Assembly: GCA_044222185.1 (NCBI GenBank)
Contig: JBGANV010000001.1
Location: 544,001-608,000, forward strand
DNA length: 64,000 nt
Reading direction: 5' to 3'
DNA from: Planctomycetota bacterium
Lineage (GTDB): Bacteria > Planctomycetota > GCA-002687715 > CAIWVZ01
Shown: piece after piece, positions 1 to 64,000 of the stretch
How positions within the stretch are numbered: position 1 is the first letter of the stretch
How the letters are laid out: each line of letters opens with the position of its first letter
Translations under genes and position numbers: made by a program
Notes under the pieces: model-generated
Told to the model about the DNA's origin: nothing
The model's database searches: none
Seen by the model: the letters and a program-made list of their open reading frames with translations, nothing else

Positions 1-359
1 CAGAAGGTGCATGCCACGGGGCATCCGACCTGCGTCGACAGGCAGATGGTCGAGCGGTCGTCCTCCATGATCAGAACGGCCTCGACGACCTGGTTCGGCC
101 CGACCTCCAGGAGGATCTTCTCGGTCGTCGTGCCGTCGTCGGCGATCCGCCGCACGACGCGGGATTGACGCACGTCGAATTCGGCGCCGAGCGCGTCCCG
201 AAACGCCTTCGGGAGGTTGCTCATCCTCTCCGTGTCGAGGATGCCCTTCTGCATGACCCACGACCAGAGCTGATCACCGCGGTACGCGGGCTGCCCCAGG
301 CGCGCGGCCACGGCGCGGGCGTCGGATTGGGAGAGTTCGGTGAGACGGCGCGTAGACAT
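1..359 (-). CDS. rlmN: 23S rRNA/tRNA A2503 C2-methyltransferase RlmN, N-terminal part (runs off window edge)
   Basis: Manual translation, not in ORF track: [10 protein letters not shown]...[14 protein letters not shown]...MSNLPKAFR...[10 protein letters not shown]...[29 protein letters not shown] (RlmN-type STQVGC-x3-C-x2-C). Confidence 0.9.
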   Translation of the reverse strand, partial: [119 protein letters not shown]

Positions 360-409
360 GGACGTGCACCATACGGCGGATGCGGGGCCGCCCAAGGCGC
401 AGGGGAGGG

Positions 410-1735
410 TCAGGCGCTCGTCTTGCGATCGGACGGTGGCGCGTCCGCGTCGGTCGACCCGCCCGCTCGCTTCGACGTGCCCTTCTTCGGCCGGAGCGGT
501 TTCGTCCCGCGGACGATGTCGCCCGTCACGACGAATTCCTTGCCGGCGCCGATTTCGGGCAGGTGGAAGACGGTGTCGCGCAGGATCCCTTCGATGATCG
601 ACCGCAGCGCGCGAACGCCGGTCTTTCGCTTCAGTGCCTGTGCGGCGATTTCGTCCAGTGCTTCGTCAGTGAATCGCAGCGTTGCGCCCTCGATCTCGAA
701 CATCCGTTGGTACTGGCGGGTGAGCGCGCTCTTGGGCTCGACCAGCACGCGCTTGAGGTCATTGGCGGCGAGAGGGTCGAGCACGGCGACGACGGGAAGC
801 CGACCGAGAAACTCGGGGATCATCCCGAAATGGATGAGGTCTTCGGTCTCGACCTCGCGCATGAAGCTGATGTTCGGGCGGTCATCTGCGGTGTCCGCGC
901 CGGGATGTGCCGACTCGAAGCCGATGCGCGATCGTCCGATGCGGCGTCCGATGATGTCCTCGAGGCCGACGAAGGTGCCACCGCAGATGAACAGGATGTT
1001 CGTCGTATCGACGGCGATGTACTGCTGTTCGGGGTGCTTCCGGCCGCCCTGCGGCGGGACGTTGGAGACGGTGCCCTCCAGCATCTTGAGCAGCGCCTGC
1101 TGCACGCCCTCGCCGGAGACGTCGCGAGTGATCGACACGTTCTGTTGCGTCCGGGCGATCTTGTCGATCTCGTCGATGAAGACGATGCCCTTCTGGGCGC
1201 GCGCGAGGTTGAAGTCGGCGTTCTGGAGGAGCTTCAGGAGCAAGTTCTCGACGTCCTCACCGACGTAGCCGGCCTCCGTGAGGGTCGTTGCGTCGCCGAT
1301 GGCGAAGGGGACGTCCAGAAGCTTCGCGAGCGTGCGTGCGAGAAGCGTCTTGCCGGAGCCCGTGGGACCGATGAGCAGGATGTTGCTCTTCTCGATCTCG
1401 ACTTCGTCGCGCTTCTCGCCACCCTGCGCGAGGCGCTGGTAATGGTGGTAGACGGCGACGGAGAGGACCTTCTTCGCCTCCTCCTGGCCGATGACGTACT
1501 GGCTCAAGTGATCGTAGATCTTGCGCGGACTCGGGACGGCGAGGCGTTCCGTCGGAGTCGAGTGCCCGCGCGCAAGGCCCTGCTTGCGATTCTCCTCGAC
1601 GAGGATCGTGTTGCAGATGTCGATGCACTCGTTGCAGATGTTGACGCCCGGCGGGCCAGCAACCAGGCTTTGCACCCGGTGCCGACCCTTCCCACAGAAC
1701 GTACAGGCTTCGTGGTTGCTACCGCGCGGGCTCAT
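410..1735 (-). CDS. clpX: ATP-dependent Clp protease ATP-binding subunit ClpX
   Basis: N-terminal C4 zinc finger (CTFC...CNEC), [38 protein letters not shown] loop. Confidence 0.98.
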
Positions 1736-1742
1736 CGATCGC

Positions 1743-2345
1743 TCACTTCTTGAGCGAGTCTACCACGTGGTCCACGAGTCCGAGCTCCTTCGCATCGGCC
1801 GCCGACATGAAGTGGTCGCGATCGGTGAGGCGCTCGATCTGCTCGTACGGCTTGTTGCAGTGCGTCGCGAGGATCTCGTTCAGGCGCTTCTTCAGGCGCA
1901 TGATCTCCTCGGCCTGGATGCTGATGTCCGACGCCGTGCCCTGAGCACCGCCCCAGGGCTGATGGATCATGATCCGAGCGTTGGACAGGGCGTATCGCTT
2001 GCCGGGCGACCCGGCGGACAGGAGGACAGCCCCCATGCTCGCCGCCTGGCCGATGCAGTAGGTCGCCACCGGGCACTTCACGAACTGCATCGTGTCGTAG
2101 ATCGCCAGACCGGCCGTGACGGACCCGCCGGGAGAGTTGATGTAGATGCTGATTTCGCGATTGACGTCCTTCGCGAGGAACAAGAGCTGCGCGACGACCG
2201 CGTTCGCGAAACCGTCATCGATTCCCGTCCCGATGAAGATGATCCGGTCCTCGAGGAGCCGGCTGTAGATGTCACACGACCGTTCCCCGCGACCGGTCTT
2301 CTCGATCACGAACGGGATGTAGTAGTTCGCCTTCTCCGTGCTCAT
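1743..2345 (-). CDS. clpP: Clp protease proteolytic subunit ClpP
   Basis: [36 protein letters not shown]; start set at MSTEK behind a GGAG RBS. Confidence 0.98.
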
Positions 2346-2355
2346 TCCGCTCTCC

Positions 2356-3711
2356 TCAAGCCGTAGCGCCCAGGGCTGCTCCGTCAGTGACGTCCGTGAT
2401 GGTGGCGTTCGCACGCAGCATGTCCAGCACCTTGCGCTCGATGATCTCGGCGCGAAGTTCCGGCATCAGGTGTCGTTCCTCGTAGTGCGTGCGGACATCC
2501 GTCGGCGTCACATCGTGCTGGCGGGCGATCCTTTCGATCTCTTTGGTGACATCGTCTTCGAGCGCGAAAATCTTCTCTTTTTTCGCAAGTCGTTCCACGA
2601 TCAACCACGCACGGGCGTCACGCTCGATGATCTTGCGGACCTCGGCCTTCTCCGCATCGACGTCCGCTTCGGCCTTGTTCCGGCTGTCGCCCCGGACCAT
2701 CCGCTCGGCCGTCCGCTGCCGCAGACGGCGCTCGAGCGCCCTGTCGATGGGGCCTTGAGCCATTTCGAACGGCGTCGCCTCGACGAGCTTGTTCAGGAGT
2801 CCTTGCTCGACCTCCGCATCGGCCGCCGCCTTGTGCGCCGCCTCGAGCGACTTGCGGACGTCGGCGCGAAGCGACGCAACGTCGTCCTTGTCGAATCCGC
2901 GCGCGAATTCGTCGTTCAGCTCGGGGAGTCGCGGACGTTTGATCTCGTTCACCGTGATCGTGAGCTCGACGTCCTTGTGTTCGTGACGGTGGTCGTGTGC
3001 GTCATGCTCCCCACCGTCGTCGTCGTCGTGCCCATGGTTGTGGATGAGCAGCTCCGCATCGACGGTGACGGAGTCGCCGGCCTTCTTTCCGGCGAGCGCG
3101 ACAGGGAGGCCCTCGATCGTGAAATCGGGGATCTCGGGCTCGTCGCCCCCGATGGGGACATCACGCATGGTGCGGATGCTCGCGCCGTCGGCCTTTGCTT
3201 CCAGGTTGACGAGCACGAAGTCGCCAGGCGCGTAGCCCTCGGACACCGGCTCGACCACCGCCTTCTTGCGGCGCAGATCCTCGATCACGCGATCGATGTC
3301 GGCGTCGCCGACTGCCTTCACCTTCCGCTCGATAGTCAGGCCCTTGAAAGCGGGCACGTCGAAGACCGGCTTCACCTCGACGGTGAACTGGAACGTGAAC
3401 GGTTTCGCGCTCTCGACTGGTGTGGGAGTCCCCGTGAACTCGGGCTCCGAGACCACGTCGAGCTTCTGCTCCGTGAGGGCCTCTCGGACCGACTTCTCGA
3501 CGAGTTCGCTCGTGACGTCGGCACGCACCTGGTCGCCGAACTTCCGCTCGACCATGGTCATCGGAGCCTTGCCGGGGCGGAAACCCGGGAAGACGACCTG
3601 CGTGCGGACCTTCTCGAACGCCGTGGCGAGCTCAGTGTCCACATCGGTCGAGGGAACTGTGACGCTCACCTCTTTCTTGCACGGTCCGATGTCGCGGGTC
3701 TGGATGTCCAT
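2356..3711 (-). CDS. tig: Trigger factor with His/Asp-rich insertion
   Basis: Ribosome-binding motif [18 protein letters not shown], canonical tig-clpP-clpX order. Confidence 0.95.
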
Positions 3712-3767
3712 GTGGCCTTCGGGGGCAATGAGTTTCGGTTACGTCCGATCAGCGCGCGCCGAACGGG

Positions 3768-3796
3768 AAAAAAAGGGTATGGCCGGCGTTCCGGCC
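3768..3796 (-). terminator. Possible intrinsic terminator after pentapeptide gene
   Basis: Minus strand GGCCGG-AACG-CCGGCC hairpin, then ATACCC and T7; U-tract is not directly adjacent to the stem. Confidence 0.35.
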
Positions 3797-3809
3797 GTTC
3801 AAGCCGCGA

Positions 3810-4475
3810 TCACGCGGACGGAGGTCCCAGCAGCGAATCCCGCCCGATCGTCTCGTCGTTCACGATCACGAGGTCGAGGCCAGTGACTCCGCCGAACCGT
3901 GCCCCGTGGAGGTTTGCGCCGGAGAAGTCGCACCGCGCGACGTTGCAGCCGGTGAAGTCGGTTCCGCTCAAATCCGCGGCGCAAAACGTGGCGTCCGACA
4001 CGTCGCAGCCTTTGAAGTTCGACCCCTGTGCATGAACGCCGTGGAAGAACGCATGTTTGAGGTTGGCACCTTCGAAGTTCGCCTTCTTCGCGTCGGAGCC
4101 TTCGAAGTTGGTGCGCTCGAGGCGGGCACCCCGGAAGTCGACCTCGTCCAGCTTGGACTCGGAGAAGTTCCCCTTGAAGAGGTCGGCCTCGCGGAGGTCC
4201 GCGCCACTCAGGTCGGCTTCGATGAAGACCGTCTCCGTGAGGTCGCAGCGACGGAGCACCGCGCGTTGAAGGTTCGAGCGCGACAGGTTGGCCTTCTTGA
4301 ACGAGACGTCGGAGAAGTCGCACTCCTGGAGAGGCACCCCCACGCCGCCGAAGTAATAAACGTCGTGGAGGACGTCCTCACGCCACTTCGCCTTCTCACC
4401 GTCCGTGATGTGGCGAAAGCAGGTCTGGGACCAGTAGACGGGCGGACGTGGACAATGCGTGCATGTGACGAGCAT
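3810..4475 (-). CDS. Pentapeptide repeat protein with N-terminal Cys/His motif
   Basis: Continuous A(D/N)L/Fxx repeats (ANLSR, ADLSG, ADLRE, ANFEG...); N-terminus CTHC-x10-CFRH. Confidence 0.9.
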   Translation of the reverse strand: MLVTCTHCPRPPVYWSQTCFRHITDGEKAKWREDVLHDVYYFGGVGVPLQECDFSDVSFKKANLSRSNLQRAVLRRCDLTETVFIEADLSGADLREADLFKGNFSESKLDEVDFRGARLERTNFEGSDAKKANFEGANLKHAFFHGVHAQGSNFKGCDVSDATFCAADLSGTDFTGCNVARCDFSGANLHGARFGGVTGLDLVIVNDETIGRDSLLGPPSA

Positions 4476-4644
4476 CAGAACCTCGCTCGAATCTATGGCC
4501 GCGGGGACGGTGCGACAAGCGACGAGGCGCGTTTGATAGACTCCCGCCTCGTCGCGGCGGCCAGCAGCTGCTGCACGGACCGACGCCGAGAACTGACCGA
4601 CCGCCCGTCAGGCGGACGCGTTCCCAAGATCGTGGGAGTTTCCG

Positions 4645-5964
4645 ATGACTCGTGAGTTCGCAGACCGCCGCAAGGCGCTGATGTGCAGGCTCGAGGGCGG
4701 GGCGGCGTTGTTCGCCGCAGCACCGGAAACGATTCGGAACAACGACGTCCACAACGAATATCGCCAGGACTCGGACCTGTGGTACCTGAGCGGTTTCGGG
4801 GAACCGGAGGCCGTCCTCCTCCTGCGGCCGGGAAAGGAGCCCGACGCCGTGATGTTCGTCCGACCGCGCGACCGGGCAAAGGAGGTGTGGAACGGCTTCC
4901 GTGCCGGGCCTGAGGGCGTCGTCGAGCGATTCGGCATTCCCAAGGCGCACCCACTCGAGGACATCGAGAAGGAGCTCCCCAAGTACCTCGAGGGATTCGG
5001 GCGTCTGTACTACCGCATGGGGCGCGATCATGCCTTCGACCGGCGGGTCCTCGGCTGGCTCGAACCCTTCCGCAGTCCGCGGTTGAAGCTCGGCGCCGGC
5101 CCCGTCGACATCATGGACCCGGCTGCGACCCTCCACGAGATGCGGCTGGTGAAGGCGCCGGAAGAATTGCGCGCGCTCCGCGAGGCCGGGCGGATCTCCG
5201 CCGAGGCACACACGGCCGCCATGCGGGTGTGCGCGCCGGGGATGCACGAGTACGAGTTGGAGGCGGTCGTGGAGTACGTGTTCCGCCGCAGCGGCTCGGC
5301 GCGACTCGGATACCCCTGCATCGTCGGCGCTGGCATCAACAGCACGATCCTGCACTACAACGACAACTGCGCACCGATCCGCGACGGCGAGCTCGTCCTG
5401 ATCGACGCCGGATGCGAGGTGGACTATTACACCGCCGACATCACCCGCACCTGGCCCGCAAACGGGAGGTTCACCAAGCCTCAACGTGCCGTCTACGAAG
5501 TCGTGCTCGAAGCGCAGCTGGCCGCGATCGAGTGCTGCCGGACCGGCCGCAGATTCGACGAGGTCCACGACGTCGCCACCCGATGCCTGGTCGAAGGGAT
5601 GGTCCGGCTCGGATTGTTGACCGGTAGCGTCGACACGCTCATCTCGGAGAGCAAGTACAAGCGTCTTTACATGCACCGGACCAGCCACTGGCTTGGGCTC
5701 GACGTACACGATGTCGGGCGCTACGCCACGGGCGATGGCGCGAGGATGCTCGAACCCGGCCAGGTTCTGACCGTCGAGCCCGGAATCTACGTCGCGCACG
5801 ATGATCAGGAGTCGCCGGCCGAGTATCGCGGCATCGGCGTCCGAATCGAGGACGACGTGCTCGTCACCGGCGCGAATCCGGAGGTCCTCACGGCGGGGGT
5901 TCCGAAGTCCGTCGCCGAACTCGAACGGGAGTGCTCTCGGCGGATCCCGCTCCCGACGTTCTGA
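4645..5964 (+). CDS. pepP: Xaa-Pro aminopeptidase (M24B)
   Basis: YRQDSDLWYLSG, LHY, DAGCE, ADITRT, HWLGLDVHD, TVEPGIY, GVRIEDD. Confidence 0.95.
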   Translation: MTREFADRRKALMCRLEGGAALFAAAPETIRNNDVHNEYRQDSDLWYLSGFGEPEAVLLLRPGKEPDAVMFVRPRDRAKEVWNGFRAGPEGVVERFGIPKAHPLEDIEKELPKYLEGFGRLYYRMGRDHAFDRRVLGWLEPFRSPRLKLGAGPVDIMDPAATLHEMRLVKAPEELRALREAGRISAEAHTAAMRVCAPGMHEYELEAVVEYVFRRSGSARLGYPCIVGAGINSTILHYNDNCAPIRDGELVLIDAGCEVDYYTADITRTWPANGRFTKPQRAVYEVVLEAQLAAIECCRTGRRFDEVHDVATRCLVEGMVRLGLLTGSVDTLISESKYKRLYMHRTSHWLGLDVHDVGRYATGDGARMLEPGQVLTVEPGIYVAHDDQESPAEYRGIGVRIEDDVLVTGANPEVLTAGVPKSVAELERECSRRIPLPTF

Positions 5965-5970
5965 CGTCGG

Positions 5971-6399
5971 TTACGAGGTCCAGGCCGCGTCGAGCCGGAC
6001 GCCCAGGTCCGTGACGCGCTCGACGATCTCGGTCCCGACTCGCTGCCAGGTCGCCTGATCGCGCCGGTAGGGATCGTCCACCGGCCAGGATTCGAAATGG
6101 CCATTCCAATCGGGCGGGACCGCGAACAACCCCGAAAGGTCGATGATCGCGTCGGCGGATGCGATGAGCGGCGCTGACGCCGGCTTGCTCTCGAGATCGT
6201 CGGCGGCATATCCCAGCGAGCGGAGGGTCGCGACGGTTTCGGCGGGGATTCGCCAGAGCGGCTGGATTCCTGCGCTTCGGGCCGCGATCCACTGGGGGAA
6301 GATCCGGCGCGCGACCGCCTCTGCCATGGGACTCCGGCAAGCGTTGCCGATGCAAATGAACAGAACGGTGCGGTGAGGATGGCTGGCGGGCGTCGACAT
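5971..6399 (-). CDS. Low-molecular-weight protein-tyrosine phosphatase / ArsC-like protein
   Basis: P-loop VLFICIGNACRSPMAE, SAG, WPVDDPY. Confidence 0.85.
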   Translation of the reverse strand: MSTPASHPHRTVLFICIGNACRSPMAEAVARRIFPQWIAARSAGIQPLWRIPAETVATLRSLGYAADDLESKPASAPLIASADAIIDLSGLFAVPPDWNGHFESWPVDDPYRRDQATWQRVGTEIVERVTDLGVRLDAAWTS

Positions 6400-6454
6400 C
6401 GTTTCCTATCGTACGCGGCGTCCGTCTCGGCGCTGCTGACCGGGGGCCTGCTAC

Positions 6455-9163
6455 GTGTCGGAACAACCGATATCAGTTTCTCCGGATGCTCTGCTGAAAC
6501 CGGGAACGGTCGTCGACGACTTCGTCATCGAGGAGCTGTTCTCGATCGGTGCGAGCAGCGTCGTCTATCGGGCGCGCCAGCCGTCACTCGACCGGACGGT
6601 GGCGCTGAAGCTGCTGCCGAAGGAGCGCAGCTCCGACCAGCGCTGGGTCACGCACTTCCGCCGCGGCGCCCAGCTGCTCGCGGCGATCACGCACCCCAAC
6701 ATCGTGCCCGTCTACGGCTCGGGGCGATATCACGACCGGGAGTTCCTGGCGATGATGTTCGTCCCCGGCGGACATGCCCTCGATCGCGCGTTCCCAGCCC
6801 CGCAGAGCGAAGCCGGGCTCGCGGGTCTGCTCACTGCGGGGCGTGACATCGCGAAGGCGCTCGCGTTCATCCACCAACAGGGGTTCGTTCACGGCGACGT
6901 GAAACCGTCGAACATCCTCGTGGGCGCCAACGGACATGCCTACCTCATCGACTTCGATCTGGCGAATCGCCCCGGCGAGGCGATCCGTATCGGTCCCGAA
7001 GGTGATCGCGCCAGTCGTTTCCTCGCACCCGAGGCGTTGACGGCGTCCGGTACGACCATGGATCACCGCTCGGACATCTACTCGTTCGGCGCGACGCTCT
7101 ACTCGGCGCTCGCAGGGAATCCACCGCGAACGCCGCTTCCCATTCCGCTCGTGGACGTGCGACCGGATCTGTCGGCAGGCCTGTGCGCGGTCGTCCATCG
7201 CTGCCTCGAGGAAGATGCGAACAAGAGATACCCCGACGCGGCCGCGGTCGTCGAAGCCGTCGATGAGCTCATCGAGGGCATGACGACGCCAGGCCCCGGA
7301 CGCAACCTCGGGCCATTCGAGATCGTCGCCGAGATCGGTCGTGGGGGGATGGGCGTCGTGTTCCGCGCCATCCAGCAGCCGCTCGGCCGTGAGGTCGCGC
7401 TGAAGGTCCTCCCGCAGGAATTCGGGGCGATGCCGTCGCGCGTCAAGCGATTCCAACGCGAGGCCGAGGCAATCTCCCGCCTCGACCATCCGCACATCAT
7501 CCCGATCTACGCGTTCGGCAAATTCGGTGGGTACCACTACTTCGCGATGAAGCTCGTGAAGGGGCCCACGCTCGCCAAGCTCATCGAATCCATGAAGCGG
7601 ACCCGCGATGACGCTCCTCCGAAGGACGACGAGTTCACCATGCAGTTCGCCTCCGTCGCAGACGGAACGCGGTCCACGCTCGTCGATTCCGCGCCGACCG
7701 TCCCCGAGCCGGCGAAGCGGCCCGCGACGCCACCGCCACCTCCGAGCGCTGCCGCCGATGCCGGCGATCCGGCCTACATCGAGCGGATCCTCGGGATCTT
7801 CGTGAAGGTGGCGGGAGCGCTGGCCCACGCCCACGAGCACGGGATCCTCCATCGCGACATCAAGCCGGCGAACATCATCATCGACGAGGACGGGGAGCCT
7901 TTCGTCCTCGACTTCGGCCTCGCGCGGGACGAGACCGACCTGGCGCTCACGGATTCGCAGGCCGTCTGTGGCACGCCCTACTACATGGCGCCCGAGCAGG
8001 TCCAATCGGATGGCTCACCCACCGACCGGCGGACGGACGTGTGGGGCTTGGGCGTGACGCTGTTCGAGGTGCTTGCGCTCACGCAGCCGTTCGGCGGCGC
8101 ATCGAGGGACCAGCTCTTCGCGAACATCGCCGTCGCCGACATCCCGCCGCTGCGCGAGATCAACAAAGGCGTGAGTCGCGACCTGGAGGGCGTGGTCCAG
8201 AAGGCGCTGCGGCGAAGTCGGATCGAGCGATACCAGGACGTGGCGGCCTTCGCGGAGGACATTCGAGCCGTCCTCGACGGCAGGCCCACGTCGGCCAAGC
8301 CTACGAGTTCGCTGCATCGCATCGTGGCCAACGCCCGTCGACACCGAGTCCCGACGGGGTTCGCGCTTCTCGTCGGCCTTTTCCTCGCCGCCTTCTCGTT
8401 GGTCGTCGGGCTCAAGCTGGCGGCGGGACCGGGCACGGGTCCGGCCGATGGATCGAGATTCGTCGCGGACCCGTCCGCCGTCGCCGACGAACTCCCTCGG
8501 GCCGCTGCCGTCCTCGCCATCGTCGCCGAGAACCCCGCCGACCCTGCATCTCCCATGGTGGAGATCGTGCCGGCGGCCTATTCCAGTCGCGAGAACGCCG
8601 TCCTCGTCCCGAGCGGGGTGCACGCGGCGCTCCCGCCCGGCTTCGACGCCGCGAAGCATGGATTCCTCGTCTGGGCGACGACGAACCCGGTCGTCCCCAT
8701 GGATCTGGACGATCCGAACGTGTATCGCGTCGGTGCGGGATCGGCCCAGCAGCTCTCCCGCCTCGCGCGGACCCTCCCGCACGCGGTGAAGTCGTTGCCC
8801 CAGATGGCCGGCTTCGGCCGCCTGGGTCGCGCCGACAGTGCCGACGGCGCCATCACCGCCTACCGCTTCGATGGGTCGACCCGCGTGATGCGGTGCGCCG
8901 AGTCACAGCGCGTCGAGCGGTGGACGTCCGGCGCGACGATCGCGGCCCGGTGCCTCACGCTCCACGTCGACCGCACCCGCATGGATCGGCTTGGCCTCGA
9001 ACCGGGAAGCCTCGCCGTACCGACCGACGGGAAGACGCCGTCGGCGTCCTTCGCCACCGACGCCATGCGGAACGGCGGCGTGGTCGTCGGCCTCGGCGGC
9101 GAGATCCTGGGCTACCTCGTTCGCGGTGGCCGTTTCATCGACCTGGGCTGGCTTGGGGAATGA
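6455..9163 (+). CDS. Membrane Ser/Thr kinase with two tandem Hanks kinase domains and a C-terminal sensor-like domain
   Basis: Domain 1: VALK, HGDVKPSN, DFD, LAPE. Domain 2: GRGGMGVV, VALK, HRDIKPAN, DFG, GTPYYMAPE. Hydrophobic helix FALLVGLFLAAFSLVVGL. Confidence 0.9.
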   Translation: MSEQPISVSPDALLKPGTVVDDFVIEELFSIGASSVVYRARQPSLDRTVALKLLPKERSSDQRWVTHFRRGAQLLAAITHPNIVPVYGSGRYHDREFLAMMFVPGGHALDRAFPAPQSEAGLAGLLTAGRDIAKALAFIHQQGFVHGDVKPSNILVGANGHAYLIDFDLANRPGEAIRIGPEGDRASRFLAPEALTASGTTMDHRSDIYSFGATLYSALAGNPPRTPLPIPLVDVRPDLSAGLCAVVHRCLEEDANKRYPDAAAVVEAVDELIEGMTTPGPGRNLGPFEIVAEIGRGGMGVVFRAIQQPLGREVALKVLPQEFGAMPSRVKRFQREAEAISRLDHPHIIPIYAFGKFGGYHYFAMKLVKGPTLAKLIESMKRTRDDAPPKDDEFTMQFASVADGTRSTLVDSAPTVPEPAKRPATPPPPPSAAADAGDPAYIERILGIFVKVAGALAHAHEHGILHRDIKPANIIIDEDGEPFVLDFGLARDETDLALTDSQAVCGTPYYMAPEQVQSDGSPTDRRTDVWGLGVTLFEVLALTQPFGGASRDQLFANIAVADIPPLREINKGVSRDLEGVVQKALRRSRIERYQDVAAFAEDIRAVLDGRPTSAKPTSSLHRIVANARRHRVPTGFALLVGLFLAAFSLVVGLKLAAGPGTGPADGSRFVADPSAVADELPRAAAVLAIVAENPADPASPMVEIVPAAYSSRENAVLVPSGVHAALPPGFDAAKHGFLVWATTNPVVPMDLDDPNVYRVGAGSAQQLSRLARTLPHAVKSLPQMAGFGRLGRADSADGAITAYRFDGSTRVMRCAESQRVERWTSGATIAARCLTLHVDRTRMDRLGLEPGSLAVPTDGKTPSASFATDAMRNGGVVVGLGGEILGYLVRGGRFIDLGWLGE

Positions 9164-9456
9164 CCGGTCCGGCTCCGGCGCGTCGCGGAGTCGAGCTCTC
9201 GGCCGACGTCACTGACACCCGTCGGCGGGAGCGCCCGATCGTCCGGCGGCGTGCGGGAGACACGACGGGCAACCGGTCCGCGCGATCCCGGAACCGAGCC
9301 GGTCGCACGGCTTCCGCCCGGTGAGCGACGGCGGGGAAGCCGGCGGCGTCGCAGCCCGATCGTGCGACGGCGCGCCTCTTCGCCGACCGTCGATCGGGTT
9401 GCCGTCGATCTCGCGCCGGCCGCCGCGCGCGTCCCGTCGATGACGCGGACTCGTGA

Positions 9457-10254
9457 CTACACGAACAGGACGGGCTCGACCGTGAGGTCGGTTACGCCGT
9501 GGTCTATCAACACGCGGAACAGCCGCTGCGACATCACCACTTCGGGCATGATCTGCTGGCCGTTGCCGAACGTCTCGAAACTGAGGTTGAGGTCGCTGAG
9601 CTTCTCGACGGCCACGTCGTAGAACGGCAGCGAGTGAAGCTCGAGTCCGCCCTGCCCACACTCGGGGCACACGCCTTCGGGATCATGCACGAATCGCGTC
9701 GGCGGCGAGTGCATCGGCGGCAGACGATGGGTTGGCAAGACCTCGAACCATCGTGTGAGCGTGCCTCCCGGTTCCTTCACCGGTCGCAGGAGACAGCCGG
9801 TGATGTGCTCTCGGATCAGGGTCGCCGCGAGGGATTCGTCGACGACGAACCCACCGGTCGCCGTCCTGGCGAACATGGTCGGTGGCGAGTCGGCGCTCAA
9901 CTCGAGTGCCGGCGGCGCCTCGATGAGCTGATCCGTCGCGTGGCGACACGTGGGCTCTGCGAGCGCGGCACCCAGGCTGCTCACCACGATCCGTTCGGGG
10001 CGCGTCAGGTGCAGAGCCGACGCGTGGTCGATCTCGTCCGGACTGAAGCTCCGTTCCTCGTGGATCCGGAATTCGGCCTCCAGATCCTCGAGGATGTCGG
10101 TCACGCGGCGCGCGGCCTCGTTCGCGTGGTGAAATCGAACCTGGTACGTCCCCTCGCCGAAAGTTGCACCCGGGAGAACCTCCTCGAGTGCGGATGTGAG
10201 CCGCTCGGCTTCCATTGCCGAGAGTCGAACGGTCACGACGGTTTCGAGCCTCAT
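9457..10254 (-). CDS. Hypothetical protein with CxxC motif, resembling Imm11/double-CXXCG-type proteins
   Basis: Coding-like ORF; CPECG and two repeats of 'V(D/S)xxL...LI.xx(I/V)T(G/D)...(R/E)PV'. Confidence 0.6.
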   Translation of the reverse strand: MRLETVVTVRLSAMEAERLTSALEEVLPGATFGEGTYQVRFHHANEAARRVTDILEDLEAEFRIHEERSFSPDEIDHASALHLTRPERIVVSSLGAALAEPTCRHATDQLIEAPPALELSADSPPTMFARTATGGFVVDESLAATLIREHITGCLLRPVKEPGGTLTRWFEVLPTHRLPPMHSPPTRFVHDPEGVCPECGQGGLELHSLPFYDVAVEKLSDLNLSFETFGNGQQIMPEVVMSQRLFRVLIDHGVTDLTVEPVLFV

Positions 10255-10275
10255 GCCCGGCCTCCGCGCTAGTCT

Positions 10276-10303
10276 CCGATGTATAGACCTGTCTCTATAT
10301 CGG
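10276..10303. promoter_or_regulatory. AT-rich inverted repeat, candidate operator
   Basis: CCGATGTATAGAC-CT-GTCTCTATATCGG: 13-bp arms with 2 mismatches, 21 bp upstream of the 10254 start. Confidence 0.45.
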
Positions 10304-10443
10304 GTCGGAGCGCCGGGATGTTTGAAAAGGTTTTGAAACCTCCGCAAACGCGTTCAGCCGGGCGGGAATCGGGCGGCGCCCCCATGGACGGCGTCGGCCG
10401 GTGCGGGCGAGAGGAGGCGCCGCGGCGCCCGCACGGCCGGCGG

Positions 10444-11373
10444 TCACTGCAGGACGACGTCGACGCGGTTGGAGACCTCGGTCGGGATGTAGGCCGTGGT
10501 CGCCGTGATGGCCGCGAAGTGGAGCGCGAAGCCGGATAGCGATGGGATCAGCGGCACGTTCACCGTCGCCGTCGCCTGACCGTTCGAGTTCAGCGTTCCC
10601 AGGAAGTTGCTGAAGAGCGACGGCGTGTTGAGCGCCAGGTCGGTCAGGCCCGTGAACGGGTTGACCTCCAGCGTGAAGGGCCCGCCGAAGTTCACGGGCG
10701 TCGTCGACTCGGAAACGGCGATCAGGTAGAGCTGGCCGGCGTGGCCCGGTGCGGACAACGACACCGACCGGGTCGTGCCGACGGGCCACGTCGTCGCCGT
10801 CGTCGTGAGGGCCGCCTGGTAGAGCTTCTTCGTCGTCGTGAACGTGTAGTCGCCGGACGTGCCGCCGTTGTTGTTGCACTGGGCCGTCGAGGCATAGAAC
10901 GTCACCGGGCCCGCGGGCAGGGTGGCGGGTGCAATCCAGTTCATCGACCACGAGTTCTGGAGCGACCCCGCGGTCGTGTGCTCGTGATGGGCCGTACTGC
11001 CGCTCGCGTTCTTCGTCATGCCGGTCTGGGTCACGGTCCAGCTGCCCACGGCGGTGTTGGCCGAGTTGCGCGCCGTGATCTGGAAGCCGTGGCGCGTGGA
11101 ACTCGAACCCGAGAAGGCGACCGTGACCGGGTTGGGCACGCTCGGCGTGAACTGCTGCGAACCGAGTGTGATGCCGACCGTCGCGGTGCCCGAGTTCAGA
11201 GTGAAGCTGCCGTGACAGCCGTGACAGTTGGACTCCCCGGGTGCCCCCGTGTAGCCCGACGACGGACCGTTGACGTTCGCCGGCACCGGGAACGAGATCG
11301 CACCGACGAGGAGAGCGAGTGAGGAAACGAGGCCGAGAGCGAGCCACGTGCGCGAATTGCCCATGCGAGTCAT
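10444..11373 (-). CDS. Secreted Reeler / choice-of-anchor-V-like protein with CxxCH motif
   Basis: Signal peptide; GYTGAPGESNCHGCH; GFQITA; W.AP...GPVTFY; GGAGG RBS before ATG 11373. Confidence 0.8.
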   Translation of the reverse strand: MTRMGNSRTWLALGLVSSLALLVGAISFPVPANVNGPSSGYTGAPGESNCHGCHGSFTLNSGTATVGITLGSQQFTPSVPNPVTVAFSGSSSTRHGFQITARNSANTAVGSWTVTQTGMTKNASGSTAHHEHTTAGSLQNSWSMNWIAPATLPAGPVTFYASTAQCNNNGGTSGDYTFTTTKKLYQAALTTTATTWPVGTTRSVSLSAPGHAGQLYLIAVSESTTPVNFGGPFTLEVNPFTGLTDLALNTPSLFSNFLGTLNSNGQATATVNVPLIPSLSGFALHFAAITATTAYIPTEVSNRVDVVLQ

Positions 11374-11554
11374 ACACACCTCCGAGTTCAGCTGCGGGGC
11401 GTCAGCTGTTCGGACCATAGACCCGGCTTTCGACGGAAGTAGGTGTGTACGGAGTGACCCCCGCGCGGCCTGCTCCCTTCTGCGCACGAAGGTCTGCGAA
11501 TGGACCGGCGCGCGCGCGGAGGCACGATCATTCGTGCACCGGTCTTTGCAGGAA

Positions 11555-12511
11555 CTACCGTGTAACTGTGACCATCTCGCCACGCGCTGGGCGCGACTCG
11601 GGCGACGGTTGCAGATGCGCGCGCGCGAGCTCGTCGATCATGTAGAGGATGTCGACGTGGATCTGCGGAGTGTCCTCGTCGAACGCGTAGACGTGGAAGC
11701 GGCCCAGATGGGCGGCGGCGGAAATGGGCACACCGCGATGCGTCCACCCGGTGACGGGTTCGAGCTTCGCGCCAGCGGCAGCGAGAAGCAGGCGGGCGCA
11801 TTCACCCGTCGACGCATAGGGCGTGTGGATGTCCGAGTGCGCGACGACGAACGTCTTCTCCCCGCGGACCGCTGCCTGCGCGAACCGCATGAAGTCCTGC
11901 ATCTGCTTCACGGGTGGTACGCGGACGTCTGGACGAATCACGTCGGCGTAGATCGAGTCCGCCGCGATGAGCGCATCGATCCGGTCGAACACGCCGTCCT
12001 GCTTCAGGAACTCGCGGACCGCGCCGTAGCCGGCGGAGAAGAACGTGATGGTGATCCCACCGAAGCGAAGTGCCTCGATTCCACAGTGGGCACGCAGCGC
12101 CGCTTCCCCTGCATCGAGCAACGCCGTCAGCGCCCGCGGATCGGCGTAGGGGCGTGCGAAATCACCGGACCGACCCGAGAGCTTGGACGCGATCAGGACA
12201 CCCGGCCGCGCCATCCGGACGAAGTTCTCCTCGGCGATCGTCGTCCCACCCTGAAAATGCATGAACAGCGGGACGACCCCGTCCGCCGCCGGGCGGAAGC
12301 CGTCGGGGACGAACAGCTCGGCGTTCGGAAGGTCGAATCGGACTCCGTGCGCGAGTTTCTCGAGGCGCGCGAGCGACGGGATCTGCCGCTCCGGCGCATC
12401 CGAAACCGGTCGCGATGTCGGCGGAGCGTTCCGGTCGAGTGAACATCCGGCGAGGAAGGCGAGGCCGAACAGCGCGATGGAGAGGTTTCGAACTGCGACT
12501 CGTCGCCTCAC
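11555..12511 (-). CDS. Putative lipoprotein with alpha/beta-hydrolase-like fold
   Basis: Lipobox FLAGC; LFMHFQG, nucleophile-elbow-like TFFSAGYGAV, DSIY, terminal H; GTG overlaps the upstream stop (GTGA). Confidence 0.65.
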   Translation of the reverse strand: MRRRVAVRNLSIALFGLAFLAGCSLDRNAPPTSRPVSDAPERQIPSLARLEKLAHGVRFDLPNAELFVPDGFRPAADGVVPLFMHFQGGTTIAEENFVRMARPGVLIASKLSGRSGDFARPYADPRALTALLDAGEAALRAHCGIEALRFGGITITFFSAGYGAVREFLKQDGVFDRIDALIAADSIYADVIRPDVRVPPVKQMQDFMRFAQAAVRGEKTFVVAHSDIHTPYASTGECARLLLAAAGAKLEPVTGWTHRGVPISAAAHLGRFHVYAFDEDTPQIHVDILYMIDELARAHLQPSPESRPARGEMVTVTR

Positions 12512-14040
12512 GGTGCCCGCTCCACTTCGAACGACTTCAGGAGGACGGTGCCCGGCCGATCGACGAGGTCCAGTCGGAGCAGGATGAGTTCCGGTTCCGA
12601 TCCGAGCGGTGGTGCGACGACGGCAAGCCGATGGCGATGCATCCGTCCGTCGCCTGGAACGGGGAACCGGATGCTCCGTTCGTCCGAGAAGCCGGGGTAG
12701 GCGCTCGTCGCGAAGTAGATCTGTCCTTGCGCCACGTCGTCGGGACCCGAGGCACTGGTGAAAGCCATCTCGATCTCGACCGCGCTGACGCCGGTGGGGG
12801 GGAAGACGAGGAGAGGGCTCGTGAGCCACGGATCGGTGCCGGTCGAGAGCAGCTGGAGTCCATCGGTCGATTGCCCCTGCACCGTGAACTGGGCTCCCAC
12901 CTCCCATCGTGCTCGGGCGGAAGCATCTCCGAAGTCCCAACGGAGTTCGAGCGGCGGAACCACCGCCTCCAGTCGCCGTCGGATCGATAGCGCGGCATCC
13001 CTGCGTCGTTGATCGTTCGGCCACAGACGCTGGAGCTGGCGCTGGAGGTCGTCGGCGGTGGGGTTCGGGGCGAAGTCCAGGAAGAACGACGGGACGCCAT
13101 CCTCGAACGGGAAGGTCCGATCGCAGCCTTCGCACCGGAATGCCGTCCGCTGGCTCGCCAATGCGGATCGGCACGTGGGACATACGACCCCGTGGATCAT
13201 GCGATCGACCGGTAGTTCACGCGGGAGCGTCGGTCGAAGCGGCGCCTGCGGACGCAGGAGCGCGGCGATGATCTCGTCCTCCGGAAGCTTCACGCCGCGG
13301 CGTGCCGCGGCATCGATCACGAGCGTCACGGAGATCCCGACTCCGTCTTCGAGCGTGGGATCGTCCAATGAGGAGCGTATCCAGGCCGCAGCCCGCGCGT
13401 CGTCCACGTCCTCGGGAGGAGGCGCGCCCTTGAACTGGGCGGCGAGTTGGACCTGCGAGCCGAGAAGTGTCACGAAGTCGTCAGGGTGGAAGACGTTCCG
13501 TTCCGCGTGGGGGATGAGCGACGGCCGGTGGGCATCGACCAGAGTGCGGTCGAGCTTGCATTCGTCCGTCGTCACGATGAGGGCTCGCCGTGCGATCCGG
13601 CGGAGCTCGAGGAGGACCTCGCAGGGGAACTCCACGTGCTCGATCATCTCCGAGCACAACACGACGTCGAAGGCGCCATCCGCGAACGGCAGCCGAACGG
13701 AATCGCAGGCGACCCCATCGACGCCGAAGAGATCCCACGCGCGGCGGCACGCCGCCGCGGAGAGGTCCGCAGTCACGACCTTCGCTCCGAACAACGACTG
13801 GACGTGGTGCGAAGTGAGGCCTTCGCTGCCGCCGACGTCGAGGAACGTGTCGAACTCCAGGCGATTGAGCGTGCGGAGAGATTGGAATTGCCGGGCGCGG
13901 CGCCAGATGTCGCCGGGCTCGCTGTAGCCGGGATGCCGTCGACCATAGATCGGCTGGTGCGCGTAGTAGACCCCGTCAGCCGTGGTCTGCCGGTAGCGTC
14001 CTTCGAGCCAGCGGCGCGTGTTGCGTGTGTAGCTTCCCAT
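12508..14040 (-). CDS. Class I SAM methyltransferase fused to a Trm112-like zinc ribbon and a beta-sandwich domain
   Basis: FLDVGGSEG, LPFADGAFDVVLCSEMIEHV; CPTC...CEGC.RTFPFEDGVPSF; C-terminal GTDPWL...LRLD. Confidence 0.8.
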   Translation of the reverse strand: MGSYTRNTRRWLEGRYRQTTADGVYYAHQPIYGRRHPGYSEPGDIWRRARQFQSLRTLNRLEFDTFLDVGGSEGLTSHHVQSLFGAKVVTADLSAAACRRAWDLFGVDGVACDSVRLPFADGAFDVVLCSEMIEHVEFPCEVLLELRRIARRALIVTTDECKLDRTLVDAHRPSLIPHAERNVFHPDDFVTLLGSQVQLAAQFKGAPPPEDVDDARAAAWIRSSLDDPTLEDGVGISVTLVIDAAARRGVKLPEDEIIAALLRPQAPLRPTLPRELPVDRMIHGVVCPTCRSALASQRTAFRCEGCDRTFPFEDGVPSFFLDFAPNPTADDLQRQLQRLWPNDQRRRDAALSIRRRLEAVVPPLELRWDFGDASARARWEVGAQFTVQGQSTDGLQLLSTGTDPWLTSPLLVFPPTGVSAVEIEMAFTSASGPDDVAQGQIYFATSAYPGFSDERSIRFPVPGDGRMHRHRLAVVAPPLGSEPELILLRLDLVDRPGTVLLKSFEVERAP

Positions 14041-14156
14041 GGAGGTCGACGATCGCGAGGCCCGCTCCAGCCAGCCCGGCGTCAGGCTCGACGCCGCTCG
14101 CCCTCCGCTCGGCACCCGACGACCGGGTGCCCGAGGGTGGATGAGCGTGAAACGAA

Positions 14157-14193
14157 GGAACCCTCCGGAGGCGCGGGGCCTTCGGAGGGTTCC
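14157..14193 (-). terminator. Hairpin immediately 3' of tRNA-Gly(GCC)
   Basis: GGAACCCTCCGGAGGC-GCGGG-GCCTTCGGAGGGTTCC inverted repeat. Confidence 0.55.
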
Positions 14194-14195
14194 AG

Positions 14196-14267
14196 AGCGG
14201 GTGAAGGGACTTGAACCCTCGACATCCACCTTGGCAAGGTGGCGCTCTACCACTGAGCTACACCCGC
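14196..14267 (-). tRNA. tRNA-Gly (GCC)
   Basis: GCGGGTG acceptor, AGCTCAGTGGTAGAGC D-arm, CCACC-TT-GCC-AA-GGTGG anticodon arm, GGTTCAAGTCC T-arm; CCA not encoded. Confidence 0.97.
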
Positions 14268-14306
14268 GAGAGGGTGCCTTCAGCCTCGTGGGCGAAAAGC
14301 GGGCGG

Positions 14307-14335
14307 ATCATACTGGCGACCCCGGGCGTGGGCAA
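14307..14335 (-). promoter_or_regulatory. Sigma70-like promoter for tRNA-Gly(GCC)
   Basis: TTGCCC-N17-TATGAT on minus strand. Confidence 0.6.
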
Positions 14336-14412
14336 GATCCGCTCCCGTTGGTGTTCTGTTTCGACCCCAATAACATCGTCGGCTTTCGCGGGTCAGCGGT
14401 TGGGGGCCGCCT

Positions 14413-15591
14413 ATGTCAACAAGCCTTCGTACGTGGGCGGCCGGTGCCGCTCTGCTTCTGTGTCTTGCGAGTTGTGAATCGAGCGGGGGAGTCGACTCGC
14501 CCGAGCCAGGTACGGCCGAGGCGCAGCCTTGGAGCGGCGACCGCGGCGCCGCGTCCAGCGCGACGGAGGCCCGGGACCGCCTGATGCGCAAGGCGTCGCT
14601 GACGGCGCGCGAGCAACTCGAACTCGGCGAGGCGCACCTCGCGCTTGGCGACGGGTCGCCAGCCGAGACGGCATTCTTCAGCGCCATGTCGAAGGGTGGA
14701 CTTTCGCCGAACGAGACCTACCGCGTCCAGTTCGGTCTCGGGCAGGCGTCGGAGCTGCTCGGACAGTTCTACTCTGCGAAGTCGCACTACTCGGACGCGT
14801 GGAGGAGCGGGCAGACCGACTCGGAGCGTGATACCGCTCTGATCGAGCTGGCGCAGGTGGAAATGCGGATCGGCGATTCGAACGCGGCTCGCGAGCACAC
14901 CCGGGCGATCCGCGACCGCAGCCGACCGGAGGTCCAGGAACTCGACCACCTGCTGGGCACGTCCCATCCGACCGCGGCACGCTCGACTCCATCGGCGGCG
15001 CCTCCGGCTTCCGCGGGCGCCCGCCCGTCTGGTCGTGGGTTGACACCGCCGCCCCTGCATCCGCGCGCGGAATGGCGCGCTCGGCCTGTATCGACCCAGC
15101 GCGACACGGACCCCATGGGGCGCCCCACGCGGATCACGCTCCACCACACCGCCGATCTGAAGCCCGTGGGGAGTTCGCTCGCCGAGAACGCGGAGCGGAT
15201 TCGGGCGTATCAGACCGCGCACCAACAGACGGAGGGGTGGGCAGACATCGGATACCACTTCGTCGTGGATCGGCAGGGTCGGGTTTGGGAAGGGCGCTCG
15301 CTGACGTTGAAGGGCGCCCACGCCGGCAACAAAGCGGCGAACGAGCACAACATCGGGATCGCACTCACTGGCAACTTCGACGCGACGACGCCCACTCCGG
15401 CGCAGATGACGGCCGTGACGACGCTCGTGATGTGGCTGTGCAACGAGTACGGAATCCCCTCGGCGCAGATCTTCACACATCACCAGATGGAGCAGATGTA
15501 CCACATCAAGGGCACGACGCGGTGCCCGGGCAAGCGGTTCGACGCCTACCTCGAGCAGATCAAGCGGGCCGTCCAGCGCGGCGGGCGCTGA
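14413..15591 (+). CDS. Lipoprotein with TPR-like region and N-acetylmuramoyl-L-alanine amidase (Amidase_2/PGRP) domain
   Basis: Lipobox CLASC; ITLHHT, GWADIGYHF, EGR, GAHAG, IGIALTGNF, TRCPG (H/H/C zinc ligands). Confidence 0.9.
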   Translation: MSTSLRTWAAGAALLLCLASCESSGGVDSPEPGTAEAQPWSGDRGAASSATEARDRLMRKASLTAREQLELGEAHLALGDGSPAETAFFSAMSKGGLSPNETYRVQFGLGQASELLGQFYSAKSHYSDAWRSGQTDSERDTALIELAQVEMRIGDSNAAREHTRAIRDRSRPEVQELDHLLGTSHPTAARSTPSAAPPASAGARPSGRGLTPPPLHPRAEWRARPVSTQRDTDPMGRPTRITLHHTADLKPVGSSLAENAERIRAYQTAHQQTEGWADIGYHFVVDRQGRVWEGRSLTLKGAHAGNKAANEHNIGIALTGNFDATTPTPAQMTAVTTLVMWLCNEYGIPSAQIFTHHQMEQMYHIKGTTRCPGKRFDAYLEQIKRAVQRGGR

Positions 15592-15612
15592 GGTCGCCCG
15601 ACCCCTGCGCGA

Positions 15613-16080
15613 TCATCGGGCGTCGCGCAGTGGGACGAGGATCGTCTGACCTTCGCGCAGATCCTGCGGTCGGGTGAGCGTCGGATTCACATCCTGGATC
15701 TTCGTCCAGAGATCCTTGTCGCCCAGAAGGTCGCGGGCGATGCTCGCGAGCGTCTCGCCGCGACGGACGACGTGTCGGATCCGTCCCCGACTGTCCATCG
15801 TCCGAAGCTCCTCCGTCGGAATGACCCCGGTCTGCTTCTCGACGAGCTCCTTGACCCAGTCGAGCGAGCCGTCCTCGGCTCTCGGGCGCTGAACGACCGG
15901 CGACTTCGTGTCGTCGCCAATCGACAGGACGACGCGGTTCTCCGTGTTCTCGACTTCGTCCGCCTCGAAGTCGGGCATGGGCTCACGGGTCATCTTCGGC
16001 CCGAACTGGTCGAAGAGAAACGCTCCGACGACGAGCGCAGCCAGAACCAGCAGCAGGGTCCCGATCACGAGGTTCTGCAT
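15613..16080 (-). CDS. Membrane-anchored LysM domain protein
   Basis: N-terminal TM helix; HVVRRGETLASIA...N...LREGQTILVP. Confidence 0.85.
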   Translation of the reverse strand: MQNLVIGTLLLVLAALVVGAFLFDQFGPKMTREPMPDFEADEVENTENRVVLSIGDDTKSPVVQRPRAEDGSLDWVKELVEKQTGVIPTEELRTMDSRGRIRHVVRRGETLASIARDLLGDKDLWTKIQDVNPTLTRPQDLREGQTILVPLRDAR

Positions 16081-16257
16081 GGCCAGACTGTGGCGCCGGT
16101 CAGGCCATGCTGTCAAGAGGGGCGCGCGTGCCGCGACGTCGCGTAACCGGCACCGCAATGGGGTCGGCCTCGACGTTCACCGCTCACGGACCTGGAAACG
16201 AAGACAGGCGCCGACCCCTCGGGGGGACGGCGCCCGTCGGCGCGACGAATCGGATTC

Positions 16258-19140
16258 TCAGGCCGCTGCGGGCCGTGAGTTCGGGTTCGCGAGCGCCTCG
16301 CGGGCCGCGCGCTTGCGGGCCTCGCGGTCGTCGAGCCACGCCGCCACCGGGCACGCGATGAACATCGTCGAGTAGGTGCCGCAGATGACGCCGGCGAACA
16401 TGATGAACGCGAAGCCTTCGAGCGGGCTGTCGTGTCCCATGTTCACGAACAGGAGGACTCCGACGACCGTGAACACCGTCAGTGAGGTGAGGATCGTGCG
16501 CGAGAGCGTCTGACCCATGCTGATGTTCATGATCTCGCGGAACGTCCCCTTGGTGTGACCGAGGTTCTCACGGACTCGGTCGAAGATGACGATCGTGTCG
16601 TTGATCGAGAACCCGATGATCGTCAGGAACGCTGCGATCGACTGCAGGTTCAGCGGCACGTTCATGATCCCGGTCACGTGGAACAGGATGCCGAGGCCGA
16701 GCGGCACCATGACGTCGTGGATGAGTGCGACGACGCCCGCGATGCCGTACTTGACCTCTTTGAATCGGAACCACACGTACAAGATGATCGCGATCAGCGA
16801 GAACAGCACGGAGACGACCGCGCTCTCCTTCAGCTTGGCCACGATGTTCGGGCCGAGGAAGCTGACGTTCTCGAAGGGCACCTTGGAATCGAGCTTGCCC
16901 TGGAACGCCGTCCTGAGGTCCGCGATCGCCGACCCTGCGACGACGTCCTGCCGGCCGACTTCCACCGTGAAGTGCTTGGCCGAAGCGGTCCCCGTGACCT
17001 CGTCCGGCGCCGAGTCGACGGGAAGGATCACGGACCCGTTGAACGGCTTCGACTTCGCATCGTCGGCGTAGTTGTCGATCTTCTGCCGCGTCGTGACGAC
17101 ATCCTGGGGCGTCTTGAATTCGATCTCGACCTGCCATTCGCCGGGTCGGAGATCCGTGATGCTCGGCACCGTTCCGAAGTCGTCTGCGAAGAGCCGTTTC
17201 ATGTGCGATTCGGTGAACTGCTTCACGTCGTCGCGAGACACGGCCTCCTTCGAGCGCATCTTCAGGTCGAACTCGGTGGACGTCGTCGAGGTGGCGCCCG
17301 GCGCGTTCGTGCGGAGGATCACATCCGTCTCTTCGAACTTCTTGGTGCCGTCGGCCGCCTTCACACCGGCGATGGCCTTCTGCACCTCCTCCGTCGTCGT
17401 GGCCGACGCCAGACGGAGACGGGCGTTGGTACCGCCGGTGAAGTCGAGACCGTACTTCTTGTCGCCAGTCACGGCGAACATCACGACGGCGAGGATCACC
17501 AGCGCCGCGGATGCCACCTGCCAGGGCCGCGCCCGCTCGAGGAACGGATACACGACCGGCTTGATGACTTCGATGAAGTTCATCTTCTGGAACCAGCCGG
17601 CCTTCAAGCCCAGGCCGAACACGGCCTTCGTCACGGTGAGTGCCGTGAACATGGAGATCACGAGGCCCGCGAGGAGCGTGACGCCGAAGCCCTTGATCGG
17701 GCCCGACCCGAACTGGATCAGCAGCGCGGCGGAGATCGCCGTCGTCAAGTTCGAGTCGAAGATCGTGATGAAGGCGCGGTCGTACCCGGACTGGAGCGCG
17801 GCGATGACGGACTTGCCCTTCTGCGCCTCTTCGCGTGTACGCTCGAACACGAGGATGTTCGCGTCGACGGCCATGCCGATCGTGAGGATGATGCCGGCGA
17901 TGCCAGGGAGGCTGAGAGTCATGTCGAACATGACGACCGTGCCCAGGATCAGCACCAGGTTCAGGATCAGGGCGATGTCGGCGACGATCCCGTACGTGCG
18001 GTAGTACCAGATCATGAACAACACGGTCAGGCCGAAGCTCAGGAGCGTGGCGAGCACGCCGCTCTTGATCGCCGCCTCACCGAGCGCAGGGCCGATCTCT
18101 TCCTCGTGCGCGAGCCGTGGCTTCAGGCGGAGGCTTCCCGACTGCAAGCAGCTCACGAGCCAGTTCTGGTCCTCGACGGAGAAGCCCGCCGGGTTCGAGA
18201 TCTGCACGGAGTCGCGGAGCGCCTCGTTGATCGTCGGCATGCTCCACACCTCGTCGTTGAGGCACAGAGCCATCGGCTTGTTGACGTACGAGCCGGTGTA
18301 CTCGGCGAAGTCGTCCTGGACGTGCTTGTCGACGTCGAAGCTGACGGCACGGCGGCCGTAACGATCGGGGGTGCGGCGTGGATCGTTGATCTGCTTGCCG
18401 GTGAACCCTTCCTTCGTCCCGCCGAAGTAGCGCGGATCGCGATAGAGCCAGTGGCCACGGATCTTGTCGTGATCGGCCTGACGTCCCTCGAGCGACTTCT
18501 TCAGCTCGTCTCGTGCCGGGTCGTTGTCGGCCGGCCGGACCGGCATCCAGACGATCGGGAGGGTGCGGTTCTTCGGGCTGAGCGTGTCGATGAGCGTGTA
18601 GGGCTCGCCGTCGCGGTAGGTCTCACCGCGGAGGGTCTTGGCCTGCGTGTACGCTTCTTTCCGCTGGGCATCGGCGACCGTGCGATCCCAACGGAACTTC
18701 TCGAACGTGTCGGCCCGATCGCCCGGCACGTCGAACTCGTAACCGGCGCTGAAGTCGTCGATCCCGACGAGGAACTCCAGGTTGCCGAGCGCGAGCATCT
18801 GCTCCTTGATGGCTCCCAGTTCGGCGTCGCTCATCTTGGGCGCTTCGATGAGGATCTGGTTGTCGCCGACCTGGCGGATCGTGAGCTCACGGACGCCGAG
18901 GGTGTCGATGCGCTTCGAGATGGTCGCGATCGTGTCCTGCAGAGCCTTCGTGCGGTCTGCGGCGGCGATGCGCTCGAGGCTCGCGCGGCTGATCTCGTAC
19001 GTCATCGACCGTCCGCCTTGGAGGTCGATGCCGAGCTTCACGAACCGGCCCGTCTGAGCCTGGTTGCTGACGAACAGCCATCCTGTGAGCCCGAGGAGGG
19101 CAATGATCAGGATCCACTTAATGCCGAGATTCTCGGTCAC
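16258..19140 (-). CDS. secDF: Fused protein translocase subunit SecDF
   Basis: LGIDLQGG, GMAVDANILVFER, DSNLTT, GLDFTGG, GFSINDTIVIFDRVRE. Confidence 0.97.
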   Translation of the reverse strand: MTENLGIKWILIIALLGLTGWLFVSNQAQTGRFVKLGIDLQGGRSMTYEISRASLERIAAADRTKALQDTIATISKRIDTLGVRELTIRQVGDNQILIEAPKMSDAELGAIKEQMLALGNLEFLVGIDDFSAGYEFDVPGDRADTFEKFRWDRTVADAQRKEAYTQAKTLRGETYRDGEPYTLIDTLSPKNRTLPIVWMPVRPADNDPARDELKKSLEGRQADHDKIRGHWLYRDPRYFGGTKEGFTGKQINDPRRTPDRYGRRAVSFDVDKHVQDDFAEYTGSYVNKPMALCLNDEVWSMPTINEALRDSVQISNPAGFSVEDQNWLVSCLQSGSLRLKPRLAHEEEIGPALGEAAIKSGVLATLLSFGLTVLFMIWYYRTYGIVADIALILNLVLILGTVVMFDMTLSLPGIAGIILTIGMAVDANILVFERTREEAQKGKSVIAALQSGYDRAFITIFDSNLTTAISAALLIQFGSGPIKGFGVTLLAGLVISMFTALTVTKAVFGLGLKAGWFQKMNFIEVIKPVVYPFLERARPWQVASAALVILAVVMFAVTGDKKYGLDFTGGTNARLRLASATTTEEVQKAIAGVKAADGTKKFEETDVILRTNAPGATSTTSTEFDLKMRSKEAVSRDDVKQFTESHMKRLFADDFGTVPSITDLRPGEWQVEIEFKTPQDVVTTRQKIDNYADDAKSKPFNGSVILPVDSAPDEVTGTASAKHFTVEVGRQDVVAGSAIADLRTAFQGKLDSKVPFENVSFLGPNIVAKLKESAVVSVLFSLIAIILYVWFRFKEVKYGIAGVVALIHDVMVPLGLGILFHVTGIMNVPLNLQSIAAFLTIIGFSINDTIVIFDRVRENLGHTKGTFREIMNISMGQTLSRTILTSLTVFTVVGVLLFVNMGHDSPLEGFAFIMFAGVICGTYSTMFIACPVAAWLDDREARKRAAREALANPNSRPAAA

Positions 19141-19193
19141 CGAACTGCTCCTTCACGCAGAGCGCCGGCGCGGGATTCCGCGCCGGTCTCGCC

Positions 19194-19595
19194 TCACTTC
19201 TGGGTCGATCCTTGGGATGCGGCCGGTGCCGCCGTCCCGCCGGCTTCCCGGACGATTCGCTCCGTGAGGCGCGTCGCCTTGCCGGTGCGCTTTCGGAGGT
19301 AATTGAGCTTGGCGCGGCGGACCTTGCCTTTGCGCTTCACCTCGAGGCCCGCGATCTTCGGCGAGTTCACGGGGAACGTCCGCTCGACGCCCTCGTCCTG
19401 AACGATTCGGCGGACGGTGAACATCTCGTTCGAGCCGTTCCCCCGCTTCGCGATGACGGTGCCGTTGAAGGTCTGGACGCGCTCCTTGTCGCCTTCGCGA
19501 ATCGACACCATCACGTCGACGGTGTCGCCGATGTCGAATCGGGGGAGCGCCTGCTTCCTGAGGAAGCTCTTTTCGTAGTCGAGGTACCTTTCCAT
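19194..19595 (-). CDS. rplS: 50S ribosomal protein L19
   Basis: GDTV, EGDKERVQ.F.G, FTVRR, GVERTFP..SP, GKVRRAKL.YLR; follows trmD. Confidence 0.97.
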   Translation of the reverse strand: MERYLDYEKSFLRKQALPRFDIGDTVDVMVSIREGDKERVQTFNGTVIAKRGNGSNEMFTVRRIVQDEGVERTFPVNSPKIAGLEVKRKGKVRRAKLNYLRKRTGKATRLTERIVREAGGTAAPAASQGSTQK

Positions 19596-19647
19596 GGCTC
19601 TTTCTCGTGTTCGGGCACCGCGTGCCCTGGATCGGGGTCTGTCGTGG

Positions 19648-20352
19648 TCAGCCTGGCTTCCGGCCCGAGTGGTCGGGCGTGAGAAGGTCAGGACGTTTTT
19701 CCTTCGTGAGGCGCAGCGCTTCCTGGCGGCGCCAGGCCGCAATGCGTGCATGGTCACCGGAGCGCAAGACCTCCGGAACCTGCATGCCGCGGAACTCGGC
19801 GGGGCGGGTGAATTGCGGGTAGTCGAGGAGTCCTCCCTCGAACGATTCGAGTTCGGGAGACAGGTCGTGTCCCAGGACGCCTGGGAGCAGCCGCGTCACG
19901 GCGTCCAGGACGACCATCGCTGGAATCTCGCCGCCGGATAGGACGTAGTCGCCCACCGAGATCTCCTCGAAGGGCAGCCCCTGGCGGATGCGATCGTCGA
20001 ACCCCTCGTACCGCCCGCACAGGATCAGGAGGTGCGACTCTCGAGCGAGTTCGCGCGCCTTCGCCTGATCGAACGTGGCACCGCCCGGGGTCATGATCAG
20101 CATGCGTGGGCGGCTGGCGGAGGACGTGAGCAGATCGTCGATGCACTCGAAGATCGGTTCCGGCTTGAGGACCATGCCGGGTCCACCGCCGAACGGCTTG
20201 TCGTCCACGCTCTTGTGCGCGTCGCGCGCGAAGTCCCGGAAGTTGCGCAACGTGACGTCGAGGAGACCCTTCTCCCGCGCAATTCGGACCGTCCCCTCGG
20301 TCAGAAGACCGTTGAACATGCCCGGGAATAGGGTCAGGACGTCCACGCGCAT
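19648..20352 (-). CDS. trmD: tRNA (guanine37-N1)-methyltransferase
   Basis: VDDKPFGGGPGMV, CGRYEG.D.R, GDYVLSGGE, SGDHA. Confidence 0.98.
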   Translation of the reverse strand: MRVDVLTLFPGMFNGLLTEGTVRIAREKGLLDVTLRNFRDFARDAHKSVDDKPFGGGPGMVLKPEPIFECIDDLLTSSASRPRMLIMTPGGATFDQAKARELARESHLLILCGRYEGFDDRIRQGLPFEEISVGDYVLSGGEIPAMVVLDAVTRLLPGVLGHDLSPELESFEGGLLDYPQFTRPAEFRGMQVPEVLRSGDHARIAAWRRQEALRLTKEKRPDLLTPDHSGRKPG

Positions 20353-20592
20353 CCGGCGGCTCGCGTTCTCGTGACTGAATCGGAGTCCGACGGTCGCCAG
20401 GCGCCCGGGCGATCACGTGCTCTCACGATTCGACGAAGTGGGCGAAGATGTTACGTGCGAGCGCACCCCCATCAAGGAAATCCGCGGGCTTCAGGCGATC
20501 GGCGAACCACACCGTGGCGGGTCGGCAAGTCCTTTGGGCAACGCCGGTTGGTTTGTTGAGCGGCGTTCGGGCCGCCCGTAGCATCGCGGCCC

Positions 20593-21189
20593 ATGTTCAC
20601 GGGCATCGTCGAGGGGCTCCGGACGGTCGTCGGCGTCGACGCGGGGCCGGGTTGGACCAAGATCCGCGTCGATCTGGGCGAATCCGCCGCCGGCGTCCGC
20701 CTGGGGGACTCCGTTGCCATCGACGGGTGCTGCTTGACGGTCGAAGGCCTCGTGGGCACCGTCGCGGGGTTCCACCTCCTCGGGGAAACCGTCCAGCGGA
20801 CGACCTTCGGAGCCCTCCGTTCCGGGTCCCTGGTGAACGTGGAGCGCAGCCTGAAGGTGGGGGACCAGCTCGGCGGGCATTTCGTTTCGGGTCACGTGGA
20901 CGGCACGGCCCCCGTCGTCTCGAAGGTCGAGGCTCCTGACCAGACGGTGCTGGCGGTGGACCTGCCGGCCGACCTCGCCGACCTGGTCGTGATGAAGGGA
21001 TCCATCACGTTCGACGGGGTTTCTCTCACGGTCATGGGGCTGGACGGGGCGCGGGTGAGCGTCGCGCTGATTCCGCACACCCTCGCGATCACCACGCTGG
21101 GGTCGAAGGGCGTGGGCGCTCGGGTGAACGTCGAGGTGGACATGATCGGGAAATGGGTCCGCCAGTTCGTGCCCCGAAGCACCCCCTGA
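20593..21189 (+). CDS. ribE: Riboflavin synthase alpha chain
   Basis: MFTGIV start, GDSVAIDGCCLTV, VNVER, GGHFVSGHVD, KGSI..DGVSLT. Confidence 0.97.
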   Translation: MFTGIVEGLRTVVGVDAGPGWTKIRVDLGESAAGVRLGDSVAIDGCCLTVEGLVGTVAGFHLLGETVQRTTFGALRSGSLVNVERSLKVGDQLGGHFVSGHVDGTAPVVSKVEAPDQTVLAVDLPADLADLVVMKGSITFDGVSLTVMGLDGARVSVALIPHTLAITTLGSKGVGARVNVEVDMIGKWVRQFVPRSTP

Positions 21190-21201
21190 CCCTCGGAGCT
21201 C

Positions 21202-21642
21202 CTACTTGGGCTCGTGGTAGAGCAGCGTCACCGGGCCGTCGTTTTGCGACTCGACGATCATGTGGGCGCCGAAGACGCCGGTCGCCACGGGCCCGGCGAG
21301 CGCCGACGCCTTCGCGACGAATCGTTCGTAGAGCTGTTTCGCCTGCACCGGCTCCAGTGCGCCGATGAACGCCGGGCGGCGCTGGCTGGTGTCGCCCAGC
21401 AGCGTGAACTGGGACACGACGAGCATGCGGCCGTCGACCTCTGCCAGCGACCGGTTCATTCGACCGTTCTCGTCGGCGAAGATGCGCGCCTGCGCGATGC
21501 GCAAAGCCAGCGCCTCGGCGATCGCGACGTCGTCGCCGGGCGCGGCACCGAGAAAGACGAGCAGCCCGCGTCCGATCTCACCGACGATCGCGCCGTCGAC
21601 GGTGACGCTGGCACGTAGTACGCGCTGCACGACGGCCTTCAT
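21202..21642 (-). CDS. dtd: D-aminoacyl-tRNA deacylase
   Basis: MKAVVQRV, SQFTL, FGAHM, NDGPVT. Confidence 0.97.
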   Translation of the reverse strand: MKAVVQRVLRASVTVDGAIVGEIGRGLLVFLGAAPGDDVAIAEALALRIAQARIFADENGRMNRSLAEVDGRMLVVSQFTLLGDTSQRRPAFIGALEPVQAKQLYERFVAKASALAGPVATGVFGAHMIVESQNDGPVTLLYHEPK

Positions 21643-22613
21643 TTCACCGGTCGCTCCAATTGATCGAGCCACAGCTTGACGCGATCGGTCTCGTCGCCGC
21701 CGAGGGCGAGGTAGCGCTTGAACGCTTCGATCGCGGACGCAGGGTCGTGGAGCTTGTCCGCGTAGAGGACGCCGAGATTGAAATGGACGTCCGGGTCGGT
21801 GGGTGCGAGTTCACGGGCGCGAAGCAGGAGTTTCTCCGCTTCGCTGGGATCGTCGGTCCGCATGCATGCGACGGCGTAGGCGACGAGCGTGGGAACGTCG
21901 GTTGGCTCGAGTCGCGACGCGGCGCGCAGATTCAGCCGTGCGTCGTTGGCGCCCGTGGGGCGATCGAGCAGGAGACGGCCCAGGTTGTAGCGGATCACGG
22001 GATCGGCCGGCGCCTGTGTCGCCGCCTTCGACAATGCGGTGATGGCGCCGTTCACGTCCTTCTGGGCGACGCGGCAGCGGGCGAGTCCGCGGAGCGCGCG
22101 TACGTTCCGGGCGTCGCGCTCGAGTGCCCTGGCGTAGGCTCGTTCGGCGCCGGCGAAACTCCCGCGGTCCTCCTGCAGCCGTGCGCTTGCCGACAGCGGC
22201 CAGGGACTCCGTCCGCCGGTCTCCTCGTCCAGCTTCGCGAGTTCGCGGTCCCGTGTCGCGGGGTCCACGGTCGCCTCGATGCGGAGCGTGCGCAGCGCGA
22301 TCACTCGGGCTGGATCACGTTCTGTCGTCGCTGCGGCGTCGATCTCGAACACGAGATCGGATTCCTTGCCTGCATCCGCGAGCGTCGCGGCCTGTTCGAG
22401 ACAGTCCAGGCGGACGCTCGGGTCTTTCGCCGCTGCGAGGAATGCCGTGAATGCGGCCGCTCGATCCCCACGCGCCAACACGGCATGTGCCGCGAGGTAG
22501 CCTGGGTTGCCTTCGGCTTCCGCAGGCGGTGCGTCTTCAGCGCCCGCTGGTCCCGCGCATCCCGTTGGGAGAACTGACAGGGCGGCGAGAAGGAATGCCC
22601 ACAGCCTCGTCAT
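21639..22613 (-). CDS. TPR lipoprotein
   Basis: Lipobox-like PTGC; TPR motifs (YNLG, HFNLGVLY, A...FKRYL); stop overlaps dtd start. Confidence 0.75.
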   Translation of the reverse strand: MTRLWAFLLAALSVLPTGCAGPAGAEDAPPAEAEGNPGYLAAHAVLARGDRAAAFTAFLAAAKDPSVRLDCLEQAATLADAGKESDLVFEIDAAATTERDPARVIALRTLRIEATVDPATRDRELAKLDEETGGRSPWPLSASARLQEDRGSFAGAERAYARALERDARNVRALRGLARCRVAQKDVNGAITALSKAATQAPADPVIRYNLGRLLLDRPTGANDARLNLRAASRLEPTDVPTLVAYAVACMRTDDPSEAEKLLLRARELAPTDPDVHFNLGVLYADKLHDPASAIEAFKRYLALGGDETDRVKLWLDQLERPVK

Positions 22614-23235
22614 CGAACGAGATGCTGGCGTTGTCGATCTTGCAGGCACCCGCCCGCGTGAGACTCGGTGAGCCGTTGTTGGAGTGCGCATCGATGTAGC
22701 TCACGTTGCCACGAGCCGTGACCTTGATGAAGGGCGTCACGTTCAGCCCGGAGCGCCAGAACACGATCTTGTCACGGGCGCGGATGTCCAGGTTGCGGAA
22801 CCACGCGCGTGGTCCTCCCACGGCCTCGGTGACCGTGCCACCGTTGTCCGGCCGCTGCGGGGCGACGCCGTCGCCGCTGAGGCTGACGTCCCACTCGTAA
22901 TTCTTGCTGACTTCGATCCGGACCTCGTCGGCCAGGAGAACGGCGGGTCGGTCGATCACGGCCTCGATCGCGCGGACCTCGGCCGGGACCTCCGAGTCGT
23001 CCGGCTTCATCGCCGACGGCCTGGGGCGCTCGGTCGTCGAGTCGGGCTGGGAGGCTTGGGCTGGTTGCGACGGAGTGGCCTCCGTCTCGCGAACCTGTTC
23101 GCGGACGTTTGCGGGCGCGTCCGTCACCATGTTGTCGCTTTGCGGCCGGGGGTCCTGGGTCCGCTGGGTGCGGCTCCCTGAACCGGCACATCCGGTCACG
23201 ATGATTCCGAGGACTACGGCCGACAGCAGGCGCAT
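22537..23235 (-). CDS. Hypothetical lipoprotein
   Basis: Lipobox IVTGC, low-complexity linker, beta-rich C-terminal domain. Confidence 0.65.
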   Translation of the reverse strand: MRLLSAVVLGIIVTGCAGSGSRTQRTQDPRPQSDNMVTDAPANVREQVRETEATPSQPAQASQPDSTTERPRPSAMKPDDSEVPAEVRAIEAVIDRPAVLLADEVRIEVSKNYEWDVSLSGDGVAPQRPDNGGTVTEAVGGPRAWFRNLDIRARDKIVFWRSGLNVTPFIKVTARGNVSYIDAHSNNGSPSLTRAGACKIDNASISFDDEAVGIPSRRPVSSPNGMRGTSGR

Positions 23236-23324
23236 GGCGTTTCGCATGGATTCCCCCGGCGGTGGATCGGTGCAAAGAGACCGCCGCCTGCAGCATCATC
23301 GGCCGGGAAAACCGGTGACTTGAG

Positions 23325-23855
23325 TCACTTTCCGTCGACTTGGAATCGCGGGTCGAGAGCAGGGTCGAACATGGCACAGAGGGCGAGGGCGAGCGCGTCG
23401 GCGGCGTCGTGGGGCGTGGGAAGCGCATCGAGCCGGAGCTCCCGGGCCACGGCGTCCTGTACCTGGTGTTTCTCCGCGCCGCCGAACCCGGTGACCGACT
23501 TCTTCACGAGGCGCGTGGGGTACTCGATCACGGGAACACCCTTGTCGGCGGCGGCGACGAGCACCACGGCGCGGGCCTCGCCGATTCGCAGGGTGGATTG
23601 GGGGTTCTTGTGGAAGAACGTCTGTTCCAGGGCGACGAGGTCCGGCCCGTGGTGCGCGATCAGCGCGCGGACCTGCTGGAAGAGGTAGTGGAGCTTCTCC
23701 GCCGTCGTTCCGTCCCGCGGCGGCTGAAATGCCCCGTGGTCGACCCGGCGGAACTGCCCGCGCACGCGGCCGACGACTCCGAATCCCATGGATCGGGTTC
23801 CGGGATCGATGCCGACGATCACGAGCGGTTCGCGGCGCGACAGGCCTTCGAGCAT
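23325..23855 (-). CDS. ruvC: Holliday junction resolvase RuvC
   Basis: GIDPG, ALE..F, VKKSVTG.G.A.K.QV, DAADALALA. Confidence 0.96.
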   Translation of the reverse strand: MLEGLSRREPLVIVGIDPGTRSMGFGVVGRVRGQFRRVDHGAFQPPRDGTTAEKLHYLFQQVRALIAHHGPDLVALEQTFFHKNPQSTLRIGEARAVVLVAAADKGVPVIEYPTRLVKKSVTGFGGAEKHQVQDAVARELRLDALPTPHDAADALALALCAMFDPALDPRFQVDGK

Positions 23856-23896
23856 GGGCTCGAAGGTATCACGCCGCGCCCCGCGAGGGCCGGGCG

Positions 23897-25738
23897 TCAG
23901 GGCGACGGATTCACCACGAGGAGGTAATCGCCGGACGACCAGGAGAACCAGGCGAGAACCCGGATTCGGAAGGTCCCCGTGAACGGCGCCGTGAAGGCGG
24001 ACGTCGGCGACGTGCCGCCGACCATCGCGTTCAGTCCCGGGCCGCCGTTCTGGTCGGCCGCGAGGTAGGGGCCGAGAGTGCCTGCCTGGACGATCCGGAT
24101 CTCCGGGTCGAGGGGCGACGGCGCCAGGAAGAACGACGTGGTGATCCGGCCCGTGAACGGATCCAGCGCGTACACCTCGACGGTGATCGACTGTCCCGCG
24201 ACCAGGTCGATGTCGACGTCGTCGGTGTCGAGGCCGTTCGCGAGCGACCCGCGCATGGCGAGCCCGGTCGACACGCTGGGGATCGTCCCTTCGGTCTCGA
24301 CCATGTCGAGGAAGCCGTGGACGCAGAGGAATGTGTCCACCAGATCACCGCCGTACGCCGTCGTGCCCAGCGGCGCGACTACGTTCAACGGCCCCGACCG
24401 GGCGTTGAGCGGCACGGTGAACTCGATGCGTCCCTGCGTGACGAGGGACGGCGCGATCGAGAGCCCGTTCAGCAGGACCTCGTGGGTCTGCGCCTGCGCA
24501 GGGTCGAAGCCGGAGCCGTAGATCGTGACGACGTCGCCTGGGCGCGCTTCGTTCGGGAAGATCGACTGCACGGTCACGGGCGTCTGCGTCGACGGCCGCG
24601 TGCCGACGACCAGCAGGTAGGGACCGCTCGATGCACTGGAGAACGTGTCCACCTGCACGATCAGGTCTTCGGAGGTGTCGGCGACGAAATGCACGGTCGA
24701 TCCGACGGTGCCAATCCCGGCCGCGAGTTGCGGGCCCGAGTCGTCGTCGCTGAGAATCGTGACCGGGAGCGAGGGGAACCTCCGGATCCGCACGAGCGGA
24801 TCGATGAAGTTCGTCTGCGAGTTCTGGTAAGTCGTGACCCGGAACACCGTGCCGTCCCACGGGTACAACTCGGCGTAGACCTCGTCGCCCGGCTCGACGT
24901 GAAGAGTGAAGTCCCGTGGTACGCCCACACCGACGGTCCCGATGATGCTCGTCGGGCCCGTGATGACCGCGGGTGCGGTCTGATCGGTGACGATGAGCGC
25001 TGGCGCAGCCACGATCCAGGTCGTGAGGGAATCCACGGACGTCGGGGTGATGCCGTGAGCGGTCTCAACGGTGATCACGCCGGATTGCGCTTGCAGCGGG
25101 AGCGTGCAGACGATCTCCGTTTCTGTCGCCGCGACGACCGTGCAAAGGACGTCGTTGACGCGGACGACCGTGCCGCCCGGTGTCGTCGAGAAGTTGCTTC
25201 CATACACCGTGAACTGCCCGCCTGGAGCGAGGAAGTTCGGGTCGACGAGCGTCACGGTCGGGGGCGGGACCGCGTATTCGAGCGTCACCGCGTTCGTGAG
25301 GCTCAGTCCATAGGGGTTCGATGGATCCGCGATCAACCCTTGCATCGGGTAGTGATCCGCCAGGCCCTGCTGGTTCACGCCGAACGGAACCACGATGATC
25401 GTGAACGGCGAACCCGTCGAGGGGATCGACGACGACGCATAGAACGGGTGAGTCGCGTCGAACCCGTCGAGGAACAGGAACGCGTCCTGGTGGCGCGGGT
25501 CGGCCAGCAAAGTACCGTACTGCGTCACCTCGAAGGTCGATGCCTCGGACACGAGGACCGCGAACGGAGCGTTCGCCGTTCCGTTGACGTGGAACACCGT
25601 CGCTTCACCACCGGTGAACACACGAGGTGAGGTCTGTTGTCCGCTGAAATCGATCGACCCTTGCGCCACGACAGCAGGCGCGATGAGCACAACGCAGATG
25701 AACAGTGCAGTGACGAATGGCCTGAAGGACTCGCGCAT
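23897..25738 (-). CDS. Secreted protein with IPT/TIG and PPC-like domains
   Basis: Signal peptide; two IPT units (PGGQFTVYGSNF; PGDVVTIYGSGF), each followed by a PPC-like unit (DP....DDDSG...SG.YLL); GGAGG RBS. Confidence 0.8.
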   Translation of the reverse strand: MRESFRPFVTALFICVVLIAPAVVAQGSIDFSGQQTSPRVFTGGEATVFHVNGTANAPFAVLVSEASTFEVTQYGTLLADPRHQDAFLFLDGFDATHPFYASSSIPSTGSPFTIIVVPFGVNQQGLADHYPMQGLIADPSNPYGLSLTNAVTLEYAVPPPTVTLVDPNFLAPGGQFTVYGSNFSTTPGGTVVRVNDVLCTVVAATETEIVCTLPLQAQSGVITVETAHGITPTSVDSLTTWIVAAPALIVTDQTAPAVITGPTSIIGTVGVGVPRDFTLHVEPGDEVYAELYPWDGTVFRVTTYQNSQTNFIDPLVRIRRFPSLPVTILSDDDSGPQLAAGIGTVGSTVHFVADTSEDLIVQVDTFSSASSGPYLLVVGTRPSTQTPVTVQSIFPNEARPGDVVTIYGSGFDPAQAQTHEVLLNGLSIAPSLVTQGRIEFTVPLNARSGPLNVVAPLGTTAYGGDLVDTFLCVHGFLDMVETEGTIPSVSTGLAMRGSLANGLDTDDVDIDLVAGQSITVEVYALDPFTGRITTSFFLAPSPLDPEIRIVQAGTLGPYLAADQNGGPGLNAMVGGTSPTSAFTAPFTGTFRIRVLAWFSWSSGDYLLVVNPSP

Positions 25739-25930
25739 GGAGGACCTCCTCTCCGCAGCCCGAAACAGAAGAATCGGTGGCCCCTCGACGCCAGACGAGG
25801 GCCACCGCTTACAGGAAAACTCTTCGGGTTTCTTCCTCCGTGGCGATAAGCCCATCCTTTCGAGAAAAGAGACGCGTTCTTCGCGGCTCGAAGCCACGCT
25901 CAGTTGCATGTTCAGTGCGCGGGGTGTGTT

Positions 25931-27097
25931 GTGAGCGCCGCCGTCGTCATCGTGGGAGCCGGTTCAGGGACGAGGCTCGGAGGCTCCGTGAGGAAGGCGC
26001 TCGTCGCATTCGACGGTGAGACACTCGTCGAGCGGTCGGCGCGTGCCTTCGCGGATGTCGGCGGGATCAGCGATCGGGTCGTCGTACTTCACGCGGACGA
26101 CCTGGCGGCGTGTGAGGACAGCGGGCTGTCGGCACGGCTGCGCCGCCTGGGCGTACGCGCGATCGTTGCTGGCGGCGCGACGCGGCAGGATTCAGCGCTG
26201 TCGGGCGTTCGGGCGACCGATCCCACGGTGCGTGACGTGCTCGTGCACGATGCGGCGCGCGCGTTCGTCAAACGGGAGCGCATCGCGGATCTGCTCCGTG
26301 CGCTCGATTCCTGCGACGCCGCGCTCCTCGCCACGCCGATGGCCGCGACGGTCAAGCGTGTCGACTCGAAACGTCACGTCGTCGAAACGGTTCCTCGTTC
26401 GGATCTTTGGCAGGCGACGACGCCGCAGGGGGGGCGCCGGGCACTCATGATGAAGCTCCTGGAGGACGCGGCGAGTTCCGGCCGGGCGGTCACCGACGAG
26501 GCATCCCTGTTCGAGGCTGCAGGAATCGCGCCACGGGTCGTGGAGGACGACGGCACGAATCTGAAGATCACCTGGCCCGCGGACCTGGCGCTCGCGCGCG
26601 GCCTCGTTCCTCCGCCGCTTCCGCGCGTCGGGCACGGGTACGACATCCATCGGCTCGTCGAGGGACGCAAGCTCGTCCTCGGCGGCGTCGAGATTCCATC
26701 GCCGCTCGGACTCCTCGGACACAGCGATGCGGACGTTCTCCTGCATGCCGTCATCGAGGCCATGCTCGGTGCGGCGGGACTGCCCGACATCGGCGAGCAT
26801 TTCCCGGACACGGACCCACGGTTCAAAGGCATCGCGTCGACCGAGCTGCTGCGGGTGACCATCGACGAGCTTCGTGCGCGAGGGTTGCGCGTTGCGCAGG
26901 TCGACTGCTCGATCGTCGCCGAACGACCCAAGCTCATGCCGCACAAGGCGCGCATCCGCGAGTCGCTGCAGACGCTCCTCGCGTTGCCCGCGGACCGCGT
27001 CGCGGTGAAGGCGCGCACGAACGAGGGGCTCGATGCCATCGGGCGGGGAGAGGCCATGGCGACGCACTGCGTCGCCGTCGTCGTGCCCGTCGCCTGA
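25931..27097 (+). CDS. ispDF: Bifunctional IspD/IspF
   Basis: GAGSGTRLG..K, HDAAR, TPQ, NLKIT; then GHGYDIH, GHSDADV, DIGEHFP. Confidence 0.95.
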   Translation: MSAAVVIVGAGSGTRLGGSVRKALVAFDGETLVERSARAFADVGGISDRVVVLHADDLAACEDSGLSARLRRLGVRAIVAGGATRQDSALSGVRATDPTVRDVLVHDAARAFVKRERIADLLRALDSCDAALLATPMAATVKRVDSKRHVVETVPRSDLWQATTPQGGRRALMMKLLEDAASSGRAVTDEASLFEAAGIAPRVVEDDGTNLKITWPADLALARGLVPPPLPRVGHGYDIHRLVEGRKLVLGGVEIPSPLGLLGHSDADVLLHAVIEAMLGAAGLPDIGEHFPDTDPRFKGIASTELLRVTIDELRARGLRVAQVDCSIVAERPKLMPHKARIRESLQTLLALPADRVAVKARTNEGLDAIGRGEAMATHCVAVVVPVA

Positions 27098-27100
27098 AAG

Positions 27101-27337
27101 TCAGCCCGTTCTTGCAGACCGCGTTTTCAGTATCGACGTGACCTCGCCCGGTTGGGGAAACCGGCCGGTTGCCTTCTTGGAGTAGATCAATTCGTCTCCG
27201 AGGCGCACCTCGAAGATGCCGCCCGTGCCCTTGATCATGGTGGCCTGGACGCGGAATTCCGCTGCGAGTTCAGCCGCCAGACTGGCGGCGTAGGGGTAGT
27301 AGTTTCACTGCGTGCAGTAGGTGATCGAGATCTTCAT
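27101..27337 (-). CDS. SelT/SelW/SelH (Rdx) family selenoprotein, 78 aa, Sec at codon 11
   Basis: Manual translation MKISITYCTQ-TGA-NYYPYAASLAAELAAEFRVQATMIKGTGGIFEVRLGDELIYSKKATGRFPQPGEVTSILKTRSARTG; GAGG RBS; frame open on both sides of the TGA. Confidence 0.9.
27273..27289 (-). promoter_or_regulatory. Candidate bacterial SECIS hairpin
   Basis: GCCGCCA-GTC-TGGCGGC, starting 15 nt 3' of the in-frame UGA, G first in the loop. Confidence 0.7.
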
Positions 27338-27444
27338 CGGTCCTCGCTTTCGTGGGGCGACTGTACGTACGGAGCGGGTGCCCCAAAGTCAGCCTCGACC
27401 CGAGACGCACCGACGCCACGTCTCGTCTTCTGCCTCGGGCCTCC

Positions 27445-27472
27445 TTGACTCGCCGCCGCCGTTCTGGAAAAT
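27445..27472 (+). promoter_or_regulatory. Possible sigma70-like promoter for tRNA-Gly(CCC)
   Basis: TTGACT-N16-GAAAAT, 12 nt before the tRNA. Confidence 0.45.
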
Positions 27473-27484
27473 GAGCGCCGCTCT

Positions 27485-27559
<75 letters not shown>

Positions 27560-27593
27560 CGCGCAGGTCTTCGATGCTTCGGAGGCCTGCGCG
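27560..27593 (+). terminator. Hairpin after tRNA-Gly(CCC)
   Basis: CGCGCAGGTCTTCGA-TGCT-TCGGAGGCCTGCGCG followed by GTTT. Confidence 0.55.
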
Positions 27594-27977
27594 GTTTCGT
27601 CTGAGTGCCGCGCATTCGCGGCCGGGCGGTCGAGGTTGAGCTCCCGCCTGGAATTCCGGCACTCTCTCGTTCGCGGCCGCTCGCACCGCGAAGCGGCAGC
27701 ACGGACCCGTTGACCATCGGAACGCGACGTTCGGGCCGGATGGGACGCAGTGAGTGGATCTCCATCGCCGAGAGATGGGGCGCGTCCGCGCCCGCGGCAT
27801 CGTCGGTCGGGCGCGCGGCTGCCACCTCGCCGGGACTGCGAGCCGCGAACGGGGGAAGGTCATGGCGACCCGGCCGCGGTCGTTCACCGACGAGAACGGC
27901 GGTCGTGCGAACCCGCTCCACACGCCGTCGCGAATGTCCGTGGGGCGGGGAACTCGGGCGGCACCGTGGTCGCCGTG

Positions 27978-28796
27978 TCAGTGGATCCGGTCGAATGTCG
28001 TGCCGTTGAACTTGAACACGCCGTTCCCTGTGGGCCACAGGTCACCGTGGCGATCGGTGTAGATCGCCATGACGTCCTTGGTCGTCAGTCCGTCTTGGGC
28101 CGAGAAGTTCGTCAACGACTTGCCGTCGTATCGCCAGGCACCGTGGTCGATGGTGCCGAACCAGATGTCCCCGGCGCGGTCTTCTCCCATCGAGAACACG
28201 CGATGCAACGAGGGGCAACCCTCCGTCACGTCCCCAGGCCGTGGCTTCACGCGCGCACCCCGAGGGTCTGGCCTGCCAAGCCCCTTCTCCTGGGTGAATC
28301 GGTTGGCGGGGTTGCCATCGCGCAGGATCACCCCGATCCCATTGCTCCCGATCCAGACGTCGCCCTTGCTGTCCTCGAGCACGCAGCGGACGTGAAGCGA
28401 ACCGGTGTTCTCGTCGAGTCCCAGGCTCTTGTCGTCGATGACCGTGAAGGACTCTCCGTCGTAACCGATCACCGCGTCGTACGTGGCGAACCGCAGCCTC
28501 CCGTATTTCCCTCGCGCCATGCCCGTGGTCGCGTACGCCGCCACCTCACTCGAACTTCCGAACCAGTAGTTCCCCCTGCTGTCTTCGAGGATCGAGCGCA
28601 CGGTCTCGAAACGGAGTCGTGCACGTGGGTCGGGGACACCCTGGCTCAGCGTCGTTGTCGCCATCTCCGGGTTCGACGTGCACGATGCGGCGCCGACGAG
28701 GACGAGCGTGATGAACGCCGCCAGAGCTCGCGCACTTCCATGCAGCCGCGGGCCTTCACGGGCCGCACGTTGCGAAGGCGCGGTCGTACGCCGCAT
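27978..28796 (-). CDS. Two-component-regulator propeller (Reg_prop) repeat protein, possibly internally deleted; start uncertain
   Basis: Repeats VRSILEDSRGNYWFG, VRCVLEDSKGDVWIG, VFSMGEDRAGDIWFGT, VMAIYTDRHGDLW; lipobox-like AASC. Confidence 0.7.
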   Translation of the reverse strand: MRRTTAPSQRAAREGPRLHGSARALAAFITLVLVGAASCTSNPEMATTTLSQGVPDPRARLRFETVRSILEDSRGNYWFGSSSEVAAYATTGMARGKYGRLRFATYDAVIGYDGESFTVIDDKSLGLDENTGSLHVRCVLEDSKGDVWIGSNGIGVILRDGNPANRFTQEKGLGRPDPRGARVKPRPGDVTEGCPSLHRVFSMGEDRAGDIWFGTIDHGAWRYDGKSLTNFSAQDGLTTKDVMAIYTDRHGDLWPTGNGVFKFNGTTFDRIH

Positions 28797-29289
28797 CCGC
28801 CGTGACGGCCCCGGCTCGCGCATTCGCGGAGCGCGGTTGCAAACCAGCGCTGGCTGCTGCGGCGCATCCCGCTCGCGACGTGCGGCTCGGCATCGCTCGG
28901 GACGGAGTGCGTCGTCTCCGGACGGCGATGTCGCGATTTCTGCCCACATCGGAGCGATGGGGGCTCCTACTGGATGCGAGCGATCGGGCACGAGTTCTCT
29001 GAGCGTCGGCGTCGAGCAACGCGCGTGGCTCGGAGTTGCCGTCACGGAGCCGCTGTCCGCGACGGAGGGGCGAATGAACCGCTCCGAGCGTTTCAATTCG
29101 CGGATTGGTCGTCGCAGGCGGACCGCACCCGCGCGGGGTGTTCGGAACACCCCGGTCCATGCTCCCGTGGCGGGCTCCATGCGGCACCGACCACCGGCGA
29201 AGCGGAAGGTGCGCGCGGCACAGAGGTGCTGGCCCGCGTGAGGATGAGCAAGAGGTCATTCGGCCGCTTCCTACGCGCCCGGCACCGAA

Positions 29290-29745
29290 TCAGCGGAACA
29301 GGTCTGCAGCGCCATCGATCTCGCGCGCATTGGTTTCGACGAACGCGAAGAGAAGTGCCGTGAGGTCGTCGGGATACGCGTAGAACTCATCATCGAGGCG
29401 TTCCAGCCGGGCTCGTTGGTCGTCGTCGAGCGAGTCGAGGAGGCATTGACGCGCGGATTGGTCGGACGGGGGAATCCCTCCGGGGAAGACGGCGTTCGCC
29501 GCGCGGACGATTCGTGCGGCTCGGGTCGCACCGATCTTCTCGAGGGCCTCGACGACGAAGAACGCCGTGTCGCCGCTGCTGTTGAAGAAGTACTGGTGGA
29601 AGCCGCCGTTGTTCACCTCGTCTTCGAGCGCCCAGATCGACGCGAAGATTTTCTCCGCGGCTCGCAGGTCGGCGAATGTGACCTTCGAGAATCGTCCGGT
29701 CACCGAGAGTCCAGCCAGGCGTTTCGCTTTGGTGTCGGGGGACAT
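29290..29745 (-). CDS. DMP19 / DUF4375 family protein
   Basis: EVNNGGFHQYFFNSSG, ALEKIGA, LDDEFY; acidic. Confidence 0.85.
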   Translation of the reverse strand: MSPDTKAKRLAGLSVTGRFSKVTFADLRAAEKIFASIWALEDEVNNGGFHQYFFNSSGDTAFFVVEALEKIGATRAARIVRAANAVFPGGIPPSDQSARQCLLDSLDDDQRARLERLDDEFYAYPDDLTALLFAFVETNAREIDGAADLFR

Positions 29746-29913
29746 TGACTCGGGCGAACTCGCCCCCCGGGGAGCCGTGGCGGCGTCGCGCGGCGAAGGG
29801 GCGCTCGACTCGCTGCGCGCGCGGCACAACCTGGGCGGGAGAGCTTGCGCGTTGCCATCGGGCCCCGCCGGTCGCGTGAGCTCAAACGCGACGCGGCGCC
29901 GGCACGACGTTCA

Positions 29914-30978
29914 TCACCAGGTCAGACGCTGGACGTTGGAGCCACCCGCGTACGTGTCGCCCGTCGCGAGGAGGACGGCGACCGCTTCCCAGACCTGCCC
30001 GGAGAGGAACGAGAGCGTGCCCGGGGCAACGGTGAACGGCTGATCGGGGAACACGCCCGGGATGCCCACCGGGAAGTGAAGCGGGTTGCCAGCGAAGAGC
30101 GGCTGGCTGAAGATGCTCCACGTCAGCCCATCTGGCGAGATTCCGATCATCGGGCCGGTGCCCATCGGCGTGGTCGGGGTCGTCGTGAGCAGCAGGAAGC
30201 CGCTGGTCGCCGTGGGTGAAATCGCGGTCAGCCCGATGCTGAGATCGCCGACGCCGCCGCCCGTCGTGACTGCGGCCAGGATGTTGTTCGAGGAGAGCTC
30301 GGTGTTGTACGAGAGCGCGATCTCGGAAGCCGTCCGAGCGCGCAGCCAGAGGCGGAACTCGTCGAGCGTTCCGAACGTTCCGTTCGACGTCGCGTTGCCG
30401 CAGAGGATCATGGTTCCCGTCGGAGCCGGCACCGCGGCCTGCGTCGTCGGCGCCTGTGGGACGCCGTTGAAGTAACCAGTGATCGTGTTGGGACCCGGGT
30501 CGTACACGAACGCGTAGTGAGCCGATGATCCGATGGCCGGCACACCCGGGATCGTGACGGTCGTGAAACTCGTCCCCGAGAGCACCATGTTGCCGCCAGC
30601 GCTTCCGCAGAAGATGCGGAACCCGCTGCTCGACTGCTGACCGACGTGGTACTGGAGCGACGGCGCGCCGCCCTGCTTGAACCAGAACTCGATCGTCCAC
30701 GGAACGCCCGCGAGCGACGCGAGGTTGTAGTTCGTCGTGACGAAGTTCGAGGCCGAGGCCAGGTTCGTCCCGACGATCCCCGTCGAGAACTGTCCGGCGC
30801 CGAACGTGAGCGCGCCGTTGATGGTACCGGTCGGCACGCCGTATCCCGGAACCGCGACGTTCGTCAGCGACGTGCCGCTTCCTTCATTGAAGCGGTAGTA
30901 GATCGCCTCGGGCACGACCTGGGAGAGCGCGGTGGCGGTCAGGGACGCGAGAGCGACGAAGAGCAGAGCCGTTCGCAT
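29914..30978 (-). CDS. Secreted LamG/ConA-like domain protein
   Basis: Signal peptide; YYRFNEGSGT, WTIEFW, HYAFVYD, YFNG, GTLDEFRLW...RTASEI. Confidence 0.85.
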   Translation of the reverse strand: MRTALLFVALASLTATALSQVVPEAIYYRFNEGSGTSLTNVAVPGYGVPTGTINGALTFGAGQFSTGIVGTNLASASNFVTTNYNLASLAGVPWTIEFWFKQGGAPSLQYHVGQQSSSGFRIFCGSAGGNMVLSGTSFTTVTIPGVPAIGSSAHYAFVYDPGPNTITGYFNGVPQAPTTQAAVPAPTGTMILCGNATSNGTFGTLDEFRLWLRARTASEIALSYNTELSSNNILAAVTTGGGVGDLSIGLTAISPTATSGFLLLTTTPTTPMGTGPMIGISPDGLTWSIFSQPLFAGNPLHFPVGIPGVFPDQPFTVAPGTLSFLSGQVWEAVAVLLATGDTYAGGSNVQRLTW

Positions 30979-31094
30979 GGGGGCAAATCTCCGTGAGTTG
31001 TTCGGCGTCGAAGTCGACGGCGAATCATACACGGAGGCCTGTCGCCAACCGCATCGGCAAACGGCGCCGATGGGGGACCGACGCGCACTCAGGC

Positions 31095-31571
31095 TCAGCC
31101 GTCCAGCGTCGCTCTGAGGAACCATGCGTTCTTTTCGAAATCCCGCACGACGGCAGTCAGCTGATCGACGGTGTCCTGGTCTCGCACCTTCTCGGCGACG
31201 TCTCGTGCGCCTCGGACGCAGTCCAGGAACTGCTCGAAACGTTCGACGAGGTTGCGGACGTGGTCCAAGTCGCGCGTGGTCTGTTGTGGATATTCGGGCA
31301 GGCGGGATGTCTTCGCGACGTGTCGGGCCGTCCCGAAGGCGAGGGACCCCAGCGTGACCGCACGCTCCGCCATGTCATCCGTGAAACCGGCGAGCGCGAC
31401 GGCAAACGACTCGAAGAGCGGGTGGAGCGCTGCGAACTGTGGCCCCTTGACGTTCCAGTGCGCGACCTTGATCTGTGAGTAGAGGTCGAGCCCATCGGCG
31501 AGAAGCGCGTTCAGGGCGTTCGACAGCTCGATGCGTGCTGGCTCGGAAAGGCGGCTCGGAGATTGGCGCAT
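31095..31571 (-). CDS. dps: DNA starvation/stationary-phase protection protein Dps
   Basis: K.AHWNVKGPQF..LH.LFE, DDMAERA..LG, EK..WFL. Confidence 0.95.
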   Translation of the reverse strand: MRQSPSRLSEPARIELSNALNALLADGLDLYSQIKVAHWNVKGPQFAALHPLFESFAVALAGFTDDMAERAVTLGSLAFGTARHVAKTSRLPEYPQQTTRDLDHVRNLVERFEQFLDCVRGARDVAEKVRDQDTVDQLTAVVRDFEKNAWFLRATLDG

Positions 31572-31757
31572 GATCTGGATCCTTTCGTAGGGGCGCGCGC
31601 GCCGTCGGCGTGCGGCCGTCGCGCAAATGCCGCGAGTGAGCGCATTCTGCCCGGGGCACGTCGTGCAGGCCAATCGCCGTTCCGAATGGACGCGATTACC
31701 GGGCCTGGGAGTCTCAGGCAGGCGATCCTCGGTAACTCTGACCGGCTTCGCGCGGCG

Positions 31758-35180
<3,423 letters not shown>

Positions 35181-35255
35181 GGCGGCAGCCCGGATCGCCG
35201 CGGATCATACCGGCCGAACGCGGGCCCCGCAGCCGTGCGTGGCCGAGTCTGGCAA

Positions 35256-36614
35256 TCACCGGATCGGGATGCGCCCGTTGAGCACCGAGCCGTTTCGCAG
35301 GACGTGGATGTCCGGCGCCCGCCCGGCCCGGGCATAGGCTCGGACCTTCGCCGTCAGGTCGTTGGTGTCACGCACGCTGTAGTTGCCGAGCTGAAACAAC
35401 ACGTCCCCGGCCGCAAGCCCCACTTCGGCCGCGACGCTCTTGGCATCCACCTTCGTGATGACGACGCCTGCGTGTGACGCATCGAGGTTGAACTGCCGTG
35501 CCAGCGCGGGCGTGAGATCCGCGACCGACATCCCCACGGATTCGAAGGTCGTCTTGCTGAACGCGGCCAACGGGACCTCTTCGAGTTCGACGGGCACGTC
35601 CTTGACCTTGTCCGACTGGCGGACGGTGAACGTCACGGGCCTTCCGGGTGCCGACTCGAGCATCTCGATGTTGAGCGCAAGCCTCGACCGGATCGGGCGT
35701 CCGCTGACGGCCACGACCTGGTCACCCGTGGCGAGCGCGGTTTTCGCCGCCGGGCTGCCGTCGGCAACCTTCTCGACACGAACGCCCGCTCCGGCGTCCA
35801 CGAACTCGGCCCCGAGCCACGCACGGCGAACGACTTCCGGGTCGAGGAGCGTGGTCGCGACGTCTCGAACGCGGTTGATCGGGATCGCATAGCCGATGCC
35901 CGGTCCGCGGTTGTCGATGGCCACGTTGATGCCGATCACGTAGCCGTTGATGTCCAGGAGCGGCCCGCCGGAATTCCCCGGATTGATGAGGGCGCTCGTC
36001 TGGATGAAGTCCTTGAAGACGACCTTGCCCCGCATGGTGACGGAGCGGTTGCGGGCGGAGAGGATCCCCGTCGTCACCGAGTCCACCAGCCCGAACGGAT
36101 TGCCCAGCGCGATCGTCGTCTCGCCGACCATCAGCTGATCGCTGTCGCCGAGCGCCGCGTACGGAAACGGGCCCGGACCGTCGATCTTCAACACGGCGAT
36201 GTCGTTGTCCGTGTCGGAGTTGATCAACCGGGCGCCGAGCGTCGCGAGCTTGTGGTCCGGGTGCATGACCTGGACCTCGATCTGGTCGGCGCCTGACACG
36301 ACGTGGTCGTTGGTCACCACGTAGCCCGCGGGGTGGATGATGACGCCCGAGCCCATGGATCGTGGCGCCAATTGGCCGTTACCGTGGTCCACCTCGGGCA
36401 TCTGGAACAGGCCTGAGAACGGGTGGAACCTCGCGACGCGCGATTTGGTCGAAATCGAAACCACCGCGGGTCCGACGTTCTCGACGGCGAGGACGATCGG
36501 TGTGCGGCGTTCGAAGTTCGGGAGCTTGGGGGACTGGGCGTCCTGAGCGGAGACCTGCATGGCCGCCGCCGCGGCGGCGAGCAGGAGAAGCGGCAGTCGG
36601 GCTCGTGAATGCAT
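35256..36614 (-). CDS. HtrA/DegP-like serine protease with two PDZ domains
   Basis: GSGVII, TNDHVV, DIAVL, GNPFG, INPGNSGGPL. Confidence 0.93.
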   Translation of the reverse strand: MHSRARLPLLLLAAAAAAMQVSAQDAQSPKLPNFERRTPIVLAVENVGPAVVSISTKSRVARFHPFSGLFQMPEVDHGNGQLAPRSMGSGVIIHPAGYVVTNDHVVSGADQIEVQVMHPDHKLATLGARLINSDTDNDIAVLKIDGPGPFPYAALGDSDQLMVGETTIALGNPFGLVDSVTTGILSARNRSVTMRGKVVFKDFIQTSALINPGNSGGPLLDINGYVIGINVAIDNRGPGIGYAIPINRVRDVATTLLDPEVVRRAWLGAEFVDAGAGVRVEKVADGSPAAKTALATGDQVVAVSGRPIRSRLALNIEMLESAPGRPVTFTVRQSDKVKDVPVELEEVPLAAFSKTTFESVGMSVADLTPALARQFNLDASHAGVVITKVDAKSVAAEVGLAAGDVLFQLGNYSVRDTNDLTAKVRAYARAGRAPDIHVLRNGSVLNGRIPIR

Positions 36615-36748
36615 GGTTTGGTGTGACCTCCGTGGCCAGGTTTCCAAAGGCAACGGACAAACGTTCGCTCGCCAGATGATACGGTCCATCCCGCGATGCA
36701 CTCCCGCCGCCACGCGACGGGTACGCGGGTCTCGGAGGTTCGGATCAG

Positions 36749-37534
36749 ATGTTCACAAGCGTCTCGCGTAGCCGTATTCACACACTCGTGGTCCTGATCG
36801 GCCTCGGCCTGCCGTTCCTTGCGGCTGCCTGTTCGCAGGGCGGTGAGAAGCCGCCACCGGTGGAGGCCGGCTCGAGCCCCGAAGAACGTGAGAAGAAAGC
36901 GACGGCACTGTGGCTCGAGGCCGAGTCCGCCGACCCGGCACGCAAGCTCGAGCTCTACCGGAAGGTCATCGCCGTCTATCCGGACACGAAGCGGGCGCAG
37001 GAGGTGTACTTGAGCCTCGTGGTCTACCTCGTGCGCGAGACGCCGCCGCTGCTCGACGAGGCGCTGCGGCATTCGAAGGCCTACGCCGACCGGCACCCAA
37101 CGGACCTTCGTTGGAGCGAGTGCTTCCTCCAGGTCACCGACACGGCGACGTACACGAAGGACGCGACGATCCGAGCCGCCGCGCTCTCGGCGTGGAGCCA
37201 GGAACTCGAGAAACACGACGTCGCGGCCGACATCCCCAAGATCGACCTCCTCCCGGATCTCGCGGGCGTGCGGATCCGCCAGGAACGCTGGCAGGACGCC
37301 GATGTGGCTCTGGATTCGGCCCTCGGGGAGACCACGCTGCCGCCCGCCCGTCGCGTGGAACTCCTCGTGCGACAGGGGGACCTGCGCGGGTTCAAGCTCG
37401 GAAAGAAAACCGAGGCGCGCGCGTGTTTCGATCAGGCGCTGGAACTCTCGAAGGCGCTGCAGGTCGCGGGAACCAAGCGCGCGGGTTACGCGCCCGAAGA
37501 CATCCAGGGCGAGATCAAGAAGCTCGACGGATGA
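36749..37534 (+). CDS. TPR-like lipoprotein
   Basis: Lipobox AAAC; helical repeats (YRKVIAVYP, ARACFDQALEL). Confidence 0.7.
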   Translation: MFTSVSRSRIHTLVVLIGLGLPFLAAACSQGGEKPPPVEAGSSPEEREKKATALWLEAESADPARKLELYRKVIAVYPDTKRAQEVYLSLVVYLVRETPPLLDEALRHSKAYADRHPTDLRWSECFLQVTDTATYTKDATIRAAALSAWSQELEKHDVAADIPKIDLLPDLAGVRIRQERWQDADVALDSALGETTLPPARRVELLVRQGDLRGFKLGKKTEARACFDQALELSKALQVAGTKRAGYAPEDIQGEIKKLDG

Positions 37535-37540
37535 CGGGGT

Positions 37541-38116
37541 TCACTTGGGCGCAGGCTGAGGTGGCGTGCCCGGGGCATTCCCGCCGGTCTGCTTCGCCCA
37601 CTCCTCCTGCGCCTTGACGAGCCACGACTCGGCGAGCGGGCGAACGTGCGTCATGTGCAGCTCGAACGCCTTGCTGCCCTGTACGCCCTTCGCCGTGTTT
37701 CCCCGCAGCTGGTCCTGGAACGACTCGGGAAGGAAACTGCCGATGCTGACGACGATCTGAAGCGCGAGGCCACATATGCCCGCGCCCTTTGCCGCACCGA
37801 TCAGGAACCCCAGCGAGCGGTCGGCCGATCCCATGCGCAACCCCTCGATCGCCTTGCGTGCGAGGTGCCCGAAGAAGCTCATGACGACGTAGACGAGGAT
37901 TCCGATGGCGACCCAGGCCAGCGCGACCCGCTGGACCTTCGGCCACTCGATGAAACGCACCATGAACTCCGCCACGTTCTCGGCCTGCGATCGGGCGACG
38001 ACGATCGCCAGCACGATGCTCCCGATGCGGAAGACCTGCCACGCGAAGCCGCGCATGGCGCCGATGATCCCGTTGAGCAGGATGATCCCGATGGCGACGA
38101 GGTCGACGACGTTCAT
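37541..38116 (-). CDS. cvpA: CvpA (colicin V production) family membrane protein
   Basis: MN.VD..., G..RGF, DRSLGFLIGAAKG. Confidence 0.85.
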   Translation of the reverse strand: MNVVDLVAIGIILLNGIIGAMRGFAWQVFRIGSIVLAIVVARSQAENVAEFMVRFIEWPKVQRVALAWVAIGILVYVVMSFFGHLARKAIEGLRMGSADRSLGFLIGAAKGAGICGLALQIVVSIGSFLPESFQDQLRGNTAKGVQGSKAFELHMTHVRPLAESWLVKAQEEWAKQTGGNAPGTPPQPAPK

Positions 38117-38205
38117 GGCGGAAATCTCCGTTGGCTGCGGGCGCGCATTCGGACGGATACGTGCGACTCCGAATCCGTTCGCGGCGAGGGTTGGCCGGAA
38201 TGAAA

Positions 38206-38236
38206 GGAGCCTCACGGGGGTTGCCCGCGAGGCTCC
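38206..38236 (-). terminator. Hairpin 3' of tRNA-Val
   Basis: GGAGCCTC(A/G)CGGG inverted repeat followed on minus strand by TTTCATT. Confidence 0.55.
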
Positions 38237-38248
38237 GCGTCCGATCGA

Positions 38249-38322
38249 TGGGCGTAACAGGACTCGAACCTGTGACCTCCACAATGTCAATGTGGCGCTC
38301 TAGCCAACTGAGCTATACGCCC
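38249..38322 (-). tRNA. tRNA-Val (GAC)
   Basis: GGGCGTA acceptor, CCACA-TT-GAC-AT-TGTGG anticodon arm, GGTTCGAGTCC T-arm. Confidence 0.97.
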
Positions 38323-38556
38323 CATTTCGGGGGCCTCATTCTCCAAAGGTCGCGAGGGGACACAAGGCCGGAGCGCGGAGAGGTTTCGGAGGGGAGCGAC
38401 CTCGACTCGCGGCGGGATGGCCATCGATCTCCGAGACCGCTCGCGGGGGGCGGGCGGCTGCGACCTGCGCGCGCTTGAAGTCATACACCACCCGGATAAC
38501 ACCTTGCGATCCGCTGAGCCGGCACACCGCCGCGAGCCGGCGGTACGAGGTCCACG

Positions 38557-39666
38557 ATGCTCATCGGAATCCCGCGCGAAGTGAAAACCGACGAAGGTCG
38601 GGTTGCCATCGTCCCTGCCGGCGTGGACACGCTCGTCCGCAAGGGCCACAAGGTCATCATCGAAACGAACGCCGGCGTGAAGTCCGGCATCACGGATGCG
38701 GCATACCAGGCAGCCGGCGCCCAGATCGTGGCGACCGCCGCCGAGGTGTGGTCCAAGGCCGAGATGATCATCAAGGTGAAGGAGCCGCTTCCGCAGGAGT
38801 GGCCCATGATCCGGCGTGATCAACTCCTGTTCACCTACTTCCATTTCGCCGCGTCGCGTGAGTTGACGGAGGCGATCATCAAGACCGGCGCCCACGCCAT
38901 CGCCTACGAGACGCTCGAGTCGAAGGGGAGCCTGCCGCTCCTGACACCGATGAGCGAAGTGGCGGGCCGGATGGCGGTCCAGGAGGGCGCGAAGTGGCTC
39001 GAGGCTCCCATGGGCGGGGCCGGGGTCCTGCTCGGGGGCGTCCCTGGAGTACCGACCGCGAATGTGATGATTCTCGGAGGTGGCATCGTCGGGACGAACG
39101 CGGCGCGCATCGCTGCGGGCATGGGCGCCCGGGTGACGATCCTCGACATCAACCTCGATCGGCTTCGCTACCTCAGCGAGATCATGCCGGCGAACGTGAC
39201 GCCGATCTTCTCCAACGCCTACACGATCCGGGAGATGCTGAAGACGACGCACCTGCTCGTCGGGGCCGTGCTCGTACCTGGCGCCAAGGCTCCGGCCCTC
39301 GTCAACCGAGAGATGTTGCGTGGGATGCCGCGGGGCGCGGTCCTCGTCGACGTCGCCGTCGATCAGGGAGGCTGCGTGGAGACGTGCCGGGCGACGACGC
39401 ACAGCAACCCCGTCTACACGGAAGAGGGCGTGATCCACTACTGCGTGGCGAACATGCCAGGCGCCGTGCCGCAAACCAGCACGTTCGCCCTGACGAACGC
39501 CACGCTGCCGTACGCCGTCAAGCTGGCGGCAAAGGGCGTCGCCGCGCTCCGCGAGGATCCCGAGCTCGCGACGGCGGCGAACATCATCGGCGGCAAGATC
39601 ACCTACAAGAACGTGGCCGACGCGTTCGGCATGCCGTCGGTTTCGCTCAGCGCAGCCCTCGGCTGA
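38557..39666 (+). CDS. ald: Alanine dehydrogenase
   Basis: KVKEP, PMSEVAGR, LLGGVPGV, DVAVDQGGC, HYCVANMPGAVP. Confidence 0.97.
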   Translation: MLIGIPREVKTDEGRVAIVPAGVDTLVRKGHKVIIETNAGVKSGITDAAYQAAGAQIVATAAEVWSKAEMIIKVKEPLPQEWPMIRRDQLLFTYFHFAASRELTEAIIKTGAHAIAYETLESKGSLPLLTPMSEVAGRMAVQEGAKWLEAPMGGAGVLLGGVPGVPTANVMILGGGIVGTNAARIAAGMGARVTILDINLDRLRYLSEIMPANVTPIFSNAYTIREMLKTTHLLVGAVLVPGAKAPALVNREMLRGMPRGAVLVDVAVDQGGCVETCRATTHSNPVYTEEGVIHYCVANMPGAVPQTSTFALTNATLPYAVKLAAKGVAALREDPELATAANIIGGKITYKNVADAFGMPSVSLSAALG

Positions 39667-39726
39667 TCCGTTCCGCTGGCGGCGCCCGCACGCGACGAAC
39701 GCGGACCGGGCGCCGATCGGGGGGAG

Positions 39727-40710
39727 ATGAAGACCGCACTGATCACGGGGATTACCGGCCAGGACGGTTCCCATCTGGCCGAGTTCCTCCTGGCGCGCGG
39801 TTATCGCGTCGCCGGGATGATTCGCCGCACGAGCGCCGAGCATCACGAGCGCATCGCCCACCTCGCCGGGCAGATCGAGCTTCACCAGGGCGACCTCCTG
39901 GATCAGATGTCGCTCATCCGTCTCGTGGAGGCGGTGAAGCCGGACGAGATCTACAACCTGGCGGCCATGTCGTTCGTGCCTGCGTCATTCACGCAACCCG
40001 TCTTGACGGGCGAGTACACGGCGCTCGGGGTGACGCGTCTCCTCGAAGCCGTGCGCCTCGTGAACCCGCGGATCCGCTTCTATCAGGCATCTTCGTCGGA
40101 GATGTTCGGGAAGGTGCGCGCGACGCCCCAGAACGAGTTGACGGCGTTCCACCCGCGAAGTCCCTACGGCGTCGCCAAGGTGTTCGCCCACTTGATCACG
40201 GTCAACTACCGTGAGTCGTACGGGCTCCACGCGTCGTCGGGGATCATGTTCAATCACGAGGGGCCGCGTCGAGGGCTCGAATTCGTGACGCGCAAGATCA
40301 CCGATGGAGTCGCACGGGTGAAGCACCAGGTCGCCGACTGCATCCTCCTGGGGAACCTGGATGCGCGGAGAGACTGGGGATACGCGGGGGACTACGTCCG
40401 CGCCATGTGGCTCATGCTCCAGCAACCCGATCCTGGCGACTACGTCATCGCGACCGGCGTCATGCACAGCGTCCGCGAGTTCGCGGAGGCGGCGTTCGCC
40501 CGTGTCGGGCTCGACTACACGAAGCACGTGAAGACCGATCCATCCCTGCTGCGTCCCGCGGAGGTCGATCACCTCCAAGGCGACGCCACGCTTGCTCGCA
40601 CGCGGCTCGGTTGGAAGCCGGAGGTCGGGTTCCAGCAGATGGTCGCCATGATGGTCGATGCGGATTGCGCCCGATGGGCCGCGCGGCGCTCGACGCCGCG
40701 GCAACCCTGA
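39727..40710 (+). CDS. gmd: GDP-mannose 4,6-dehydratase
   Basis: ALITGITGQDG, YQASSSEMFG, PRSPYGVAK, FVTRKI, RDWG. Confidence 0.97.
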   Translation: MKTALITGITGQDGSHLAEFLLARGYRVAGMIRRTSAEHHERIAHLAGQIELHQGDLLDQMSLIRLVEAVKPDEIYNLAAMSFVPASFTQPVLTGEYTALGVTRLLEAVRLVNPRIRFYQASSSEMFGKVRATPQNELTAFHPRSPYGVAKVFAHLITVNYRESYGLHASSGIMFNHEGPRRGLEFVTRKITDGVARVKHQVADCILLGNLDARRDWGYAGDYVRAMWLMLQQPDPGDYVIATGVMHSVREFAEAAFARVGLDYTKHVKTDPSLLRPAEVDHLQGDATLARTRLGWKPEVGFQQMVAMMVDADCARWAARRSTPRQP

Positions 40711-40718
40711 CGCGGCCC

Positions 40719-41693
40719 ATGCTTCGCCTTCACGGAGCGGCACTCGTCATCGGCGCCGAGGGGTTCGTCGGCAGTCACATGACCGGACCGCTCGCCGAAT
40801 CGGGCCTGACCGTCGTCGGCGCCGGTCGAAGACCGCGGACCGACGCTCCCCTCGAGCGATGGCACACGATCGACGTCCGTGACGCGGATGCGGTGGAGCG
40901 CCTCGTGACCGTGGTCCGGCCCTCGGTCGTCGTCCACCTCGCGGGCGTCACCCATCTCCCGAAGGTGCTGGAGGCGCCGGCTGAGGCGTTCCAGGTCAAC
41001 GTGGTCGGGACGCGGAACGTGCTCGAGGCCGTGAGGCGTCACGCACCGGCGGCCCGCGTGCTGCTCGTGTCGTCGGCGGCCGTCTACGGGAGCCCGAGCC
41101 CCGACCTCCTACCGCTCGACGAGGATTCGCCATTGCTTGCCGAGCACCCGTACGGGGTGCAGAAGATCGCCGTCGAATGTCTGGGCGAGCGCTACCGAGC
41201 CGATTTCGGGGTTCCGATCGTGATCGCGCGCCCGTTCAATCACCTGGGCCTGCGGCAGGAGGCGCGGTTCGCCGCGTCGTCGTTCGCCGACAAGCTTGCC
41301 GCCATCGAGGTCGAGCGGGCACCCGCCGTCATGAAAGTGGGGAATCTCGAACCCAGGCGCGACATCCTCGACGTGCGCGACGTGGTTTCGGCATACATCC
41401 GGCTCCTGCAGATGGACGACTTCGAGGGGACCTACGTCGTCGCCCGCGGGCGATCGACCCGGATCGGAGACATCCTCGACCTGTTCCTGAAGCACGCGCG
41501 GTGTCCGGTCACCGTGGAATCCGATCCATCGCTCTTCCGGAAGCATGACGCGCCGGACCTCGTGGGATCGCCGGCACGGCTGCGAGCGCGCACCGGCTGG
41601 GAGCCGACGGTCCCCCTGGAAGAAACGCTGCTCGGAATCCTGGACGAGGCGCGAGCCCGGATCCGCACGCGTGAGGATCGCGCCGGCGGATGA
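40719..41693 (+). CDS. GDP-4-keto-6-deoxy-D-mannose reductase-like extended SDR
   Basis: GAEGFVG, YGVQK, RPFNH.G.RQ, VGNLE.RRD..DVRDVV; directly after gmd. Confidence 0.8.
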   Translation: MLRLHGAALVIGAEGFVGSHMTGPLAESGLTVVGAGRRPRTDAPLERWHTIDVRDADAVERLVTVVRPSVVVHLAGVTHLPKVLEAPAEAFQVNVVGTRNVLEAVRRHAPAARVLLVSSAAVYGSPSPDLLPLDEDSPLLAEHPYGVQKIAVECLGERYRADFGVPIVIARPFNHLGLRQEARFAASSFADKLAAIEVERAPAVMKVGNLEPRRDILDVRDVVSAYIRLLQMDDFEGTYVVARGRSTRIGDILDLFLKHARCPVTVESDPSLFRKHDAPDLVGSPARLRARTGWEPTVPLEETLLGILDEARARIRTREDRAGG

Positions 41694-43111
41694 CGGCAGC
41701 CAGCGGCGACCTCACTCGCGGATCGCTCGCCAGAAAGGCGTTCTGGTTCGGACTGCCGATCTCCGTCGCGCTCGCCCTCCACGCCCTCGTGAACCTCGTC
41801 GACCTCGTGATCATCGGGCGCCTGCCCGAGGGCGCGATCGCCGCGGTGCAGGTGCCCGGGACGATCGTCATGGTTCCCATGGTCATCTTCGATGGGATCT
41901 GCTCGCTGGTCGTCGCGCTGGTCGCTCAAGCCCGCGGCGGAGGGCGCCCGGCCGAAGCCGTGCGTGTTTGCTGGGAATCGTTGTGGATCGCGCTCGGCGG
42001 CACGGTCGCGTGCATCGTCGCAACACCCTGGGCCGAGTCGTTCATGCGCGCGAACTTCGACCTGGCGGACGCGGCCGCGATGCAGGACGGCGTCGTGTAC
42101 CTGCGAGTGATGATGTACGGCGCCGGCACCATGTTCTTCATCCTGGCGACGACGGCGGTCCTGCGCGGGGCGGGCAACTCGTTCTGGCCCATGGTGATCC
42201 TCATCGGGACGAACGTAGTCAACCTCGTCCTGAACCTGGCACTCGTGTTCGGCATGTGGGGATTCCCGGCGCTCGGTGTCGCCGGGTCGGCCTGGGCGTC
42301 CGTGATCGCACGAGGCGCTGGTGCGCTACTTGGCGTCATCCTGCTGTGGCGCGGGATCGGTGGCGTGGCCCTTCGAGGGACGCGCCTGCCGCTGGGCATT
42401 CCCCATTGGCGCCAGCTGATCCTGGGCGGGCTTCCGTCCTCGCTCCAACTGTGCATCCGCATCACGGCGGGCATGGTGCTCTTGAAGATCGTATTGGCGA
42501 CGGGAACGGGCGGCCGGACGACGCTGCTCGACGGTGTCGGCATCTCCATTCGGCTCGAGATGATCGCCATGTTCGTCATCTTCGGCTGGGGCTCCGCTGC
42601 TACTGCCGTCGTCGGTCAGAACCTCGGTGCAGGGATGGCGAAGCGCGCCGCCGTGGGTGCGTGGATCACCGTCGCGTATGCGGCAATCGTCAGCGTCGTC
42701 ATCGCGATCCTGATCTGGGTCTTCCGGGAAGCGCTCTTCCACCTCGTCATGCCCGGCCTGGGCGCCGAGGGATTCGCCATCGGCACCGACTACCTCAGGG
42801 CGACGCTGCCGTTCTATTCGGTCGTCGCCGTGGGAGCGGTGCTCGGTCGTGCGCTCAACGGTGCGACGAGCACGAAGACGCCGCTCGTCATCGACCTCGT
42901 GTGCTACGTCCTGATTCTTTGCCCGCTCGCCGCGTGGGCGTCCGGAGCGGGCCTCGGCCCCTACTTGTTGGGGCGCAGCCCGGACGTCTCCCAGGCGTGG
43001 CGCGTCCTGGTCGGCGTCCACATTCTCGCCTCGATCATCTACAGCGTTGTGTTCAGCCGCGGGACCTGGAAGAAAAAAGGACTGGCGGCCTCGGGTCGGT
43101 TGGCTGCTTGA
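41690..43111 (+). CDS. MATE family transporter
   Basis: DLT.G, LRGAG, LGVAG.AWA, VGQNLGA; many TM helices. Confidence 0.92.
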   Translation: MTAASGDLTRGSLARKAFWFGLPISVALALHALVNLVDLVIIGRLPEGAIAAVQVPGTIVMVPMVIFDGICSLVVALVAQARGGGRPAEAVRVCWESLWIALGGTVACIVATPWAESFMRANFDLADAAAMQDGVVYLRVMMYGAGTMFFILATTAVLRGAGNSFWPMVILIGTNVVNLVLNLALVFGMWGFPALGVAGSAWASVIARGAGALLGVILLWRGIGGVALRGTRLPLGIPHWRQLILGGLPSSLQLCIRITAGMVLLKIVLATGTGGRTTLLDGVGISIRLEMIAMFVIFGWGSAATAVVGQNLGAGMAKRAAVGAWITVAYAAIVSVVIAILIWVFREALFHLVMPGLGAEGFAIGTDYLRATLPFYSVVAVGAVLGRALNGATSTKTPLVIDLVCYVLILCPLAAWASGAGLGPYLLGRSPDVSQAWRVLVGVHILASIIYSVVFSRGTWKKKGLAASGRLAA

Positions 43112-43120
43112 AGGGTCTTC

Positions 43121-44152
43121 ATGCCGGAGAAGGTGACCAAGCGCGAGCGGGTGATGAACCTGCTCGCCCTGCTCTTCGCATCGCGGCGTCCGATTCCGTT
43201 CTCGGAGATCGCCGGGCGAGTCATCGGCTATGACGACAAGGCTCCGTTCGAAACGCTGGAGAAACGGTTCGATCGGGATCGAGCGGAACTCCGCGCCATC
43301 GGCGTCTCAATCGATTACGTGGGCTCGATCGAGGGTGGGCCCGGCGGGTACGTCGTCCGCCGCGACGAGGTCTTCAATCGCCCGATCACTCTCGACCCGG
43401 ACGAGTCGGCGCTCCTGGCGATCGCCGGTCGTGTGGGTGCCGCCGCGGTCGGCGACGGAACGTTGCACGAGGCCCTGAAGGGGGCGCTGCGCAAGCTCGC
43501 AGTCGACGTCCCACACGCCGATGCCGCCGCCGAGGCGCACCAGGTCACGGTGTTGCGGGCGCAGAGCGGCGACCCCCGATCGAGGGACCTCGTGGCCGCC
43601 CTGGCGGAGGCCATCGGGCAGGAGCGGCGTCAGCGCTTCTCCTACCTGGGCTGGAACGACGACCGCGAGAAGGTCCGGACCGTCAGCCCCTACGGGCTCG
43701 GCATGTTCCGCGGGGCCTGGTACCTGGTCGGCCACGATCACGACCGGAATGCCATCCGGTGCTTCAAGCTGTCCCGTTTCCGAAGCGGGTCCGCGGACGA
43801 CGCCGGAGCCGGGCGGCCTGCGGACGCGATCCCCGAGGACTTCGTGATCACCGATCACATCCCGACGGAGGCGGATGCGCCGTGTGCCAAGCCCGTGCGC
43901 GTGACCGTGCTCCTGCGCGGGCACCCCGATCGAGCGAATCTCCTCCCGGGCAAGGTGCACGGCGTCGAGGCACATCCGGACGGCACGGCCACTGCGGTGA
44001 TCGAGACCGCTCGCCCGTGGGCGCTGCTTTCGGCTGCGCTTTCATCATTCGGAGACGTCGTGATCCAGGAGCCGCCGGACCTCCGAGAGGCCGTTCGTCG
44101 GGCGGCAGCCGCACGGCTTGGCTTTCACGGCGTCGAGGCCGGCGTCTCATGA
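43121..44152 (+). CDS. WYL-domain transcription factor, PafB-like
   Basis: ERVMNLL...GY...KRFDRDR.ELR.IG wHTH; SPYGL...GAWYLVGHD.DR.AIR.FKLSR. Confidence 0.88.
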   Translation: MPEKVTKRERVMNLLALLFASRRPIPFSEIAGRVIGYDDKAPFETLEKRFDRDRAELRAIGVSIDYVGSIEGGPGGYVVRRDEVFNRPITLDPDESALLAIAGRVGAAAVGDGTLHEALKGALRKLAVDVPHADAAAEAHQVTVLRAQSGDPRSRDLVAALAEAIGQERRQRFSYLGWNDDREKVRTVSPYGLGMFRGAWYLVGHDHDRNAIRCFKLSRFRSGSADDAGAGRPADAIPEDFVITDHIPTEADAPCAKPVRVTVLLRGHPDRANLLPGKVHGVEAHPDGTATAVIETARPWALLSAALSSFGDVVIQEPPDLREAVRRAAAARLGFHGVEAGVS

Positions 44153-45153
44153 GCGAGATTCAAAGAGACGTGACCCGATGCCTGGCCCTGGTGACCCTGG
44201 CGCGGCAGTTCCCCGGCATCACCGTCGCCGAGCTGGCGCGTCGGGCCCACGTGCCGGAGGACCAGGTCCGTGAGGATCTCTTCTCGACGTTGCTCATGTG
44301 CGGCGTTCCGCCGTACTTCCCCCACGACTACGTCTCGTGCACGCTCGAGGGCGATCGTGTCACGGTGCACTTCGCCGATCAGTTCAAGCGCCCGATCAGC
44401 CTGACGGCCCTCGAGGCGCTGAGCTTGAAGATCGCGCTCGAAAGCCTTTCGCTGCCGGGGCAGGGACTGCCGCCGGCCGCACGTCGGCTCCTCACGAAGA
44501 TCGAGAACGCCATGGCGCCCCGCCAGCGGGCCAGCTTCCGCGCCATGGCGAGGCGCGTCGCCGCCGACATGGCCCGGCAGCAGGCGCCCGCCGTCGTCTC
44601 CCGCCTTCAATCGGCCATCGACACTCGCAACGAGATCGAGGTCGACTACTTCGCCCCAGGGCGGGAGGAGGCCGGCCGGCGCCGGATCGAGCCGCTGGGC
44701 CTCTACTCTCGGTGGGGCCGCTGGTATCTGGCGGCGCACGACGTCCAGAAGGACCGGACCATGTCCCTGCGCGTCGACCGCATTCTCTCGCTGATCGAGA
44801 CGGATCGGCGGTTTCGCGCCCGCAGCGGGTTCGACCTCGCCCGATACGTCGAGCAGGAGTCACTCCCCGCCGCCGGGGAACACGCGCACGCGCGCATCCG
44901 GCTTCTCGGGCACTCGGCGCGTTGGATGCGGGAGATCGCCGAAGGCGGCACGCTCGAGGAAACTCCCGACGGCGTCCGCTGGACTACGACCTTCGCCAGA
45001 CCGCGCGCCTTCGCCTCGTTTCTTCTCGGACTGGGCGCCGAGTTCGTCGTCGAGGAGCCGGCGGAGCTGAGGGACGCGGTGCTCGACGCGCTCCGCGCCG
45101 CACAGCGGACTCACGCCGCGTCCACAAGGTCCTCGACACAAGGGATGGGCTGA
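44149..45153 (+). CDS. WYL-domain transcription factor, PafC-like
   Basis: LLMCGVPPYFPHDYV (PafC-type MCG.P.Y.P.D), RP..LT..EA, WYLAAHD...LRVDRI; ATGA overlap with the PafB-like gene. Confidence 0.88.
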   Translation: MSEIQRDVTRCLALVTLARQFPGITVAELARRAHVPEDQVREDLFSTLLMCGVPPYFPHDYVSCTLEGDRVTVHFADQFKRPISLTALEALSLKIALESLSLPGQGLPPAARRLLTKIENAMAPRQRASFRAMARRVAADMARQQAPAVVSRLQSAIDTRNEIEVDYFAPGREEAGRRRIEPLGLYSRWGRWYLAAHDVQKDRTMSLRVDRILSLIETDRRFRARSGFDLARYVEQESLPAAGEHAHARIRLLGHSARWMREIAEGGTLEETPDGVRWTTTFARPRAFASFLLGLGAEFVVEEPAELRDAVLDALRAAQRTHAASTRSSTQGMG

Positions 45154-45358
45154 GCGCGGGCGTCGAACGCAAGGGCTGGCGGTCCGAAGCCCCGCTCGCC
45201 CGAACGCGCGACCGGCGCCCAATCAGCCTGAAGGGCGCACCTTTTCACCGGGCGGGCTGGATCGCGGCAGCATTTCCCTGGGGTTGGCGTTCTACCTTCG
45301 GCGACCCAGAATCCACCGCGAATCCACAGTTGTTCTCCGTCTTGTGGGAGGTTGGAGC

Positions 45359-45387
45359 TTGACCACTACCGACCGGGGGCGTTTAAT
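45359..45387 (+). promoter_or_regulatory. Sigma70-like promoter
   Basis: TTGACC-N17-TTTAAT, 29 nt before ATG 45417. Confidence 0.6.
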
Positions 45388-45416
45388 CTCGCCCTCCCGC
45401 AGGGAAATCCAACCCG

Positions 45417-48284
45417 ATGCCACGCCGTCTTCTCACCGTCATCGTCGGAATCGCCGGACTGCTCGCCGCCGCCTGCCACGCCCAGGAGTGGAGCGACGAC
45501 GCGCGCTCGCTCCTCGGCGAAGGACGACACCAGTCGGCGCTGCGCGTCGTGCGGGCGCACCTCGAGGGCTCCCCGTCGGATCCCGTCGCGCTGCAGCTGG
45601 TCACGGAGATCGCAGAGAACCTGGGGAAGTACGAGGAGGCGGATGCCGCTGCCATCGCCTGGGTGAAGGCCGAACCGAAGTCGCGCGACGCGCGCCTCGT
45701 TCGCGTCCGGCAGCTCTTGCGAAGCGGTGACCGTGCCGGAGCCAGGGCACTGCTCGCGCCCCTGCTCGCTCCCGTCCCCACGCCTGCGGACGACACGGTC
45801 GGATGGGACTACGAAGCTACGGCGATCGAAGGAGAGGTCCTCGCCGATACGGGCAGGGACGCGGAGGCGGAGACGGTCTTCGACCGTCTCGTCGACGACG
45901 CCAAGCGCGTCATCGTGAAGGCGCCACGGGACCTGGAGGCGCTCGCTCGTGCGTATCGCTTCTTCGGTCGCAAGTCCGGGGTCAAGGCCGCCGAACGCGC
46001 GCTCGTCGAGGCCCAGAAGTCCAAGGACTGTCCGGCGACTGCCGACCTCTTGCTCGCCGAGCTGTACCTGGACCGGGAGTACCTCGAGGGTGATGCCGTC
46101 GAAGAGACGAAGGCTGCGCTGAAGAAGCGGCCGGGTTGGATCGCTGCCTGGCTGCTTCAGGGGGCCGCCGCGACCCGGTGGGGCAAGAACGATCTCGCGA
46201 CACAGGCCTTCGCGTCGGCTGACGACATCGACCCGGATCACCCCGAGTCGCTTCGCCGCAAGGCAGCCATGGACCTGTCGGACTTCCGCATCCAGGCCGC
46301 CGAGGAGAAGCTCGAAAAGGCGACGAAAGTCAATCCGGCGGACAAGGAGACACTGTCGCTCCAGGCGTGCGCGGCCTACATGCGCGGCGAATCGAAGCGC
46401 GTGGACGAGATTCGCGCCCGCGTTCTCGCCATCGACCCGACCTACGGACGGTTCTACCGAACGATCGGGTCGGTCATGAACGAGCGCCGCCGGTGGCCCG
46501 AGGCGCTCAATCTGCTGCAGGAGGCCGTGAAGCTCGATGCGAAGGACCCCGCTCTGTGGGACGACCTCGCCCGGTATGCCTTCTGCCTCGGTCACAACGA
46601 TCTTGCCCGCGATGCCGCCACCAAGGCGGACGAGGCGGATGCCTTCAGCCACCCCTGGCGCACCAACACGTGGACGCTGCTGGGGTCGATCAAGAAGAAC
46701 TACAAGGACTTCACCACCGAGAGGTTCGTCGCACGCCTGAAGGCCTCCGATGCGCCGGCGCTCGAACGACAGATCCTTCCGTTCCTCGAGAAGTCCTACG
46801 GGATCCTCACGAGGAAGTACGGGTACGTCCCGGACGGCACGGAGGGTGCCGGCAGCCGCCTGATCGTGGAGGCGTTCGCGCGGCACGAGGACTTCTCCGT
46901 CCGCACGCTGGGCTTCAAGGGCCTGGGTGCAACGGGGGTCTGCTTTGGCCCCTTCATCGCCATGCTGGCGCCCAACGCCATGAAGCCGGGCGAGTTCTCG
47001 TGGGCTCGCACGTTCCATCACGAGTTCACGCACACCCTCACGCTCGGGTTGTCGAAGGGCCGCATTCCGCGATGGCTGACGGAGGGACTGAGCACCTACG
47101 AAGAGGCCCAGTTCGACCCGTCCTGGACGCGCGGGATGGACCGCGAGCTGTTCGACGCATACCACACGGGCGAACTGCTCAAGATCGTGGACTTCGACGC
47201 CGCGTTCCGGACTCCGCGAATCATCTACGCCTACTACCAGGGCGGGCTCGAGAGCGAGTACCTGGTCCGGACCTACGGGCTGGAGAAGGTCATCGAGTCG
47301 CTCCGGCTCTATGCCGAGGACCGAGGCTACGACGACGTCTTCCGGCGCGCCTTCAACACGACGCCGGGGGAGGTGGACGAGGGGTTCCGGAAGTTCGTCG
47401 CCGAGCGCATCAAGCCCATGCGGATGCAGCCGCGTTGGAGCCCAGCGGCCCGGGAGCGACTGGAGAAGGCCCGCAAGGAGAAGCCGAACGATCCCGAATT
47501 GCTCGTGAGCCTCGCCTGGGCCCGCATGCAGGCCGGTGCCCTGGCCGACTCGGAGGCCCTCATCGCCGAGGCGCAGAAGAAAGGGATCGCGGACCCGCGG
47601 CTGAAACTCCTCGAGGCCCGCATCGCTCAGCGGATGGAACGCTCGGACCGAGCCAAGGCCCTCCTCGAAGAGCTGGCTGCCGCCAATCTGGAGGACTACG
47701 ATCTCCTCCGGGAACTCGCCACGCGCGAGGCGCGGGCGTCGAGGAACGAGGAGGCCATGAAGCTCCTGCGCCGCGCCATTGCCGCGTTCCCAACGAACGC
47801 CGATCGGGACTCCCCGCGGCTCCAATTGGCGAGGATGCTCCGAGGCGGCGGCGAGGCGCAGGCGTCCATCGACATGCTGGAAGAGCACCTCTCGTTCCAG
47901 CCCGAGGACCTTCAGAGCCGACGGGCCGTGCTCGACTACTACCGCGCGAAGGAGAATGACGACTCCGCCCTCGCGCATCTCGAAAAATGGGTCCTCATCG
48001 ACCCGCTCGATTCCGGAATCCACCTCCAGAGGGGGGAGATCTACCGGAAGCGAAACCAACTGGACGCCGCTGCGCTGGCTGCTCAATGCGCCATCGACAC
48101 GGCGAAGCAACCGGGCGCCGAAGCCGACGCCCGCGTGCTGTATGCGGAGGTCCTCGTGAAGCAGGACCGGCCGAAGGACGCGCGCTTCCAGCTCGAGGCC
48201 GCCTTGAAGGTCGCGCCTCAGCACGAGAAGGCCCGCGAAGCCCTCGACAAGCTCGGGGGTGCTGGAATGGGAGACGGTAGATGA
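45417..48284 (+). CDS. Exported TPR protein with central peptidase MA-like (gluzincin) domain
   Basis: Signal peptide; TPR arrays on both sides of HHEFTH...PRWLTEGLSTYEE. Confidence 0.85.
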   Translation: MPRRLLTVIVGIAGLLAAACHAQEWSDDARSLLGEGRHQSALRVVRAHLEGSPSDPVALQLVTEIAENLGKYEEADAAAIAWVKAEPKSRDARLVRVRQLLRSGDRAGARALLAPLLAPVPTPADDTVGWDYEATAIEGEVLADTGRDAEAETVFDRLVDDAKRVIVKAPRDLEALARAYRFFGRKSGVKAAERALVEAQKSKDCPATADLLLAELYLDREYLEGDAVEETKAALKKRPGWIAAWLLQGAAATRWGKNDLATQAFASADDIDPDHPESLRRKAAMDLSDFRIQAAEEKLEKATKVNPADKETLSLQACAAYMRGESKRVDEIRARVLAIDPTYGRFYRTIGSVMNERRRWPEALNLLQEAVKLDAKDPALWDDLARYAFCLGHNDLARDAATKADEADAFSHPWRTNTWTLLGSIKKNYKDFTTERFVARLKASDAPALERQILPFLEKSYGILTRKYGYVPDGTEGAGSRLIVEAFARHEDFSVRTLGFKGLGATGVCFGPFIAMLAPNAMKPGEFSWARTFHHEFTHTLTLGLSKGRIPRWLTEGLSTYEEAQFDPSWTRGMDRELFDAYHTGELLKIVDFDAAFRTPRIIYAYYQGGLESEYLVRTYGLEKVIESLRLYAEDRGYDDVFRRAFNTTPGEVDEGFRKFVAERIKPMRMQPRWSPAARERLEKARKEKPNDPELLVSLAWARMQAGALADSEALIAEAQKKGIADPRLKLLEARIAQRMERSDRAKALLEELAAANLEDYDLLRELATREARASRNEEAMKLLRRAIAAFPTNADRDSPRLQLARMLRGGGEAQASIDMLEEHLSFQPEDLQSRRAVLDYYRAKENDDSALAHLEKWVLIDPLDSGIHLQRGEIYRKRNQLDAAALAAQCAIDTAKQPGAEADARVLYAEVLVKQDRPKDARFQLEAALKVAPQHEKAREALDKLGGAGMGDGR

Positions 48285-49618
48285 TCGAAGTTCTCGTCGC
48301 GGAAACCTGGGACCGCGTGCGCGACGTGCTCCAGCGGGAACTCGGACCAAAGGTGTTCGAGTTGTGGTTCGGGCAGGCGCGCGTGATCCAGCTCCGCCGA
48401 GGCGTGATGTCGGTCGGCTTGCCGAACGACTTCGTTCGCGACTGGGTTCACGAGCATTATGGAGCGCTGTTGACGCGGCTTGCGTCCGACGCCGTCGGAT
48501 CCGAGATCCGCGTCGACCTCCTCGTCGATCCCGAGCTGACTCAACGGCTCCGTGAGCAGGCGACAGCGCACGTCGAGAACGAGGACGCAGAGCCCGTCGA
48601 CCCGACGGAAGGGAAGACCTTCGACAGTTTCGTCGTGACGGCCGGGGCCGAGCTCGCGGTTCGCGCGCTTCGCCACGTCGCCAAGCGCGCGCGGCCGGAT
48701 CTGAATCCACTCCTCGTCGTGGGACCGGAAGGCGTGGGCAAATCGCACCTCGCCTCCGCGGTCGTGTCGGCGTTCCCCCGACCGAGTCGAACGTTCCGTA
48801 TCGGCGGCGAGGAGTTCGCGCGTCGGTTCTCGTGGCACCTGAAGACGCGACGCATCGATGAACTTCGCAACCGGATCATCGGGAGCGACCTCGTGATCTT
48901 CGAGGACATGCAGGCACTCTCGGGCAAGGTGGCGACACAGCGCGAGATCTCCATGCTGGTGCAGAGTCTCGTGGCGCGTCGAAGCCAGGTCGTGCTCGTC
49001 TCCCGCGAGCATCCGGCGGAACTCGTGAGCCTGGAGCCCGGGCTCCATTCCGTGGTGATGTCGGGCATGATGGTCGAGGTGGCGCCGCCCTCGCGAGACG
49101 AGAAGGTGGCGATCCTCGAGCACATCTTCACGCAGGCGCATCGACGCGTGCCCCGCTCGGTGGTTGAACTCGTCGTCGACCGCCTGGATTCGAGCGTGAA
49201 ACGCCTCGATCGGGAGATCCGCAAGATCTACGCGTTCGCGGGACTCACGGGCGATGCGGTGACCGCCGATTGGCTCGATCGCCATGGACCGGCGTTGTCC
49301 GGACCGACGGACCCGGACCAGCGGCGATTCGAGACGATCCTTCGGGCAGTTCTCGACCACTTCGAGGTCGAGCGCGAAGCCCTCCTGTCCAAGCGGAAGA
49401 CGAAGTCGCTGGGCGTTCCGCGAGGCATGGTCGTCCACCTCCTGCGAGAACAGGCGGGGCTGACCTTCAAGGAGATCGGCCGGCTCCTCGGTGAGCGGAG
49501 CCACACCTCGGTCTACCTGCTGCACCAGAAGTTCGAGACCCGACTCACGGGCGAGCCCAAGCTCCAGCAATTTGCCAGGGAAGTGGGGCGCATGCTGGTG
49601 ACGGCGGGCACCGGCTGA
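48281..49618 (+). CDS. Divergent DnaA-like protein
   Basis: Domain I (W..V...L....FELWF...PNDF..DWV), TFDSFV, NPL, GPEGVGKSHL, domain IV (R....PR....L.R......KEIG..LG.R.H.SV); ATGA overlap. Confidence 0.85.
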   Translation: MIEVLVAETWDRVRDVLQRELGPKVFELWFGQARVIQLRRGVMSVGLPNDFVRDWVHEHYGALLTRLASDAVGSEIRVDLLVDPELTQRLREQATAHVENEDAEPVDPTEGKTFDSFVVTAGAELAVRALRHVAKRARPDLNPLLVVGPEGVGKSHLASAVVSAFPRPSRTFRIGGEEFARRFSWHLKTRRIDELRNRIIGSDLVIFEDMQALSGKVATQREISMLVQSLVARRSQVVLVSREHPAELVSLEPGLHSVVMSGMMVEVAPPSRDEKVAILEHIFTQAHRRVPRSVVELVVDRLDSSVKRLDREIRKIYAFAGLTGDAVTADWLDRHGPALSGPTDPDQRRFETILRAVLDHFEVEREALLSKRKTKSLGVPRGMVVHLLREQAGLTFKEIGRLLGERSHTSVYLLHQKFETRLTGEPKLQQFAREVGRMLVTAGTG

Positions 49619-49631
49619 GTCACACTGTGGC

Positions 49632-50762
49632 GTGAACTCCGCCACCGAAACCGCCCGGCGCTTCCTGTCAGACGTCATCGGCCATGACGACGTGGCGGAA
49701 CGCCTGCGGCTCCTCGTGGAGCGCGACCGCGTTCCGAACGGCATCCTCTTCGTCGGCGAGGAGGGGAGAGGCAAGCGAACGGTCGCGCATGCGTTCGCGC
49801 GAGAGCTCCTGGCGCGCGCCGCTCCCGCGGGGGCACGTCCCCGCGCAGAACGGGATGCCCGGGCCGGCACGCACCCTGGACTCGTTCACGTCGAGCCGCT
49901 GCGCGAGGAGCGCTTTCTGCCCGTCCGGCGGGTCCGCCGGCTCCTCGAATCGTGCTCGTTGAGTGTCGCCTTCGGCGACTTGCGAGTCGTGATCCTGGCG
50001 CGGCTGCATCTCCTGAATGAGGAGTCGGGGAACGCGCTGCTGAAGTTCCTGGAGGAGCCGCCACCGAAGACTCTCATCCTGGCGACGGCGCGCGATCCCG
50101 GAAGCGTTCTGGAGACGATCCGCTCCAGGCTTCAACTCGTTTCCGTCGGACCTCTGACCGAGGCGGAGGTTGCGCGCGTGCTCGAGCGCGCCGCGTTCCC
50201 ACCCGCCGACGCGCCGCTCCTCGCGTATCTGAGCCGGGGCGCTCCAGGGAACGCCTGGCGATTCCACCGCGGTGACCTGGAGGCCAGCCTGCTCGATCCG
50301 CTGAAGCGGTTGTTCAGCGGAGAGAGTCCGTTCGCCTGGGCTGAAGACCTGGTCAAGCGGGCGAAGGAGGAGGGTGGCGCGTACGCAGAGAGCCGGAACG
50401 ACGTGGGGCCCGAGGCGGCCGTTCGCGCTCTGCGCGAGCTTCGTTCCGCGCAGGAGCAGGAACTGGAGGACGAGCGCCGCAGCGAGTCCGGTCTGGAGGC
50501 GGCCAGGAACTGGCTCCGTCCGATCGTCGAAGCCGCCGGCTGCGTCATCCAGGAGGCGGCACGGGTTGCCGCGGGCGTTCCCCGCGATCGGACGACGCTT
50601 GTCTCGCGTGTCCTCTCCGACGATCCCGCGATCTTGCGAAGAACCGTTTCGGCGCTCCGAGGTTCGATGTCCGATGTGGTCGAGTGCCTTGAAAACCTCG
50701 ATCGCAACCTTACCCTCAACCTCGTCTTGGAGCAGCTGGCGATGCGACTGGGCGAGCCATGA
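49632..50762 (+). CDS. holB: DNA polymerase III subunit delta'
   Basis: LFVG..G.GK, HPG, NALLKFLEEPP, LETIRSR. Confidence 0.85.
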   Translation: MNSATETARRFLSDVIGHDDVAERLRLLVERDRVPNGILFVGEEGRGKRTVAHAFARELLARAAPAGARPRAERDARAGTHPGLVHVEPLREERFLPVRRVRRLLESCSLSVAFGDLRVVILARLHLLNEESGNALLKFLEEPPPKTLILATARDPGSVLETIRSRLQLVSVGPLTEAEVARVLERAAFPPADAPLLAYLSRGAPGNAWRFHRGDLEASLLDPLKRLFSGESPFAWAEDLVKRAKEEGGAYAESRNDVGPEAAVRALRELRSAQEQELEDERRSESGLEAARNWLRPIVEAAGCVIQEAARVAAGVPRDRTTLVSRVLSDDPAILRRTVSALRGSMSDVVECLENLDRNLTLNLVLEQLAMRLGEP

Positions 50763-50801
50763 CTCGCGGTCGACGCGCCGAAGTAGACACCGGCTCGTGA
50801 C

Positions 50802-51185
50802 ATGACCCCCAACAATCAGGTCGTGCAGACGATCGAAACGCTTGCGCGTGAGCGAGGGAGGTTCTCGCCGCAGGCCTATTTCTTCGTCCTCGAAGCGCTC
50901 AACTTCACGCTCGAGCGCTTGCACGCCAAGGGCCACAAGGGACACATCACCGGACAGCAGCTCCTCGAGGGGATCCGAGATTTCGCGCAGAAGAATTTCG
51001 GGTTCCTCGGTCGGGCCGTCTTCGAGTCCTGGGGCCTCACGCGCTCCATCGACTTCGGAGACATCGTCTTCGACCTCGTGTCGGTGCAGCTCCTCAGCAA
51101 GCAGGAGACGGACACGCGCGACGACTTTGCCGGCGGGTTCGAGTTCGCCTCCGCGTTCGAGGCTCGCTACGTCTACGAAGAGTGA
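50802..51185 (+). CDS. Minf_1886-type conserved protein (Planctomycetota/Verrucomicrobiota)
   Basis: AY.FV.EAL, HITGQQLLEG, FG.L...V...WG....DFG.IVF.LV, D..DDF. Confidence 0.85.
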   Translation: MTPNNQVVQTIETLARERGRFSPQAYFFVLEALNFTLERLHAKGHKGHITGQQLLEGIRDFAQKNFGFLGRAVFESWGLTRSIDFGDIVFDLVSVQLLSKQETDTRDDFAGGFEFASAFEARYVYEE

Positions 51186-51227
51186 GCGGGCTTCGCGGAT
51201 CGGGTCGCGAAGCCCGAACCGGGCCGC

Positions 51228-53690
51228 TCACTTGGCGGTGCCGAGCTCCTTGCCTTCGGCGTCCTTCTCCTTCTCCGGCTGCGGGACTTTCTCCGCGAAG
51301 TGGCCGTAGTCCGCGATCGCCTTCAGGTCGATGCCGATGGCCTGTGCAGACCGGAAGATCGCTCGTTGGAGCTGGAGGTCTTCCTGGAAATCGGCGACGA
51401 ACTCGCGGCCGCGCATGTCGGCGGCCTTCTTGCGGACCTCCGCGCGCAGGTACCGGCGGACGTCATCCTTGCCGAGAGGCGAATTGAGCTCCTTCGCGAG
51501 GTCGTCGAATCCGGGATAGCGGGTCGGATCCATCCCGTCGTTCACCGCGAGCTCGGCGATGAGCTTGGGGTTGTCGTCCGCCAGTTTGTTGACGTACTTC
51601 TCGACGTGCTTGGACTCGCGAATGCGGGCGAACTCTTCCGCCTTCCAGCCCTCGTACTCCTTCTGCGTGATCGTCTCGTCGGGCTTCACGCCGCCGAGTT
51701 CGATCACCTTCCCGTCGCGGTTTCGCTCGGTATGGATGCTTCGGCCCGACGGCAGGTAGTACCGGGCGATCGTGAGCTTCAGCTCGGGTCCCTTGTCGTA
51801 CTTGCCGTTGCCGTTGCGGTCGACGAACGCCTCTGGTCCGTCGTATCGGCCGTTCTTGTTGACGTCGACGAAGGGCTCGTCGGCGTCTCGGATCGCGTTG
51901 TTGTTGACGTCCGTGAACGGTTCGCCGGCGTCCCATTCGTCGTTGCGACGCGGCTTGTCCGTGAACGGCTCGCCTGGATCCCACATGCCGTTGCGGTTCA
52001 CGTCCTCGAAGGGTTCGTCTTCGTCCCAGACGCCGTTCATGCGCAGCTCGTCCGTGAACGCCTCGGGCGGAGCCGACCGCAGGGGGATGAACTTCTGGAC
52101 GCTCCCCTTGCCGAACGTGCGCTCACCGATGAGGACCGCACGCTTGTTGTCCTGAAGCGCCCCCGACACGATCTCGGAGGCCGACGCAGACCATTTGTTC
52201 ACGAGCATGACGACGGGGTATTTCCGCACATGCTCCGGTTCGAGAGACTTCAGGCTGCGCCGCGGTGCGACCTTCTTGTTGCGGCCTTCCCAGTAGCAGA
52301 TCTCCTGCTCGCCGTCTAGGAACTTGCCGGCGACTTCCTGCGCAGCGCGGAGGTAACCGCCCGAGTTGAACCGCAGGTCGATGATCAGGCTCTTGATGTT
52401 GCGCTTGTCCAACTCGACGAGTGCCTGTTCGAGCTCGAGGCCCGTGGGACCGCCGAAGGTGTCGATCACCACATACCCGATGTCGCCGGGGAGAAGCTCC
52501 CACTTCACGGTCGGGATCTGGATGCTCTCGCGGGTGATCTCGAAGTCGCGGGGCTTGGTCCAACCGCGCCGGAGCACGTTGATCTTCACCTTCGTCCCCG
52601 GGGGGCCCTTGAGGCGCGCCGTGATCTCGTTGATCGCGCGGTCAGCCGTGTCCCAGCCGTCGACCTTCAGGATCTTGTCCGCGGATTGGAGCCCAAGCCG
52701 GTAGGCCGGCCCGGAGTAGATCGGCTTGGAGATGAAGATGCGGCCGTTCTCGTCCAAGTTCACGTACGCGCCGATGCCTGCGTAGTTCTGATTGAGCTCG
52801 AACGTCCACTCGTCCACTTCTTTCGGCGTGAGGAACGTGGAGTAGGGATCCAGACGCTCGAGCAATCCCTTCACGGCGTAGACCCGGAGATCCTCTTCGG
52901 TGAAGTGATCGCCCTCCTGTGCGAAGGATCGCACGTCCTCGATCACCTCGTTGATGACGGCGTTGGGATCGTTCGGACGATTCCGCTCTCCCGAGTCGTA
53001 GGCCTTCGAGAGGAGGTTCGAGTACTCGGCGAGCTTCAGGTGGAGCGCGGCGAGCTGGCCACGCGGGGAAGGCTCGTTCTTGATCTCGTCGAGATACGGC
53101 TTGGCGGTGTCGAAGTCCTTGATCTCGGCGAGGGCGAGCGCGGCGCCGTACTTGACCTCGGCGTCCGAGGACTTGAGGAGCTCGGCGAGTTCCTGCTTGG
53201 CCTGGCGTTGGCGGTCGTCGGAGAGCTGCCAGACGGCCCTTGCGAGCCGGACCTTCACGGCGCCGGGCATGGACTTTTCGAGGAGGTCCGCGAGGCCCGA
53301 GCCCGCTTCCTCGACGTCACGGTCGATCAGGAGGTTGAGCGCCAGGATGCGGGCCTTGTCGTCGGTCCCGTCCTTCACGAGCCCGAGCAGCGCCTTCGCC
53401 GCCCGCGGCTTGTCCCGCAACGCCAGCAGCGCCCGGCTGACGCCGAGCTTCACGATGGGCTTGTCCGTGTCGAGCTTGTCCTCGAGTACCGGTACCGCCT
53501 TGTCGCCCAGGCGGGCCAGCTCATCGGACGCCTTCCAGGCGTTCTCCAGGGAATCCGTGTCGAGTCTGGCCACGAGCTCGTTGACCCGCTCGACCAGCGT
53601 CGGATCCTGCGCGGGCGCGAATGCGGTCGCCAAGGACGCAGCGAAGAGGACGGCGATCGGCACGAGCCGACGCTTGGAGACGATCAGCAT
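51228..53690 (-). CDS. ctpA: Carboxy-terminal processing protease (S41) with N-terminal HEAT repeats and an acidic repeat insertion
   Basis: LDPYS, GIG, PDZ, DLRFNSGG, SASASEIV, TFGKGSVQ, LTIARYYLPSG; start uncertain. Confidence 0.92.
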   Translation of the reverse strand: MLIVSKRRLVPIAVLFAASLATAFAPAQDPTLVERVNELVARLDTDSLENAWKASDELARLGDKAVPVLEDKLDTDKPIVKLGVSRALLALRDKPRAAKALLGLVKDGTDDKARILALNLLIDRDVEEAGSGLADLLEKSMPGAVKVRLARAVWQLSDDRQRQAKQELAELLKSSDAEVKYGAALALAEIKDFDTAKPYLDEIKNEPSPRGQLAALHLKLAEYSNLLSKAYDSGERNRPNDPNAVINEVIEDVRSFAQEGDHFTEEDLRVYAVKGLLERLDPYSTFLTPKEVDEWTFELNQNYAGIGAYVNLDENGRIFISKPIYSGPAYRLGLQSADKILKVDGWDTADRAINEITARLKGPPGTKVKINVLRRGWTKPRDFEITRESIQIPTVKWELLPGDIGYVVIDTFGGPTGLELEQALVELDKRNIKSLIIDLRFNSGGYLRAAQEVAGKFLDGEQEICYWEGRNKKVAPRRSLKSLEPEHVRKYPVVMLVNKWSASASEIVSGALQDNKRAVLIGERTFGKGSVQKFIPLRSAPPEAFTDELRMNGVWDEDEPFEDVNRNGMWDPGEPFTDKPRRNDEWDAGEPFTDVNNNAIRDADEPFVDVNKNGRYDGPEAFVDRNGNGKYDKGPELKLTIARYYLPSGRSIHTERNRDGKVIELGGVKPDETITQKEYEGWKAEEFARIRESKHVEKYVNKLADDNPKLIAELAVNDGMDPTRYPGFDDLAKELNSPLGKDDVRRYLRAEVRKKAADMRGREFVADFQEDLQLQRAIFRSAQAIGIDLKAIADYGHFAEKVPQPEKEKDAEGKELGTAK
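51790..52065 (-). repeat. About six tandem 16-17 aa E(P/A)FxDxNxNGxWD repeats inside CtpA
   Basis: EAFTDELRMNGVWDED/EPFEDVNRNGMWDPG/EPFTDKPRRNDEWDAG/EPFTDVNNNAIRDAD/EPFVDVNKNGRYDGP/EAFVDRNGNGKYDKG. Confidence 0.85.
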
Positions 53691-53954
53691 TTTCCAGCTC
53701 TTTCGGGCAGCAGATGGGGCGGATTTGGGGGGCATTCTAGGCGGCGCCTGCGGTGCGACAAGCGAAGTTTGCGCCCCCTCCGAAGGGGAAACGCACGATC
53801 CGTTACCGTTGTTCGCATCCGATTCGCCGGCCATTTGCCGAGACGTTCCCGTTCCCTGAAGCGAGGGCATCCGCGGGAATCTTCGGTCGCGAGCACCGGC
53901 GATCTGATGAACATCTCGGACAAACGCTCCCTTGGAGGCCTGCGAGGTCGGACC

Positions 53955-54941
53955 GTGCGCAAGAAACGATCGATTCTCCTCATCACTACGGGCGGCACGT
54001 TCGGAATGCTTCCCGGAGCTCGTGGATTCCTGGCGTCCGTCGAAAGGGCCGTGCCCGAGATCCGTGCAATCGCGCAGCTCAAGGTCCGCTCACCCTTCGC
54101 TCTCGACAGCGCGTCTTTGACACCAGATCATTGGCTGGTCCTCGCTCGCCTGATCGCTTCCGAGATCGATCAGTTCGACGGCTTCGTCATCACGCACGGG
54201 ACGGACACCATGGCGTACACCGCCGCAGCGCTGTCCTACCTGCTCGAGGGCTTGCAGAAACCGGTGATCCTGACGGGGGCACAACGGCCCCTGGCGGAGA
54301 TCCGTACGGACGCGCGGACCAATCTGATTGACGCCGTCGAAGTCGCGACCCTCGGCCTCCCTGAAGTCGCGATCTGCTTCGGTGGAGTGATCCTGCGGGG
54401 AAACCGGGCGCACAAGTGGAGCCTCAGCGACTACCGCGCGTTCTCCTCGCCGAACTACCCGCCACTCGCGGAGGCGGGAACCTCGCTGGTCGTGCACTGG
54501 CCGAACGTCCTCCGGCGCTCGACCCGGTTCCGCCTGCGAGACGCTCTGGACGCGCGCGTCCTCCACCTGACGCTTGCGCCTGGACTGTTCGGGTCCGGAT
54601 TGATCGGCCTCGACTTCTCACGCGTGCGCGGCGTCGTCCTCCAGACCTTCGGCGCCGGGAACGTTCCCCTTCGTGACGGGAAGGAGGCGTTTCCGCTCAC
54701 CCGGCTGTGCGAACTCGGCATCCCCGTGTTCGTCGTTTCCGGCCCCGAGCATGGGGCCGTGGACTTCTCTCTTTACGGGGGCGGGCGCCACGCGGCGAAG
54801 GCGGGGGCCATCTCGGCCGGTGACATGACGTCGGAGGCCGCCGTGGCGAAGCTCATGGTCGCCCTCGGCAGGTCCCGCGGCCCGCGTGACCTTCGCCGGA
54901 TGCTCGAGGCCGACTGGGCCGGCGAGGTGACGACGTCCTGA
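53955..54941 (+). CDS. ansA: Type I L-asparaginase
   Basis: TGGTFGM, DS, HGTDTMAY, ILTGAQ, RGNRA.K, AFSSPN, FGAGN, DMTSEAA. Confidence 0.9.
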   Translation: MRKKRSILLITTGGTFGMLPGARGFLASVERAVPEIRAIAQLKVRSPFALDSASLTPDHWLVLARLIASEIDQFDGFVITHGTDTMAYTAAALSYLLEGLQKPVILTGAQRPLAEIRTDARTNLIDAVEVATLGLPEVAICFGGVILRGNRAHKWSLSDYRAFSSPNYPPLAEAGTSLVVHWPNVLRRSTRFRLRDALDARVLHLTLAPGLFGSGLIGLDFSRVRGVVLQTFGAGNVPLRDGKEAFPLTRLCELGIPVFVVSGPEHGAVDFSLYGGGRHAAKAGAISAGDMTSEAAVAKLMVALGRSRGPRDLRRMLEADWAGEVTTS

Positions 54942-55014
54942 GGGCGCGAGCGCGGATGGCTTGGGCCGCCGACGGTTGATCCGTGTCAGCCCGGCCGATA
55001 CGGTCGACGTCCTC

Positions 55015-56289
55015 ATGACGGTCCCACGGCGAAACCCCGGCGAGCTCGAAATCGACCTGTTCTGCAACGGCCTGCGGATCGACCCCGCGTGCACGCTGCG
55101 CAAGGACGCGCGGGCGATCTCACGTACGCGGGCCGGGCTGGGCTCCGGGCTCGAACTCGTGATCCCGGGCGATCTGAAGGACCTCTGGCTGAACGTGCCG
55201 GTGGAGGAGGACTTCGCAGCGCGGTCGCCGTTCCTCCTCACCACCGATGGCGAGGCCTACCGCGTACGCGACGAGCGCAACGGCGAGTCGTACGACGTCC
55301 GGGTCCCCACCGAGCCCGCGTGGTATCGGGAGCGCACCTCCAGGGGCACGCTCATGAAAGAGGTCGGCGTCCTTCAGGGGACGTACCTGGGTATCTACGT
55401 CAGCAACTCGTGCATGTACTGGTACGGCGACAAGGCCGAGAACTGCAAGTTCTGCACCACGGGCTACAACGTCGGCGTCAACGAAGTGGCGCAGAAGGAC
55501 GTGGACGACGTCGTCGAGGTGGCGGCGCGCGCAAAGGCCGAGTCCGGCGTCACCTTCGTCCACTTCAACACGGGTTACCAGAACGAGAAGGGGCTCGAGC
55601 AGATCGCGCCCTACATCAAGGCGGTCAAGGAGAAGGTCGGAGCGCTCATCGGAGTGCAGGCCGTGCCTCCGGCGGATCGCGGTGAGCTGTGGCAGTACGA
55701 CTGGCTCCGTGAACTCGGCGCCGATCACTTCTCGTTCTGCTACGAGTTCCACGACCCCAAGGTGTTCGCCGAGCTTCTTCCGGGCAAACAGCGCACGGTG
55801 GGCCAGCGCGCCTTCTTCGATGCCATGGAGTACTGCCAGGCGAAGATGCCCAAGGGGGCGTGCTCGGGCGAGATCATCGCGGGCGTCGAGCCCATCGAGA
55901 CCACGCTCGCAGCCATCGACTACATCACGGGACTCGGATCGTTCCCAACCGTGTGCATCTTCCGACCGGTCATCGGGTCCGACATGGAGCACTATCCAAG
56001 CCCGAGGTACGACGACATGGTGCGGGTCATGCGCCACATGTATCTGGCGTGTCGCAAGGCGGGCATCCCCATCGGCGCCGCACCGAACATCGAGGTGTCC
56101 CTGATCGTCAATCCCGACGACGCCGCGTACCTGGTCCCGCGCACCCTTGGCTTCCGCCTCGACCGCGCGTGGCTTCGCCTCATCAAGCGCCTGGCCTGGT
56201 TGAAATTCCGCCGTGAACTGCGCCCGCGGCCCATTCGCGCGACCCTGGACGTGAAGGCGAGGGCCGCCGCGTTGGCCACGTCGTCATGA
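55015..56289 (+). CDS. Radical SAM protein of unknown function (CX10CX2C)
   Basis: CMYWYGDKAENCKFC; TIM-barrel-type PGK, IIAG.E, P....FRP..G. Confidence 0.8.
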   Translation: MTVPRRNPGELEIDLFCNGLRIDPACTLRKDARAISRTRAGLGSGLELVIPGDLKDLWLNVPVEEDFAARSPFLLTTDGEAYRVRDERNGESYDVRVPTEPAWYRERTSRGTLMKEVGVLQGTYLGIYVSNSCMYWYGDKAENCKFCTTGYNVGVNEVAQKDVDDVVEVAARAKAESGVTFVHFNTGYQNEKGLEQIAPYIKAVKEKVGALIGVQAVPPADRGELWQYDWLRELGADHFSFCYEFHDPKVFAELLPGKQRTVGQRAFFDAMEYCQAKMPKGACSGEIIAGVEPIETTLAAIDYITGLGSFPTVCIFRPVIGSDMEHYPSPRYDDMVRVMRHMYLACRKAGIPIGAAPNIEVSLIVNPDDAAYLVPRTLGFRLDRAWLRLIKRLAWLKFRRELRPRPIRATLDVKARAAALATSS

Positions 56290-56684
56290 TCGAAGTCGAG
56301 AGCGACGCGGCGTGGACGCGCCCGAGCACGCCGCCGCTGTCCGATCTCGCGGCGATCCTGGATGCCCATGCCGAGCGTTTCGTCGTCGACCCCTTGCGTG
56401 AAGGGGTGGACGTCCGATGCTCGAACGTCATCGACGGCAAGCCGAACCGCGCGCGCGTGAAGGCCTTCGTGCCCAAGCCCGGAATCCTGGTGATCTTCCT
56501 GTACAAGGACAGCCAGGTGCCGTTCTCGGACGACCGCTTTTCGTACGGCGCGCTCACCGTGAAGCAGAAGGCGCTCCCGCAGTCGGAAATCGCCGAGGCG
56601 ATCGCCTACGCCCTCTCCGGGCTGAACCCCCAATTGCGACCGGACGCCGTGAAGCGCACGTTCCCGTTCACCGTTCCGCGGTGA
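56286..56684 (+). CDS. Hypothetical protein translationally coupled to the radical SAM gene
   Basis: ATGA overlap; coding-like 132-aa ORF with FLYK...FS.DRFSYG and C-terminal RP...KR.FPFTVPR. Confidence 0.75.
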   Translation: MIEVESDAAWTRPSTPPLSDLAAILDAHAERFVVDPLREGVDVRCSNVIDGKPNRARVKAFVPKPGILVIFLYKDSQVPFSDDRFSYGALTVKQKALPQSEIAEAIAYALSGLNPQLRPDAVKRTFPFTVPR

Positions 56685-56709
56685 CGAGCGGCGCCGCGGC
56701 CGTTACACT
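56681..56709 (+). promoter_or_regulatory. Possible efp promoter
   Basis: GTGACG-N17-TACACT. Confidence 0.4.
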
Positions 56710-56745
56710 GGCGGCCTTCTTTTCGCAAAGCGAGAGTCATTCACC

Positions 56746-57309
56746 ATGCGCGTCACCGACGTCCGAAAAGGCATGATCCTGGTCCATGAAGGGCAGCTGC
56801 ACGTGGTCGTCGACTACGAACACATCGCGCCCGGGAACTGGCGTGCGATCAACCAGCTGAAGCTGAAGAACCTCAAGACGAACGCCAACGTGATGCTCCG
56901 GCTGGGGTCGTCCGAGACGGTCGAGCAGGCGAACCTAGACCAGAAGCCCTGCCAATACCTCTACTTCGACCACAACCAGGGCTTCATCTTCATGGACAAC
57001 GAGTCCTTCGAGCAGTACACGCTCGACGCGGAGATCCTCGGCGACAAGAAGTACTACCTGGTCGAGAACGGCACGGCGACGCTCACGTTCCACGACGGCA
57101 ACCCCGTGAGCCTGGAGGTTCCGCCCCAGGTCGTGTTGAAGGTCGTCGAGGCCGAGAATGCGGCGCGCGGGAACACGGTGCAGGGCGTCACGAAGAAGGT
57201 GAAGCTCGAGACCGGTATGGAGCTCAAGGTTCCGGGGTACATAGAGCAGGGTGAGTCGGTGAAGGTGAACACCGAGACGGGCGAATTCGCCGGCCGCGCC
57301 AAGGACTGA
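56746..57309 (+). CDS. efp: Elongation factor P, loop sequence PGNW
   Basis: HIAPGNWRA, QYLY, FMDNESFEQ, RGNTV, LETG...VP..I..GE...VNT.TGE. Confidence 0.95.
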   Translation: MRVTDVRKGMILVHEGQLHVVVDYEHIAPGNWRAINQLKLKNLKTNANVMLRLGSSETVEQANLDQKPCQYLYFDHNQGFIFMDNESFEQYTLDAEILGDKKYYLVENGTATLTFHDGNPVSLEVPPQVVLKVVEAENAARGNTVQGVTKKVKLETGMELKVPGYIEQGESVKVNTETGEFAGRAKD

Positions 57310-57442
57310 ACGGGCGAAGCCGCGCGCCCGGGACGCACGCCGTCGCGCGATCTCCTCACGCGATACATCGGCGACGCGCACCAACTTTTTCCGAACACGA
57401 CGCGCACTCGAAGCGTCTTTCCCCACGGAGGCCCGCGGCACC

Positions 57443-59020
57443 GTGGTTGCGACTTCGTACGGAATCGTTCTGGATGGAATCGAGGGCGTGCTCGTCACGC
57501 TCGAAGCGCGGACCAGCTTCGACGCCGAGCCCGGCCAGATGCGCGTGATCGGGCTTCCGGATGCGGCCGTGCGCGAGGGCGCACTCCGCGCGCGCATCGC
57601 GCTCAGTCCCATACTCCAGAACCAGGTGTTCGATCTGGACTGGGGCGTCCTGGTCAACCTCGCTCCGGCTGACCTGCGGAAGGTCGGCCGGACACTCGAC
57701 CTTCCGCTCGCGATCGTCTACGCCGGGTTGGTACTCGGACTCGATGCGCGCGCGGTGCGTGAGTTCCTCTTCCTGGGCGAAGTTGGCCTCGACGGTTCCG
57801 TGCGCGCCGTGACGGGGACGCTGGCCGCGACGCTCGTCGCGCGGAAGTGCGGTCTGAAGATCGTCTGTCCGGAAGACTGTGCACGCGAAGCGCTGATGGT
57901 CGAGGGCCTCGACGTGTTCACGGTGCGCACCGTGGTCGACGCCATCGACGTCGTGCGGGGGAGGATCGATGCGCGCCCCGACGCTCGCGGATTCGAACCG
58001 GTCGCGTCGGGCGTTCCCGCGGGGATCCCCGACCTTTGCGAGGTGCACGGACAGTTCTTGGCACGGCGCGCGCTCGAGATCGCGGCCGCCGGCGCGCACA
58101 ACCTCCTTCTCGAAGGTGCGCCGGGCTCGGGCAAGACCATGCTCGCCCGACGGCTTCCGGGGATCCTGCCCCCGCTTTCTGACGAGGACGCCCTGGAGAC
58201 AGCGGTCATTCACGGGGCCGTGCGGGCCGTCGACCATGCGCGGTTTCACGTGCCCCCGTTTCGCAGCCCGCACCACACGGCGACCCCGGTGGGGCTTGCC
58301 GGGGGCGGGAGCCCGATCCGCCCTGGGGAGCTGTCGCTCGCGCATCGAGGCGTGCTCTTCCTGGACGAGTTCCCCGAGTTCTCGCGCGAGTGCCTGGAGG
58401 TTCTCCGCGAGCCCATCGAGGAGCGAGCGATCCACATCACGCGGGCGGGGCGCGTGCGGCGTCTCCCGGCGCACGTCCTCGTCGTCGCCGCAATGAACCC
58501 GTGCCCTTGCGGGTTCCACGGCCTGATGGACGGACGGTGTTCGTGCACTCCGCTCCAGGTTCAGCGTTACCGCTCCCGTATCTCGGGGCCACTCCTCGAC
58601 CGGTTCGACCTGCGTGTCCGACTGCGACCGGTCGGCGCCGGCGAGCTCGTGGATTCACCCGGCGGTGAGGGCAGTGATGCCGTCCGCGCGCGCGTCGTCG
58701 CTGCGCGCGAGGCACAGCGGCTGAGAGCGCGGGCGATTGGCGCCGTCTCGCCGAACGCCGATCTCGCGGACAAGGACGTCATGCGCGTGACGCGGCTCGA
58801 TCCTGCGGGGCTCGCCTTCTTCCGCCGGCTCGTCGAGAGCTATCGGCTATCCGCGCGGGGAGCGCGGCGCCTCCTCAGGGTTGCGCGCACGGTGGCGGAT
58901 CTGTCCGCCGCGGCGGAGGTGACGACGCTCCACCTCGCGGAGGCCGCATCGCTCCGCATGCCCGATGCGTCGGACGGGACGCAGGACGCGGCAGGTACGG
59001 CGTCCTACGTCGCGGGTTGA
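57443..59020 (+). CDS. comM: ComM / YifB Mg-chelatase-like AAA+ ATPase
   Basis: GLPD.AVRE, VNLAPADL.K, GSGKTMLA, PFRSPHH, LAHRGVLFLDE, NPCPCG, SGPLLDR. Confidence 0.93.
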   Translation: MVATSYGIVLDGIEGVLVTLEARTSFDAEPGQMRVIGLPDAAVREGALRARIALSPILQNQVFDLDWGVLVNLAPADLRKVGRTLDLPLAIVYAGLVLGLDARAVREFLFLGEVGLDGSVRAVTGTLAATLVARKCGLKIVCPEDCAREALMVEGLDVFTVRTVVDAIDVVRGRIDARPDARGFEPVASGVPAGIPDLCEVHGQFLARRALEIAAAGAHNLLLEGAPGSGKTMLARRLPGILPPLSDEDALETAVIHGAVRAVDHARFHVPPFRSPHHTATPVGLAGGGSPIRPGELSLAHRGVLFLDEFPEFSRECLEVLREPIEERAIHITRAGRVRRLPAHVLVVAAMNPCPCGFHGLMDGRCSCTPLQVQRYRSRISGPLLDRFDLRVRLRPVGAGELVDSPGGEGSDAVRARVVAAREAQRLRARAIGAVSPNADLADKDVMRVTRLDPAGLAFFRRLVESYRLSARGARRLLRVARTVADLSAAAEVTTLHLAEAASLRMPDASDGTQDAAGTASYVAG

Positions 59021-59031
59021 CGAGGTCGGCC

Positions 59032-60534
59032 TCAGCGCGGGCCGGTTGGATGGCTTTCCGTGTAGCGCTGCATGACGCTGTGCTTTCGCCCGTACGCGAA
59101 GTAGATCACGAGACCGAGCAGCAGCCAGATGGCGAGTCGCCACCAGTTCGCGAGCGGCAGTGACATCATCAGCATGAGGCACGACCCGATCCCGAGGATG
59201 GGGACGAGCGGGACCATCGGGCAGCGAAAGGGCCGCTCCGCCTCGGGGTTCGTCCTGCGCATCACGAGGACGGCGCCGCAGACGATTGCGAACGCCATCA
59301 GGGTACCGATGTTCGTGAGCTCGAGCAGCGCGCCGATGGGGAGGAGGCCGGTCAGGATCGAGACGAAGACGCCCACCAGGATCGTGCTGCGCCACGGCGT
59401 CTTGAACTTCGGGTGGACGTCGCTGAAGAACTTCTGGGGAACGAGCCCGTCACGAGCCATGGCGAGGAAGACGCGCGGAGCGCTCAGCATCATGACGAGG
59501 AGAACGGAAGTGATCCCGGCGACACCCGCGGCCGAGATGATGCCGTCGGCCCACTTCAGACCGGCGTGCTTGAACGCGCTGGAGACGCCGGCGTTCTCGT
59601 CGATCTGGTCGTACCGGACCATGCCCGTGAGGACGGCGACGACGGCGACGTACAAGACCGTGCAGATCAGCAGCGACGCCACGATGCCGATGGGGACGTC
59701 ACGCTTGGGGTTCTTCGCCTCTTCGGCATGCGTCGAGACCGAATCGAACCCGATGTAGGCGAAGAAGATGATCGCCGCGCCAGCCAGCATGCCGTGCGGG
59801 ACCTTCTCCGTCGGGCCTCCGCCGAGCGGGTGGCCGAACACCGTGAGACCCGACCAGCCGTACGGTGCGAAGTTGTTCCAGTTGTCGAAGTTGATGTAGA
59901 AGACGCCGACGAGGATCACGAAGATCACGGCGGCGAGTTTCACCGCGACCATGGCTGCGTTGAAGCTCGCGCTTTCCTGGATGCCCTTCACGAGCACGAT
60001 CGTCACGATCGCCGTGATGATGACGGCTGGAAGGTTGATCACACCGCCGCCCATGTGGAACGCACCAGCCACGTCGTCGTAGACGAGAGGCGCCTCCGAG
60101 ATCGCCTTGGGCAGGTGTATCCCCATCTTCTCGAGTACGGAGAGGAAATACCCCGACCATCCGTTCGCGACGGTTGCGGATCCAACGGCGTACTCCAGCA
60201 CCAGGTCCCAGCCGATGATCCAGGCGAAGAGCTCGCCGAGCGTGGCGTAGGCGTAGGTGTAGGCCGATCCGGCCACGGGAACCATGGACGCGAACTCCGC
60301 GTAGCAGAGCGCGGCGAAGATGCAGGTCAGTCCGGCGACGACGTAGGAGACCATGAGCGCCGGGCCGGCGACGTTGTGTGCCGCGCGGCCGGTGGCGACG
60401 AAGATGCCGGCGCCGATGATGGCGCCGACGCCGAGGCTCGTGAGCTGCACGGGCCCGAGCACGCGGCGCAGCCGGTTCTCGCTCTTCATCTCCTCCAGCA
60501 GGAGACTGAGCGGTTTCTTGCGGAACAACGACAT
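59032..60534 (-). CDS. APC/CAT family amino acid permease
   Basis: GAIIGAGIF, CYAEFAS, GSAY.Y, GWDL.LEY, FFAYIGFD, EE..NP. Confidence 0.93.
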   Translation of the reverse strand: MSLFRKKPLSLLLEEMKSENRLRRVLGPVQLTSLGVGAIIGAGIFVATGRAAHNVAGPALMVSYVVAGLTCIFAALCYAEFASMVPVAGSAYTYAYATLGELFAWIIGWDLVLEYAVGSATVANGWSGYFLSVLEKMGIHLPKAISEAPLVYDDVAGAFHMGGGVINLPAVIITAIVTIVLVKGIQESASFNAAMVAVKLAAVIFVILVGVFYINFDNWNNFAPYGWSGLTVFGHPLGGGPTEKVPHGMLAGAAIIFFAYIGFDSVSTHAEEAKNPKRDVPIGIVASLLICTVLYVAVVAVLTGMVRYDQIDENAGVSSAFKHAGLKWADGIISAAGVAGITSVLLVMMLSAPRVFLAMARDGLVPQKFFSDVHPKFKTPWRSTILVGVFVSILTGLLPIGALLELTNIGTLMAFAIVCGAVLVMRRTNPEAERPFRCPMVPLVPILGIGSCLMLMMSLPLANWWRLAIWLLLGLVIYFAYGRKHSVMQRYTESHPTGPR

Positions 60535-60557
60535 GAACGAGTCTCCTTGAAACCAGG

Positions 60558-60740
60558 TCAGGGGCCGAACCCGGCCGGCGGAACGGCCTCATCCTCCGGG
60601 TGCGGCGCCGTCAGGACCTTCCGGAAGCACCAGAACGTCAGGATCACTACGAACCCGACGGACGCGAGCATGAAGATCCAGCCTCCGGTATTCAGCGTGG
60701 GCGCGGCCGGAGGAGCCGTGGCGAGGAGGAATGATGGCAT
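60558..60740 (-). CDS. Small single-TM protein, possible NSS transporter accessory subunit
   Basis: 60 aa, LNTGGWIFMLASVGFVVILTFWCFRKVL; lies between two transporter genes. Confidence 0.6.
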   Translation of the reverse strand: MPSFLLATAPPAAPTLNTGGWIFMLASVGFVVILTFWCFRKVLTAPHPEDEAVPPAGFGP

Positions 60741-60807
60741 GGGAGTTCCGATCTGAGCTGACGGGGTTGCCGTCTCGTGAGTTCGTCGCGCGTCGCTCGT
60801 GATGCTG

Positions 60808-62415
60808 TCAATTCTCGTCCGCTGGCGGCTTCGTCCCGTCGAGATCCAGCCCCGCCGCACGCCACCGCTTCTGGCCGATGGCCGTTATGGCGACGAGGCA
60901 CACGGTCACGATCGCCATGAAGCCGATGGCGATGGATCGACCGCGATCGTTGAACGTGGCGGTGATCCAGTCACCCAGGTTCTGGTAGCAGAACGCGCCG
61001 AACACGATGAGCAGGTACGCGGGTGTCAGATACTTGATGATCGGCTTGTAGAACCCTGGGATCCGGAGCTGTGCACCGTGGTGCGCCTCGCGGAGCCCGC
61101 GGTCGATCCCGAAGATCCACGCGAAGCAGATGATCTGCGCCGTTGCGAGCACGAAGATCAAGAGCGTTCCGACCCACGAGTCGATCGCATCGAGTGCCGC
61201 CAGCCCCTTGCTGTAATTCATCACGAGGAGATTCCCCGCGATCGCGACCAGCGTCAGGATCGTCACGCCCTTCTTGCGACTCCACCCGAGCGCCTCTTCG
61301 AGAAACGCCAGCGTCGGCTGCAGCATGGAGAGCGAACTGGTGATGGCGGCCAGGAAGAGCATGAAGAACCAGATCGCTCCGACGGCGTTGCCGAAGTGCA
61401 TGTTCGCGAACACCACGGGGAGCGTCTGGAAGCCGAGCCCGAAGGTCCCACCCGGCACTACGCTTCCATCGCTCATCGAGAGTCCGAAGAAGATGAATGC
61501 GGCGGGAATCGTGATGAGTCCGCCGAACCCGACCTCGAAGAACTCGTTCGTCGCGGACGCGGTCAGGCCCGAGAGGACGATGTCGTCCTTCTTCTTCAAG
61601 TACGACGCGTAGTTGATCACGACGCCGAACCCGACCGAAAGGCTGAAGAAGATCTGCCCAGCTGCATCCAACCACGATTGGGGGTCGCGGAGCGCCGAGA
61701 AGTCGGGGTTCCACATGTATCCGAGCCCCGCGTTCACGGTCTGATCAGGATGGGCCGGGTCCGGGTCCAGCGTGAGCACGCGCGCGAGCACGATGGCGGC
61801 AGCGACCGCCATCGCCGGCATGGCCCATTTGCAGAACGCCTCGATGCCCTTCGAAAGCCCGCGGTAGAGGAGCCACACGTTCAGGAAGGTGGTGATCCCC
61901 CAGAACACCATCGCGGTCGTGTGCTCGCCGCCGAGTTGGAAGACGGAGCCGTCAGCCGCGTTTCCGGTGAAGCCGGCGAAATGCGAGGTGGAGGCTGCGA
62001 TCTGCTGGGGGAACGGCTTGCCCGCGTCGATGCCGATCCCCCCGGTGATGTACTCCCAGCAGTATCCAAGGCACCAGGATTCGATGAGCACGTAGTAGAA
62101 GTACACGCCCAGCGGGATGAGGACGCCGATCACGCCGATGAAGCGTGCGACCGACCCCTTGCCGAGGACTCCCATGACGCCGGGGGCCGAGTGGAAGCCT
62201 TTGCGGCCGCCATAGCGGGCCATGGCCCATTCAGCCCAGCCGATTGGGATCCCGAGGAACAGCAGCGCGCAGAAGTAGGGGATCATGAAGGCGCCGCCGC
62301 CGTGCTTGGCGACCTGGCCGGGGAACCGCAGGAAGTTCCCCAATCCCACCGCCGATCCCGCAACCGCCAGGATGACCCCGAGCCGGCTGCCCCATTCTTG
62401 TTTCTTCTCTGACAT
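60808..62415 (-). CDS. Sodium-dependent transporter (NSS/SLC6 family)
   Basis: W.SRLG.ILA.AGSAVGLGNFLRFP, GGGAFMIPY, QIFFSLS.GFG, A.ITSS. Confidence 0.95.
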   Translation of the reverse strand: MSEKKQEWGSRLGVILAVAGSAVGLGNFLRFPGQVAKHGGGAFMIPYFCALLFLGIPIGWAEWAMARYGGRKGFHSAPGVMGVLGKGSVARFIGVIGVLIPLGVYFYYVLIESWCLGYCWEYITGGIGIDAGKPFPQQIAASTSHFAGFTGNAADGSVFQLGGEHTTAMVFWGITTFLNVWLLYRGLSKGIEAFCKWAMPAMAVAAAIVLARVLTLDPDPAHPDQTVNAGLGYMWNPDFSALRDPQSWLDAAGQIFFSLSVGFGVVINYASYLKKKDDIVLSGLTASATNEFFEVGFGGLITIPAAFIFFGLSMSDGSVVPGGTFGLGFQTLPVVFANMHFGNAVGAIWFFMLFLAAITSSLSMLQPTLAFLEEALGWSRKKGVTILTLVAIAGNLLVMNYSKGLAALDAIDSWVGTLLIFVLATAQIICFAWIFGIDRGLREAHHGAQLRIPGFYKPIIKYLTPAYLLIVFGAFCYQNLGDWITATFNDRGRSIAIGFMAIVTVCLVAITAIGQKRWRAAGLDLDGTKPPADEN

Positions 62416-62595
62416 CTGTGTCCTCGGAGCGCGCTCAGCCGCGCCCGGCATGAGGGCAAGAGGGTACAGGGACGGGCTTTCCGCTGCAACGAAGTTCCGG
62501 CCTCGGGATCGCGGCTGGCACTGAGCCGTGACTTGGATTGTCCGCATCACGCGCGGCGGCGTACCATGCGCGCTCACCGTTCGCCGGAGCCCAGC

Positions 62596-63552
62596 ATGCT
62601 CGTCGACCGCTACGGACGCCTGATCAACTACCTTCGGATCTCGGTCACGGACCGCTGCAATCTCCGCTGCGAGTACTGCATGCCGGCCGAGGGCACGGAC
62701 CTGTTCGAGAAGGGCGATGTGCTCTCCTACGAGCAGATCGAGCGGATCATCCGCGTGGCGGTCCGGCTCGGCGTCACGAAGTTCCGCTTCACGGGCGGCG
62801 AGCCGCTCGTCCGGCGCGAACTCGTCCCGTTCATCGGGCGCGTCCGCCAGATCCCCGGGATCGAGAGCCTGGCCATCTCGACGAACGGTCTCCTCCTGGC
62901 CCAGCATGCCGAGGGCCTCCGGGCGGCGGGCATCGACAAGGTGAACATCTCCATCGACTCGTTCCGCCGCGACACGTTCATGCGCCTCGCTCGCCTGGAC
63001 GCGCTGCCGAAGGTTCTCGAAGGGCTGGAGGCGGCGACGCGGGTTGGCTTCCAGACCATCAAGCTCAACGCCGTCCTGCTCCGCGGGTACAACGACGACG
63101 AGATCGAGGAGTTCCTCGGCCTCACGAAACGCACGGCCTACCACGTCCGATTCATCGAGTTCATGCCCTACGGCGAGTGGCACGATCGCGCGGAACTGGT
63201 CGTACCCGCCGCCGAGATCGAACAACGAATCGAGGCCGCCGGCTTCGTTCCGGATCGTGGCCCCGCTGGCAACGGCCCGGCTCGTTATTGGCGATTCCCA
63301 GGGGCGGCCGGAACGGTGGGCATCATCTCGCCAGTCAGCGCGAAGTTCTGCGAGAACTGCAACCGGGTTCGATTGAACGCGCGCGGCGAGCTTCGGGGCT
63401 GCCTCCTGGACGAGGGCGCGCTCTCGATGACGGAAGCCCTGGCCCGGCCGACGGACGAGGGCATCGAACGGATCTTCGCGCGCGTGCTCCTCGTGAAGCC
63501 CGAGAAGCACTACGATCTCCGCACCTTCCACATGTCGACGATCGGAGGTTGA
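62596..63552 (+). CDS. moaA: GTP 3',8-cyclase MoaA
   Basis: YLRISVTDRCNLRCEYCMP, TGGEP, FIEFMP, FC..CNR.R...G....CL, MS.IGG end. Confidence 0.97.
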   Translation: MLVDRYGRLINYLRISVTDRCNLRCEYCMPAEGTDLFEKGDVLSYEQIERIIRVAVRLGVTKFRFTGGEPLVRRELVPFIGRVRQIPGIESLAISTNGLLLAQHAEGLRAAGIDKVNISIDSFRRDTFMRLARLDALPKVLEGLEAATRVGFQTIKLNAVLLRGYNDDEIEEFLGLTKRTAYHVRFIEFMPYGEWHDRAELVVPAAEIEQRIEAAGFVPDRGPAGNGPARYWRFPGAAGTVGIISPVSAKFCENCNRVRLNARGELRGCLLDEGALSMTEALARPTDEGIERIFARVLLVKPEKHYDLRTFHMSTIGG

Positions 63553-63553
63553 G

Positions 63554-64000
63554 TTGACCGATCTCACGCACGTGACGGAGGACGGCACGCCCCGCATGGT
63601 CGACGTGTCGCCGAAACCGGAGACACGCCGGCTCGCCGTGGCCGAGGCGCGGGTGTTCTTCGCCCCGGGGACGCTTCGCCGGGTTCTGTCGGGCGAGCTT
63701 CCGAAAGGTCCCGTGCTCGACGTGGCGCGCGTCGCCGGAATTCAGGGCGCGAAGCACACCAGCACGCTGATCCCTCTGTGCCACCCGCTCCGACTCACGG
63801 ACGTCGACGTGACGTTCGAACCCATGGGGGAGACGGTGTTGTGCATCCGGGCGACCACAGTCGCCATCGACCGCACCGGTGTCGAGATGGAAGCGATGAC
63901 CGCCGTATCGGTCGCGGCACTGACCGTCTACGACATGACGAAGGCCGTGGATCGTCGCGCCTCGATCGGGGAGATCCGCCTCTTGCGCAAGGAGGGCGGG
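63554..64000 (+). CDS. moaC: Cyclic pyranopterin monophosphate synthase MoaC (runs off window)
   Basis: Manual translation LTH...G.PRMVDVS.K...KG.V...AR.AGI.GAK.T..LIPLCHP...TGVEMEA...YDM.KAVD; GGAGG RBS with TTG start. Confidence 0.95.
   Translation, partial: MTDLTHVTEDGTPRMVDVSPKPETRRLAVAEARVFFAPGTLRRVLSGELPKGPVLDVARVAGIQGAKHTSTLIPLCHPLRLTDVDVTFEPMGETVLCIRATTVAIDRTGVEMEAMTAVSVAALTVYDMTKAVDRRASIGEIRLLRKEGG

Follow-up and report, generated by a model that had tools for sequence, protein, structure and literature searches.

A SelW-like (Rdx-family) selenoprotein gene, its in-frame UGA very probably decoded as selenocysteine, between ispDF and tRNA-Gly in a Planctomycetota genome

The window, a stretch of 64,000 nucleotides from a Planctomycetota bacterium (assembly GCA_044222185.1, contig JBGANV010000001.1, positions 544,001 to 608,000 of the forward strand), harbored a short minus-strand gene between a bifunctional ispDF gene and a tRNA-Gly gene. 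The ispDF gene (25904-27097, plus strand; Pfam YgbB, 204.9 bits, and IspD, 178.2 bits) was convergent with the short gene, and the tRNA-Gly(CCC) gene (27485-27558, plus strand; 74 bits), which displayed its own promoter-like site and a terminator-like hairpin, was divergent from it. The minus-strand frame (27337..27101) encompassed 78 codons followed by a TGA stop (27103-27101). It opened with an ATG (27337-27335), and a Shine-Dalgarno-like GAGGA (27345-27341, minus strand) was located 3 nt 5' of this start codon; GGAGG-like motifs were found upstream of the start in several relatives too. The frame read MKISITYCTQ, then an in-frame TGA at codon 11 (27307-27305), then NYYPYAASLAAELAAEFRVQATMIKGTGGIFEVRLGDELIYSKKATGRFPQPGEVTSILKTRSARTG up to the second, closing TGA. 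Read through with selenocysteine (Sec, U) at codon 11, the product would be 78 amino acids long, with Cys8 (TGC, 27316-27314) as the first residue of a CxxU redox motif. The original prediction had placed a frame of 78 codons, preceded by a ribosome-binding site, on the minus strand of the gap between ispDF and tRNA-Gly, and had read in it the motifs I.YCTQ-TGA-NY, GGIFEV, LIYSK and GRFP; the two flanking genes, the frame and the GAGGA were confirmed, and all of the motifs were present in the 78-residue product.

It had also been anticipated that standard gene callers would drop or truncate the gene, which was indeed the case. For this frame, the list of open reading frames (translation table 11) held only a 45-residue tail starting at Met34 (MIKGTGGIFEV..., 27238-27101, minus strand), a truncated form of the gene. 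The sole entry for the gene in a large protein database was P0002, a C-terminal fragment of the same 45 residues and 100% identical to it, and the full-length form of this copy was absent from the database searched. The SelW-like gene was thus mis-called.

Only 3 nt (27098-27100) separated the stop codons of ispDF and of the selenoprotein gene, which makes an overlap of the two transcripts unavoidable. The 3' end of ispDF contained a 19-nt palindrome, GGCGACGCA-G-UGCGUCGCC (27076-27058, minus strand), 25-45 nt beyond the selenoprotein stop, and a weak match to the Rfam family STnc250 (21.8 bits, E 0.081) aligned to it. This palindrome could be a terminator hairpin lacking a U-tract for one or both transcripts. 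A promoter scan covering one promoter type returned no sigma-70-like site for the minus-strand gene. In the metatranscriptome run X14, the only exact contig (0 differences) spanned 26849-27099, corresponding to the end of ispDF, and none of its contigs covered the selenoprotein gene, an outcome that speaks neither for nor against transcription of that gene.

As judged from sequence profiles and from a predicted structure, the read-through product is an Rdx-family protein with a thioredoxin-like fold. Comparison with the Rdx and SelT/SelW/SelH profiles, proposed beforehand as a check, gave scores above the cut-off in all three cases: Pfam Rdx PF10262 (72.9 bits vs a cut-off of 22.6, residues 2-71 matching profile positions 1-73 of 74), NCBIfam TIGR02174 'SelT/SelW/SelH family protein' (CXXU_selWTH; 60.4 vs 34.2 bits) and the NCBIfam equivalog NF041051 SelTWH_Campy (89.9 vs 88 bits), the last being a marginal pass whose equivalog label was not relied on. 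Among proteins of solved structure, sequence matches included two Rdx proteins of bacterial origin, 3dex (E 7.9e-13) and 2fa8 (E 1.4e-9), in both of which the second Cys of YCTQC stood opposite U11; mammalian MIEN1 (2ljk) was matched at E 4.7e-4. The Rdx family itself was reportedly defined by Dikiy et al. in 2007.

An AlphaFold2 model of the read-through protein, built on 18 natural sequences, reached a pLDDT of 92.5 and displayed the order b1-a1-b2-b3-b4-a2, with a strand at residues 3-8, a helix at 14-28, three more strands and a C-terminal helix. The C8-T-Q-U11 motif was positioned between strand 1 and helix 1. The top Foldseek matches to the model were all Rdx proteins (2fa8, TMq 0.86; 3dex, 0.85; 2ojl, 0.86; 2oka, 0.86), followed by mouse SelW (2npb, TMq 0.61), and thioredoxins matched weakly (TMq about 0.37-0.5).

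The in-frame TGA was conserved among relatives at two scales of sampling. When 41 related genomes, that of the window among them, were searched in six frames, matches were recovered in 17 of them, at 18 places. TGA occupied the CxxU position in 17 of these 18 places, and Cys in the remaining one (L033, from a genome of the same phylum, with YCTQC). In all 17 Sec forms from related genomes, the start codon was found exactly 10 codons 5' of the TGA, and the total frame length ranged from 72 to 87 codons. A wider scan, with one genome per species, yielded 162 relatives, and the best 80 of these 162 were analyzed: 69 carried TGA at the same codon and 11 carried Cys. Two Sec forms with a spurious upstream CxxC (L046 and L053) were counted as Sec here and left out of the alignment A3 described below. 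The record titles of the Sec forms encompassed Acidobacteriota, Planctomycetota, KSB1, Gemmatimonadota, Alpha- and Gammaproteobacteria, Obscuribacterales, Chloroflexota, Bacillota and others, and the best named-genome relatives from the wider scan were at most 59% identical to this copy. Cys8 was invariant in alignment A2, and across relatives the frame 3' of the TGA was open and conserved to a normal stop. The alignment of the TGA with the second Cys of homologues, on which the original prediction had been made to depend, was observed in 3dex, 2fa8, L033 and the 11 Cys forms of the wider sample.

Most of the Cys forms belonged to a distinct, longer subfamily (YCTQCRWLLRAAW...; YC[TR]QCRWLLRAAW..., with an N-terminal extension), the same one as the solved structures. 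Cys-containing Rdx homologues were listed at L033, L048, L052, L055, L058, L068, L071, L074, L075, L080 (with the motif CRQC) and L085, and L072 was a short-form Cys variant (FCEPCGY...).

These counts bear on the possibility that the gene is a pseudogene, or that the TGA is a sequencing or assembly error, in which case an ancestral TGC or TGT Cys codon reads TGA and the Rdx gene is dead or mis-assembled. TGA is indeed a single base away from TGC and TGT, and Cys forms exist in both samples, but the same codon was TGA in nearly all related places and in most of the best 80 relatives, under many phylum labels, and the downstream frame has been kept open. The same TGA (27305-27307) was also unchanged in contigs from three other studies, which spanned 27174-27530 with 0 differences (X3), 26905-27394 with 3 differences (X4) and 27131-27530 with 1 difference (X7). 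Within the gene, differences were found at positions 27137 and 27152 only, both synonymous (ACG to ACU, Thr67, and CAA to CAG, Gln62, respectively). The run that held the region best, possibly the source of the assembly, was left out of this contig comparison. Together with the covarying hairpin 3' of the TGA and the complete Sec machinery of the genome, both presented below, these observations make a dead or mis-assembled gene very unlikely. One further contig each in X3 and X7 joined across 78 nt inside the gene (27222 to 27301 and 27234 to 27313), with a shorter side of 24-25 letters at 90% likeness; these two were set aside as probably diverged relatives and not a deletion form.

A hairpin followed the UGA, as had been predicted from a 7-bp stem with a G-first loop starting 15 nt after the TGA. 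It was recovered as GCCGCCA-GUC-UGGCGGC (27289-27273, minus strand), with a 5' arm GCCGCCA (27289-27283), a 3-nt loop GUC whose first base is G (27282-27280) and a 3' arm UGGCGGC (27279-27273). It began exactly 15 nt 3' of the TGA, inside codons 17-22 (A-A-S-L-A-A), and was present in the minimum-free-energy fold. Its folding energy alone was unremarkable in a surrounding DNA of 64-70% GC (z = -1.76, with 11 of 200 shuffles folding at least as well), so that energy was not used as evidence and the case rests on comparisons. An Rfam scan of 26900-27600, with E values up to 10, returned no SECIS family, only the tRNA-Gly and chance-level matches; the hairpin was therefore classed as a SECIS on the strength of its position, conservation and context, outside any Rfam family.

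The position of the hairpin is conserved and its stem covaries, including at synonymous Ala wobble sites. Alignments of 45 nt from the TGA onward, without gaps, placed the helix at identical columns in every aligned Sec form despite differing stems (e.g., GCCGCCA/UGGCGGC, GCGGCCA/UGGCCGC, GCCGUCA/UGACGG, GCUCUCA/UGAGAGC and GCCCUCC/GAGGG). In alignment A1 (17 sequences from related genomes), 89.0% of the cells were paired vs 19.9-53.7% when the 3' arm was slid by 1-3 columns, and in alignment A3 (the own sequence and 67 others, 59 distinct rows) 80.6% were paired vs 28.3-47.7% when slid, percentages somewhat favored by construction because the helix was defined from the same sequences. The A1 pair at columns 21-33, which joins the third positions of two Ala codons, was GC in 9 sequences, CG in 6 and GU in 2, and unpaired in none; these changes are synonymous, and the protein therefore cannot explain them. 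In A3, 5 of the 7 pairs had changed on both sides, with 74 such cells vs 22.6 in shuffles and a covariation score reached by 0 of 500 shuffles, such cells counting sequences and not independent events, as many rows are kin (e.g., near-identical alphaproteobacterial rows). The first loop base was G in 52 of 67 sequences of the wide set. Among 12 Cys forms, 33 of 84 cells (39.3%) were paired at the same columns, this control consisting mostly of the longer subfamily and thus not being like-for-like. As no Rfam model catches the hairpin, annotation of the SelW-like family could profit from a covariance model based on such an alignment.

The genome (7.08 Mb in 16 contigs, 93.79% complete) encoded the full Sec machinery, whose absence would have spoken against the original prediction that this lineage uses Sec. 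A tRNA-Sec was detected by RF01852 (74.7 bits vs a gathering score of 47) and by ARAGORN (tRNA-SeC, anticodon tca, i.e., UCA), and selA (TIGR00474, 487.3 bits), selB (TIGR00475, 330.4 bits) and a Sec-containing selD (TIGR00476, 370.6 bits) were all over their cut-offs. The selA gene (C1:1631186-1632544) was followed after about 80 nt by tRNA-Sec (C1:1632625-1632718) on the same strand. The selB gene (C1:529551-531440) was located on the contig of the window, about 14 kb before the first base of the window.

Other genes of this genome carried in-frame TGA codons. The selD gene (G000:C14:427704-428624, plus strand) contained a single one, in ...LSPGGGUACKIGP..., and the GGGUACK position is presumably the usual Sec/Cys site of SelD; by its sequence, SelD seems to be a selenoprotein too. 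A molybdopterin-oxidoreductase ORF related to the formate dehydrogenase alpha subunit (L118; G000:C6:198655-199224, minus strand) displayed an in-frame TGA in SCNRTUHAPSVAG, and its score against TIGR01553 (FdhA family) was 80.3 bits, far below the cut-off of 814.2. From this motif, the formate-dehydrogenase-like ORF is likely a third selenoprotein. Another weak match in its vicinity (C6:194519-194701) likewise contained a single TGA.

The product might alternatively be only the 45-residue ORF from Met34 (27238..27101), the upstream 10 codons being untranslated or encoding a short leader peptide. This short form is the one present in the ORF list and in the protein database. The Rdx profile match, however, needs residues 2-71, and residues 1-33, including the invariant C8, U11 and helix 1, were conserved across relatives. 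Met34 was not conserved, most rows of A2 having L, I or F instead, and by the predicted model such a fragment would lose the redox motif together with strand 1 and helix 1 on either side of it. A 45-residue product is thus highly improbable. Hardly credible at all is a read-through of the UGA other than as Sec, by near-cognate insertion of Trp or Cys or by a reassigned UGA: Cys insertion at Sec codons under selenium limitation is possible in some systems, but TGA is a stop codon in this genome, for this gene and several orthologues as well, the genome possesses a dedicated tRNA-Sec(UCA) along with selA, selB and selD, and other genes with an in-frame TGA have it at known Sec positions (SelD GGGUACK and the formate-dehydrogenase-like CNRTUHAPS).

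Four independent lines, namely family and fold, Sec machinery, UGA conservation and hairpin conservation, support the reading of 27337..27101 (minus strand) as a functional gene for a 78-residue SelW-like (Rdx) selenoprotein, in which UGA codon 11 is almost certainly decoded as Sec. The proposal that this TGA is read as selenocysteine was thus well supported by the conserved UGA and hairpin and by the machinery, Sec insertion itself being what we infer from them. By analogy with the established bacterial mechanism, SelA would make Sec-tRNA(Sec) with selenophosphate provided by SelD, and SelB with Sec-tRNA(Sec) would bind the hairpin 15 nt 3' of the UGA and insert Sec at codon 11. The second UGA (27103-27101), which has no such hairpin, would act as a stop. 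Cys8-x-x-Sec11, at the start of helix 1, would most likely cycle between a selenol/thiol and a selenenylsulfide form, and by analogy with the family the product probably acts as a selenenylsulfide-forming thiol/selenol oxidoreductase.

Gene neighborhoods were compared across 98 loci. The recurrent neighbors were the ispDF homologue described below (6 loci), an HtrA/DegP-like protease (8 loci) and, in 7 loci each, MgsA-like AAA+ ATPases and a luciferase-like monooxygenase. The HtrA/DegP-type proteases (Trypsin_2 and PDZ domains) were found at L027:1991-3205 (minus strand), L028, L094, L097, L098, L108:2515-4128 (plus strand), L110 and L113, two of these loci coming from the window's own family and six from alphaproteobacterial metagenome-assembled genomes close to one another. 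The largest neighbor cluster (32 loci) was discarded as spurious, since nearly all of its ORFs lie antisense to the selenoprotein gene and overlap it. No general operon partner or neighbor was obtained across the 98 loci, and therefore no function was inferred from the neighborhood.

An ispDF homologue was the convergent immediate neighbor in 6 of the 18 places of related genomes, own included (L020, L021, L024, L025, L027 and L028). These six loci were close relatives, from two families of one order, and the Pfam check concerned the copy of the window only. The adjacency of ispDF and the SelW-like gene is probably inherited synteny. A functional tie of the SelW-like selenoprotein to isoprenoid synthesis (MEP pathway) in this bacterial order, one possibility being a role as redox partner for the reductive steps of the pathway, is very unlikely; its one basis is the ispDF homologue that is convergent and almost abutting in these six places.

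As a selenoprotein gene, this one is unexceptional: its bacterial family has been known for some two decades and has NCBIfam models of its own, and both the family and its mis-annotation are well documented (PMC1088965, PMC1794560, PMC13326102). Its main value is one of annotation, and it changes nothing in the knowledge of Sec decoding or of the Rdx family. An uncultured, GC-rich bacterium of roughly 7 Mb would thereby be added to those decoding UGA as selenocysteine, its selenoproteins including at least the SelW-like protein and SelD, and probably a formate-dehydrogenase-like enzyme. According to a 2026 study, bacterial annotation systematically truncates or overlooks selenoprotein genes (PMC13326102), of which the present gene would be one more case. 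In a 2025 account, bSECISearch is presented as the standard SECIS-based tool, with its limits set out (PMC12013277). Alignments A1 and A3 further display a hairpin at a fixed offset as a feature that SelW-like genes with many phylum-level labels have in common.

The SelW-like family was already listed among known selenoprotein families in 2005, in a paper that ranks it first in abundance among the selenoprotein families of the Sargasso Sea data (48 genes, with CXXU), shows a bacterial SECIS for it, suggests a redox role for the CXXU motif and calls its function unclear (PMC1088965). A 2006 paper records SelW-like selenoproteins in Geobacter sulfurreducens, Desulfotalea psychrophila, Symbiobacterium thermophilum and other organisms, and attributes few Cys homologues to the family in Sec-using organisms (PMC1794560).

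Compared with mammalian proteins, the protein shares with mouse SelW (2npb) and MIEN1 (2ljk) the Rdx family, the thioredoxin-like fold and a CxxU or CxxC at the same place, but the identity is only about 22-24%. Eukaryotic SelW genes carry their SECIS in the 3' UTR, as stated in the Figure 7 legend of PMC1088965, whereas here it is located inside the coding sequence. The SECIS of the E. coli fdhF type is likewise a coding-sequence stem-loop that follows the UGA closely and is capped by a small apical loop with a G, but its stem sequence is unrelated to that of the present hairpin, the stem being family-specific. A stem-loop within the coding sequence, with a small G-containing apical loop, is a common bacterial SECIS feature in the description given in PMC1088965. 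The proteins SAV_2001 (3dex) and Atu0228 (2fa8) have the same fold (TMq 0.85-0.86, rmsd 1.1-1.3 A) and the same position of the YCTQ-C/U motif, but they carry Cys instead of Sec and belong to the longer subfamily (constructs of about 105 residues, with CRW/CNW LLRA... after the motif), and Cys forms of this type are without the hairpin at the DNA level, as seen in the low pairing given above for that control. The closest likeness was found with the bacterial SelW-like selenoproteins, which fall in the same length class (about 75-80 residues) and share the N-terminal CxxU, GG[IV]F[EV]V and GRFP motifs; in them, too, the UGA precedes a small hairpin whose loop contains G, and the present copy displays no difference of kind from them.
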